From the NCBI GenBank assembly GCA_958009085.1, contig OY253675.1, positions 1,054,001 through 1,118,000 of the forward strand: DNA of 64,000 bases, given 5' to 3'. The stretch comes from Protoeuglena noctilucae. Lineage: Eukaryota. The notes beneath the pieces were generated by a model. It saw only the letters and a list, made by a program, of their open reading frames with translations, had not been told where the DNA came from and ran no database searches. Both the position numbers and the translations under genes were made by a program. How positions within the stretch are numbered: position 1 is the first letter of the stretch; every line of letters begins with the position of its first letter. Positions 1-64,000 of the stretch are shown in pieces.

Positions 1-285
1 AACAAGTGCACAGCGCCGCTATCGTGGCGTGGTCAAAGCAGCAAAGGTCACCAGCGCTTAGAAGGAACGCGAAAGGGATGGCGGATGGATGGCCACGGGT
101 GCGCAGGCTGAGAGGTCAGGGCCGCAGACGCAACAAGGGAATTGACGCGGAGAGCGCATGCTAGGGCGCTCTCTGATAGAAAGACGCGAAGGGAGGACAA
201 CGTCGGATTGGTGAAGAAAGCGGGGACAAAACTCTCTCGTGTGCTGCAGGCGACCCTCAGCACGGATCCCGGCCAAAATAACCAA

Positions 286-1066
286 TCACTCCTTCTTGTT
301 CGCCGGTGCGGTCTCGGTCGTCTTCTCATCCGGGCCCGAGGCCTGCTGAATCGTGCTGAGCACGGCCGTCCAGCCAATCATGACGGTGTTGATGTAAAGG
401 AGGCGCAGGTGGGACGGCACGAACCGGAAGTTGATGAGGTGAGCTAACGGCCACAACGCGTACCCGGCCAAGAGCGTCTGCGGGGATCGCGGAAGCAGCC
501 TCCCTGTCGCTCCCCATCAACGCATCACCCGCGCGAAAAGGGGCTCCTCCCTCGCCCGCTCTCCCAGCCTGCGTCGAGAACGACATATACTAAATTGCAT
601 CGGCTGATGTGCACTCAAAATCGACGCACCCGCCGCGCACCTTGGGAACCTTCTGCTTCCACTCCGCGTAAATGTCCGCGACGTCGACGCGGCGCTTGTC
701 GGCGACGTTCATCGCCGAGAAGAAAAGGCACGTGCTGACGGGCGTAAGCGCGAGCTGGTCGAGGGCCATCTTGGCGAGGATGGTCGCCGCGGCCTTGGGC
801 GCGTGGGGGAAGATGCGCGCGTCCAGGAAATTGTACCAGTAGTGGCCCATGGGCCCGCCGACGACCGTCCCGTAAACGGCCATACGCGCGAAGCGCTCCC
901 AGTCGAACTCCGGGGCCTTGCCCAGCGACTGGGCGAGCAGGTCCCCCAGGCCAAAGCCGGCCGTGCATGTCAGCGACTTGGTGAGGAGAGGAGAGGACAC
1001 GAGGCTGCGGTTGTAGGCCGTCCAGAGCGACTCGACAGTCGCCGTGAGGGCGGCCGCGGGGCTCAT
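286..1066 (-). CDS. Mpv17/PMP22 family membrane protein (2 exons)
   Basis: Motifs 'PLLTKSLT..GDLLAQ', 'DWERFARM', 'GHYWYNFLD', 'KMALDQL'. After an intron (~640-478) comes 'LWPLAHLINFRFVPSHLRLLYIN'. Confidence 0.9.
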
Positions 1067-1541
1067 GAGCGCAGCGACGCGACGAGGGCTTCCGGGGGCG
1101 GGCGATGGCGTCCGGCCTGCACATCGAGGGGCGGGAGGCCCTCGTCACTGGCCTCCCGGGCGCAGATGCCCCTCCCTCGTCGCGAGCCGCGGGAACTCAC
1201 CCAAAGGCCGGTTCATCGGCAGGCGAGGGACGAACGGGGGTCCCCAGCTGGCGGAAGCCCCCAAACGCTCGCGATGGTGACGTCGCTCGATAACGATGAT
1301 ACTCTGGGCTGGGGAGGTTGAATCGTGTTCGCTTCGACGCCGGTGGAAACACCTGTTTACTTGCGGGAGGGGAAGGTGGGAACACGTCGCGCCGCGCAGG
1401 GTCGACAATCCCACAGTCGGACCGCTAGCGCTCGCGCCATCGGTAGCTCAACCTTCGCGTAGAGGGCCTCAGTTACCCCGCAGCACTCCCACCCCGGCCA
1501 CCGGCACCGGGGTGGACCTGTGCATCGCCCGACGGCCGCAT

Positions 1542-3143
1542 ATGATTAACAGGTTCATCAGCTTCGTCACAGGCAGGGCAGAGCGGGCTCCGGAGGCTCA
1601 GGGAGAGGCCGAAGCCATGGTGAGCACGAGCTCGTGCCCATGCCTGCGGCCTGCGCCGCGTCTGGGTTCCGTTCCGCCGCGCGTGCATCCGATCGGCATC
1701 CTTGATTCTATCGCTACACATGTGGATCGTCGGCGCGCGCCCACGCCGACCCCTCGCGGCCCTCGCTCTGCGCCCAGGCCGGCTCGACACGCAGCCAGCG
1801 CGACAAGATTAAGGAGTTCCGGACGGTGACGGGGGCGTCCGAGACCGAGGCGAAGGTGAATCGTGGCGGATATCGCGCGCATCGGGTCGGCGCGCGACGG
1901 CCGGGGACACGGCCAGCAACTTCGCTCCGCGCGTGCCCGCAGGAGAAGCTGCGCGTGTGCGACTGGCGCGTCAACGCGGCGGTCGATCTCTATTACTCCG
2001 AAGATGCCCGCAACCAGCGCGGAGGCGCGCCTCGAAAGGCGGATGGCTCGACGACCCTGGTGAGCCCACAAGCAGGTGCTGTCCGGCGCGCGTGGGGCTC
2101 TGTGAACCCGCCGGACCGCATCGGACCCTTCTTGAGCGCAGTTTGAGAAGTATGTGGACAAGGAAGAGGGCAAGATCATGGCGGAGGGGGTCATCCAGTT
2201 CCTGCAGGTGACGTGACGGGGGCGTGCCGAGCAATCCCGGATGCCAGCAGCTGCGGTTGGCATCCAAGTGCTATCCTGTTATTACGCACTCTTCGCAGGA
2301 CCTGTCCGTGGACCCCTCGGACCCCGTGACGCTGGTGGTGGCGTACCACATGGGTGCGGAGACGACGGGGGAGTTCACGAAGCAGGAGTTCTTGAATGGG
2401 ATGAGGGCGATGCGGTGCCAGTCACTGCAAGAACTGCAGGCGAGCGAGGGGACGAGCGGGGGCTGGATGGGTGTGTTGCGAAGTGCGGCGTGCGTGCAGC
2501 GTGGGTGCATACCAAGGGACCACTCGTCGGCTCGCAGGCGCGGTTAGGGGATCTGCGGCGCTCCCTGGAGGACCCCCGGGTGTTCCGAGACGTGTACAAC
2601 TTCGCATACAGCTTCAGCTGCCCCAAGGCGAGGCCTGTTGCGATAGCTGGGCACACCACGCACCTGCCGCTGGGCAGTATGCCTTTTGTTGACGACAGGA
2701 TACCCACATCTCCCCCCCTGCACTACAGGGCCAGAAGGTGCTTCAGTTGGACGAGGCGTGCATGCTGTGGGAGCTGCTGATGGGGGAGCAGGGGTACCCC
2801 CACTTCCAGGCGTGGCTGAGGTTCCTCAAAGAGCACCACAAGCGGGCCATCAACAAGGTGAGAGGGGAGAGTGGATGTGGATGTCACAGTACCACAAGTG
2901 GGCCATCAACAAGGTGAGAAGGGTGGTACATGACAGCACTGTGAGGGGTCCTGGACTGGACCCACCCGCTCTCTTCGCCCCCATACATGCACACTCACTC
3001 TCTCCACGCAGGACACCTGGTCTCAGTTCCTGGACTTCACCCGCAACGTCAAGACCGACTTCTCCAATTATGACGCCGACGGGGGAGCGTGGCCCTACCT
3101 GATCGACGAGTTCGTCGACTTTGTCAAGAAGCAGGGGAAGTGA
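1542..3143 (+). CDS. DCN1: DCN1-like cullin neddylation protein (UBA-like + PONY domain), ~9 exons
   Basis: Spliced product 'SQRDKIKEFRTVTGASETEAK..LRVCDWRVNAAVDLYY..GEFTKQEF..FRDVYNFAYSF..GQKVLQLDEA..AINKDTWSQFLDF..NYDADGGAWPYLIDEFVD'. Start is ATG 1542 or 1617. Confidence 0.92.
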
Positions 3144-3659
3144 GAGGTTGAAAGGGGTTTTTTGGGGGTTTGGAATGGTGGAGCAGGGGAAGTGAGGGCG
3201 TTGGTGGGGGGGCGCTTGTCAAATAGCAGGGGGAGTGGGGAGACTGGGAGTGGCGGTGGTTTGAACGGTGGAGGGGAAGGCGATGAAAGTGTTGGCTTTA
3301 ACTGGGGTCCGACTGTCGCTCAGGCTGTTGAGCCATCACGGTCGACAGTCGCGATGGCGGCGGCAGCGGTGGACTCAGCAGTGACTGCCCATCTCGCAAC
3401 CACGCTTCAACTAGGGCCACCACTAAGAGCACATGCTGCGAAGAGGCAGGGTTGCCTGGCAGCACGAACGGTCGGTGGCCCAGCGTGCAAAGTAGCATGG
3501 CATGACGTGGCCCTCAGTAAGGCCCTCATGTTAGTCAGTCTTAATGACAGACTGAATGACCCTCACTGTCAATCGGCCTTCTTCGCTGCGTGGTCCTTTG
3601 GCGCTACCTCCTGGGTGGGAGAGGAGGAGAGTATTGGGGTGGCAGGGAGCACCAACAGG

Positions 3660-6563
3660 TCACGCAGGCACACTCGCTACCTGCAACCCGTTCCAGCATC
3701 TCTCGCATTCACTGCCACCACTCCCCCACAATGCAAGCAGCACCCCACGCCCGGTCCCCCTAAGCTCACCGGCTGCAGCGTGGGCCGCGCTTGCCTCCAC
3801 CTCTCTTGTTTGATGGCGCTGAGCTTGAGGTAGGCATCGGAGATGAAGCGGATGAGGGCTCCCAGGAACACCTTGGCCACCAACAGTGCCAGCCACCCCA
3901 CCACCACCCACGTCAACAGGCGGCCCTAAGTTGGGTTGAGAGCGGGGGAGAGAGAGGTAGGTGAGAAGGTGGGAGCAAGGGCAGGAGGCGAGAGTAGAGA
4001 CGGTAACCATGCACCATCCTTGCTCTGTCACCCTCATCTGACTATGTCTCATTGCCAACGCATCTCGCCAATCACTCCAGCAATCGCCATCTCCCATCGC
4101 CCATGCCCGTCCATGCGCCTCTCACCCTAGTAATGGCGATCTCCCCCTCGTCGATGAGCTCCCGTATGTCCCGAATGGCGATGACGGTGATGCGAATAAC
4201 CAAGGACGCGAGGGCCATGGGGTTGAACCCCAGCAGGGAGTGGAAGGTGTGGGAGTTCCCGCGGCGCGCCTTGCGGACCAGGTCAGTGGTGTACTCGGTG
4301 TAGATGCCCGGCTTCATGCTGCAGAACTTGGCCAAAAAGGAGTGCTGGGGGGAATCGAAGCCAGGCGACGTCACAGCAGTTGACACGTCCAAGTATTGCT
4401 GCTTGCCACGAGGCGTGGGGGTGGAAGAAAAGCACACCAGCACTGCCACATGCAGCCCCGCAACCATTTCTCGCTCCTGCTAACATGCTCTGTTCCACGC
4501 GCCCTGTTCTCTGCCCCCACCTTGACCGCGTCGACCGTCTGCTCCGTCACGAATATGAGGAAGAGGCTCCACGCGGCGTCCTTGGTGGGCACCCACCGCC
4601 GCATGTGCAGGAGGTGCTCCAACAGAACGAAGAGCTGGGAGAGGTGGGGAGAGACGGGGGTGGTTGGGGAGTACATGTCTAATGTGTGCGGTGAGTACAT
4701 GTTGATGGTGAGAGGCGAGCACATGTCGATGGTGGATGGACCAAGAGTAGATAGTTGCCACGACACTGCCACTACTTTCCCTCTCCATCCCTCTCTCCCT
4801 CATCCCATCTCACCAAACAAGTCGACAGTGTGAACCTCTCAATGATGTCCTGGATGGTCATCTTCTCCAGCCGATTGACGTCCCACTTCTTGAAGATGGT
4901 GCCCTTGACCTCAATGAAGGCGATGGCAATGAGCAGGCCAAACTGCGGGGGTGAGTGGGTGGGGTGATCAGCAGCTCGAGTGCGGCAGGCGAGAGAAGGG
5001 ATATATTATGCTTCACTATCCATCTAAACAGTGTTACTTAGTACCACTGCTCATGGTCCCTCCCTCACCAGCGCGTTCCCGGTCGAGTTGACGGCCACCG
5101 AGTAGGTGATGGCCATGACCAGCATCAGCACCGAGTGCATGGCGCACACGCCGAAGGCGATGAGGGCGTCGGATGCCAGAGAGAGGACGGCCACGTTCAC
5201 GTCCTTGCCGGCGCGGACTGCGGGTGCGGCGCGGGGAGGGCAAGTGAGTGGTAGCGTATGGGCAACACCATGTCATGCCGATGTGTCAGAAGAGAGGGAT
5301 TGTGGGCAGAATTGTGTCTTGTTAAAAACCAGCCAAAACAGATGCAACTATCTTCAAGTACCACTCGCAGTGCCACTCGCAGTACCATCCAATCGCTCCT
5401 CTGCCTCACCCGCGCTGACCATGCTTGCGGTGGACAGACCCATGGACTGCAGGGCGTCGACGGAGAAGGAGCAGAGGATCTTGTCGAGGATCTCGATCGT
5501 GTTCATCACCACGTACAGCTTGAGCACCTCCTGGGAGCGAATGTAGTGGTAGATCCACCCTGTGTTCTGCGTGTATAGCACGACGATGGTCAGTAATCAG
5601 GGTTGTTACTCAGTTCATGTGTGGTGACAGGAACACCATAGCAAGAACGTGAACATGACAAGTGGCACTCACCAGCCACAGCAGCAGCGCCGAGCACGCC
5701 ACCACTATCCCCATCCACAGCACGTCCGTCACATCGTCCGCCGTCACCCATGACATGGCCGCCCACACCCGGCCCAGCGCCTGCCACCCCGCATCGCGGC
5801 CCGAGCTCTCCCCGTCCCCACTGCCGTCCTCTGACACCCCCCTTTCCTCCGCAGGCACACCCGCCACCGCCCACTGCGCCCACCGCATCGCCGCCCCACG
5901 CCACCCCTCCCCACCTCCCGCACCCCCGCCGCCCTCGCCCGCCCCGTCCCCCTTGTTCCCCGCGCCCCCGCTCTCCCCCGCGCCCCCCTTTTCCAACCCC
6001 TCCCGTCCCCGCCCCCACGCGCCCACCGCCGCCAGCATCAGCTCCGCCGGCACCTCCCACGCCAGCCTCGCCACCGTGACGGCCACCCGCAGCGGCGTCA
6101 GCGTGACCGCCGCCACCACCGAGTCGCAGCACATGAGCCACCCGAAGATGACGTACCGCTCGACCTCCCACGGCACGCGGAAGAGCGTGTAATAGACGCG
6201 CTCCCGCTCGGTCAGGCCCCACCCTGTCACGCCCTTGTTGGGATCCGCGGTCTTGAACGTCGTCGGGTTCAGCTCCTCGGAAAGATACCGGCGGAACCCG
6301 GACCAGGCGGCGGAGAGCGCGGGCGGCGGGGCGGAGGGCGCGTCCTCGTCATCCGAAGCGCCCGCGGGGCCGTGACGCGACGACACGCGGGCCTCCATGC
6401 GGCGCGTGGGATCGAAGAGATCCGTAGAGAGCCCCGCGGTGGACGACAGGCCCCCATCGCCGTCCTCCGCCTCCTCCGCGATAGCCTCGGGGGCTGGCTT
6501 GCGCTCCAAACCCAGACGCGACGCGCGAAGGGGCGAGCCCCAGGGGCGCAGCGCCTCGGGCAT
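3660..6563 (-). CDS. TAPT1: TAPT1/POD1 (DUF747) ER membrane protein, multi-exon
   Basis: 'ERERVYYTLFRVPWEVERYVIFGWLMCCDS' and 'IYHYIRSQEVLKLYVVMNTIEILDKILCSF', followed by hydrophobic exons. Both ends are uncertain; an upstream exon near 6755-7005 is possible. Confidence 0.88.
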
Positions 6564-7673
6564 GCTCGACGTCGACGCAAGGGAGGTGTGGGCGCGCGCG
6601 GAGGCCGGCCCGCTGGGAGAGGCGAATCGCGGGTCTGTAGCACATGCGGACACCTAACGAGGCCCGCCCGGACGGCTCGCGCCACCCGCGGCAGGGTAAC
6701 CAGGGCCTGAAGTTAGAGTATGGCGACGGGTATCGCCTGCGATGCCGCACTCGCCTGAACAGTGCGTCGCTCGCGTCCTCCGCGGGTGTCTCCGGGGACC
6801 CCTCCGTGCGCGTCGCTGACGGGAGGTCCTGGTGGCCCTGCGCGTCGGCGGGCAGCGTCCCGCTGTCGACCGACGATCGACTGTCGTCGATGGAGTTGCG
6901 GGAAACGATAAGCTTGCGCAGGTTGTTGTGGGACACGGCCGTGAGCATGGAGATCGCTGCTCCGGAGACGCCCAGCTGCTGAGAGCGCCTCCGCATGCCA
7001 CTCATCGACCGCGTATGGGTTGGGTTGCGTCGAAGATGGATGCCGCGGCTGGTGCTGGCGCGGGGGCTCCCCGGCACCGAGGTCGCGTCCCTCTGGTCTT
7101 CCTCGTGAGCCGTTCTGCGAGCACACGGCGCCTCGGTCGCTACCCTATCCGACTGAGTCGAAACGCTTGTCTAGACGCGAGCTTCGATACGCGAAAAAGA
7201 CGCTCGCAGCCGGGCTGAGAGGCCAACAAACGTGACCGTACTCACCGGTCGTGCCCATCCCCGTAGCTGGGGCTCCCGCTGGTCTCCCGACGCAGCGGCT
7301 GGCCCAGTCCATCGTGCATGCTGTGCATGGTCAGAGTCGGACCCGGCGCAGCATCGGACGTCATAGCCCCACCGGGCCAGCTCAACGCACCACGCCCTCA
7401 GCGCACCACGCCACACCACAGTCACGCGCTTGGTGTTAGATACTCGATGCAGGTAAGGACCCCCCCGAGGCCATCAGCCCGCGCGTCCGACCGGCCTGGC
7501 AGACGGTCAGACGGTCCACTGGCGTGGGGCTTTCTCGGTTCTGGGCCGGGTCGCGCCTCGCATCTCCGCACTCTTCATTTGCTTCGTAACATTGCGCGCG
7601 CCACTGGAAGTCGGGTGCGTGACTGCTCGCTCTCATCGCCGAGTGTGCGAACAGTCGTCCTTTAGGGCCTGGG

Positions 7674-10600
7674 ATGGCCGCGGCAGCGGGCCTTTGGCCG
7701 CTCGCGGTGGGCCCCTCGCGGATGCATCCATGGACGAAGGTCGTCAGGGCGCACGCGGAGCCTTCCCGCCAGGGTGCGCGGCTGCTTTTTGGCTTCCTGG
7801 GATGCGTGCGGCGTTCGGAGCGCCGTTCGCGGTTCACGCGAGGCTTCCAGGGCTTGCTTGTTGCACATCTGTTCAATGAATACTCTAAGAGATAGCGAAG
7901 TCCGTTTCATTGCAATATCTTCTCTCCGCGTCTCGCAGGGGGCAAGACGGCCGGGCCCCCCTCGAGCGTCCCCGACTTCACTCCCATCGGCCGCCGGGAC
8001 GCCGGGGCCGGTCCTGATAGGCGCCGACATGAGAACTCGGGCGGCCGTTACGGGAATCGCGGGGACAGGCCGCCCCGGCGCGGCGAGGAGGGTGGCGCGG
8101 GCCCATCGACGTCGTCGCGCCCCCCGCGCCGCGACTCGCGGCCCGCGCGGGCGGCGGTGGCGAAGAGCGTCGCACCAGACGCCGCGGATTTCTTCAGCTC
8201 GACCCCGCTCCGGAATCTCGGCCTCTCCGGGCTTGCGGAAGAAGCCCTGGTGCGTGCGACGCTGTTGCGCGCGATACCTGCCTTTGGCCTGGCGTTCCAT
8301 AAACCCATCCTTGCTTTCATGTCCACGCAGGAAGCCATCGGCGTCTCGCGGCCCTCCCACGTGCAGGCGGCGACGTGGCGTGCGGTGGGGGCCGGGGCGG
8401 GTCATGTCTTGGTGGCGGACCATGCGGGGAGTGGCAAGACGCTGGCGTACCTCGTCCCCATCATCGATACCTTGAAACGCGACGAGGAGAGGGAGGCGAG
8501 TGCTGCTTTGGGGGATAAAAAGGGGGGCCGCGTTTGCAGGGAGCGGATGGGCGTGGGCGGGTGCTGGTCAACGGTGCTCCACTCTCCCACCTCTCATCCA
8601 CTCCCACTCCTTGCTCCACTCCCCCACCTCTCATCCACTCCCACTCCCTTCTCTACTCTCTCACTGATCATCAACTTGTTCACCGCTCATCCACTCTCCC
8701 GCTGCCCATCCACTCTCCCACCACCCATCTACCTGGCTTAACATCGCTCATCCACTCTCTCACCTCTCCAACAACCCCGCAGAACCGTCCCCTGACGACA
8801 CCCCGTGAGCCGCGGGCCCTGGTGGTGGCGCCTACCCAGGAGCTGGTGACGCAGGTGGTGGGGGTGGCCAAGTCTCTGTGTGCCACGGCGCCGCTGCGGG
8901 TGGCGGCCTTCACGGGGCAGGGGGGGAAGTGGTCTCAGCGGGAGATGCTGGAGGAGGTGAGGGGGTGCGGGTGGGGTGGGGTTGGGGTGGGGGAAGGGGT
9001 GAGTGAGAGCAGGGATAAGCGCGGGGTGCAGCGAGAACAGGGGTGGATTGCGGTGGCATGTTGCGGTAGATGGCACCCGGGGCATTGATGTTGCTGTCCC
9101 ATGATGACACTTCTACTGGTCCCCATTGCCCCCAGGGCATCGACGTGTTGGTGTGCACCCCCGGCCGCGTGCACGAGCTGGTGCAGGAGGGGGCGCTGTC
9201 CTTTCAGTCCTGCAGGATAGTCGTGCTGGATGAGGTGGACGTGCTGCTGGGGGACATGTCCGAGTTCCGGGAGCTGGTCGCGCCCATACAGGCGAGTGGC
9301 GCCACAGAGGGAGAGGTCACTAGTTGCGGATAAACAAAGGCTGGCTGTTGGCGCCCCACCACCCCTCGCCCCTCTCACCACCCCATCTCCACCCCTACCC
9401 CCCTCGCCCCTCTCACCACCCCACCCCTCCCTCCCCCCGCAGAAGGCGTGCCCCCCCACCACGCGCTTCTTCTTCGTCACGGCCACCATCCCCGAAAAGT
9501 GCCTGGATGACCTGGTGGCCGACTTCCCAGGGCTGACGCCCGCAGTCGGTAGGGGCTTGCACCGCCCCGCCCCGGGTGCCGTGGTGGTGGTGGTGGACTG
9601 CTCTGGGGGTGACCCCAGCGAGCACAACGCAGAAACGGCGTTCCGGAGGAAGTCGGAGGTGAGGGGGGTGGACTGTGAGTGGGTGGAGTGGGAGTGGCGG
9701 AGGAGCGGGGGGTTAGAAGCGAAGGGAGGGCTTTTGCTCTCGCCTTACTCTCACTGCCCTCCGCCACTCCTGCACTAACGTGCTATGCCACATCATTGTT
9801 GTCTCTCGTCCCCCTCCACCCCAGGCGCTGCTGGAGGCCCTGCGCCAGGTCCCCGCCACGCGCACCCTCGTCTTCTGCAACAAGGCGAGTGTAAATGAAC
9901 ACATGGGACTGGTGGCTGTTCATTAATTGACCCCACGCTTGTCTTCTGCAATAGGGTCGGCGACTCTGCACAGTCTCATCCCGCAGCAGTGACCCACACG
10001 CACCCCTGCCACCACCCTCTCCACTCACATCACTCACCCGTCTCATCGACCATCTCGCCACCTCTGCCCTCTCGCAGATCGAGTCGTGCCGCGACGTGGA
10101 GAATCTCCTCAACCGGAGGATGCACGGCGTGGTGGACGTGCTGCCCTACCACGCGGCCATACGGGGGGACGTCCGGGACAAAAACCTCGCCACGTTTCTG
10201 ACAAAGCCGGAGGGGCCGGCCGACCGACGCGTGCTCGTGTGCACGGACAGGTGAGGGGGTAGACTGTTCTGTGGGCGGGAGTGGGGACAGGGGTGGTGTT
10301 GACATGAGGGGGAGAGTGGCTCACCGGTGCGTGCCTCCCCCACTCGTTTACAATCACCACCCCTCCCCCCACTCGCTCGCCACCCTGTCCTCACTTGTTG
10401 GCAACTGAGTAGCTCTCTGCTCTCTCCCTCCCCTTCAGGGCCTCCCGTGGCGTGGACTCTTCATTTGTTGAACACGTGGTGCTGTTTGACTTCCCGAGGG
10501 ACCCCTCCGAGTACATCAGGCGTGTGGGGAGGACAGCGAGGGGCGCAGGGGGCAGGGGGCTGGTGACGGCGCTGGTGCTGGGGAGGCAGGTGAGGGTGGG

Positions 10601-10979
10601 GCAAGGGGTAAGGAATAAGGGTTTGGAGGTGACGTGACCTGGGTGGGTGGGAGGGGGGCGACTGCAGGTCGAGACGACGAGCTGCACTGATGCTACCCCA
10701 CCCTCTATGGCGAACCTGTCATGGTACCACCAGTGTTCATCGATTGCCAATCAACATAGATCGCCTCGTGCCTCATCGCAGGTGCCCTTGGCCAAGGAGA
10801 TCGTGGAGCGCAACGGCAAGGGCCTCCCCGTGCACCGCATCCCCGACATCGAGGACTTTGCGATCGGGTCCAGGGACTTCTACCGTCAGCACGTGTGGAG
10901 TGGGGATGCGGGGGTCGTTGCAGGGGGTGTTGCAGGGGACGGGGAGGGCGTGGAGATGGTGGACGTGGGCGAAGCGTGA
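7674..10979 (+). CDS. DEAD-box RNA helicase, plastid RH50-like, ~10 exons
   Basis: Q-motif 'PSHVQ', Walker A '[12 protein letters not shown]', 'APTQEL', 'TPGR', 'LDEVD', 'TAT', 'VFCNKIESCR', '[19 protein letters not shown]'. The N-terminus looks like a transit peptide; start approximate. Confidence 0.9.
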
Positions 10980-11128
10980 CGCGACGAGTGTCGAGTGGCA
11001 GAGCGCAGTTGCGGTTTGTGTAGTAAGCGCAAGCGTGACGCGACAAGAGTTTGAATGGAAGTAGTCCACAACAGCATGTGACATGGCATCTGTGTCGAGT
11101 GTGTTTGGATTCAACGCCGTTCATCACA

Positions 11129-12367
11129 TCACGGGGTCGTTGTCATGGCATGCGCCGCAAACAGGAGCGCGCTCTCAAACGTCACGGCCAGCGCCCCGCA
11201 CACGCCCAGCGCCTCCAGGAAAGCCCTCCGCGCTTGCTCCACGTCATCGGGACCCTTGTCGTTCCACCTGCGCATGGCCAGCACGGGGCAGCAACGTGAT
11301 GTGACGCGCGCTACCCACCACAGCACGTTCCCCACCAGCCGCACCCTTGGCAGCGCACAGCCCGTCGCATTCAAATGACCCTCACCAGTCGCGGTGAGCA
11401 CCCCTTACACTAGTCGTAGTAACCATTGCACGCTCATATGGCCCCTCACCAGTCGTAGTAAACGGAGTAGAAGGACCTCCATGCAACCATCAGCCCAAGC
11501 ACACCGATGGCTCCCGTGAAAGGCTCTAAGGGGGCACGCAGGGCGTAGGGCAGCGCCAGGGGACCGGCCAGGTCATTCACCCACCGCCCATTCACAGCGG
11601 CGACCTCCTGGGGGGTGTGGGTGTGTTGCGGAGGGTGATGGGGTGCTGCTGAGGGCGCATGGCATAGCAGGCCAAGGCACGGTTGCAGAGCAGAGCCTGG
11701 CGAGCTGAGCTGAGCCTCACCAGGACCCATTGGGACAGCGCGACCGGCTGCTGAACCACCCAAATGGCCGTGACCCGCTTGACCGTCTGCGGGGGGGGCA
11801 CGCTCTGCTTTGTGCCGCCCGAGAATGGACGCGCATAGCACCGCGGCGACAGTGGCATGGCAGCATCGCACCGTGGGCAGCGTGCTAGTCGCGTCCAGGC
11901 GGTATCCGCCGAGGAGCAGCGAGGCGAAGAACCACGTGAGGATGCTGCTGCCCGAGAAGCAGATGAACTCGGCGATGCGCTGCGGATTCGCGTGCAGCGG
12001 CGCGAGCCAACCCGGAAACGATGGGTCCGTCACGATGCCCGCTATCTGCTTCCCTGCGCGCGGGATTCAGGGGAGCACTACTTGCGCCTGCAAATCTGCG
12101 CAATCTGCGCCCCGACCGTCCTTTCCAGTCAGCCCCCGCATCCCATCGCTCACAACAGCTGAATGCCCATAACGCGGCGACATCCCCGACCACCAAATCC
12201 CGGTTCTCGAGCTGTCGCAGCGGCTCCTGTGCCGCGCAAGTCGTCCGGGGCCGTGGGCGCGTCGCTCGACTGCACAGGCCGGCGCTCAGGCCCCGTCGCA
12301 GTCGACTATGGCAGAGTCGGCATCGAGCAGACACAAAGAGAGCTTCGCCCGACCAGAGCCCGGTCAT
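11129..12367 (-). CDS. Hypothetical multi-pass membrane protein, probably plastid-targeted
   Basis: Arg/Ser-rich N-terminus, then spliced hydrophobic exons 'LVVGDVAALWAFSC', 'FPGWLAP..LTWFFASLLLGGY', 'GAIGVLGLMVAWRSFY'. Family not securely recognised. Confidence 0.6.
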
Positions 12368-13026
12368 GCGGGTCGCGCCATCACAGAGAAGGGGGCCCAG
12401 GGGGCGCGAGGACCTAAGCTGAAGAAGTTCTATCAACTGCGGTTGCCGAGATACGGTGCGGGCTGATATCGAGCGCGGCATGCGATGCGGCACCCGGGTT
12501 TACCCGCCAGGGAATGCTGCAGGCCATCACGGCGTCGCCCCGCACCCAGCTGCCTTTCCACAGCGCGATTCGGACCTGCTCTGCCTGTTGAATCTGTGAT
12601 TGATTGTCGAGCCATGCCCGGGACGCTGGTGGTGAGCGCCCTGTCGGCGCCGAGCGCGCGCGTCGCTCGCCAATGGGGGCCCGGTGCTAAAGGTGACTCG
12701 AAGTTGGCAGACCAGCTGAGAAAGTGCCCATCGCGCGCGCATCCCGAGGCGGCGCGAGTGTGGCTTACCCTCAACGGTTGTCGCCGCCCGCGGTTGCCGT
12801 AAAGGGCCTCCGCATTCGTTGCTTCAGCGCTTGAGACGTCCCTCTGCCGCGCCGCACTTTGCCCGGGACTCGCGCTTGGCCACGGATGCGCAAGAGAGCA
12901 AAGCAGCGCGGGCCAGGCAGCCAGTGCGCCCCAGGAGCCGGGCGATGAGGCGCGGTGGCCGAGGGTTGTATCCCACGCATCGAGACGTCCCTGTCAACTG
13001 CACCCTTGGCCAGTGCCAGGCTCGCT

Positions 13027-14020
13027 ATGCTCAACCATCTGTCGCGCACCGCAGGCTCCGTTGGCGTGGCGCCGGGGAGGAGGGCCGTGGTGGCGGGGGC
13101 CGTTTCCAAGCCCAAGGTAGGAGCCAAAGCGCAGGAAGACCAGCGGCGTCCGGCCTTTGCGCGGACCTCCGCTCGGGACGCGGGGTGCACACGATATTGG
13201 TGCAACCGCGTCTTGCTCCGCCCTTCCGCAGATCATCATCTCCGGGGCGCCCGCGTCGGGCAAGGGGACGCAGTGCGAGATCATCGTGCAGGAGTGGGGC
13301 CTGCCGCACATCTCCGCGGGGGACTTGCTGCGTGCCGAGGTGGCGGCGGGGACGGAGGCGGGCAAGCGGGCCAAGGGGTTCATGGACAATGGGCAGCTCG
13401 TGCCCGATGAGGCGAGAGGACGCGCGCCGCATCCTCGCGCCGACCGCGTGCCCGTGCGGGCCCGCCGCGACCGCCGCGCCCGTCGCTCCCCGCAGGTGGT
13501 GACGACGATGGTGAAGGGGAGGCATGCCCAGGCCGACTGCGTGGAGAAGGGGTGGCTTCTGGACGGGTACCCGCGGTCGGCGTCCCAGGCCAAGTCCCTG
13601 GAGGACGCGGGTATTGCCCCGGAGCTGGTGCTGGTGCTGGAGGTGCCGGATGAGGTGCTGATCGAGCGCGTGGTGGGGCGGCGCATGGACCCCGAGACGG
13701 GCAAGATCTACCACCTCAAGTTCAATCCGCCGCCCGCCGACGTCGCCAAGCGATGCGTCCAGGTATGGGGCTGATGCGGGCGGCTGGCGCGCTTGGTCGG
13801 TCGCTGCGTGACTCGAATGGGACGAGCTGTTCATCGAATCCGATGCTCGCAGCGGTCGGATGACACGGAGGACAAGGCCAAGGCGCGGCTGGAGGTGTTC
13901 TACAAGAACCAGGACTGCCTGAACGCGTATGTGGGGAAGATTGTCCGCATCGACGGCAACCGGACCAAGGAGGTGGTGTTCGCCGACATCAAGCGGGCCA
14001 TCGACTCGGCCTTCAACTGA
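13027..14020 (+). CDS. ADK: Adenylate kinase, plastid type (4 exons)
   Basis: P-loop 'IISGAPASGKGTQC', 'HISAGDLLR', 'GWLLDGYPR', lid 'GRRMDPETGKIYH', 'QRSDDTE'. Confidence 0.96.
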
Positions 14021-14276
14021 TTTTACGGACAGCCGCGAGTCCTGGTCGCGCGGCGAGGATCTGTGGCAGTGACACGGGGCACGCAGCGTCAGATGTTTGC
14101 GTGGCTTGAAACGGATCGAGCGATGAAGCGGCTTGCGAGTGCCAGACACGCAGCGCCTCTGTTGGATCGTGGATCGGTGACGCAACGCTGGCAACTCGCG
14201 GCGCATCGGGCTCTGCACCTGTCGCTCCTTGTCCTGGTCAGCGCCACGCCCTGCGGACGTCGTGCTGGTGCGCTCC

Positions 14277-15975
14277 ATGGCATCCGAGCCATTGATTTTT
14301 GAGATTCACCAGCCATGCCGGGTCCTGGAGGCGGCGCTGCCCGTCGAAGGCGACGATGAGGCACGCGTCTTCGTGGGCACGTACAGCAGGTTACTCGCGC
14401 GCGTATTTCCCTTGCATCGCGGATGATGTTGTGGAAGATAATGTACAGTATCCATGCACTGCATCGGAGCGGACGAATGATCGCCCCGCGCGCGGCGCAG
14501 GGACGCCAACTGCATCCACGTGCTTGGCGTGGGCCAGGACGGTGCGGTGAGCATGAAGGCCACCTACCCGATCGACTGCGGAGAGCTGCGATCTATGGCC
14601 TACGAGCCGACCAAGCATTTGATGGCAACCACGCACCGGCTCGAGGGAAAGCAGGGGGCGTCAGGTGGGGCCCGCTCTCTGAGGCCCGGCGCGAGGCGCG
14701 CGCGCGTCCCTTTGCAACCCAGATCCGCCCTCGACAACCTACTCCGTTGCTCTGCATGACCAAGCTCGTAGAGTCGCGGAATTCGTCCGCAATGCGGTGC
14801 TTCGCTCCCCTGCATTTCGCAGTGTTCCAGACGCCGACCGCCGGGGGAGCTCACGCGCTCAAGCAGGCGTGTCGGCTGCCAGACGAGGACGGCGCGAACA
14901 TGGCGCAGGTGTTGTGGCAGCGCGCGGGTCGCCTGCTCGGGGTGGAGGCGCAGTCGCTAGCGGTGTGGGACGTGTCCTCCGATGCACGCCTGCACTCGCG
15001 CATGGGCCTGGCGGGCGCGAGCGAAGCGTCCGCGACTTGCGCGGCCGTCGATCCGTCAAACCCCGACACGGTCGTTTGCGGCAACGGGCGCAGTTTCCAG
15101 GCGAGCCCCACTGTTGTCCCAAGCACAGTAGCACTGCCTGGTCGCTGAGGGCGCGGGCAGCTTCTTGCTGTTGTAGTGGTGTTAGGCTGACGCGCTGCGA
15201 CCATGCAGGTTTGCGACCTGCGCGCCATGCGCCCGGGGCTGACGGTCGCGGAGGCCCACGAGATGCAGCTGCGTACTCTGGACGTGGCATCGTCGGGCAG
15301 AGGGCTCGTGGCGACCGGGGGTGACGACTGCGCTGTGCGGTGAGTCCGGCGAGCGCTGGTCGCTTTGGCTACCATTGCTGACTGAACGCGCAGGCGAGGC
15401 GGTCACATCCACATGCCACGCCACGCCCCCCCGCAGTTGCTGGGACCTCCGCGGCGGTGACCGGGCGGGCCCCCTCTTTGAGTTCGTGCCGCACAGCCAC
15501 TGGGTGCACCGCGTCGCCTTCCACCCCCAGCACGACACGCTCCTGGCCACGGCCTCCACCGACGGCACGGTCGCCCTCCTCCTGGCCCCCGACGCGGGAC
15601 AGGCGCACGGGGAGGGCTCGGGGCGGTCTCACGCGCCCGCGCCCGCGCCCTGGCACGTGAGCAGCTGCGGCTGTGCTGGAGACCGGCGAGCCTTTGCAGT
15701 GGAAGCGGCGGGGCAGGGCGCCTCGATTCTTGCCGGCCACCCGTGCAGGCGCCTGCTTGTCACCCGCGCTCCTTTGCATCGATATCAACATGCGTGTGCC
15801 TTCGTCACCGCAGGGCGAGCTGGACGCGGCGCACGTGTTTGAGGAGCACGACGACAGCGTGTACGACCTCTCGTGGGTGCCCGGGCAGCCCTGGGCCCTG
15901 GCGAGTGTCTCGTCCACCGGCCGCGTCTGCGCACACCTGGTGCCGCGCAGTGTGCAGTACAAGGTCGTGCTGTGA
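14277..15975 (+). CDS. EIPR1: WD40 protein, EIPR1/TSSC1 (plant DWA2-like)
   Basis: 'HSHWVHRVAFHPQHDTLLATASTDG' and the family-typical C-terminus 'FEEHDDSVYDLSW..PWALASVSSTGRV..VPRSVQYKVVL'. Confidence 0.85.
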
Positions 15976-16187
15976 GGAATGCCGCTGGGACGGGCGGGGT
16001 AGCCTTGAAGGGGTGACGGAAGCGCATTTGATGCCATCGCAGGGCAGCTGTTGCTGCAAATCTCTCATCAATGGTCACAGGTGGATGAGTGCACGCGGAG
16101 AGAAACGCAAACATTAGAAATGATAGTCCTAATGCGGAGTTCACTGCGAAAAAGTGACAACATACATGCTATGGTATCATTCCTGTG

Positions 16188-16933
16188 TCAGAGGAGCCCT
16201 TGACTCCGGAGGTCCCCGGTCGTGAGGCACGTGCCCCGCAGCTCGGGCCCCGAGTGCTCTGTGACGCGCCAGAGCACAACGTCATGGTCGCCGCAGTCAA
16301 AGGGCTGGAACCCCTCCACCATCTCGACCGCCATCCAGCCGCAGCAGTCACTGCGGGGGCTGGATTGGGCGAGGTCAGCCGAAAAGGGCTCTTCCGCAGC
16401 AAAAGCACGTCGCACCTCTGTGCCCACCTCACCCCAGGATGGGCAAGCCGTCGACCATGTCCAGCGCAAAGCCCGCGCTCTGCATGGCCCCAAACTTGTC
16501 CGTGTCCCACCCCGACGACTTGCCCAGCAAAGGTACCAGGGACGCGTGCTGCTTCCTGCGCGGCGAGGCCCGCGGATGGGCACCGTCACAACACCACAAT
16601 TCAGCCGCTTGTTGTGGGAAAACCCGCAGCGCCGACGCACCCAAGGATCTGTAGGATGCCACGTCGGTCCCTCATCGCGTTCTCGTGCGACAGGGTGCCG
16701 CGGTAGAGCCCGGCCGCGATGACGCGGGGCTGGATCGAGACGGGCGAGGCGTAGGTGACGATGTTGGCGGTGGGAGCATCACCTCCCGTCACGAGACTGT
16801 ACACCGGGACCGACAGCGCGGCGGAGGGCGGCGCAGGAGTGTCGGTGGCGCGGCAACAACACCGTGTGCGGGGTCGGGGCCGAACGTGCTGATGCCCGCC
16901 CGACCAGGCCCTCCAGTGCAGCGCACCCATCAT
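16188..16933 (-). CDS. Flavin-reductase-like FMN-binding split-barrel protein (3 exons)
   Basis: 'PVYSLVT..TANIVTYASPVSIQPR..GLYRGTLSHEN', 'LLGKSSGWDTDK', 'DCGDHDVVLWRV'. Confidence 0.8.
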
Positions 16934-17147
16934 TCCTCAGTCCATGCCTATAGCAGCGTAATTCTAGCAGGCTATCTTACCTCCTCATGGCCGCCGACTG
17001 CGGATGACAGGGGCAGGCCCTCACGCCAGAAGTGGGTGAATGTGAGCCAAAAAACAAAGCAATTGCATGATTGGACATTTACGCATGTTCTAAGCGGATA
17101 GGAGGCCGTGTCTCGCGTCACTGTGCACGGGTTGAGTTGCTTCACAG

Positions 17148-20100
17148 GGCGTGAGATTCGAGGACGTCTGCAGCGCTTCTCTGACGCCCTGGGTGTTTAA
17201 CATGGGAGGAGTGTCAAAGCAGATGGTAAGATGTGCTGCCTCGTCGGTAAATAGCGACGTGACCGGTGTTCGAGGCCAGATGCACGTCCGTCGACCGCCG
17301 CCCGGGATATATTCGTGTATCGTCCCGTCCGCAGGAAGACCCTCGGGCGACCAGTGATGGCGGCACGGGCGATTCCGTGCTGCTGGCCATCAAGCACACG
17401 CCGGGCGGGGGGCAACTGGGCTGGCGGCTCAGCGCGCGCTGTCCCACTAAAAAGCGACGATTACCACTGTTGTCGGCTGGATCCACGCTGGCGCAAGTGT
17501 GCGCGGCGGCGGGCGCATTCTTGACGGCCTCCGCGGGTCGCGAGATGAGATGGTGCGCCGACGAGGCAGACGAGGACGACAGCAGGGTCTGGGATATGGC
17601 GAGAAGGCAGGCGCTCTCCGCGGCTAAGGACGTCCCTGTTGCGTCCGACGATGCCAACCCGCCAAATCGAGCCCCGATCAAGGCGCGGTGGTTGCCCCGC
17701 TCCGGATGGCAAGTCCTGACCGCCGAGGTGAGACTTTCGCCGGCGTTTATAGCAAAAATCCGCGTTTAGATTCTGCGCCAAATCGCTTTCATATCTCGCG
17801 CCGCAGGAGGGGACGGAGCGCTTCACACTGGCGTCTACAGAGCCCCTGGAGTCCGTGCAAGCGCTGGAAGCGTACATTCGCAGGCTCCTGGAGCGCCCAT
17901 CGAGCGAGAGTAACGGCGTCGCAAACGGCTCGGTCTCCCGCGAGCATTCCGGGGCCTTTGGGTGAGTGCCGAGGGGGCTTGGCTCACGTCATCTCAAGAT
18001 ATGGCCGGCGCAACTGCGCTGCGGGGCTTGCGTCCTCCCGTCTGCGGGTTGATGTCATGTCATATCGCATACACTCCATCGGCGGCGCTTGGATGACCTG
18101 GGCCTGTGCTTTTGGCACTCAACTCACACCCCTGTGAACTCACACCCCTGACTTCGTGGCTTGGCCCGCAGCGCTGCGAAGGGGAGCGAGACGGGGCACC
18201 TGGCCTCGCGCGACTCGCACGCCAGCGAAGTCGCGCACGCGGTGCTGGGGGCTTCCCACCCCAGCGCAGGCGATGGCGATGGCGATGCAGGGGCTCATGC
18301 CAATGGGCAGGCCCAGCCCCCCGCCAGCGATGCTCCCCGACCGCAGCCGAAGGCTGAGGTGTCTTCGCCGGAACGGCCACGTGAGACAGAGGAGCGCGGG
18401 GGCGGCGGTGGGGGCGAGGGCGACGGGGCGGTGGGGAGGGACAGGGCCGGTGCGACAGGGGTGGGGAGCCCAGCACAGCACAGCGGTGCGATTGCTACGG
18501 GCCAAGCTGCGTCCGCGCCCCTGCCGAGCGAAGGTGTGACGCGGGCGCATGGAGCAAGCGAAGCCGATGCAGCGGACATGGAGGCCAAGGAGCAGGCGGG
18601 GATGCGGGCGACGGGGGACGCTGAGGCGACGGACAGGGAGCCCAGCGGAGCGCCACGGACGGGGCAGGAGATGGGAGATGGAGAAGGAGAGGGGACGCCC
18701 ACCTCAGCTGCGCCAGCTGATGCGCCCACACCTGCAGCCCCGTCCGATTCGGCTGTGGGTGGTGCGTGTGCGAGTACGGGTGCCGGTGCCGGTGCGGGTG
18801 CGGGTGCGCCGTCCGCGCCGGCCCCTGCCCCGGCAACCACCAAGCCAACGGAGGCTCCCGCGCCTGCCCCGGCCCCACCGGCAGTGCCCCCTGCCGCCGT
18901 CCCCGTGGCGGCCCCGCAGCTCGCGGCGCGCGCGGTGTCATTGGCAGACGGGCCCTCAGCTGCGCGCCCGGTGCCGGTGCCGGTGTTACCCGCCCAAGCC
19001 AGCGCCGCAGCCCAGGACTCCGCAGCGCCCCCCACACCCCTCCCGGTCCCCAACCCCGCCTCGTCGGCACCCGCCCACCAGCCCTCCTCTATCCCAGCCC
19101 CCAATGCGATGGACGTCGACGCTGGCAGCCCCACTGGGGCGCCTCTGTCCCAGGGCACGAAGCGGCCCCTCCCGGACGACAGCGGCGAGCAGAGTCAGGG
19201 TGCCAGTCTGGCGCCAGTGTCGCGTGTCAGCCGGGGGGAGTCGGAGGAGGTCGTGGATGGGGTGGGCCAGGACGCCGTGGTGGGAGAGCTGTTCCATCGC
19301 GAACGACCGCGCGGCATTGACAAGCGGGGTCTGCCTTTTGAACACCTTGGTCCGATGGAGCTGGTGGTGAACGAGGCGCGTGGGACGTTCGACGTGTGGG
19401 CGGTGGAGTATCATGGGAGGAGGAGGCGGTACCTGTTTGGGAAGCAGACGAGGGAAGAGGCGGTGGGGGCGATGGAGGTGTTTGAGAGGGAGTACACGTC
19501 CAGGATATTCCAGAAAGGCGAGTGGGTGTATGGATGTGTATGGGTGTGTCTTGTGTGTGTGTTCCACTTCCAGCGACCTTGGCTGATGCGACATCTCCAC
19601 TCGCCCTCTCGCCCACCCACCGCACTCACTGCCCCTCACACCCACTCACCCCTACCGTCGCCTCCCCCCAACCCCCCCAGGCGCCCCCTTCGGCGACCAG
19701 CGCTGGAGTGCGTACAACAAGCTAATCCGCCGCCTCTGGGAGCCCAGCGACAAGGCGCCTGAAGCGACGGTCGACTGCCGCACCAACTACCTCCCCTTCA
19801 TCACGCTGGCCAAGTTACGACCCGGCGACGACTGGACGGGGTTCTCGAAACTGGAGGGGCAGCAGCGGTACCCCATTGCGACGAGGAGTAGCTTCGTGGA
19901 GGCGCTGAGGGCGTCGTATGCCTTCGTGGCCGAGCACCAGCTGCTGTGCGACCAGGGTGAGTGAGGGGGTGTGGGTGTATGAGGGTGCATTGGTGACTGC
20001 TGTGCGACCAGGGTGAGTTAGGGGGGTGCATACTGTGTATGCAGCTCTATTTGGTACCAACCTCCCCTTCCCTTGACCCACCCCGCACTTCTTACCTCCC

Positions 20101-21061
20101 CCCTCCCCCCTCCCCCCCAGGCATGTCGGGTCACCAGGCCTACCACCGCCTCCGCTCCTCATCTCCTTTCGCCAAGCGCCCCCGCATCTCCAAGGCCCGT
20201 GCCTCCCCCGCCCCCTCCGCCACCACCTCACGGGGCAAAGACACCACCGCCACCTTCGCCCTCCCCTCCAAGCAAACCACGCGCGCCAGCACCCCGCTCA
20301 ACGCCCCCAGCCCCACTTTGATGGGACAGGGCAACCAGACCGCTCTGCTGCAACTCGCCCATTTCGCCAACGCTGTCGAGGGCGGCATGGGCCCGCCCCC
20401 ACCGCCAGCTGCCGACGGCCCCCCCGGTCCCCCTCCCGGCCGCCCCAACCCCCACCGCGCCAGCCCGGGCCTGCAGCGCAACAGCAGCGGCGCTCCTGCT
20501 CCCACTCCTGACCTGGGCCTCCCAGACCCGGCCCGCGCCTTCTCGGGCCCTCTCCCCACGCACCCAGTCCCTGCCTCCCTCTCGGGCCCCTTCCCAGCCC
20601 ACCCGGACCTCCTCGCCCTGGCCCGCATGCAAGAGGGCCCCGCCGCTCCCCCGCACGTGCCGCGGGGTGGGTATTACCCCCCAGGCCCCTTCGACGGGCT
20701 CGCATCCCCCTGGGCCCGGCAGATGCTCGCTTCGGGGACCCCATCCCCCGCCTACAGCCGCATCGAGGGTGGCTACCCGGGGCAGGGGTACGCGGGCGCA
20801 GGGCCTCAGCCTGGGGCGCCGTTTGGGGGTGGCAGCGGGCCCGGGGCCGTCGAGGCTGCTTTCCCTGGGTTCGGCGGGGGTGGAGGCGCGGCTGGCCCGG
20901 ACCTGCGTGCGATGGTGGTGGATGCGGAGCGGCTGGAGGGTCACCTGGCGAGGGTGTCGGATCACCTGCGTAACATTGGGGAGCACTTGCGGGGGGTCAC
21001 GGGGATGATGCGGGACCTGGCGGCGGTGTTTGGGAAGCAGGCGTCGGGGGGCGGTGGTTGA
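17148..21061 (+). CDS. Large Pro/Ala/Gly-rich hypothetical protein with one small globular, possibly AP2-like, segment
   Basis: ORFs 17266-17769, 18161-19762 and 20039-21061 join through phase-compatible splice sites (e.g. TTT GG|GTGAGT ~17962 to CAG|C ~18171). The true start is unknown and probably lies upstream of 17148. Confidence 0.6.
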
Positions 21062-21649
21062 TGCGGGTGTAGGGTATATTGTGGGGTTGGCGAGGGTGTC
21101 GCCGCTGCCCATCCAACATTCGGTCTCATGGGTTTGCCTCAGTCACACTCAACAATGGAAGCGCTGCGGGCACGCCAGCGTCGCTCTTTGGTTTCCACAC
21201 TTCCCAGCTTGGTTGACTCTGTTGCTTCCCCATTGCCACAGCGCTGGATGCCTTGCCCCTCTGCAATGCGTAGCTGAGCGGCCGAGCATTCGCGCTGCTC
21301 GCCAGCATTTGCACACTCATCATGGGCGCTCTCCCTTTCCCGTTCCATTTCTCTCTCCGTGCATACCGCGTCGACAGTCACGCAGGCGGCTGTGGGGCTG
21401 TGGCCGCCCTTGCAATACGCCATCCCAACCATAACAACGCTCGCGGCGGCTGCTCTTGATAGCTGCTTCATTTGCAAGCGCTGCCGCCTCGGAATGCAAG
21501 CGCCGAGGGCATCGCGCGCGGTTGAATGGCAGCCAGCTCTTCGCCAAAGCACATTTCAGAGCACATTTCACAGCGCTTGCCAGAGCATCTCCCAGTCAAC
21601 TGGAGAATGCCAAAGCAACAAACCACGACACCCCAAATCACACAGCGTT

Positions 21650-24263
21650 CTAGTCGAACACGATCTTCTTGCCCGCGGGTGACAATATCGCAGGCGCAGA
21701 CGCGGCCTTGGACGCCTGCCTTGCTGCCCAGCTGGGGTGCACGTCGCCATACGATGGCGTGGCACCCGATGTGCCCTTCGCACCCTTCCTCTCTCTATCG
21801 CCAGCAACACCACCACCGCCGCCCCTTGCACCCTTCCTCTCGTTCCTCTTATCAGCGTTATCACCCTTAACGCTCTTCCTGTCTCCACCCCCACCATCAA
21901 CCCCACGCTTTCCATCCAACCCCAGACCACGCTTAGCTTGACTCCCATCCATGCCAGCAGCCTCCGAACCCCTCTGCTCCTCCCTCCCACCCCCCGCCTT
22001 CCCCACACCGCCAATCTCCCGCCCACGCCCCGCACCACCACGCCCACTCGTCCCCTCCCCACCACTGCCTGTTCTGTCCCGCCCCTCTCCGCTCACCCCA
22101 TCCAGCACCGCCTTGCTCGCCACCGCCCCGTCCTCCCCAAACGTCACCTTGACCCCCCGCGGCTGAATCGCCACCCCCGCCACCGATGCCCGGCGCTTGG
22201 CCGCCCAGCTGGGGTGCACCGCCGCCCCATCCTGCGCTCCCTGCGACCTCTCAGTCCCCGCACCCTCTTTCCGCGCAGTTGCGTGCTTCAGCACCGCCCC
22301 ACTGCCAACCGCACCCTCGCCCCGCGACCCAGCCTCATCCCGGGCCTTGTCGCTGCCAGACCCGCGTTTCACGTGGTTGGCATCCGAGCCGTACTGAGCC
22401 TCCAGGAGCTTCCGGCGGGCCCGCTGACCGAGGCGGTTCTGCAGAACAGGTAGGTTGACTTGCAGCGATGTCGATGGCATGAGGTATGCGATAGGTCAAG
22501 TCACGCCCATGTCGACCGTGCTGTGATACTCAGTGTATCGAAACCAAACACAAGAGAGTGGTAACCATCCCAAACACATGAGCCATGCCTCGCTCACCTT
22601 TTTCTTAACACCGCCATCCACGCCGTCGTCCCGCCCTGCCCCGCCCTTGCGCCCCTCTCTCTGCCCCCTCTCCTTCCCCCTGCAACGAGCAAAAGACCAC
22701 CGTGCATAAGAGACGATACGCAAGAAGACATGACAAGTCCACACGTCACGGTAGCACCCTCGCCATGGCATTAGGTGAGCTGCAGCGTGACCGTACACAC
22801 CCGCACCCCCTGCAGCCCTCCCCTGCCGCAAGCTCCCCCCACTCACCCCCGCATCTGCCTCCTCCTCTCCTCCGCCCGCCACTGCTGCAGCTCCGCCGTC
22901 CGCCCCTGCCGCTCCAACACTCGCTCCCTCAGCCGCCCCAAGAGACCCAACGCGTCCGATGCACGCTTCACCACCACCCCGTCGTCCCCGTCGCTGCCGC
23001 CGCTCCCAGACGACGCCACACAATCTTCCTCTCTTCCCCAACCATCGCTCATGTCACTCGCTCCCTCCCCATTCCACTCCATGACCCCAGAGTCCTCACT
23101 CTCACCCACACTCCCACTCTCGCCTTCGCCGTCAGGGCCAGCCGCGTCCCTGCCCCCCCTGGCACCCCGCAGCTTGTCTATCAACGCCAGCGTCTCGTCG
23201 TCGAGCTCGGACTCGGAAGGACTCGAACCCCCGTCCTCCGAATCGTCGCCGTCGTCCGACGCAGCCGTGCCACGCCCCGACCGGCCCACGCCGCGCTCCC
23301 CTTCACTGCCCTCATCGCCCACGCCATTCTCTCCCTTGTTGTCGTCACCGGCAACGGCGTTTAAGCCGGGCCCCGGCCCCGGCGGCCCCGCGCGAGGCAA
23401 CGTGATGCCGATGCGGGCCAGCAATGGAGTCACCTCGGCCCGCAAGCGTTCTGCTGCGTCGCGCACGGCACGGACGGACGTAACGCGACGCTCTGCTGCC
23501 GCCATTATTAAGTCCGCCGGGTCGCGCGCGCCGGCATCGGACGGCTTGGCCCCGCAAGCAGCCAGGAAGCGCCTCCGCGCCGCGTCGTCGAGAGCGAAGG
23601 GCGGCAGACGCATCTCGTCGACGACTGCGATCGCCAGGGCGTGCGCATCGACGCGCTTGGCCGCGTCGCGGAGCGATGCGTGGTGGGCTGCTTGGGCCGC
23701 CCCCTTCCCCTCCGCCTCCTTGGCCCGGCGAGCGGCCTTCCGCGCCTCAAAAAGCTGCGAATCAAACGAAGCGCATGTGTTGAATGAGTGGAGATTCCTG
23801 GAGCGCTGTATGCAGGCGCATAGGCGGCAACACGCGCGCGACCGTCTCGGCGGTGCAGGGGTCGGCGATGTGCCCTACGGTGGGGTGCGGCGACTCCCCG
23901 GCGCACCTTCGCAGTCTTCATCGCCTTGTTGATGGCTTTCAGCCCCTGATATACCTTGGACTGCAGCTCTTTGCGCACTTGCTCGTGCTGCCTCCTGCGG
24001 GGGCAGCAAGCGGGCCTGTCGCGTGACTCCCTGGCGAAGCGGCCGCCGTGGAGGATGCATCGTACGTGTGACGATAAGGCCCCGCAGTTTACGCCGCAAG
24101 AAAGCCGCGCGCGCGACAGCAGCTCGCACTTGCGGCGCTCCTTCTTCTCCACGCGCCCCTTGAGCTTGGGCTTGCCCTCGGAGTTCAGCCCAGAGCCCTG
24201 CTTTCGGACATGGCTAGCGGGCGGCAGGCGCTTGGGGGACCCACGGGGCGGCGCACGCTTCAT
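21650..24263 (-). CDS. BUD22: BUD22/SRFBP1-family ribosome biogenesis protein
   Basis: 'KKKNRLGQRARRKLLEAQYG..ANHV' across a splice junction, 'VHPSWAA', and terminal 'AGKKIVFD'. Basic N-terminus and acidic middle. Confidence 0.82.
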
Positions 24264-24812
24264 TGGCTTGTCCTCCACCGCCCTGTGCGCCGCAGCGTGG
24301 TGACGATGGAGGGAAGACAGCCCCGATGAACACAGGCTTCGCAGCCGACACACATGCAATCACTGACATGCCCACTCCCCAGGCAGAGGAAGTGGCAGCT
24401 TCGCTTGCCGTCAGATATGCTGCCGCACCCGCCAGAGGTCGCCGAACGGCCTCTCCTCGCCTCGTCACCGACAGCCACCGACACAGGAGAGCATGAAAGG
24501 CACAAGCCTGGTGCGTTTGACCGGCTATTTCGCGCGGGCGACCTTCAGTACACGCTGCAAAGCAAACTGAGCCCCTTGACAGCGTCGCTGCCTGACAAGA
24601 GCACGGCCATGCGGCCAATAATAATGTGAAGGGCGTGGGCACGCTGTCGTGGCCGGAGGAGAAGGGCCAAAGTGCAATGAGTGAGGGTGGAGGGAAACCG
24701 CATTTCTGCCGCGGTTACGTCGATGCGCCGATGTGTTTTGATTGCAAATGCAATTTGATGTCGATATTGAAGTGTTGCGCTTGCTTCCTCCTCGCGTCTC
24801 GGTGGCGATGCG

Positions 24813-27800
24813 ATGAACGGGCGAGGTGCGCCGTCCTACTTGACCGCCGTGGCTCCGCCTCGCAGAGGACGGCGATACCGGACCCGGAGAGTCTCTCCGC
24901 GGAGTGGACTCGCGGACAGGCACGAGGTGACTCATCCGCACGTCGCATCGGCGCATCCGCACTGCGCTGCGGCCTCGTGCATCGCAAACCCTCCGCCCAC
25001 TTCCGCCCGCAGCTCCGCCGCTTGCGCTATCCCGCATGTCCTTATCAAGCAAGACACGGAGACCTCTCACGGCGCGATCGCGCCCGTCGCGGCGTCCACG
25101 TCCGCGCCCGTTGCCCCTTCTCACGGCACCGAGGCGCAAGGAGGAGCTGGCTCGTCGCCTCCCGCGACCCAGGCCGCTGTGACCCCACGGAAGCGCACCG
25201 TGCACTGCTCCGTGTGCGGCTCCGCGGGGCACAACCGCTCCAAGTGCCCCAGCGCCCCACCCCCACCCCCCTCGCCCACGCCAATCCCTGGGCTGCCGGG
25301 ATTAGCTCTGCGGGACGTCGGGCTGTGTTTGGAAACCGCTCTAGAGCAAGCCAAGGCGCTTCTGAGCGCGGCAGGGATGGGCCAGGGCGCAGCGGAGGAG
25401 GAGCTTGGGTCTGTGGAGGGTCGCGTGGCGGGGGCGGTGCGGAGCGTGGTGGAGGCGGCGGAGGCAGTCGCGAGGGTCTGCGCATCGACCAGGTGAGTTT
25501 GGTGTGGGATGATACATGCGTGGGTTGGATGGGGCTGAATGGTGTTGGGCGCGGGGTGGGCTGCTGGCTGGAATCTTGCAAGTGTCCTTTACTGTGCTGC
25601 ACACAGGAAGCTCACGGGTTTTCCTGCTGAGCCGGGAACGCTGGGGGACCGGCTGCTGCCATCCTTGGAGCGGTGTGGGGGCGTGTTGGGGGGTGGCGGT
25701 GACAGCAGCAAAGGCGGGGCTGCAGCAGAGAGGTGGCCAGGCCGGGGGCCAGACGGGGTGGTTCACGAGGAGCGGGGGACGCAGACGGTGCGGATGCGGG
25801 GCCAGGCGGGGAGGAAGCGGGGTGGGGAGGAGGGGGGGACGAAGCGGGTGCGTGAGGGCTGCGGGGCTGACAAGAAGGCAACCAAGCGGCAGCGAGGCGC
25901 GTCAGATGCGCATGTGGACAATAAGGGTCGTGGTGCGGGTGCAGCTGGGAGTGGTGGCGGTGGGGCGCTGCCGCATGCGCCGTCACCACCGCGCCCCACC
26001 AGTAGCGGTGACTCTGGCACACCTCTGGCAGCGCGGCTGGGGGGCTGGGCGGGGCGGGGAGCGACGGGGGCGGGTGGTGAGGGGGCACATAGGGAGCATG
26101 GGGCGGTGGGAGAGGAGGCTGGGGTGGAGAGAGGAGAGGAGGTGGAGAGTGGGGGAGTGGGTGGCCGTGGCGAGGGGGGTGGGGCTGAGGAGGCAGACAC
26201 GGCGCAGTACGTGGGTGCGGGTGCGGGGAGTGGAGGGGGGGGGGGTGGTGACCCTGGGCGGTCCGGGCCTGGGTCGCCACCCAGTATTGTGACGGGGGGT
26301 GCCGTGGGTGGCGAGGGGGGCAGCAATCATGAGAAGGCGCAAGAGGGCGGGGATGAGGATGATGACGTGGTGATTGTTGAGGTTGGTGCTTGTGGGACTA
26401 AGCAGGCGGAGGCAGAGGGTGCTGGTGTTGGTAACGTCGCATCCCCCGTCAGCAATGCACAGGGCGGGGAGGGGCGGGGAGGGAAGCAGCGGGGTGGCGG
26501 TGGCAGTCCCGATGCGGCCGCAGCTCGGGCAGAGTCGGGGAACGAGGCGGGGACTGGCGTAGAGAGACAGGGACCCACAGCAGCGACACCAACAGCGCCG
26601 CATGCCAACACCACCCCGCGGCCCCCACCCCCACGCCCCGCCCCGCCCGCCCATTCCCCACCGAGCCATGCCAGCTCTCCATTCGACCCTCGCTCCGCAA
26701 GGCCCCGCGCGCCCAGCACAGACCCATCCCCACCCCAACCACGCTCCTTTCCAGCCCCGCCCTTCTCCGCCGCCCCCCACCGCCCCCGCCCCACCTTCGC
26801 CGAGGCCGTCTCCCGCATCCAGTCGACCCACGCGCGCCCCGCCGCCCCGTCGCCGTCCCGATCGCCGCCCTCAGGCCCCGCCAATCCACCGCCGCCCCCG
26901 CCGCCCCACAACGCGCCCGCGAGACCCTACACGCCAGCTGCCGCGGCCTCGGCTGGGCAGGCGGGGGCGGGGAGGCCTGGGCTGGGCCCTCGCCCGCCAT
27001 TGTCGGAGTCTGGGGGGCGGGGTGGGGCAGGCGGGGATGTGTGGGAGGGGGTGGCGAGCGCGTGGCGGTGTTCGGTGGGTGGCGCGGAGAGGCAGGTGAG
27101 AGAGAGGGGGATGATGAGGTGGGGAGGGCATGTGAATGTATTGTGGGACAGCCGAAGTGAGACTGACGTTACAGTATCCGCCCCATTCGCTCCCAGGCGC
27201 AACCGTCGCCGCCCCCTCGGTCCTTCTCTCTGAAGTCCATCAGCGACCCATGGCCATGCATGGAAGACATCGAGGTGACTGAGTGGGATATGACAGTTCG
27301 GGCCAAAGAGAGATGTGCAGACATGCAGGCATGCCTGCAAGCGACTTGCTTGTGTGAAAGACTCCCCTCTCACCCATTGTCCCTCGCAGGCGGCGGACAG
27401 CGGGTGGCTGCGTGACTTTGTGTCCCGTGCCGGCCGCGCCCACTTGCTCTATTCAGGCATGGAGAGGGCGGAGGTGGTGCGGGTGGCGCAGGTGAGAGGG
27501 ATGCTATGGGTGACTTTGTGTGACTGCTGTAAGGGCCAGGCCCTATCAACTGCGCCCTCACTGCCACCCTCGCTGCCACCCCCACTGCCACCCTCACTGC
27601 CACCCTCCCCTTCCCCCACAGTCCACTCTCCGTGCCGTGCATGTCGACCGCATCCTCGGCCCCTGCAAGCTCCTCGTCGGTGACGAGCACGCACGCGCCG
27701 TGCTGCAAGTGCCCAAGGGAGCCTCCTCCGCCGACGTCAAGGCCGCGTTCCGGTGACCCTCGCTGTGTGCTGGGCTGGCAGAGTGGGTTGTGTTACTTGT

Positions 27801-27988
27801 TAGGGTCATACAGAGCACGCCCCTTCCGCCTCGTGGCCGTAATCGTGACTTTGTTCATTCGTCCTCTCCATCGCAGGCGTCTGTCGCTGCTGGTGCACCC
27901 CGACAAGAACGGGGACCACCCGCTCGCTGCGGATGCGTTCGCGGCGGCGCAGGGGGCTTTTAGAGCTCTGGAGAGGCGACAGGCGTAG
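24813..27988 (+). CDS. C-terminal J-domain (DnaJ) protein with N-terminal CCHC zinc knuckle and long low-complexity linker
   Basis: 'CSVCGSAGHNRSKC' at ~25205-25247. J domain 'AVLQVPKGASSADVKAAFR|RLSLLVHPDKN..AADAF'. Start approximate. Confidence 0.78.
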
Positions 27989-28283
27989 AGCTTGGACAGC
28001 GCATGTCATGTGAGACGCGATTTGGCTGGCCTGTGTGTGTGCGCGCCTTTGATGCCACCGACTGACGGTCTGAGAGTTATAGCGCTGTGATTTCAACAGG
28101 TTCACGAGCAACTGTGCCGCGCTGTGGAGGGCTGATACACCTAGGCAGGCGCGTGTCAGGTCATGCAGACACACATCACGTGCTAGTCACGGCATGCGTT
28201 GCGTCACTAGTCACTGGGCATGTGGCAGGCCGGGTGCGTGCTATTAGGGTGTCAAACAGCAGCCGCAGCGTGGGGCGCAGGGG

Positions 28284-29792
28284 TCAGGTCATCGCTGTCG
28301 TGAAGCGGCACCACAGAGGAACTTCACGAACGGGTTGATAACGATGTCGGCCACCTGTGGGCGAGGTAACGGCGCAAGTGTAATTTAATTGCCCCCTGGG
28401 GCGGGTCTGAAGGGCCGGGAGAGAAGAGCAGGTCAGGCACAGGACCGGGCACAGGCAAGTATGGTCAGGCGATGGGCGGAGGGCGGCGCCGTTGCCGGGC
28501 ACCGGCTGCTCACCGGGTTGATGGGCAGCGTGTCCGGCTGCTTCCCAATCGCCCTCTCTCGCGGCCGCCCCTTTGGGCGAGGCTCCGTCAGAGACGTGGG
28601 CTTGTACGTGTCGCTGTCCACGAAGTGCACCCACGCGTACTTAAACACGTGCAGTGCGTCGTCAGCCTTGGCGAGGAAATCGTTGCGAGCCTTCCTGTTG
28701 GCCAGCAGGGCCGCGACGCTGGCTTGGAGCGTCCGCTTTTCACGAACGACGCTGATGGCCGTGTCGATGGCCACGCCATCAATCCCCTCGATGTAGTCGC
28801 AGCCGGCGAGCACGGCTGCGATGCGCATCATGTCCAAATTGTCTTCCTTTTTCTCCTTGCGGAAGATCCCCTTCCGAAAGGCTGCCGGGTCGCACTTGAA
28901 GAAAACATTAGTGTCAACGGTGTCCTGCATTCATAACTCAAATTTGTGCGGAGTTTGTCGCAAACAGCGGCCCGAGCGGCGTGCGGCACCGTGTCCACAA
29001 AGCCCCTCGCAGCACACGCCCGCAGCGCAGAGCACGTCCCGTCCTCACCTCCAGCAAGACGCACGGGACGTCGTACAGGAGCAAGTCCGAGTCGGTCGTC
29101 ACGACAGCGGCCACTTGCCCCGTCTTCGCCAGGTACGCGAGCTGGTGGTCCGCCTCGTATGGCGCTTCCATGCACTCCCAGCCCATGCCCCTGAGCTTCT
29201 CCGCAACTTTCTGTCCCAACTCCCTGAATGACCCCTTGACCTTGCGCTTCGGGTAAACTCCCCGCACCGCCCACTCCGCGCAGACTTTCCGCTCCGCCCG
29301 CTCCGCGCGGACTCGCTCCTTGGCGGGGAGCTTGTCCCCATCGAACACGAAGATCACGAGCTTTTCCACCTTGACGCCTTTTCGCTTGAAGATTTGTGCT
29401 TTCTTCGCAAGAAACTGCGATAACATGCACGATGACGCGTTTCGGTGGATTAAAAGCCCAGCGCCCGGTCGTGAGGACGCGTGCAAGGCGCGGGGCGCAC
29501 GGAGCCCTCCTTCGGCCAGCGCGCACCTTGGCAAGCGCCTCCGCCTCCTGGTCCATGCTGAGTCGAGATCCTGAAAGCAGCGCCGGCCAATTTCATTGCG
29601 ACGCGTGAGCCGAGGGGTGAGCACGGTCAAGAAGCACACGTCGCAGCAACGGCGCACCCTGTCCCCCCCCTCTATCCCGCGCTCACCACGTAGCGTTTGA
29701 AAGCCCATGAACATCCAAATGGATGCATCCACCGCGACGCGCCCGACATTCACGGCTTTAATGTCAATTTTTGTTGAGTGTTCCTTGGCCAT
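28284..29792 (-). CDS. EXO1/XPG(FEN1)-family 5' nuclease, copy A (5' end abnormal)
   Basis: 'VAVDASIWM', 'FVFDGDKLPAK', 'APYEADHQLAYL', 'TTDSDLLLY', H3TH 'LAGCDYIEGIDGV'. No in-frame ATG precedes the N-terminal GV. Last exon uncertain. Confidence 0.85.
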
Positions 29793-30231
29793 CCTGGCCA
29801 AATTTCGCACCCCCCCCCCCCCCCCCGCGTAGTCACGATCATCTTTCCACCGTAAAAGGGAGGAAGATTGACGCTTTTTGTCGCGTAGCAAGGCTAGGCG
29901 CTTAACCAAGTGCAGAGCGCGCCAGTGGGACGCCAGCACACCTCCGCAGGGCATCGCAGCCCTAGCTCGCCCCCACCGCATGAAGCAATGCGCGATGATC
30001 CTGTCGCATTCGTCCCTTTCACTCGCACCCCAGCACACTCTCTCTGCTCCCCGCCCAGGGCGACAGCGAGTCTTGCAGGCTTTGCCAGTCTCTGCAGTGC
30101 TTACCTATGATCTCAGTCGTGGCATAACGCACTGTGCAGCATTCAACGAAGAGCCAGTCGCCCCAACCTGCAGAAGCGGCGCAGCACGTCCCGCATGCGC
30201 CTCACGACAGCACGAACTATGTGCCCAGCAC

Positions 30232-32455
30232 TCAATCAGTGTTCGACAGGTCAGGCACCCGCGGTCGCTCGTCCAATCTCAACATCGGCCCTTCCGCCTG
30301 CAACTGTTGTGGCGGCCCCACCGCACTCCTGCTCTTGCGCCGGGGCTGCGACCGCGACGCGGAGCCACGCAGCGCAGGAGACGCCACCGACTCCCGCGCC
30401 CCGACAGCCGCCGGCGCAGAGGCGGGCGCGGAGGCGGGGGCCTCTCGCTCCGTGGCCGCCGCACGGGGCGCGGGAGTGACGGGCGTGACGGGGGTCGTTA
30501 ACTCTCGCCTCGCCCTCGCGGCTGCCCCGGGGGACGGCGCGGATGCAGCCGCGGGTGTCGCAATCGGCGTCCGGGCCGAGCTGATCTGGCGGACCAGACC
30601 GGGCATGCGGGGCGGCCTCTCGGGGGAGCGAGGCGATGCAGAGCCGGCAGAGCTGTCGTCATCTGTGGACGCAGACGTGGTCGCCTCCCCCGCCCTGGCT
30701 GCCCGGCTGTCCCTGCGTGGCTGGGCGGTGCTCGTCTCGGCCTGGCGGGTCGTCGTGGGTGCAGTCGCGTTGTTGCTGGTGACTGACTCTGCCCTCGCCA
30801 CTGCAACTGCCGGCTGGCGCGAGGGTGAGGCCTTGGGCTTAGCGGCGACTGGAGTGGTGGTACCAGTGGCAGCAGAGGGGCCCTGCGGTGGGCAGGAAAG
30901 GTTTGGACAGGTCTTCACAACCGACGTGGACCCGGTGCCAAGTCATGACGGTGCACGACGACTAGCCACCGCTTAACCATGCACATAAACAACTTGCGAC
31001 CCACCTCGCCACCCCCGCCACGGCTGCGGCCCTCCACGACACCAACCGGCATCGCAGTCTCCGTCGCCCCCCCGCTCGACCCCTCGCCCACCACCTCAGG
31101 ACCGCCGTGCTCGCCATGCTCGCTGTCGCCGACGTGCGTGGCCTCCGTGCGACTCTCAGCGGCCGCCGGGCTGCTGGGCCGGGTCGGGGGCCGCACCCCA
31201 ATTAGATCCGTCCGCACTGGCTCGCTCGGATGGGGCTCCGTCAGGTGCCGGGGCTTGCCGTCCTTGCCGTACACCCACGCGTACTGGAACACGTACAGAG
31301 CATCACGTGCCCTATCGAGGAACCGGTCCCGCGCCTCTTCACGGGTCGAGGGCGGCGGCGGGGAGGGGTCGTCCGGGATGACGTACCCTTTGCTCAACAG
31401 GTGGTCGAGGCTGCGTTCGAGCGTCCCGTGATCGCGAACGGCATCCGTGGATCTCTTGAACCCCACTTTCTCGAGGCCCCTCACATAGTCGCAGTTGTTG
31501 AGCACGGCCGCAGCGTGCATCATCTCCACGTTCCTCTCGTTGCTCTCTGCGCCAAAGAGCTCCTCCAGGAAGGCCGCCGGGTCGCACTCCTTGAAGATAC
31601 CGTGGTCCTGTAAAGAACGCAGTTCGTGTATGGCAGTTGTCATCTGCTCACAGCCTCTCATCCGCAGCACGCACCCGCATCAAAGCACGTCCCTCACCTC
31701 CAGCAGGACGCACGGGAGGCCGAACAAGAGCACGTCCGAGTCGACCGTGGCGACGGCGTCGACTTGCTCCGTCTTCACCAGGTGCGCGAGCTGGTGGTCC
31801 GCCTCTACCGGTGCCTGCTCACAGCGCCAGCCCTTGCTCTTGAGCCAGAGCCTGACCCCCTCCGCGACCCCCTCTGGCAGCCTGACTTTTTCCGTCTGCC
31901 GCTCCGCACGGACCCGCTCTTTGAGGGGGAGCTTGGCCCCGTCGAACACAAACTTCACTGCGCCTTTCGCTTTGGCGCCATCTCGCGTGAGGTCGAGCGC
32001 TGCAGATTGCAGCCTCTGCGTTGATATACAGGGTGACGCGTTTCGGCGGACTCACGCGCAGCGCCAGGCACGAGAAGAGGCGTGCAAGGCGTCAGGCTCC
32101 GCTTTGGCCCGCACGCACCTCAGCGAGCGCCTTCACCACCTTCGCTGTCTCCTCCTTGCTCCATGAATCCTCTGAAAGCAGCGCCGAGCAGCAGGGGACA
32201 TTGTGGCGCGTGGCTGGAGCGCGCAGCTTGGAGCACGGTAGTGGGGGGTGAGCACAGCTGCGAAGCCCGACCGCAGCTGCGCTGGAGCTACCCAGCCCTG
32301 CGCTTACTTTTTTCAACCCAAGATTTGTTGGCCTTGAACTTCTTGTACATCCAGACGGACGCGTCCACGGCGACAGTCCCGACGCCCACGGCCTTGTTGA
32401 AGTCCCTCGTCGTCGAAGACGCTTTGGCATGCTTGGCCAAATCCTTGACCCCCAT
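30232..32455 (-). CDS. EXO1/XPG(FEN1)-family 5' nuclease, copy B, with long disordered C-tail
   Basis: 'MGVKDL', 'VAVDASVWM', 'FVFDGAKLPLK', 'APVEADHQLAHL', 'TVDSDVLLFG', 'NCDYVRGLEKVG'. First three intron positions match copy A. Confidence 0.87.
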
Positions 32456-32563
32456 GGTTCCTCGTCTCTCCGTGTATCCGCCGCGCGCAGCTGTGGGAGT
32501 CTGGCGAGGCGGGGCGCTTGCTGCGGCCAAGTGGCGCCCCACCGCCAGAGTCTGGCGTCCCCG

Positions 32564-34522
32564 TCACGACCCAGACCAGGGGTCCCCCACGTAGCGCGAG
32601 TCCTGCACGCGCCCTCCGCCCTCAGCGCTCGCCCCGTGCGCCACCAACAGCGCCACCAAGCTCTGCAGGGTCACAAAGACGAGGACAGCGTCATCGGCAC
32701 TCTCTATCAGATTTCTGCAACCAGCAACCCGCCACTCTTGTTGCTGCCCCTCACCTGCCCCTTCCCCAGCGGCGCCTCCCTCGCCAGGTCCACCGGCGTG
32801 CGGCCGCGGCTGTCGCGGGCGTGAGGGTCCGCCCCGTGGGATAGCAGAAGCCGCGCCAGGTCCTGAGAATGCGGGAGTCATACGAGTTTATCTATAAGTC
32901 GACATCCAGCCACTTGTTGTCCCCCTTCCCGCCCCACCTCGTCGCCGCGGTCGCACGCGAGGTGCAGCGCCGTCATCCCCGTGCCCGTCGCCGCCCCCAC
33001 GTCCGCCCCCGCCACCACCAGCGCCCTCGCCGCAGCCCCCTGCCCCGCCCGCGCCGCGCAGAGCAGCGCCGTGTCCCCCGCCGCGTCCCTCGCGTTAGCC
33101 TCGCACCCGGCCCCCATCAGCACCTGCAGCATGTCCCCGCCCACCGCCCCCCGGTTCAGCCCCCAGTGCAGCAGCGTGCCCCCGCCCCGCCCCCGCGCGG
33201 TCCCCACGTCTCCGCCCGCCGCCAGCAGCGCCCGCACCACCCCCGCGTCCCCGGCTTCCACCGCGATTGCCACGGGGGTCTGACCCAGGCGATCGTCGGA
33301 ATTGGGGTCGGCGCCCATCGCGAGCAGCCACGGAACGAACGCACGCAGGCCGCGCTGGCAGGCGACGGCGAGGGGGGTCTCGAGGTTCGGGCCACGCTCA
33401 CTGCGTGCGGGAATGCACGGCATGTGTGAGGTTGGGACAGCAACGCACGTCATCACAAGTCACGTCCGTGCGGGCACTCGCCTCACGTTCGCGGCGGCAC
33501 CGCTGGGGAGCCGGCCGTCCAGGCCAGGCCTGGATCGGCCCGCTGACGCCCGCAGCAGCGCCGCGGCTGCCAGGAGGGACCCCCGGCTGAGGCTGGCGAG
33601 GAGGGGTGGCTCCCTGACCCACGCGCCTGGGGGCGTACCTGCCCCGGACCCCGCAGCCAGCAGCGCCTCGACGACCGCCAGGTGGCGCTGCAGCACGGCA
33701 CGGTCCAGCGGCTCCAGGTCCTCCAGCGCTGCAGCCAGGTACGCCTCCACCACCTCGTGCGGAGGTACCCCCGCCCCATCGCCCGAGCATCCCGGCCCGC
33801 GCTGCCTGGCCGACACCCGGCGATGCCTCTCCCTTTCCGCGTAGTCAGCGTCCTGTTTGGCAGTGGCGTTGGCGGCTTCCGTCCACGCGGCGAGCCAGTC
33901 CTCGAAGGCCGGGCTGCGGCAGCGCTCTGCAGCGAGGGTGCGCGAGCAGTCGAGCGATGGAACGTCCCATTGCGTCCTTTATATCATACCCTTCCCCCAG
34001 AATGCATCTCGTCATCGAACAGGTCTCGCGCTCACCCACAAAAACGCTCCGTAGGCGATTGCAGGCCTCGGCCTCGAGCGGCGCGAGCAGGAGCGTGGCC
34101 GCGGGGATGGGCGTCGAGCCGTCGTCACCACATGCATTCGGGTCCGCTCCCGCAGCGAGGATCTCGCGGACGGCCTCCGGAGAGCGGGCATGCACCGCGG
34201 CACGCAGGGGCCCGTCCCGCCTGAGCTGCCAGTGCCTCGGCATGCCCTCCGGCTTGGGCGGTTCCACCGCAGCTCCGCGAGCGATCAGCGCGCGGACCAG
34301 GTCCACATCTCCGGCGAGCGCCGCGTCCATCAGCGGCGTCAACCCGTCTGCTTGCTGCTTGTTCACGTCCGCGAAGGCACCCGCGCGCCGGTCTGCCTCC
34401 CGCTTCCCCTCATGCCACCAGGCCCGCGTTGCCAGGCTCGTTGCGGCCGGGCATCCGCGCACGGAGCATGGCTGGGAACGATGCGCGGACGTGAGCCCGG
34501 CCCGGAACGCCACCCGCGCCAT
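32564..34522 (-). CDS. Ankyrin-repeat protein
   Basis: Repeats such as 'ADVNKQQADGLTPLMDAALAGDVDLVRALIARGA', 'GQTPVAIA', 'GDTALLCAA', 'GMTALHLAC', 'GRTPVDLA'. Confidence 0.88.
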
Positions 34523-34773
34523 CGGGCGCCCCGATGAAGGCGTGGCCTTCAAAGGGAAGCAAAATCCGATGCATCTAGCAAAGGTGGGCCAGTGCAAATT
34601 GCGTAAGACGTCGTCTCAGACGCGCAATTCAGGCGACATTCCAACGCCAGGCTCGCTCAGTCGTCCCCCTCCTCCTCTCCGTCGAAAGAGAGACTGCGGA
34701 GGGAAGAGGCACGCAATGTTAGACAGGTAGCTGCCGTTGTCGACACAACAGCGAGAACCTTTCCACGCAACAC

Positions 34774-36705
34774 TCACCCGCCAACCTGCGACTCCTTCGC
34801 AATCCCCGCCGCTCGGCGCACCGGCCTGTCGGGATCGGCATTCCGGCGCTGCCTTGGCTGGAAGAGCAGCCGGGCCATTCCGCCGATCCCGGGCGCCGCG
34901 CCCCCGTCGCCGCCACCGGTGCTCGCGCCACCCTCGGCATCCCCACCGCCCTCCCTGGCCGCCCCAGCCTCCTCGTAGTCACTCCCCAGCGACTCGGCCA
35001 CCCCCGCCTCCGATCGCGCCCCCACCCACGCCTCGTCGCTCCCGGCCAGACCCCCCGCCGTGCGTACCCCGGTGCGCCCCCCCTGCCCTGCCCCGTTCCC
35101 GCTGTCCCAAGAGGGGATGCCGGCGCCCACCGACACCCCACCCTCCATATCATAGCACGTGTACGAGTCGGGATTCCTCATGAAGTCCGGCATGATGGAT
35201 CGCCGACGGCCGGGGTTCGACCTGCATTGACATGCGTGGAGGGTCACCTCTCGTGAGGGCGAGAAGACAGCTCAGCGGGGAGGTGCAACGATGGCAGGGA
35301 GGAAGCGGGAATGATAAAGGGGCAAGTGCCTGCTTGCACCCTCGGGCATCTCAGCACAAGCCAGTGCCCATGGCAACCCGGCTAACAGACTGACCTGGGG
35401 GGCAGGGAGCGCGCAGGGCCACCCTCCACCATGCGTCGCTTCGGCGAAGGCTTCTCTTCCCCGGTATCCACGAACCTCACGCGCTTGCTCTGCCGTGGCT
35501 GGGCCCCCGCATCGGCCCCGCCCTCCCCATGTGCGCCAGACGCGGTCCCTTGGCGGACAGCGCCCGCGGCCTTCAGCGCCGGACGCAACAGACCGGGCGC
35601 CCTCCGCGGCCGCGGCTGCTCCGCTGCGCGATGAGAGGCACTGGCACCGCTGGGCCCGCCCGCATTGCCGACGGGCGCTCGGGGGGACGGACCGGCGTCG
35701 TCATCCTTCTCGTCAACGTCGCTGTCCGCCGTCGCAGCGCTGCGCCGCGCAAGCATCGCATCGCGCTCGGCGCGCCTGCGAACGAAGGAGAACGGCAGGA
35801 TGGCACCGACCCTGGCCGCCAACGGGCGTTGCTCCAAACGCTGCTTGAGAGAGAGAGAGACTGGCGTCACCTGTTCGCAGCGACGGCTGCTTTGCGCCGA
35901 ATGGCGTTCCTCTCGCGCTCGTAAGCGGCCTCAAGGCCCGCGCGGCCCCGCTTGAGCGCAGCCTCATCGCCCTCCTCGCCCTCGTCGCCTCCCTCCGCAG
36001 GACCCTCGTCCGCCCCACGCCCCGCGCCCATGGCGATGCGATCGTTATCGTCCTCGTCCGACTCCAGGTCGAACTGATGGCGCGCGCGCGCGGAGACGGG
36101 TCCCTCCGCGACGGTAGGGTGCGGGGCTGCGTGGGGCTCGCGGGCAGGACACTATCTTCGGAGAATTCCCTTCGCATAGTGCTGCAACGCTTTTTCGATT
36201 CGCGATGTAACAATTAGACACGGCGCATTTGACTAAAAATCACCTCGCAGTCAGGGAACTCGCAATTCCCCCCTAACGTGGGCTGGCATGGCTGCGCCGC
36301 GATGCCGCAGGGTGGCGCACCTGTCGCTGCTCTGCTGTCTTCATCATCTTCACCCGAAGCTTCCTCGGATCCGGAGCCGGAGCCCGGGCCGCTTGCCGCT
36401 GCGAAATGCCGCTCCCACAACGACGGGCGCACGAAGTCCTCGTCCTCGTCCGTGCTCGCATCCGCGCCTTGGCCGCTGCGCGAGGGAATTATCACGATCG
36501 GTCTCTCGCTATACGGACAGGGGCGGCGCGACAAAGATGCATCGGGTCGCATCCGGTCACATCGTCCCGCTTCCCACCTTGTCCCGGGGCCGCTCGCATC
36601 CCCCGATCCCGCGACGAACGGCGCACTTTGCAGAGTCCATGACGAAGAACCGAGCGCGCCAAACACGCCCGTGGCCTTTTTGGCGAAGGCGTCCAGCGCG
36701 CTCAT
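34774..36705 (-). CDS. TSSC4: TSSC4-family (U5 snRNP chaperone-like) protein
   Basis: N-terminal 'FAKKATGVFGALGSSSW', 'LKQRLE', and 'PDFMRNPDSYTCY', which matches the family PDY..P..(W/Y)T.Y motif. Otherwise disordered. Confidence 0.65.
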
Positions 36706-36895
36706 GGTCCAGTGCCTAGAGCTGCGCGGCTTGTGCGAGGTCCGACGCCCCGTTGGTACTCGGAGGTAGAGGAACTGCCGGGCGAATGCGGGTGTCAGCG
36801 TAAACGTCGCCACGGGCTTGCCAGTGGACGCAATTTCCGTGCCAGAGCGTGTCGCTGGGGAACATCGGGAAAACCCGGCGATTTGACGTCACTCG

Positions 36896-37011
36896 GATCA
36901 GAAGGATCGCGGGAATCACTGGATTCATCCCAGTGATCCCCGGGAATCGCCGGGATCATCCCCGTGATCCCGGCGATCCCCGCCACTGCCGCAGTGATCC
37001 CAGCGATCCCG
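36896..37011. repeat. Left subterminal repeat array (GGGATCATCCC-nnTGATCCC units)
   Basis: ggattcatcccagtgatccc (36921), gggatcatccccgtgatccc (36952), and further (t/c)gatccc copies to ~37010. Confidence 0.85.
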
Positions 37012-37554
37012 GGCCGCGGCCCTGACGCGCGTGCGCGCCCCCGCGTTTGCTCAGGGGGCTCGAGAGGAGGCGGAGAGACCGCACATTTGCTAGTTGGTGC
37101 TAATGACTGCCTCGGAGGCCCCTCTCGCGTCCTAAAGCTTGCTCCAGCATGCAGACGGGGGCCGTCGACGCATCCGGGGTCCGCTTCCCCTGCGCCGCCG
37201 CTGTTCAACGTGAGATGTTTATATCTATGCGATGAGCGGGAGCTCGCGGGCTCGCCGGGCCCCCGGGGGCGCCGGGGAGGTCCCCGTGCTCGACCAGGCC
37301 TACCGCCGCCGCGGCCGCGATCGGGCACGCAGCGCTTGGCCTATGGATTGAGGTGACCTAAATCTCGCTAGCTGCGGCGCCTTTGCCGGCTACGCCGCAC
37401 GGAGGTGGCTGCTGCATGGGAGGTGAGCCGTCCCCGCCGTCATGGCGCTGCGGATGGGGGCGCGGGGCTGGCTTCGGAGAATTATCTCGATACAGATGAC
37501 ATCGCCGGCGTCGGGGACCTGGCACCGCGAGCATCGGGGAGCTCCTGGGGTCAC

Positions 37555-40500
37555 CTACTCCTCGCCGCCGCTGGCGTGGTGCTCCCAGACCTGCTGCACG
37601 TGGCCGCAGTGAAGAAGCTTCCCAGCAACTTTCACGGCGTGAAGCTGCCGCCGAAGGTTGCGGAGGGGCACGCACTTCAGAGCCTCGCCCTCCGCAGGCT
37701 CCAGGAGCGACAGCTGGGGAGGCTGCAGCGCTCCCAGGTTGGTGTAGAACGACAAGCACTGGTTGGACAGGTACCTCAGGTCGCATGGGGCCCTGTGCAC
37801 CGGGGCCACCAGGGCGCAGAGGAAGGTCCCGGCACCGGAGCTGGTCTTCGCCTCAACCCCGCACACGACCCTGCCCGTCTGCAGCGTGCCCCTGTCCGGG
37901 AGGTACTCGACGAAGGACAGGGTCTCGTCGGTGGCGACGATCCTGGCCCGGTCCCCGCTGGCCGTCCCGATCTCGACCGTGGAGGTCAGCGCGACCTCGC
38001 CCAAGACGTGGCAGGGAAGCCCCGCGCCCTTGAGGGCGTTCAGGAGGTCCGCCTTAGAAACGAAGTCTTCCGCGCGTCCCTCGCTGCACAGGTCGTTCTT
38101 CTTCAGGACGGTCTTCACGCCCTTCACTTGGTCCTCGGGCTGGGACGGGACCGGCTGCTCCGCCCTCGCCCGGCTCTTGATGACGGAGGCCGCCCTCTGA
38201 GAGATGACGCTGGTGCTCGCCTGCGACAGGGCTCGGGGGTCAGTCCAGCGCGGCTCAGCATGGCACGCGGGTCGAGCGCCGTGCGACCGCATCGAGACGT
38301 GTGAGTCGCAAGAAACGCGTCCTGCGTGGGCTTCCCCGCGTCGCCTACGCTGGGCGGCGCTTCTTGCCTGTACCTGCACGTCGCCCTTGCCGTTCGTGCG
38401 CGCGTTGGCAATGGGCTTGTGCATGCGCTCGGCGTCGTTCATGCTGCCCAACATGATGGAGCCGTTCCTCGCCACCACTGCAGGGAAATGCGAAAGCGCG
38501 TGGCACTTCTGGCTGTTCTCGATCTTGCTGAAGAGGGGCTTCTCCGTGCGGACGATTTCGTGGCCACGCAGCAGCGTCTTGAGCACGACCTGCGGCGACA
38601 CGGCAGCGACAAGGCTTCCAGAGTGAGTAAGGGGCAGCGAACGATGGGGCTGGTGTTGGAGAAGGCCTCACGTGGAGGACCTTATTCAGCTGCGCGTCCG
38701 CCGCCTGCGCCCCTGCGATGGTGGCGCTCTCCAGGGACCATTCGGCATAGAGCTGAAGGCATGCCAGGGCTACGGCCACGAGCCCAGCCCTCTCGTCGTG
38801 CACGTCTTTGCTGCCCGTAGGCTCTGCAAGGGATGTGGTGGTGGGGAAACACTCCCGGGGTTCCCCGGCCCGCATCGCGATACCCGCAGCTCCTCCCGAT
38901 GCCCTCGCAGCGCTGACTGTCGGCCTCGCCTCGAGAGAAGAGCTCGACGAGGGCGAAAGGCAGAGCTTGGATCAAGAACCTCGCCTCGTACGCCTTTATC
39001 TTCCCAAACGGGTCCACGAGGCTCAGCACGATCTGGAAGGTCTCGCCCCACGGACGGGCGTGGATCCATGCCGGGGCCTGCGCTCCACCCACACGACGAT
39101 GGACATGCCAGGTGAATACCGAGCAGCTGCGGCGCCACTGCAGGCAACGCACGCCATTGCCTGACCTGCAGCTCACCTTGGCATCCGCAATGATCGATGC
39201 GAACGCAGCCAAGAGGGCGTTTGCCTTTGTCGCAGACTCTCCCGCTGCCGCGTTGTTGTAGAGGACGGTCAGTATGCAGAAGGGAACAGTCTTGCCCAAC
39301 ATTCCCAGTTCCACGGTGTGCATGGGGTCAGGTGCTTGGCCCTGATACAAGTCCGACCCGAACTCGTCCCAGTACGACAGGGCAGGAACCACAGGATGAA
39401 TTTTGCTCTCCCTGGCTTGTTCGTTGGCCCTGGCCGTCCCCACGTCCCTCCTCAAGCGCAGGATGTGCTGCACCTGGAGGCGATGCAGCGCGACGGTGCG
39501 AGGCGTGCGGCAGTCATCCTGGAGGCACAGCGGGCACGACCTGACGGCCAGCGTGGACGAGTTGGCCATCATGACGTTCAGCTGCGCCGCCAAGACGGGA
39601 AAGACGATGACTCTCCCGACGTCGGGGAGGGTCATCCACACCCCACCGGACCTCGCCACGCCAATCAGCTGCCGGTCCACGGCAGCCAGCCGCCGCTGGA
39701 TGGCCTCTCTGTTGTTCAGGTCTGCCTGTGACCCCGGAGTGATCCCGGACACCTGCGGGGGCCTCGAGCGACAACTCATACACGCGGCGTGGTGGTGGAC
39801 GTGTGGGCTGCAACGCCGGCAATCCTCCTCTCGCCTTCATGGACTCGACGGTGGCCACGGTTCGCGGCGTCCCTGTCCTCACGGCCTTGCAAGGCGACAG
39901 GAGGTGCATGTGGATGGGCGTCGTCGATGCGCCCTTGGTCATCTCCACCCCGTCGATGCTGTACGCGACGGGCACGAGGAGCAGCCGGGCGTGCAGCTCG
40001 GGGCGGACTTTGCCAGCGACAGCCTCGGCTATGTCGCTATACCCCTTCGCCCGGGAGAAGGTGAGCTTCTCGTGGATGCTGGGATGCGTCTCATGTGGTC
40101 TCGCCCGCGCCTGGCGTGACCGTTCCCGTGCCTCGCTGAAGTCTCGCATCAACTTAACGAGCGTCTTGGGCTTGATCTGCTCCGCGTGCACCAGCATGTC
40201 CCTCAGCACCGTTATCGTTTGGTAGATGATGGTTGTGCTGCCCTCCTCTTGCAAAACCTGCAGGCCGTGCGTGCACTGGTTGGCGTCAGCCCCCTCGGCC
40301 GCGTCCGAGGCCCTCGACACAAGCGGCACCGCGGCGTGACGCACCTCGTACTGGCCATTGATGCTGTTGAGTGAGGTGTGGAACGTGCGGTGGGAGCGCC
40401 CGAGGTCGAGAAGGTCGTCGCGGATGTCGGGGCGCAGCTTCACGAAGCAATCGAAATGCGCTGCCGTCAGCGATGCCATGAACTGCGCCCCTGCTTCAAG

Positions 40501-41058
40501 TTGGCTCAGGTACTCATCGTCACTGTCCCTGCTCCTGGCCCGCCATGCCTCCAGGTCCTCCGGCAGCTTCAGCGGTTCGTACTCCCCGGGCGCAGGAAGG
40601 TAGGAGACTCCAGGAGCGTCCTCTTGGGGCGCATCATGCGCTCCGGCGCTCTCGGGCGGTTCACCCCTCTCCGAGTCAATGTCCACGTCCATGTCCACGT
40701 CCGTGTCGGCGTAGTGGAGCCACGCGAGTCCTACATCTTCGCTCTCGCCATCACTGCCCGCAGCAACGTCCGCCGTCCCGTCTTCCTCCCGCAGTTCTTG
40801 GTCTGGTCCCGCGCTGGCGCTGTCGCGTGCCAGCCCGTCCGAGCCTCGCAGAGACGGAGAGACATAGTGTTCGTGTGGGGCGGCGGGGCGGGGTGCTTCC
40901 TGGCGGCTCTCCTCGCCATATCTCCAGCCCCACAGCGCAGGGCATCTTTGCTGATGCCGGGCGAGCTTGGCCGGGGTATCGAATTGCGTTCCACACGCGT
41001 CGCATTCGAGCATGGTGAGCTGCAGCGCAGGTTGCGATGCAGGGTTCAAGGCGGGCAT
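37555..41058 (-). CDS. Plavaka-like DDE transposase with N-terminal C2H2-type zinc finger (~7 exons)
   Basis: 'CDACGTQFDTPAKLARHQQRC', 'VAYSIDG..TPIHM', 'GRVIVFPVLAA..CPLC', 'APDPMHTVELGM', 'KCHALSHF..G..AERMHK..TN'. Motif order matches Plavaka/CACTA-related transposases. Confidence 0.8.
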
Positions 41059-42274
41059 GGTGAGGGCGTGGAAGCGGAGGTGAGGAAAGTCCAGCGCGCG
41101 CTCTGTGGGTCAGGCAGGCTCAGGGGTCGTCAGTCCTCCAGGCAAGCGGGGGTGGATTGCAGGGCTGCAGCGACAGCACCGCGCACAGGCGAGGCTCGGC
41201 GCTGCTGGTGCGAACAGCGCTGGATCATCGTCCCTCTCTAGGGTGAGAGTGCAGCCTGCTGCTGAGCCATCTGCGAGGTGTGCTGACGTGGCTGGGGAGG
41301 GGAGGGGCCAGCTCCCGTGAGGTGAGATGCAGCATACGCATGACTAGATCAGGTCGGACATTGTCGCTGTCCCCGAGGTGCGCGGTTGGTCTGCTGCGCT
41401 ACCGGTGGGGTCTGCGACACGGTCAGGTGTGCAAGGGGGGGTTGGTTGGCTGGGAGGGACGAAGGGCTGGTCCGCCAGCGTGGTATCTCTGTACTTGCTA
41501 ACTGTACCTGGCACCGTGCCTGCACTCTCTCACCCCGAGACTGACTCTAACTTCGCCTAACAAGCACGCAGGCGCACGTGCCACCTCGTCCCAAGTTCCG
41601 GCGCTGGTCGGGTGCTGGCCGGGCCCGCCATGGCTCGTCCGCCGACCCATGCCCCTTGTCTGTCGTCTGGCGTCCGCGGCGCCCCGCAGCGGTGGTCATC
41701 GACTCCTGGGGCGGCCGTCGGCACGGCGGAGTCGCGCACGCCACCATCTCCCGAGTGCCTGGCCCGAGTGCCGGAGCGCCGCTCCCCGATGGAGCGGCAG
41801 CGTCCGGAACAAGCGGTCGGTGCCTCTGGCGGTGGTCGCTGCGCGCTCCCGTCGCGCCTGCGGCCGCCCGAGTCCGGCTGCATGTGCGTGCATGAGTGCG
41901 TTGCCTAGAGCGTCACGGATGGTCATGTAACCTCGGCGTAGGGATTGAAATACCAATAGCTACGCTAGGGAGCGATTACGGGCCGAACGGAGCCCCCCGG
42001 GCCGCGCGGGCCCCGGAGCGCGTGTGCCCAAAAGATGCGTCCGATCGCGATCCAGATAGGTCTGATCGCGGCCGAGAAGGAAGATAGGCGGCGGGATAGC
42101 CTCGGCTAACGCTTCCGGCGCCGCTGCGCTCCCGAGTGGGCCCCGCTCCCCGCGATCCCCGACCACGACGAAATGCCGCGAAACTGCTCCCAGCGGCCTC
42201 TCGCATCCCGGGTGCGCCGTGGCCGTAACCGCGCCGCGTAAAACGGCCTCCCCAGGGAGATCGGGCGCGCGGCT

Positions 42275-42404
42275 GGAATCACTGGGCTCAATGAGGGTTT
42301 ACATTACAGTCTGTGTCGTCAGTGGGATCACTGGGATGATCCCTCTGATACCCCGGGATCAGCGGGATGATCCCCACGATTCCTGGGTATCACGGGGATG
42401 ATCC
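42275..42404. repeat. Right subterminal repeat array, inverted relative to the left array
   Basis: gggatcactgggatgatccc (42324), gggatcagcgggatgatccc (42355), gggtatcacggggatgatcc (42385); period ~30-31 bp. Confidence 0.85.
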
Positions 42405-42690
42405 TACTGACGCCAGACTCGCGGTTTTCCCGATGAACGAGCTGTGACGTTTCACCGCCGCCAACCCACCCCTCCAGTCCTCCAGCTGCTTTGGAATTTG
42501 CCGCTAGTCGCAATTCACGCATCAGTCGTAGCAGCTGCGAACAAGCCCCACGTCGCCGTGTGGCGGCTGTCGCGACATGGCAGCTTTGGCCTGCGACCCT
42601 GCGCTGCGACCGCGTGTGTTTGTGGGCCATCCTCACGCCCACGCAAGCCCGACTTGCCCAATTGCGATCGCGGCGCGGCGCGGCCGCCCC

Positions 42691-43843
42691 ATGGCACTGT
42701 GGCGCGTGTTGCCCGGGCTGCGCTGCCGGGCGCCGCGCGCGCTGGCCACTGCGGTCGGCTCCGTTCCCGTCGACATCTCCGTGGATGACGAGAGGCGAGG
42801 GGCAGCTCGCCTGTACGTCCCCGCCGCACCGCGCCTGACATACCGCTTAGGGTCATCCGGTTTTCCCCTCGCCGCCCGCAGCCCGGGCCGCTTCTTTCCC
42901 TACCTGGACAATTTCACGGTCGGTCCGCACCACATGACGGCGCGGGAGGTCCTCGGGCGCGCGGAGCAGTTCGTCAGCCGCGAGCGTCTGGCGCGCTTCC
43001 ACGCCGTCGCCTCCGAGCGGTGTTTCTCCGTCGTTCCCGTGCTGGAGGGCCTCCACGACGTGGGGAACATTGCTGCGGTGGCGCGAAGTGCGGACGCATT
43101 GGGATTTGGCCGCCTCCACGTCATCCAGGGTAATGGCAAGTACAAGCGCAGCCACCGCTCCGTCAGCGCGGGGAGCGACAAGTGGATACACATGGGAGTG
43201 GCCGAGGTGCGTCTCGTCGCTGCTGTTCTAGCCGTTGCCACCTGGCCACCTCGGCGCCCACGCTGACTGTGCATGATGCAAGGCCATCTGCGCCCCTGTG
43301 ACGCAGGACACCCGGGAGGCGTTTGAGGCGCTGCGGCGCGTGGGGTACCGCGTGGCAGTCACGCACCTGGGCCCCGGCACCGTCGACGTGCGTGACATGG
43401 ACTTCTCGATACCCACGGCCGTGGTGCTGGGGAACGAGAAGGACGGGGTGTCGCCCGAGGCAGTGGAGCACGCGGACGTGCGGTGCGCCATCCCCATGGT
43501 GGGCTTTGTTGATTCGTTCAACGTCAGCGTGGCTGCCAGCCTCGTCATGTGGACCGCGAGGCAGGACCGCGCCGCGCGGCTGGGGATGGCGGGAGACCTG
43601 GGGCCGGAGGAGGCGGAGGTGCTGGCGGCGGCCTTTGCGCTGCGGCACCACGCAAGGGTGGGGAGCTGGATTGCCGAGACGGCGTCGCGCGCGCGGCCGG
43701 CGTTCCGGCGGCGGCGGCTGGCGGGCGGGGGGGCGGAGGAGGACGGGGGCGGGGAGTGGGAGGGCGATGAGGGGGCAGAGGAGCTGCTGAGGGATTTGGC
43801 AGCGAGCGCGGGGCTGCGACAAGGGGGCGGGAGGGGTTGGTGA
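42691..43843 (+). CDS. SpoU/TrmH-family tRNA/rRNA 2'-O-methyltransferase
   Basis: 'VLEGLHDVGNIAAVARSADALG', 'SAGSDKWI', 'VVLGNEKDGVS', 'IPMVGFVDSFNVSVAA'. Confidence 0.92.
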
Positions 43844-44125
43844 CGGGTTGCTCTGCGGGCCTCGGGAGGTCTGTGCATAGAGCAGCTCGCAGGGTACCCA
43901 GTGTGCTGGCAGTGGCACGCGCCGCCACTCTGGCGACCCGGGACTCTCAGATACCTTCTCGCATCGTGGTGCTGGCCATCTCTTCGCTCTCTTGTGCTCG
44001 AATGTTTGAATGACGAGTCGTGAGAAGGCTAGGAAAGAGTTTTGCAAGCGTGTGCAGCTACGCCCCCCTTTTGCGGAGCGACGGGAGACCCTCGAACCCC
44101 GGAAGAATTGCCTGTGCAACTATCG

Positions 44126-47079
44126 ATGCTGACTGTGCGCATCCGGTCCAGGTGGGGGCCCGGCGCACGGGCTGTGCACCGCTGCGCGTATGCAACATGA
44201 GCGCCCGCTTTTTCGTCTCGTGGCTGCGTTAATTGTGCTGTGTGGCAATCCTTCCGGGCGAGGTTTAGTACATGTCCAAGCATGGGATGCGGCAGATGGC
44301 TGCGGGAGGCGCCTGCGCGACGGGGAGGGGCCCTTCACGCTGCGGAATGGGCCCACCGACACCGTCGGACCTGGGCCTCCCTTGACCCCGAGCGTCAGAC
44401 GATGACGTAAAGGCTTTCATGAAGGGCCGCGGGTCGCCTGCGATGCGCCTATGTCCGCCGGGATCTGGAAAAACCGCGCTCCTCATGCTTTGCAGGGATG
44501 GCCTGGAGCGCGTCGATGTGACGGACAACGCGACGGTGCACGACTTGAGAGAGGCAATCCAGGAGAAGTTGGGCGTGCCGTATCATGGTGCGTGGCTGCT
44601 CCGTCCCGCGAGACGGGGCGCGTGCTTTGCGCGGTGGACTGTTGCCCCGCGCGAGGGCTCCCCGCGGCCTCCGTTCGCAGACCAGCAGCTGTCGAAGGAC
44701 CAGGGCCTGCTTCGCGCGGCCGCTCGCCCCTCGGATTTCAAGGACATGATAAACGACCGCGCCACGCTGCGGTCCCTGGGCGTCACCCACGGCGCCCTCA
44801 TCTTCCTGCGCTACAGGTGACACCTGCACGTGCGTGCGAGTCATACGCCAATGCTGTGGCAACGCAACACTTGCTTAAGAGTCAGCTGTAGGCCACTCCA
44901 TCCCCACAAGCGCTTGCATCTCTCACATAGGCTCACTCCCCCAGGCACTCGCCGGCTGCCTAGTTGTCACCCCGCCGTGCCACCCCGCTCTCCCCGCAGC
45001 GTGGATCGGGAGGTGCAGCCCGTGGCCCGCCCCTCTGCCCCCGCGACGAAGATGGACATTGCGACGCTGTCGGCGCGGTGGGCCCGGATCGAGCGCCCCA
45101 AGGAGGGCGTCTGCTCTGCCGTCTCCTTCGACGGTCGCGCCGTGGCGCAGTTCGAGGCGTACGTCAGCGGATACCTGGCCTTCACCGTCAAGCGCGGGGG
45201 TATCATGTACGGCACGTTTGGGGAGGACGGGGCTGTGCATGTCGAGGCCATCTACGAGCCGCCACAGCACGTGAGGCGTGGGGTGGGGTTGTGGGTGGGA
45301 TTGAAGAGATGTGGGTAATGGTACTGGAGAGAGAGATGTGGGTGGATGTTGGGTGGTGACTGTGGTTGGGGTTGCGAGGATGACAGGATGGGGCGGGTGT
45401 GCGGAGTGTGCAGAGTGTGCGGTCTTGCTGAGGCTGTGCGGAGTGTGCCATAGACCCGTGCCATTCCGTGCAGGGTTCCGGTCTGTCTCTGGCAATAGAG
45501 GAGGACGTGGGGGAGCAGCACGTGGTCGACACCCTGGCCACGTCCATGGGGCTGCAGGTGAGCATCGGGATGGCGTGAGCATGAATAGCGAGCATGGATA
45601 GCGATCGCCTCGTGAGCGAGGGGACAGTGAAGGAGCTTAGCAGCACTTCAACTATGCTTCTTAATGCAGCTACTCGCTTACCCCATGCCACGCCTCAGCA
45701 CCCCCACCATCCACCCTCCCCCGCAGAAGGTGGGTTGGATCTTCAGCCAGACCGTCGCCGAGCGCGAGCATGTGTTGTCTGCCGAGGAAGTGGTGCAGAT
45801 GGCGCGGTGGCAGCGGGCGTGCGGGGGGCGCGGCGCCAGTGCGGTGGTGTCGCTGTGGGAGGAGGAGGACGGGCGCACGCAGGTGCACGTGGAGGCGTAC
45901 TGCGTCTCTAAGCAACTGGAGGATTTGGTCGCGGACGGGTGGGTCACGGACGCACCCCCAGAGTCCAACGTCTTACGTATGCGCAACCCCAAGGCGAGGG
46001 ACGGGGTGGGGTGGTGTGGGTGGTGGTGGGTGGTTGTGCATGTGGGTGTGGGTGCGTAGCATGCGGTGTGCGACTTGCAACCATCACTCACCTGCACTGC
46101 CAGCCACCACTCAAACCCCCGCATCTCCCTTCGCACCCCACGCCATCGCCATCCCACTCACCCACTCACACCCTCCCCTGACACCCCAGGCCCCCGAGGA
46201 CGCGACCCCTCTGATCGTGGCGTCCAAGTCCGTGGGCGAGGTGGACGTGGAGTGGTTCCTGCTGACCGTGCCCATCAAGGACCACACGGGGACGCTGAGG
46301 ACGGAGTTCCCCATTGAGAACCGCATGATACCACAAGTGAGTGGGTGATGGTGCATGGGTGATGGGTGCATGGGTGATGGGATGGGATGGTTGTAATGGT
46401 TGGGAATGGTGCCGCAGGTGAGGGGTGGGTGACCAGTGAAGATTCTTCCTATCTTACGAAACAAAAGGTGGCGTCATGGCTGACAGAGTGCCGCGCATGT
46501 CACGGCACGAGAGCCGCCCATCTCACCCCATCAACAGCTTCCCTGCCTGCCCTCTCTCTTCGCAGACCAGTTCGGATCTGAAGCGGTGCCTGGGCGGTCC
46601 GGCAAGCATGACCTACCAGCAGCGCATGCGGTGAGGACCGACCAGCGAGCGGGGCGTGTGGGTCGACGCATGCCGTGGGTCTCCGAAACGCATGCATGCA
46701 TGCATGCCGAGACGTCCTTGTCTGCTCACCCTGCATCGCTGGTTGACAATGACTGCTATCTCCCTTGTGTTTACACAGGGACTTCCACCTCCTCCTGTGG
46801 CTGGCGCGGCAGGGGGTGCTGGACGCCGAGGTGAGAGAGGGCAGCACGTTCTGGCGTGACATCACGATCGGAAGCAGCGCGTCACATCACATCACGATGC
46901 CGTTGACGTGACACCACTCGACATCACACGTATAACAATAATTGCACCAGAGTAGTACCCATTCATGCCTCCGTGCCTGCTCTCAGACGGACATGCCGCT
47001 CATCGTGGCTGCGTTGATGCGGGGGGAGCCCATCATGGAGGGGTACAAGCTCATGATCGACTCGCTGGCGGGGAGCTGA
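44126..47079 (+). CDS. NPL4: NPL4-family CDC48/p97 cofactor, ~10 exons
   Basis: 'MLTVRIRSR|DGLERV', 'LAFTVKRGGIMYG..VEAIYEPPQ', 'KVGWIFSQ', 'LSAEEV', 'FPIENR', 'DFHLLL', 'EGYKLMIDSLA'. Confidence 0.92.
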
Positions 47080-47953
47080 GGGTTGGAATGGGACACAGAC
47101 GGACGTACCCAATGCTCTCTGACGTTGCTCTATGCCCCCGGCTGTCGTGCGCGTCGTGCGTGGCAGCACCCGCTTTTGGAAGACACACGCTTCGGCAGCA
47201 TATTTCAAAATGGGTTTTTCAAAGATGAGGAAAAAAAGTTGCAAAAGGTACACACGTAAACTACGCCGCAAGCCTGCCACACTCACCCACGCCTGCCAAG
47301 GACAGGCGGGCGTGGGGCCGCGCGTCGCCTCCGCCCCGACCACCGCGGTGCTAGAAAGGGCGGCGGCGGGTGCGGCGGCGTGCGCGGTTGACGGCGGGGG
47401 CCGACGAGGTGCTAGGCCCGGCATGGTCCAAGGCGACGGAGAGTCGAGATGGGCAGTTCTCGCTGGCTCAAGCAGGAGCTGCTACTACGGCGAGGGTGCT
47501 GAGGCAAGAGCGTGCATCGCGCTGGAAGGCGCCCGGGATACGGCACCCTCTTGGCGATACAGCATGAGGCGTGTCGGGCAGGAATGGCGCGCCGGGGGTG
47601 GCGACGCGGCAACAGAGGGTCACGGCAGGGTGAAAAGCGGATCCGCGCTCCCCCGCCGAGCTCCCGGGGCGACTGGAAAGGCAAGGTTAAGGCGATGGGA
47701 TCATGGCGTGCTGGCATGGCCGAGCCAGGGGCTGGGCCGACTGAGGCGTGGCGGCTCTGTGCCGCCGGAACTGTCCGAGTTCGTTTGGGGCGCCGGCTGC
47801 AAGGGCTCCGGCGGGGGCCCAAACGAGCCCGGCAACGTGCTGTGCTGTGCCTTGTTGTGGGCGGCCCGTGCGGGCCACGAGGCCCGGCGCGGGCCGGCGT
47901 ACTTTGGGTGAAACCAAAGTGGGGCCGGGTATGCCGCAACGCAGCTGCGTCGC

Positions 47954-48735
47954 TCAGAGCTCCTCCGGGTCGTTCATGAGTACGGCGGACTTGGAGTACT
48001 CGAGGAGCTGCAGCACGCTCTGCATGGAGCACGTCGGGTACCCCGGCTCGGACAGCTCCTGCACGGCCTGCACGAAGTGCTTGACCAGCACGCGGTAGTG
48101 GGACTCGTTCAGGTTCTGCTCGTCCCTGCGGAGGTAATCGGGAGGGGAACAGGTGGCAGGGCGCGGAGATGGGGGCTGAAGTATGTGGCCTGCGGGTGCT
48201 GGTCAACGCGCTGGCCAGCGCTCGCCTCATGCGCTTGTGGATGCGGTTGAGGTCCTCGCCGGAATACTTCATCGGCCCGCCGAATGCCATCGTGCAGAAG
48301 TCTGCGAGGGGGAGCGGAGGGCAGAAGCGGCTCGATCGATGCGGACGGCCAGGTCCCCGATCGCGTGCGGCGGGGCTCGGGGCGCGCGCTCACAGATCAG
48401 GTGCAGGTTCAGGCGCTCCGGAGGGACCGCGAGGAAGAAGTGCTTGATCTCCGGGTCGTCTGCGCATCTCCGTCAGCCGCTTCACCACCACATCCACGAA
48501 GGCGGAGCACTTCTCGGCGCCCAGCTGCGCGTGCGGGAGGACTTTGGCCGCTGAGGCGACGGCAAAGCGCGCGGCGCGCGGCGCGCGGTGAGGCGGGTCC
48601 TTCGCAAGCGGCAGGCCACCCTCTCTCGGGCCATGGACGCGAGCGCCGGAGGGCGCGCGGCCTCACCCGCTGCCAGAACGTGTCCTCCTTGTTAACGTTC
48701 TCGCCAGTGACGCGGTTCATCGGGCACGCGGACAT
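47954..48735 (-). CDS. Group I (2/2) truncated haemoglobin; frame interrupted as written, possible pseudogene or assembly error
   Basis: Spliced 'TFWQR|LGAEKCSAFVDVVVKRLT..DDPEIKHFF..HLIYFCTMAFGGPMKYSGEDLNRIHKRMR|DEQNLNESHY..LVKHF'. It has the DP..F, GG..Y.G and proximal His pattern. Confidence 0.82.
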
Positions 48736-49614
48736 GGCTGCGGGGGGGGACGAAGGGACGTGGTCCGGGGCAGTGGTCCCCCTCGCCCGCGCCGGCGGCA
48801 AAGCATCTTGGGAAGCTGCGAGCGCATCCGCAGTGCTCCTCGGCTTGCGAAAATGCGCACCCCAGCGAGCGAGGACCAGGGAGCCGCCCGCGCCGAGGGG
48901 TGGGAGGCCATGGCGTTCGAGGGAAAAGGCACTCGGACGCCGGTCCCCCTACGCTACTTGATAGGATCTCAATTCACCGGATCGAACGCTCTCGACCCGC
49001 AGCGCCACCCCTCGACGCGGCGCGGGGCGTCCCGAGGGTCCGCGATTCGGCGGGGCCTACCGTCCGGTCCCACGCCCCGTGAGCGGGCGCCAGCGATGGA
49101 AAAGAGGACAACTAGCGCAAGGGAAACGGTCGCGCGGGGACGGCGGCAGCGGATGGAGCTGGCCGCCGAACGCCCTTGGTGTGAGGGGCCCGTGAAGTGG
49201 CTTCGCTTCCTACGGCCCTTTGCCCCTTACACACATCAGCCAGATGACTCCCGGGCCCCGTTGAGCGGGTTCCGCGGCGCGGCTCCTCACCCTTGACCGT
49301 CTTCTTCGCAGCCGACCGAGCGGCCTGGATCGCGTGGGCGTCATCGCCCTCCGCGAAGACCAGGGCCTCCAGACAGACGTCACGCATGGCTCCTTGACGC
49401 TAGGTTCCGTCCGCTGGCAATGCTATGACGATTCACAGCGGCAGAGGCGCGGGAAGGCCTGGACAAGAGCCAAGAAATCCAGCTCGCAGGAAGCCCTCCT
49501 GTTACCAGAGGCGATCCAAAGGCACAAAGTAAGCAAAAAAGCCATCGGGCCATGAAGATTGGGGGTCTAAGGACAAGTTAACCTTCTGGCGCACCGTGCA
49601 GCACACGCACGCGA

Positions 49615-51090
49615 TCAGAAGTCCGGCCGGGGTGGGTTGTACCCGTCGTCCATGGCGTCGTAGTAGTAGTCCCGCCTGGGCCCGTGCCACGTGATGATCT
49701 GCGTGGCGTTGACCGTCCTCGGCACGGCACAGCTGACGAGCCCGATGACGCCGCCGCGGGGCCGCACCGAGGGCGGCTGCACGGTCACGGTCATGTTGCG
49801 GAAGACGTCCGCGTCCCTGCACATCACGGCAGGCGCAGAGGTGTGGCAGACAGGGGCGGCAACCATGCCACGGCAGGCCCCCAGGGTAGCTCCCCGCCCA
49901 CCGCCACGCACCGAACCTCGAAGAAGCTGCAGTTGGGCGCGGGGTAGTTGAAGAGGGACGCCATGCCCCCGTACCCGTACGCGGCGATCCCGTGCGACAT
50001 CATCCCCATGCACACGGCGAGCGTGGCCACAGACCGCCGGGTCTTGAAGGCCGCCATGGTCCCGGCCAGCTGCATGGTGAACCAGTGGTGCAGGTGGACG
50101 CCGGCGCCCTCGAGCAGCGCCACAGCGGTGATGCCGATGCCCATGAAGGCCACCAGGCCTAGGCGCGTGGCAAAGTACACGGCGCGCTCGTCGGGGGGCA
50201 GGCGCCGCAGGGCGTGCGTGACGTGGTGCCAGATGGCGTAGGCCACGAGGGCGAGGATGAGGATCGTGAAGACCCACATGATGGGACCCCACACGGCGAT
50301 GGTGCCCAGCGACTGCTGCAGCGGCCGCCACAGCGTGACCGCCGTGAAGAGCGGGCTGACGGCGAGCATGACGCAGGGCGCCCACCAGCTGCGGGAATGG
50401 GCAAGCGGGTAGCAGGTGGGAGCTGTGGCGGGCCCGGGACACTCAGAGGGCTGTAATGTGAAACACGCGGGGGGGAGTGACGCTCACCACGTGACGAAGA
50501 AGTGGTACACACGGTCCTTGGCCAGGCCGTTCACCATCCACTGGACAAAGAAGGTCAGCATGTACAGGCCCACGAGGTCGGCGAAGGCGCGGGCGCTGTC
50601 CCACTGTGGCTCACCGTCGGGGGGGAAGCCTGAGGGGGGTCCACAGGCACGCGGTCAGGTGAGGATGTCGGGTGGTTGCAGCAAGCGACATCACCCGCCA
50701 GCCCCACGCCCTGAAAAGCTCACCCTCGATGGCCAGGAGTCGTGTGAAGAGGTAGGTGACGGTGATGGCCGCGAACCATATGCACAGGGCCAGGTAGGGC
50801 CACCCAGCTTCGCTCTCCACGAAGGCGCGCCAGAGGGGGCCCCTCTGCAGGGACCCCACGACGCGTGCGAGGAGCGGCGCCTTGGCGGAGTCCTCGTCGG
50901 CGTCGGCATGGCTGTGGCTCGTGCTCGCGGGGCTCGGCTCGTCCGTCACGCAGACGGCGTTGCGTGCGCTCACGGCCATCGTCAAAGACGCGGGGTCTTC
51001 AGCCGGTTCCACCTCCGTCTCGATGATGCCCTGCTCCAGGTCGTCCTCGTCGATAAGCGGCTCAAGCAAGGAGGATTCTCCCGCGGACAT
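49615..51090 (-). CDS. Hypothetical multi-pass membrane protein with HLHHW motif
   Basis: 'LLEPLI' N-terminus, several hydrophobic helices over 4 exons, 'VHLHHWF..SHGIAAYG', and a short Cys-containing C-terminal domain. Confidence 0.65.
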
Positions 51091-52243
51091 GGCCAGTCTT
51101 CACGACCGGCTTGCATCCGAAGGGCCTCGCGCCCCGGACTCTCCACCGCTGGCCCAACGATGGCACGAGCAAATCGATGCTAGGGATATCAATGAGATGA
51201 GCTACAGAAACGCTAGTATCAGTGGAAGGATACGCGACAGCGGGCCCTGCAACGAGGCGCGAGCAAAATGGCCCTCACGCCAGCTCTACGGGCCCAGGAG
51301 AGTGGTGCGGAACACATGCGATCACAGCGGCATGAATCGTGCCATGTGGCTCCCTGAAATCCCCTGCCTTGGTTGCCTGGGGCTTCCCCCGCTCTGACAC
51401 AGCTCTGAGCGACTGATGTGGCCTGTGCGCGCACCGCAGCCGGCCAGTGCTTGTCGCGTAACTATGGCCGCGTCGTGCCGAGCCCACGCGCCAGTCGCCG
51501 CGCCCTTCGCGCGGGCGGGGAGGCGCTTCTCGCCCGCGCCCGCGCAGCTGGGGCACCCGGAGGCACGCCCGCACCGGGTGGTCGCCGTCACCGACGTCTC
51601 TGCGCACGACGGCCGGCACGGGAGGAGGGATGTCTCCGCCGCGAGCACGTCGGGCATGAATGGGTCGGGTGAGGACTTCCGGCCAGCGATTGCAGGCTTC
51701 GGGACCGCAATCGTGGCGTTTGTTGCCGGATTGGGCCACTCGCCAGCTCGGCCTCGACGCCCGCTTCCCGCCCGGCCCGGACTCCGTGCGACCCATCGCC
51801 GGGGGCAGCCGTGGCGGGAACGGCTGCGCGGCCGCGTGCCTGGCTTTCGAGGGAGGTTCGGCTGGGGTTCGGTCCCGCTCAACGACGGCCCGTTGGAGGC
51901 CCGGGCTCCGAAGTTCTGGCTCGGGACGGTTCCCCGCCTTTTTCGGCCCCCCGCGCGCGGGAAGGGCCTGCTCTCGGCCTCCGCACGAGGCCCGACCCTG
52001 TATGCGCGCACCGGTGTCGGCCTCCGTGACCGCGAGCGCCCGGAGACGCTGGGGGACGCTGCTCCCGGTCTCCCTCGTCTCGGGGGCGCCGGGAAGGCGC
52101 GGGCGGGCCTTGCGGATGGTTCCCTGGGCATGATCGCCGCAATGCGATGTTTTGGGTCCCTTAGATCCCGCAAGCGAGCCGAAGCGTGCGCGCATGGCGT
52201 CGGGAGAGCTGCTGCCCCATCCGCTCCCGGTCCCGTCGCCCCG

Positions 52244-54627
<2,384 letters not shown>

Positions 54628-54953
54628 AGGAAGGGCCGCAGCGACGACGGAGGCGCGACGAGCGGCGCCGCGCGAGCACATCGCTTGAGAAGGATTTTCT
54701 GGAGGTATTCTGACCCCTGCCGAGCCCTGTTGAGGAGGCGTTTTTCCGAATGTGTGTCTTTCCGTGCGTGGCGCTTTTCCGACCCAAATGCGCCACGTTC
54801 CCAGTCTCCTCTTCCCCCACGCGAGCCTCTTTCCGCTTCCCTTCGCCCCCGCGCCCATCCCTGCCCGACGCGAGCGCGAGCGCGGTTTCAAGTACACTAC
54901 CAAGCCTTGGCAGCCACGCCATCGTCACAAACTGGCTGGTCCGCCTGCCCCGC

Positions 54954-56838
54954 TCATGACTCGACCGGCTCGTCCACCCGCCCCGCCGCCACCGCGTCCC
55001 GCCACGTGTTGGGCATCCCCAGCTCGTCTGCCGCGTCCGCATGCCACAGGTCCTGTGGATCGGTCGACCAATCGGTGCATGGACTGTCTATGCACATGAA
55101 AACCACATGAGCACGTCCATACATCCCATCCACCCCACCTCACCTGGAAGAGGACGGTGGAAAGATACCTCTCCCCGAAGCTGGGGAGCACCACGACGAT
55201 GACCTTGCCCTCGTTCTCGGGGCGCGACCCGATGCGGACGGCCGCGGAGACGGCGGCGCCCGAGGAGATGCCGGCGAGGATGCCCTCGTGGATGGCCAGC
55301 TCACGCGCCGTCTGGGGGGAGAGGAGGGGGTATGGGTGTGGGTGTGGGTGGCAGTGTGGGTGTAAGTGTGGGTGTGGGTGTGGTTGCAGTGATGCCGCCG
55401 GACTGGGAGACGGGTGAGTGGGTGTGGGTGTGGGTGTAGATGTAAGTCTGGGTGTAAAGGATGGGGATGCCCTCGTGGATGGCCAGCTCAGCGCCAAGAC
55501 CACCACCACCAACCCTCTGCTCTCACCTGCACGGCCTCGGGCGACGACACCCGCACCCCCACCACCACCACCACACCACCAATCCCCACCCCTCACCTGC
55601 ACGGCCTCGGTCGACGACACCCGCACGACCTCATCAATGAACTGCTCCCTCAGCACCCTGGGCTTGAACCCCGCCCCGATGCCCTGGATCTGGTGGTACC
55701 CGGGTTTGCCCCCGGACAGCACCGGGCTCTCCTCCGGCTCCACCGCCACGAACTGACACGAGGGCCGCACCGGCCGCACCGCCTCCGCCACGCCCGTGAG
55801 CGTGCCACCCGTGCCCACCCCCGCCACCACCACGTCCACCAGCCCCGCCGTGTCCGCCAGGATCTCCGGGCCCGTCGTCAGCCGGTGCACCTGGGGGTTG
55901 TGGGGGTTCTGCGGAACAGGCGATGGGGTGGGTACCCATGTCATATCACGGCTTGCCATGATTAGAGAATTGTCAGTCGACACTGCGACAGAGTCAAACG
56001 ATGGGAACAGAGAGACTTGGGAACCATCGCCTCCGCGGCGCATCCCCAGCCCCTCGCCTCGAACTGCTGCAGCATGTAGGCGTTGGGCGTACTGGAGCAA
56101 ATCTCGTTCGCCTTGCGGATGGCCCCGTTCATGCCCAGGCGGCCGTCCGTGAGGACCAGGTCGGCCCCAAAGGCGCGGAGGAGCACGCGGCGCTCGCTGG
56201 ACATGGTGTCGGGCATCGTGAGGATCAAGCGGTAGCCCTTGGCGGCGGCGACGAAGGCCAGGCCGACGCCCGTGTTGCCGGACGTGGGCTCCACGAGGGT
56301 CGTGCGGTCGGGGGAGATGAGGCCGGCGCGCTCGGCCTCCTCCACCATGCTGAGCGCGATGCGGTCCTTGACGGACCGACAGGGCTCCATCAACTCGAGC
56401 TTCGCGAGGATCAGAGCGCGGCTCCGGCGCGTCACGCGCGGAGAGAGCTTCACCTGCGCGCGGCACGAGCAGGGGGCGCCTCGCGGCGCCGCAGACGCGG
56501 CAGACCGCCAGCGGCAGGGCGAGAGGTGCCACAGTCACTGTCAAGCAGCGAAGGCCGTCTGCGATCGACGGGGAAAGCGAGACGCGAGCGCGGCGCACCA
56601 GCGGAGTCTTGCCGACGAGTTTGGTGATGTCCTCCGCGATACCCTCCACGAGGTTGTCTCGAGAGAAGCGCTGGGAGTTGATAGCCATCACACAAGTGTT
56701 ACTGTGCCCCCGGACCAGGGCGCCCGGCCGCAGGAGCGCGAAGGGGCGCGTCTCCATGCACGTGGGTCCGTGCCGCGGCCCGGCGGGGCCATCGGCTTGC
56801 ACCCTCAGCCCCCTGATACAGGACATCGATTGAGCCAT
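54954..56838 (-). CDS. OASTL: Cysteine synthase / O-acetylserine(thiol)lyase
   Basis: 'GKTPL', PLP-lysine motif 'SVKDRI', 'EPTSGNTG', 'GVGTGGT', '[10 protein letters not shown]', '[13 protein letters not shown]'. Several in-frame ATGs (56688-56838). Confidence 0.95.
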
Positions 56839-57164
56839 CCTGCCCCGCTCTCTGGTCCCACGCACGGGCCTGAATCGACGGAATCGCGCCAATCCTCCCT
56901 ATGGGCGGGGCTGGAGTGATGCCTAGCCGTTCTCAAAATCTGTGTACAGAGGATAGTGGCATCTGCGCCATCATCGGGCTTTGTTACTTCTCTGACGGTG
57001 GAGGCATCCCCCGCACCGCTCTGAAAGTTAGCTGGAGCCGCTTTAGAGTCCCATAGTGACTTCTCGTACTTCAAAACACGTAGCGAGACCCGACTGGTGT
57101 GTAGAATCGGGCGCTTTCGCGGGGCAGCGTGCGGACTGGTGGGGGGGGGTCGTTGGCGGGCTCC

Positions 57165-58995
57165 ATGGGAGACAACCCGTTTGCGCGGGGTGGGAAGTCC
57201 CCTTTGTACGATGACGACGGGGTGGCGCCGGTGAGTGCAGGCTTCCGGGGCCTGCTCGCCCGCGCAGGGGCCGTGAGCTCCTTCGTCAGTTCTCCCTCGC
57301 TCCGCGGCCCCCCGCCACGCGCCTTCCGTCGTTGACCCGGCCCCTGCCGAGCGATGCGTAGGTCCGGGCGACATGACCCCGCGGCCCCGCGCGAAGGGCC
57401 AGCCCGCTCCCCCCGACATGCAGAGCAATGCGGGGCTTGGCGGCGGGGGCGGGGCGTGGGGGAACGGGACTCGGCCCGCGGCCGCGCCACCTCAGCACTT
57501 CGACAGCTCACAAGCACAAGGTGGGACACGGGCAGGCCCGATATGCGAAGGGGATGCGGAGGGAACACGGCTTGCGTATCCGTCTGTCCTCTCCGCTTCC
57601 GGCACGCGACCTTGACGCACTGCTGGGAGTCCAGACTATCGTGTTTGATCGATGCCTACATCTGCTTCCTCCTCAGGCCCCCCATCGTCGCAGCCGGGGA
57701 TGACAGAGGGGCAGAAGCGGGGGGCCTTCATGGACCGGTTCCGGAAGCGGAAGGAGGAGCCGCAGCCGGCGAATGAACCAGGAACGCGTTACGCGTTCGA
57801 TCCCAAACCGCCTGCGGGTCCTCAACCGGGGCAGGAAGAGGCGAATTGGGACCGGCAGGCGGCGCTGGACCAGCGCGAGCGACAACTGGCGGAGGCGAGG
57901 AGCCGGGGCGGCATCGCGGGACCTGGATTGAGCCTAAACCTCTGTCAATGAACATAAATTCCATCGCGCCCTGCTGGACTGCCGTTCATTGGACGCTCGC
58001 GGCGCCCGGGCGCGTCTCGTGATTTGCAGCGCGCAGAGTGCAGTCCCTGCGCCTCTCACCCGCGCCCCCGCGCCGCCCCCGCAGCGGGAGCGTCGTCTCG
58101 CGGAGCGCGAGGCCGCGCTGAGTTCCGGCGCTTTCGCGGGCGGCCGGCGCGAGAAGAACTGGCCGGTGTGCTGCAAGGTGGTGCACCACGACATCAAGGG
58201 CGACGTGCCCGCCCGCGCCCAGCGCGCCGTGACGCTCGTCTACTGGTCGTTCCTCCTCTTCGCCGTCTGCATGGCCTACAACACTCTCGCGGCCACCTGC
58301 GCCCTCTTCACGGTGGGCGTCGGCGTGCTCTGGCAGTGGATGCTCAGCTGGATCTTCATCATCGGGGGCGTGCCCGGCGCCGCCATCCTCTGGTACCTCC
58401 GTCTCTACAACGCCGCCACCAACGACCGCTTCACCACCTTCATCTGGTTCTTCCTCATGTACTTCATCCACCTGGTGAGGGGCCTGGGGTTGGGACTGCC
58501 CATGAAGGTAGAGCATATATGTGCTTAACAAACGACCCTGTGTTGTGTGCTCAAACTCGACCAGCGGGCAAGGGTCGTTCCCATGACCTTCGGCAGTAAT
58601 GGGTAGTCATGGGTGCCTGGCACCAGCAGACACAGTGCCCATCCCATTCCATCCCTCCCATCCACTCCCCCCATCCCCCCCAGGCCTTCTGCATCGTCGC
58701 GGCCGCCGCCCCCCCCTTCAGCAGCAGCACCTCGTGGTTCTTTGCGGGGTTCGTGTCGGGGTCCAAGGCGTTCCACTCCGCCAAGTGGCTGGGGACCATG
58801 TACATGGTCGGGGGCGTGTTCTGGATCGCCGAGATCATCCTGGTCATCTTCGCGAAGGGCACCGTGCTCAGGTACTGGCGCAACCAGGGGGGGCCAAACG
58901 ACATCGAGCGGCAGGTCAACGCCATGAACACACTCACGGCCATGAACGGGGGGCAGGGGGGGAGGGGCGGGGTGCAGATGGCCGGGGGGAGGTGA
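57165..58995 (+). CDS. SCAMP: Secretory carrier membrane protein
   Basis: 'DNPF', coiled coil 'LDQRERQLAE', 'EKNWP..VHHDI', four TM helices and the E-peptide 'LWYLRLYNA'. Confidence 0.9.
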
Positions 58996-59342
58996 AGATG
59001 GGGAGGGGTCTGGGGCGCCGGGGACGTGCTACGTGCTATGGCGACCCGAACGTAACGTGCTTTGGCGAACGCCCCGTGCGAGGGGAGCTGTCCGGCAGCC
59101 GTGTTTCGCTCTGTTTTGGCGGGGCCGGTCAGCTCCCCGCTTCCTTCAGTGGCGTGACTGTGTTTGAGCGAAAGTGCCGGGGCGTGTGCCGTGCGTGCGA
59201 TTGCCGACCATCTCCACACCACGATGCGCGGCAGGGAGCCTGGCTCTAACAGGCGAGGCACCGTAGATTTGAATAGCAGGACACCATTACCGGCACCGAA
59301 TGCGAACATTCGCTTGAAGAATGAGCATCACTCCTTCACCTC

Positions 59343-60993
59343 TCACGCCCCCCCCATCTCCCCCGCCACGCTCCCCCACATGCCCCTCAGCCCCTCGCAC
59401 ACCCGCTCCACCCCCTCCCTCACCACCTCCAGCGGCACCCAGTCGTCCTGAGACGCGTCCTGCAAAGACAAACGTGAAGACAATGTCATATACCAGCACA
59501 TGCACATGTGACGACCAGCAGTCGCATGCAGCCACCACGCATGCAAAGCAAAGCTGCCACCTGCATGCCACACATGCCAAGCGTCACTCCCCAGCCCATG
59601 CAAGCCTGCAGCTCTCGCCTGCAAGTCCAGCAGGCCCCTCCCCTCCGCCACCCGTTGCAGCAGGTCCACCCACTCGTCCGACCCCACCCCCGCCACGTTG
59701 CCCACGTCCAATATCTGGGGAGGGCAATGGCATGTAATACATGGGCTGACACACGATCACAGGGCACTGGCTGGCTGGCAGAAAGCATGTGCTCCCCACC
59801 CCACCTCACTACCACCCCATGCATCTGTCCCACTCCCTCACCCGGTGCAGCGCCTCCACCGTCGCCCTGTGCACGCACTGCAAGGGTGCAGGGGACGCCC
59901 CCTCCTCCGCGCCCCCTTTTCGAGACCGCGCCTCCCGCCACAGACGACGCAGCCACCCCTTCTGCCCCACAGCCCTGCGCCAGCGTCGACACAAGAGAGG
60001 GGCGATGACCGGTGCACATTTGCCTGTCAGCTATCGCACATTCCACTGATAGCCATCACACAAATACGTCACCACCCTGAGCAATGACAGCCCGCATCCA
60101 TCCGCTATCCTGTCTGCGCTTCCCCACCCTCCTCACCTCCCTCCCTCCCCCTCCCCCCCATCCCTCGGCCCCTCCCCCTCTCCCCTCGCCGCGCTCGCCA
60201 CTCGTGACACCCCCGGCAGCTGCTTGCGTGGCAACTCCACCCTCGCATCCGGCTGGCTCTCCCACAGCAGCCGACACAGCCAGTCGACAACGGTCGTGAC
60301 GTCAGACGCGGAAGCCATCGCCTCTGAACATGAGAACGGGAGTGGGTGTGTGGCAGGGTATGTGTACTTGGGTGCGGGTGAGGGGCGAAGTGGGGAGGGA
60401 CAACATGTGGGACGCGACCCGTGCCATGCTGCGGCGTGACTGGCTCCGTTCATTGACCACGCAACCACCGCCTCCGCTCACCCGTCAGCTGCAGCATGCA
60501 CCAGGCCTGCATGCGTGCGGGGAACTCGTGGGCCGGGTGGCCGGACGACACGGCATCGCAGTCGCAGAGGAACGCGTCCAGGTCCATCATCGACACGAGA
60601 CCGTCCTTATCCGCGTCCAGCTGCCAGAGGACGCCTAGATGGTGCAAGTCCACGCCCCACTGCGGCTCGGGCATTCGGATGCGCATCACGTCCTCCATCC
60701 CCAGGCCCTCGCGGCCCTCCGCCTCCGGACGCGCAAACTCTTCCTGCGACGGAGGTCATGCGAGCAAAGCGAGCTCGAGTCGCAGCGGAGCGAGGGAGAA
60801 ACGCGGACAGAAGGCCGCGCAGAAAACGAAGTCCCGAGCGGCGACTGTAGTACTCCGGGACAGGTGAGATTTCGTCGGCAGTATTTTTGACGAGTTGAGA
60901 AAACAAGACAGTCGCATGTGCGTGCGCACGGGGCTTGAGCGCGGCAAGCCTCGCCTCCAGGAACGCGCGCAGGTTGGAGTTGCCCGCGCCCAT
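59343..60993 (-). CDS. Hypothetical protein with a single EF-hand-like loop
   Basis: 'LWQLDADKDGLVSMMDL' plus spliced exons ending 'DDWVPLEVVREG'. 5' exons uncertain. Confidence 0.6.
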
Positions 60994-61370
60994 CTCCGGG
61001 ACCCAAGCCAAGGCAGCTCCGGAGGCAGGTTTGCGTGCTTTGTCTCGTCACGCGTCCCCAATCCCCGAGGCTCTTGGTTTCATCCCTGGCAGGGTCAATG
61101 AGGGTTCTCCCTGCGCGCGGCTGGCGGCCCGCCAGCCTGCGTTAGACTGACCTGCCCCCTACCTTAGCAGGCAGAAACCTAGCATCGATTTGTGACGAGC
61201 CGCGCAACAGGAGACAAGAAACGCTTCAAGAAACCAGCAAACTGGGCGGGTTTCATCGGCGTTTGCATTCGTCCCTCCGTCGTGGCCCGAGACGCTTCGG
61301 TTAGAGCTCTCTTGGTCGCTACCGACGTCATAGACGGAGCAGCGACTCATTTCGCGCCGGTCAGCGGCCC

Positions 61371-63967
61371 ATGCGACTCGTCTCGCTGGCTAGGGCGGGG
61401 GCGCCCGCCACGCGCCCCGCGCCCGCGCGCGTCGCCGGCATGCCAGTCCCGGGCCAGGCCGTGGCTCTCCCCTTGCTGAGGTAAGTGTTGCGGAGGACCT
61501 CGCGCCGACCCCCGCTCAAACGGCGCGCCCAGTCGCGGTGGTAGGGTCGGTGTCGCGCGTACCCCACCGCTCCCCGAGCGGAGCGACGGATCCTGATGAC
61601 ACGCAGAGTCCGACGCCCCTTTGTTCTCCGAAATCGTTACTTTTGTTCTGTGCTCTCTCGCGCCCTTTCTCGCTCCCGGCGAGGAGCACCGGCGCTGCGT
61701 ATAGGGCCTCCACCGCCCGACCGCGCGCCGCGTGCAGTGAAGTCCGCGGCTCTCAGCTACCCGTGATGTCGCTATTGATACTGTAACTGCATCCATCGCG
61801 ACCCAATGCCTACTCGGTTACCCCGCAGGGGCCCAGGAGCGCCGCGCCCCGTGCGCCCGACCCTCCACGCCCGCCCCGCGCCCGTCGCCGTGCGCGCGGA
61901 GCCCTCCAGCGTGGCGCTGTCTGAGCCGGAACCGGAGATCGACCAGGTGACGCGAGCCACGCATCGGCATGACATCCGCATCCCCGTTTGCACGCACTGA
62001 TTCGCAAGCAAGCACGCACGCACGAGCAGCTTGACTGAGCTGACGTGACCCTCCCAGGAACCCGCGTGACCCGCTACCTCTTTTCGAGACTGCTAACAAC
62101 AAGCATCGCAATTCTCATCACCACTCGCTCCCTCACCCTGACCCCCCCAGGCCGCCCCCGCCCCCTCCCCTCCCCCGTCCTCTCCCCTCCAGGAGTTGGG
62201 CGCCACGGCCCTGTCCCTCGGCCTCCTCTACGCCACGGACACGGGACTCAAGAAGGTGTTCCTGGAGAACGGCATCGCGTTCCCCGCTCCCCTGGCGGGC
62301 ATGTTTGCAATCATTGGGGCACTGATCGTGCTGGCCACGGTCGCGGGGGATGAGAAGGCAGACGCCGCGGTGGACTGGTTCCGGTGAGACGAGAGATAGG
62401 AAGTGATAGATGAGGGATGAGTGTTGATAGAGGAGAGATGAGAGTGGAGATGAGAGATGAGATGTCGTGGTGGACTGGTTGGTTTCGGTGAGGTTGGCGA
62501 TGCGAGGCGTGAAGACAAGCTGTGGGGGATGGTAGGAAGAGTGTTGGTTCGCTTGCCTTCACCCTCTCTCGAGCATACAAGCACACACATGACATCATCT
62601 TCCCAGCATATCACACCTCTCACCCCCACCCCACCCCCGTCCCCTCCCCAGCCCCGGCCTGGACTGGCTCGCCCGCTGGCTCCCCCTCTTCTATGTCCCC
62701 TCCCTTGTCGTCGCGCCCGTGGCCATTGCCGCCGTCCCCGCCTCCCAGCTCACCCGCATCGTGGTTCTAGTCGTGGTTGGCATGGCTGCCTCCCTCGCTG
62801 TCACCGCCCAGACCACCGTCGCCATCCGCGGCTTCACCAACACCACCGCGCTGCCCCCCACGCCCTCCAAGCCCAAGCCGGGCTTCACGAACGCGCACAG
62901 CGTCGCGTGGGGCGCAGCTGCGGCTGCCTCCTTCGCTTTAGTAGCTGCGGGTGTGCCTGGGGTGGGCGTCGTGACCCCAGAGTCGGCGTTCATGCTTTCC
63001 GCCACGGTCGGTGGATTGCTGGTCGGCAGCGCCATGCCCGCTGGTTTCCGCCAGGTGGTGCACCCCGTGCTGACCATGGCGCTGATCGCCATGTCTGCCG
63101 GCCAGGCGCTGGCGTGGACGACCGGAGTCCCCCTGGAGTCGGTGTTTGCCACCTACCTCGCCAAGGGGAAGGGGCCCATGGGTGCAGGGGACCTCCTCAT
63201 GTCCTTCCTCGGATGCGTCATCCTGGTGAGACGAGCTGCGACTGTAAGAGATACTAGATGTATTACGACAGACACGACCGATTGTATGACACCGGTACAT
63301 CCCTCGTTGTCCTATCAGCTTCTGCCAACTCCCCTCTACCCTCTCCCTCTCCCCCAGTCCTTCGGCTTCCTTATCTGTAGTAACTAAGCAGCGCGCCATC
63401 ACACACCCGCTCTCTCACCCAGTCCCCCTCAGTCATTACCAACACACACTCTCCCTCTCCCCTCCCCCCCAGTCCTTCGGCTTCCGCATCTTTGAGCAGC
63501 GCGCCATCATGCGCCGACACTTCGTGGAGATCGTGGGGGGGTGCACCGCCTCCGCCCTCTTCGGCCTCTTCAGCTCCGCCGCCGCTGCACGCGCACTGGG
63601 CCTATCCCCAGACCTCGCCCTCTCCGTCGTGCCCCGCTCCGTCACCGTGGCGCTCGCCCTGCCCATCGCGACCCAGCTGGGCGCCACGCAGCTGTCCGTC
63701 ACCGCCACTGCTGTGATGCTTACGGGGCTGCTGGGGGCGTCATGTGCGCAGATCCTGCTCGATAAGCTCGGCTATAAGGACCCGATTGTGAGGGGCATGG
63801 CCACTGCGGGGTCCTCGCATGGACTGGGGACGGCGGCGTTGGCGGCTAAGGAGCCCGAAGCGCTGCCCTACTGCGCTCTCGCATACGCGGTCATCGGCAT
63901 CCTCGCCACTGTGTTCGCCAGCCTGCCGCCCGTCCGCGCCGCGCTCATCGCCATCTGCGGGGCTTAA
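61371..63967 (+). CDS. PLGG1: Plastid glycolate/glycerate translocator (LrgA-LrgB fusion)
   Basis: Transit-peptide-like exon 1, 'FPAPLAGMF', 'RWLPLFYVPSLV', 'GAGDLLMSFLG..SFGF', 'PRSVTVALA', 'SSHGLGTAAL..EPEALP'. Confidence 0.94.
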
Positions 63968-64000
63968 CTTGGAAGGGGGTGCGGGGGGAGGGAACGTGCT

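Follow-up and report, generated by a model that had tools for sequence, protein, structure and literature searches.

The window analysed here is a 64,000-nucleotide stretch of the genome of Protoeuglena noctilucae, a GC-rich marine alga. At 36863-42435 lies a 5,573-bp element that is bounded by terminal inverted repeats and subterminal arrays and carries a single gene on the minus strand, without accessory genes (neither TET/JBP nor PAG). Elsewhere in the window, an exon of a cysteine synthase (54925-56898, minus strand) has its nearest matches among metagenome proteins, followed by plant and green-algal proteins with 45-73% identity, as would suit an alga of the green lineage. The ends of the element are organized as follows.

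36861-36862, unstranded: AA on the left flank, putatively a 2-bp target-site duplication; AA likewise stands in front of the element at another locus (run X10)
36863-36875, plus strand: left terminal inverted repeat, 13 bp perfect, CATCGGGAAAACC; the X9 contig begins at 36863
36910-37010, unstranded: left subterminal array of GGGATCATCCC / GTGATCCC units with a period of about 31 bp, from repeat analysis
42319-42404, unstranded: right subterminal array, three GGGATGATCC units at 42333, 42364, and 42395 (31 bp apart)
42423-42435, minus strand: right terminal inverted repeat, 13 bp perfect; the X10 contig ends at 42436
42436-42437, unstranded: right flank AA, putative target-site duplication, in the window sequence

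The inverted repeat CATCGGGAAAACC pairs at 13 of 13 positions between 36863-36875 (plus strand) and 42423-42435 (minus strand), and no exact match to it other than these two ends occurs in the 64-kb window. Beyond 13 bp, the ends are alike at about 32 of 39 positions, with two small indels allowed, and the left repeat reaches about 36901. The preliminary description, which had reported 13-bp perfect repeats starting with CATCG, an imperfect extension to about 38 bp, and AA on both flanks, is borne out on each of these points, and AA is found again to the left of the X10 copy. Support for the 2-bp duplication comprises one complete insertion (n=1) and one further left flank, at the X10 locus, and is statistically weak; the contigs of the four runs contain no joint that would mark an empty site. 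The 3-base flanks differ between the two sides (GAA versus AAC). Further inward, tandem repetition with a period of 31 bp occurs at 36910-36971 (2.0 copies) and 42323-42404 (2.7 copies), and the subterminal repeats are likely transposase-binding sites.

Taken alone, the 13-mer inverted repeat and the 2-bp flank match are not significant: by our own estimates, chance alone would give about 0.3 perfect 13-mer inverted repeats per 6 kb, and the chance of a 2-bp flank match, from base composition, is about 8%. These figures would suit an immobile multi-exon host gene that happens to lie between chance 13-bp inverted repeats. We regard that explanation as hardly credible. It is contradicted by a contig with another flank that starts at the same base, and it fits poorly with contigs of two runs breaking at the repeat ends, with matching subterminal arrays at both ends, and with an X10 k-mer depth of 9.67 in the element versus 2.3-3.4 in the flanks, although depth is no measure of copy number.

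The contig in question, 5,647 nt long and from run X10, spans 36861-42436, shows 8 differences from the window over 5,576 nt, and adds 70 nt of left flank unlike the window, the element starting at the same boundary. The contig of run X9 begins exactly at 36863, and the 8 differences from the window are identical in the X9 and X10 contigs. The boundaries at 36863 and 42435 are thereby independently confirmed by contigs of the two runs. With a different left flank at the same boundary and only 8 differences, the element is therefore mobile and young, in agreement with the recent insertion previously suggested. In runs X10, X15, and X16, no contig spans 36054-36860, and an X9 piece (42409-42787) has 27 nt inside the element.

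Copy number appears to be low. No further copy is found within the 64-kb window by blastn or tblastn, and end patterns of 25-26 bases have no match in viral contigs or in genome contigs. When metagenomes are scanned with a degenerate end pattern of 16 bases (at least 118 loci), none of the 118 matches listed is the element; the pattern is too short. Near-identical copies across several independent runs suggest ongoing activity.

On the minus strand, one gene of six coding exons can be assembled from open frames and GT-AG sites. It encodes 977-988 amino acids and is stop-free once the exons are joined. GC3 periodicity is strong and tracks the frame of each frame-shifted open segment.

39883-41058, minus strand: exon 1, 392 codons from the ATG at 41058-41056, with the C2HC finger, an acidic low-complexity stretch, and SIDG; open frame and GC3
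39753-39882, minus strand: predicted intron 1, GT-AG, 130 nt (157 nt with the alternative acceptor)
39177-39752, minus strand: exon 2, with the putative second catalytic codon (39575-39573), C-x2-C, H-x5-H, and MHTVE
39078-39176, minus strand: predicted intron 2, GT-AG, 99 nt; splice-site model
38930-39077, minus strand: exon 3, which could reach 38884; open frame and GC3
38824-38929, minus strand: predicted intron 3 zone, ambiguous; splice-site model
38672-38823, minus strand: exon 4, with its 5' edge at 38823 or, under another version of intron 3, at 38810; weak periodicity
38590-38671, minus strand: predicted intron 4, GT-AG, 82 nt; inferred
38374-38589, minus strand: exon 5, 72 codons, with KCH..SH and ERMH motifs
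38221-38373, minus strand: predicted intron 5, GT-AG, 153 nt; inferred
37555-38220, minus strand: exon 6, 221 codons including the stop at 37555-37557; GC3 0.87-1.0 over most of its length

Intron 2 is in frame and contains no stop; its retention adds 33 residues, and it is retained in the protein P0004. Intron 3 can be drawn as GT-AG at 38883-38811 (73 nt), GT-AG at 38917-38824 (94 nt), or GC-AG at 38929-38824 (106 nt). The single gene of the preliminary description thus stands, with five coding introns rather than about six (the UTR may hold another). Its claim of at least two GC-AG introns is not confirmed: an all-GT-AG model exists, and a GC-AG alternative competes at intron 3 only. No known domain is found in exon 6 by Pfam. 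The RNA contigs contain no splicing of the minus-strand introns, nor is any found in the long contig of the RNA library.

The splice evidence within the element consists of two plus-strand introns only, antisense to the gene.

38622-38910, plus strand: antisense intron of 288 nt with canonical GT..AG, absent from P0004
39110-39233, plus strand: antisense intron, 124 nt, canonical GT..AG, missing from P0001 and P0003

The bounds of the 39110-39233 intron are ambiguous, with a 3-nt CTG common to both edges. The element also gives rise to antisense RNA, from which the two canonical plus-strand introns are spliced out. If the plus strand were the coding strand, the transposase frames of the minus strand would be a side effect of GC-rich DNA, in which long open frames arise on either strand, and the only evidenced junctions would be those of the true gene. 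This arrangement is very improbable. No family matches the plus-strand frames (37372-38304 and 40375-41241), whereas it is minus-strand frames that contain the finger, the D-D-C(2)C-E order, and the Plavaka-like signals, and these frames are open across 2.9 kb when five short GT-AG introns are taken out.

In the minus-strand reading, the spliced model presents, in order, a C2HC finger, SIDG, LN[D/V], C-x2-C, H-x5-H, and MHTVE. The N-terminal finger has the form C-x2-C-x12-H-x3-C and gives a weak zf-C2H2 match in Pfam (E 0.062, exon 1). By motif inspection, without alignment, a DDE triad with C(2)C can be placed at SIDG (residue 369), LND (residue 452), C465-x2-C468, and E540 in MHTVE. Published Plavaka features include a DDE triad with C(2)C and H(3-4)H lying after the second D and before the E (PMC12730594). 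In the algal protein, H482-x5-H488 exceeds the published H(3-4)H by one residue, and a third histidine lies within MHTVE.

Residue 452, the putative second catalytic Asp by its position, differs between copies. In the window copy, a T at 39574 on the coding strand gives GTC (Val), whereas the codon is GAC (Asp) in all three runs covering the site (X9, X10, and X16) and in P0001, P0003, and P0004. Because of this Asp-to-Val change at a putative catalytic residue, the window copy most likely encodes an inactive enzyme. Having intact ends, it could be moved by the transposase of a sister copy. The element had been called structurally complete; this is right for its DNA, but the enzyme encoded by the window copy is putatively disabled by the Val. 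The natural Asp/Val pair offers a ready-made active/inactive control at the putative catalytic site.

The CMCT clade comprises EnSpm/CACTA, Mirage, Chapaev, Transib, and Plavaka. In Pfam scans of single exons, the sole transposase family touched is PF18759, with an E value of 0.0083 and a score of 15.8 bits, below the cut-off of 26.3, in P0001 and P0003 (exon 2 of sister copies). In both, residues 33-152 align co-linearly with positions 198-317 of the 325-position profile. The match is absent for P0004, the window exon 2, and exon 1, scanned exon by exon. Among the language-model neighbours in the Atlas, 18 of 30 are Plavaka clusters and 3 of 30 are Transposase_21, at a recognition value of 2227, which is below the strong-evidence level; the conserved half of exon 1 gives no usable match there. 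A phmmer search with exons 2-3 against 1.84 billion representative proteins returns no homologue, only the element itself (P0001) and P0002. The latter, a tandem-repeat artefact of 1,780 aa with matches in 22 stretches, is rejected as a homologue. Word-indexed searches with exon 2 and P0001 against longer proteins find nothing even at E<=10, and a PDB sequence search with P0004 gives a chance coiled-coil match only (E 0.59). AlphaFold2 prediction of P0004 without an alignment yields no usable fold (mean pLDDT 35.2).

Several other families can be set aside. EnSpm/CACTA is rejected on the CATCG termini, the differing 3-base flanks (GAA versus AAC), and the lack of a PF02992 match at E<=10. Tc1/mariner, pogo, ESTA, and PHISTA, which make TA duplications, are rejected as the flanks are AA. 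The KDZ group (Kyakuja, Dileera, Zisupton), whose duplications are 7-8 bp (PMC12730594), is rejected on the lack of a 7-8 bp flank repeat and of a KDZ Pfam match.

Comparison with described elements points most closely to PlavakaB, which has termini 5'-CATCA..TGATG-3' and a 2- or 3-bp target-site duplication (PMC12730594). The algal element has the termini CATCG..CGATG and likewise a putative 2-bp duplication (AA). In the supplement of PMC12730594, fungal Plavaka ends read CATCGGGGCAAATCC, CATCACGAAAAC, CATCAGCAAAAC, and TGTCGGAAAAATCC, and one fungal PlavakaB consensus also starts with CATCG. By hand count, 10 of 13 terminal bases are common to the element and two other PlavakaB consensus ends. 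The PlavakaB families of Agaricomycete fungi (for example PlavakaB-1_AuCo, PlavakaB-1_AuSu, and Plavaka-11_AB; Kojima 2025, PMC12730594) share with it CATC(A/G) followed by G/C-GAAAAC-like bases. The element differs from fungal PlavakaB in its GC-rich marine algal host, in its H-x5-H in place of H(3-4)H, in missing the TET/JBP accessory gene, in its length (5.6 kb against about 8-24 kb for consensus sequences from the supplement of PMC12730594), and in a protein so diverged that only the sub-threshold PF18759 match remains. With EnSpm/CACTA (maize En/Spm, Transposase_21), it shares the DDE core, the C(2)C that follows the second D, arrays of subterminal repeats, and the CA start; the CAC..GTG termini, 3-bp duplication, PF02992, and second TnpA-like gene of that group have no counterpart in the element.

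From the termini and 2-bp flank, the sub-threshold PF18759 match, the language-model neighbours, and the motif order, Plavaka is the best-fitting lineage, and we consider it likely that 36863-42435 is a young cut-and-paste copy of this CMCT lineage with termini most like those of PlavakaB. The earlier assignment to Plavaka is supported by the termini, the flank, and the Atlas neighbours, but less strongly than claimed: the Pfam match stays below threshold and is confined to two sister-copy fragments. A cut-and-paste CMCT transposon outside Plavaka, either Mirage-like (2-bp duplication) or of an unnamed lineage sharing CA-type termini and C(2)C/H..H, is unlikely. No protein match reaches any curated threshold, no homologue is found among the 1.84 billion proteins, H-x5-H departs from H(3-4)H, the 3 Transposase_21 clusters are among the 30 Atlas neighbours, and CA..TG termini with 2-5 bp duplications are general in CMCT lineages (PMC12730594), all of which speak for such an element. 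However, Plavaka is the only Pfam transposase family touched, and the first 12 terminal bases resemble fungal Plavaka ends well past the CA (10/13, with the two PlavakaB consensus ends in the supplement). In addition, a CxxCGxxF...H...C finger is also present in fungal Plavaka consensus sequences, as judged from a by-eye translation of the supplement.

Plavaka was previously described as mainly fungal, a view now outdated. Plavaka is reported in red algae, chlorophytes, and streptophytes (PMC13519894; bioRxiv 10.1101/2025.02.11.637652), and active EnSpm-Plavaka copies are reported in the green alga Auxenochlorella (PMC12633428). The element is a further Plavaka-type transposon, belonging to an already known type because Plavaka is in print for red and green algae. 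With the Auxenochlorella copies and the candidates of PMC13519894, it shares an algal host, potential activity, and insertion polymorphism. The giant Plavaka of Bostrychia moritziana (bioRxiv 10.1101/2025.02.11.637652) was assigned to the EnSpm/Plavaka lineage from the homology of its transposase, its terminal motifs, and the length of its duplication. Those elements are 17-19 kb long, carry three accessory genes (PAG1-3), occupy about 36% of their genome, and have mostly degenerated, whereas the present element is 5.6 kb long, has a single gene, and is apparently low-copy with near-identical copies. In the searched literature, no Plavaka from marine phytoplankton is found among the matches listed.

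In the mechanism that we propose, the transposase of about 980 amino acids would bind both the GGGATCATCCC repeats of the subterminal arrays and the terminal CATCGGGAAAAC, probably via the N-terminal C2HC finger. It would then pair both ends and cut by a DDE (RNase H-like) centre stabilised by the C-x2-C...H...H zinc site. Reinsertion across a 2-bp staggered cut would create the 2-bp duplication, AA in this case. The known workings of such transposons are unchanged by the element.

More speculatively, and with a small chance of being right, the element may represent a currently active and very divergent Plavaka lineage that is spreading in natural populations of marine phytoplankton, in which the transposase has moved beyond the reach of searches while the CATC-N2-GAAAAC ends and the finger have been kept almost as in basidiomycete PlavakaB. 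If true, this would mean either that the module for end recognition has been conserved since extremely early times or that there was horizontal transfer among distantly related eukaryotes, and the canonically spliced antisense transcripts would contribute to the control of the element by its host or by the element itself. As a reference copy from a marine alga, the element is small and clean, having a single gene, exactly placed ends, subterminal repeats, and a duplication of 2 bp, and its near-identical copies across runs are useful for the study of transposon dynamics in ocean populations.

The element at 36863–42435 is real, neatly delimited, and young. In the window sequence, its left end reads ...GCTGGGG-AA-CATCGGGAAAACC... 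and its right end reads ...GGTTTTCCCGATG-AA-CGAGCTG..., with the following repeats.

Terminal and subterminal repeats of the element
36863–36875 and 42423–42435: terminal inverted repeat, 13 nt, 100% complementary (repeat finder)
36910–36971 and 42323–42404: subterminal arrays of 31-bp period (Tandem Repeats Finder), corresponding to GGGATCATCCC-N-GTGATCCC blocks

The exact 13-mer occurs at only two sites in the window, which are the two element ends; with up to two mismatches, there are four matches against 1.22 expected. When the left end is aligned with the reverse complement of the right end (gapped alignment), the 13 perfect bases are followed by a 2-nt and a 1-nt indel. Past these, the likeness extends through ...GGATCA (~32 of 39 positions), in line with the imperfect continuation proposed in the preliminary description, and then enters the GGGATCATCCC-N-GTGATCCC blocks. 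The repeat finder also reports longer imperfect inverted pairs inside both ends (60 nt at 78% and 58 nt at 81%). Counting both orientations, the window contains 11 GGGATCA sites, and 9 of these are within the element. By our own arithmetic, chance gives ~0.3 13-mer inverted repeats per 6 kb and ~8% for a 2-bp flank match, against which such a repeat and flank match alone would not be convincing.

Contigs of the same element are found in public runs whose labels read marine metagenome or give coded organisms. A 5,647-nt contig from run X10 (coded organism B) spans 36861–42436 with 8 differences from the window. Beyond the element, 70 nt of this contig are unlike the window: a flank from another locus leads into the same AA, then CATCG. 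In run X9, the first base of a 5,527-nt contig is positioned exactly at 36863. Therefore, the element is present in at least two genomic contexts, as near-identical copies with an identical left boundary, and the perfect 13-bp repeat and AA flanks described earlier are present with a boundary that recurs. The 8 differences are common to X9 and X10, and the resulting identity of 99.86% bears out a recent insertion. The k-mer depth in X10, which does not equal copy number, is 9.67 for the element and 2.3–3.4 for flank contigs. No joint (empty site or splice) is seen in four public runs, and no second copy or fragment of the element is found elsewhere in the window. The other-locus flank in X10 (left of 36861) has ~47% G+C over 30 letters versus ~66% for the window; so short a stretch allows no conclusion, but a lower-GC genome region may harbour the second copy.

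Other features of the window are noted for completeness. A diverged direct duplication (29008–29549 and 31663–32141, 67% identity over ~550 bp) adjoins an XPG-type nuclease frame (28938–30104, minus strand; XPG_I, E 1.9e-12). Three of at least 118 chance metagenome loci (L015, L071, and L082), from a scan with a short degenerate element-end pattern, align to 52448–52630 at 67–75%. This segment is within a Pyr_redox_2/FAD-binding frame (51398–52669, plus strand) and is therefore a conserved nucleotide-binding motif region unrelated to the transposon. A large cysteine synthase exon (54925–56898, minus strand; PALP domain, E 1.7e-22) has its best named relatives in plants and green algae, with no near-identical named protein in the collection searched.

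On the element's minus strand, three long stretches are free of stop codons, in different frames (39514–41109, 38682–39836, and 37555–38667), as is a shorter one (38345–38971). GC at the third codon position tracks the own frame of each stretch, at 0.87–1.0 in the last exon. Introns were predicted by enumerating frame-preserving GT/GC-AG introns.

Predicted introns, minus strand
39882–39753: intron 1, GCC/GTGAGG ... CCGCAG
39176–39078: intron 2, AAG/GTGAGC ... GCGCAG, in frame and stop-free
Intron 3: three competing solutions, two GT-AG and one GC-AG
38671–38590: intron 4, CAC/GTGAGG ... CCGCAG
38373–38221: intron 5, CAG/GTACAG ... TCGCAG

The predicted spliced product has 977–988 residues and zero internal stops. 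Thus the enumeration gives five coding introns rather than the roughly six claimed initially, and none of the at least two GC-AG introns then proposed is required, GC-AG being one of three solutions for intron 3. RNA confirms none of the five; the long contig from the X9 RNA library is unspliced. Coding periodicity is absent in the flanks within ~700 bp of the element, so the insertion site looks intergenic or part of an untranslated region.

Motifs of the predicted protein, N- to C-terminal
N-terminal: finger C-x2-C-x12-H-x3-C, weak zf-C2H2 match (E 0.062)
After the finger: acidic low-complexity stretch
Residue 369: SIDG, putative first Asp
Residue 452: LN-V-MMAN in the window copy
C465 and C468: C-x2-C
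H482 and H488: H-x5-H
Residue 540: MHTVE, putative Glu

Direct sequence searches are nearly blind for this transposase. A phmmer search of exons 2–3 against 1.84 billion representatives retrieves only P0001, which is 98% identical and is the element itself, and a tandem-repeat protein discarded as spurious. Word-indexed protein searches and a PDB search give no match, and the AlphaFold single-sequence model (pLDDT 35) is unusable. The Pfam check suggested in the preliminary description gives a match only below threshold: the window's own frames match zero transposase families, and P0001 and P0003, exon-2 fragments from sister-copy contigs, match Plavaka (PF18759) at E 0.0083 and 15.8 bits, below the cut-off of 26.3, with no other family reported. 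Their residues 33–152 are co-linear with profile positions 198–317 of 325. The match is restricted to Asp-carrying fragments, yet absent from P0004, a longer sister-copy protein. In the ESM Atlas, 18 of the 30 nearest clusters of exon 2 are Plavaka and 3 are Transposase_21 (score 0.94, with a recognition value too low for such scores to count as strong); exon 1 gives no match.

In Kojima 2025 (PMC12730594), PlavakaB is defined by termini 5'-CATCA..TGATG-3' with 2–3 bp duplications, and PlavakaA by TGT..ACA with a 2 bp duplication. Fungal ends in its supplement (CATCGGGGCAAATCC, CATCACGAAAAC, CATCAGCAAAAC, and TGTCGGAAAAATCC) compare with CATCGGGAAAACC in our element; the same supplement shows fungal duplications of 2 bp whose sequence varies (TA, GA, AA, GG, and TG). 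A finger resembling that of the element, N-terminal CxxCGxxF...H, can also be read by eye in two PlavakaA consensus sequences from fungi in that source. The duplication does not fit TA-specific lineages, CACTA (3 bp), and KDZ, hAT, and others (7–8 bp). According to the same paper, transposases of the CMCT clade (EnSpm/CACTA, Mirage, Chapaev, Transib, and Plavaka) have C(2)C and H(3-4)H lying after the second D and before the E; the element protein has the C(2)C, whereas its His pair is H-x5-H. The main rival is that the element is another CMCT lineage. The PF18759 match, the ESM Atlas neighbours, the termini and duplication, the C(2)C, and the failure of other superfamilies on duplication argue for Plavaka, and the element likely belongs to this lineage, with PlavakaB-like ends.

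The element belongs to an already known kind of transposon, as Plavaka is reported from algae. One paper records it from red algae, chlorophytes, and streptophytes (PMC13519894), and another describes potentially active EnSpm-Plavaka copies in Auxenochlorella (PMC12633428); giant Plavaka elements of Bostrychia are the subject of a preprint (bioRxiv 10.1101/2025.02.11.637652). With these reports, the initial picture of Plavaka as mainly fungal no longer holds. Of 20 papers in the searched library that mention Plavaka, the 16 listed include no report from marine phytoplankton.

P0001, P0003, and P0004 are database proteins predicted for public contigs. Relative to the window, P0001 and P0003 are without 124 nt at ~39110–39233, and P0004 is without 288 nt at ~38622–38910. 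Both segments are GT...AG on the plus strand (AG/GTGAAT...GTCGCAG and GA/GTGAGT...CTCGCAG, with a few junction bases ambiguous). Neither fits as a minus-strand intron, and it is very unlikely that chance would twice produce deletions bordered by GT...AG on one strand. For these reasons, the source contigs appear to be spliced plus-strand (antisense) RNAs of the element. The junction in P0001 and P0003 shifts the minus-strand reading frame; that in P0004 preserves it and skips predicted exon 4.

Three of the 8 differences between the window and the X9 and X10 contigs are in coding exons, and all three change the residue (A/V, V/D, and N/H). At 39574 (codon 39573–39575, minus strand), the window encodes Val, whereas all three runs covering the site (X9, X10, and X16) encode Asp. 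P0001, P0003, and P0004 likewise encode Asp at this position, residue 452. The Asp ends a hydrophobic, strand-like segment 13 residues ahead of C-x2-C, the position where CMCT transposases carry the second catalytic Asp. Judged from this placement, residue 452 is a good candidate for the second catalytic Asp, and the window copy is probably disabled. If the catalytic assignment is true, the window copy relies on the transposase of sister copies. Two details of this element are of modest interest: its copies naturally differ as Asp or Val at this site, and it appears to yield spliced antisense RNA.
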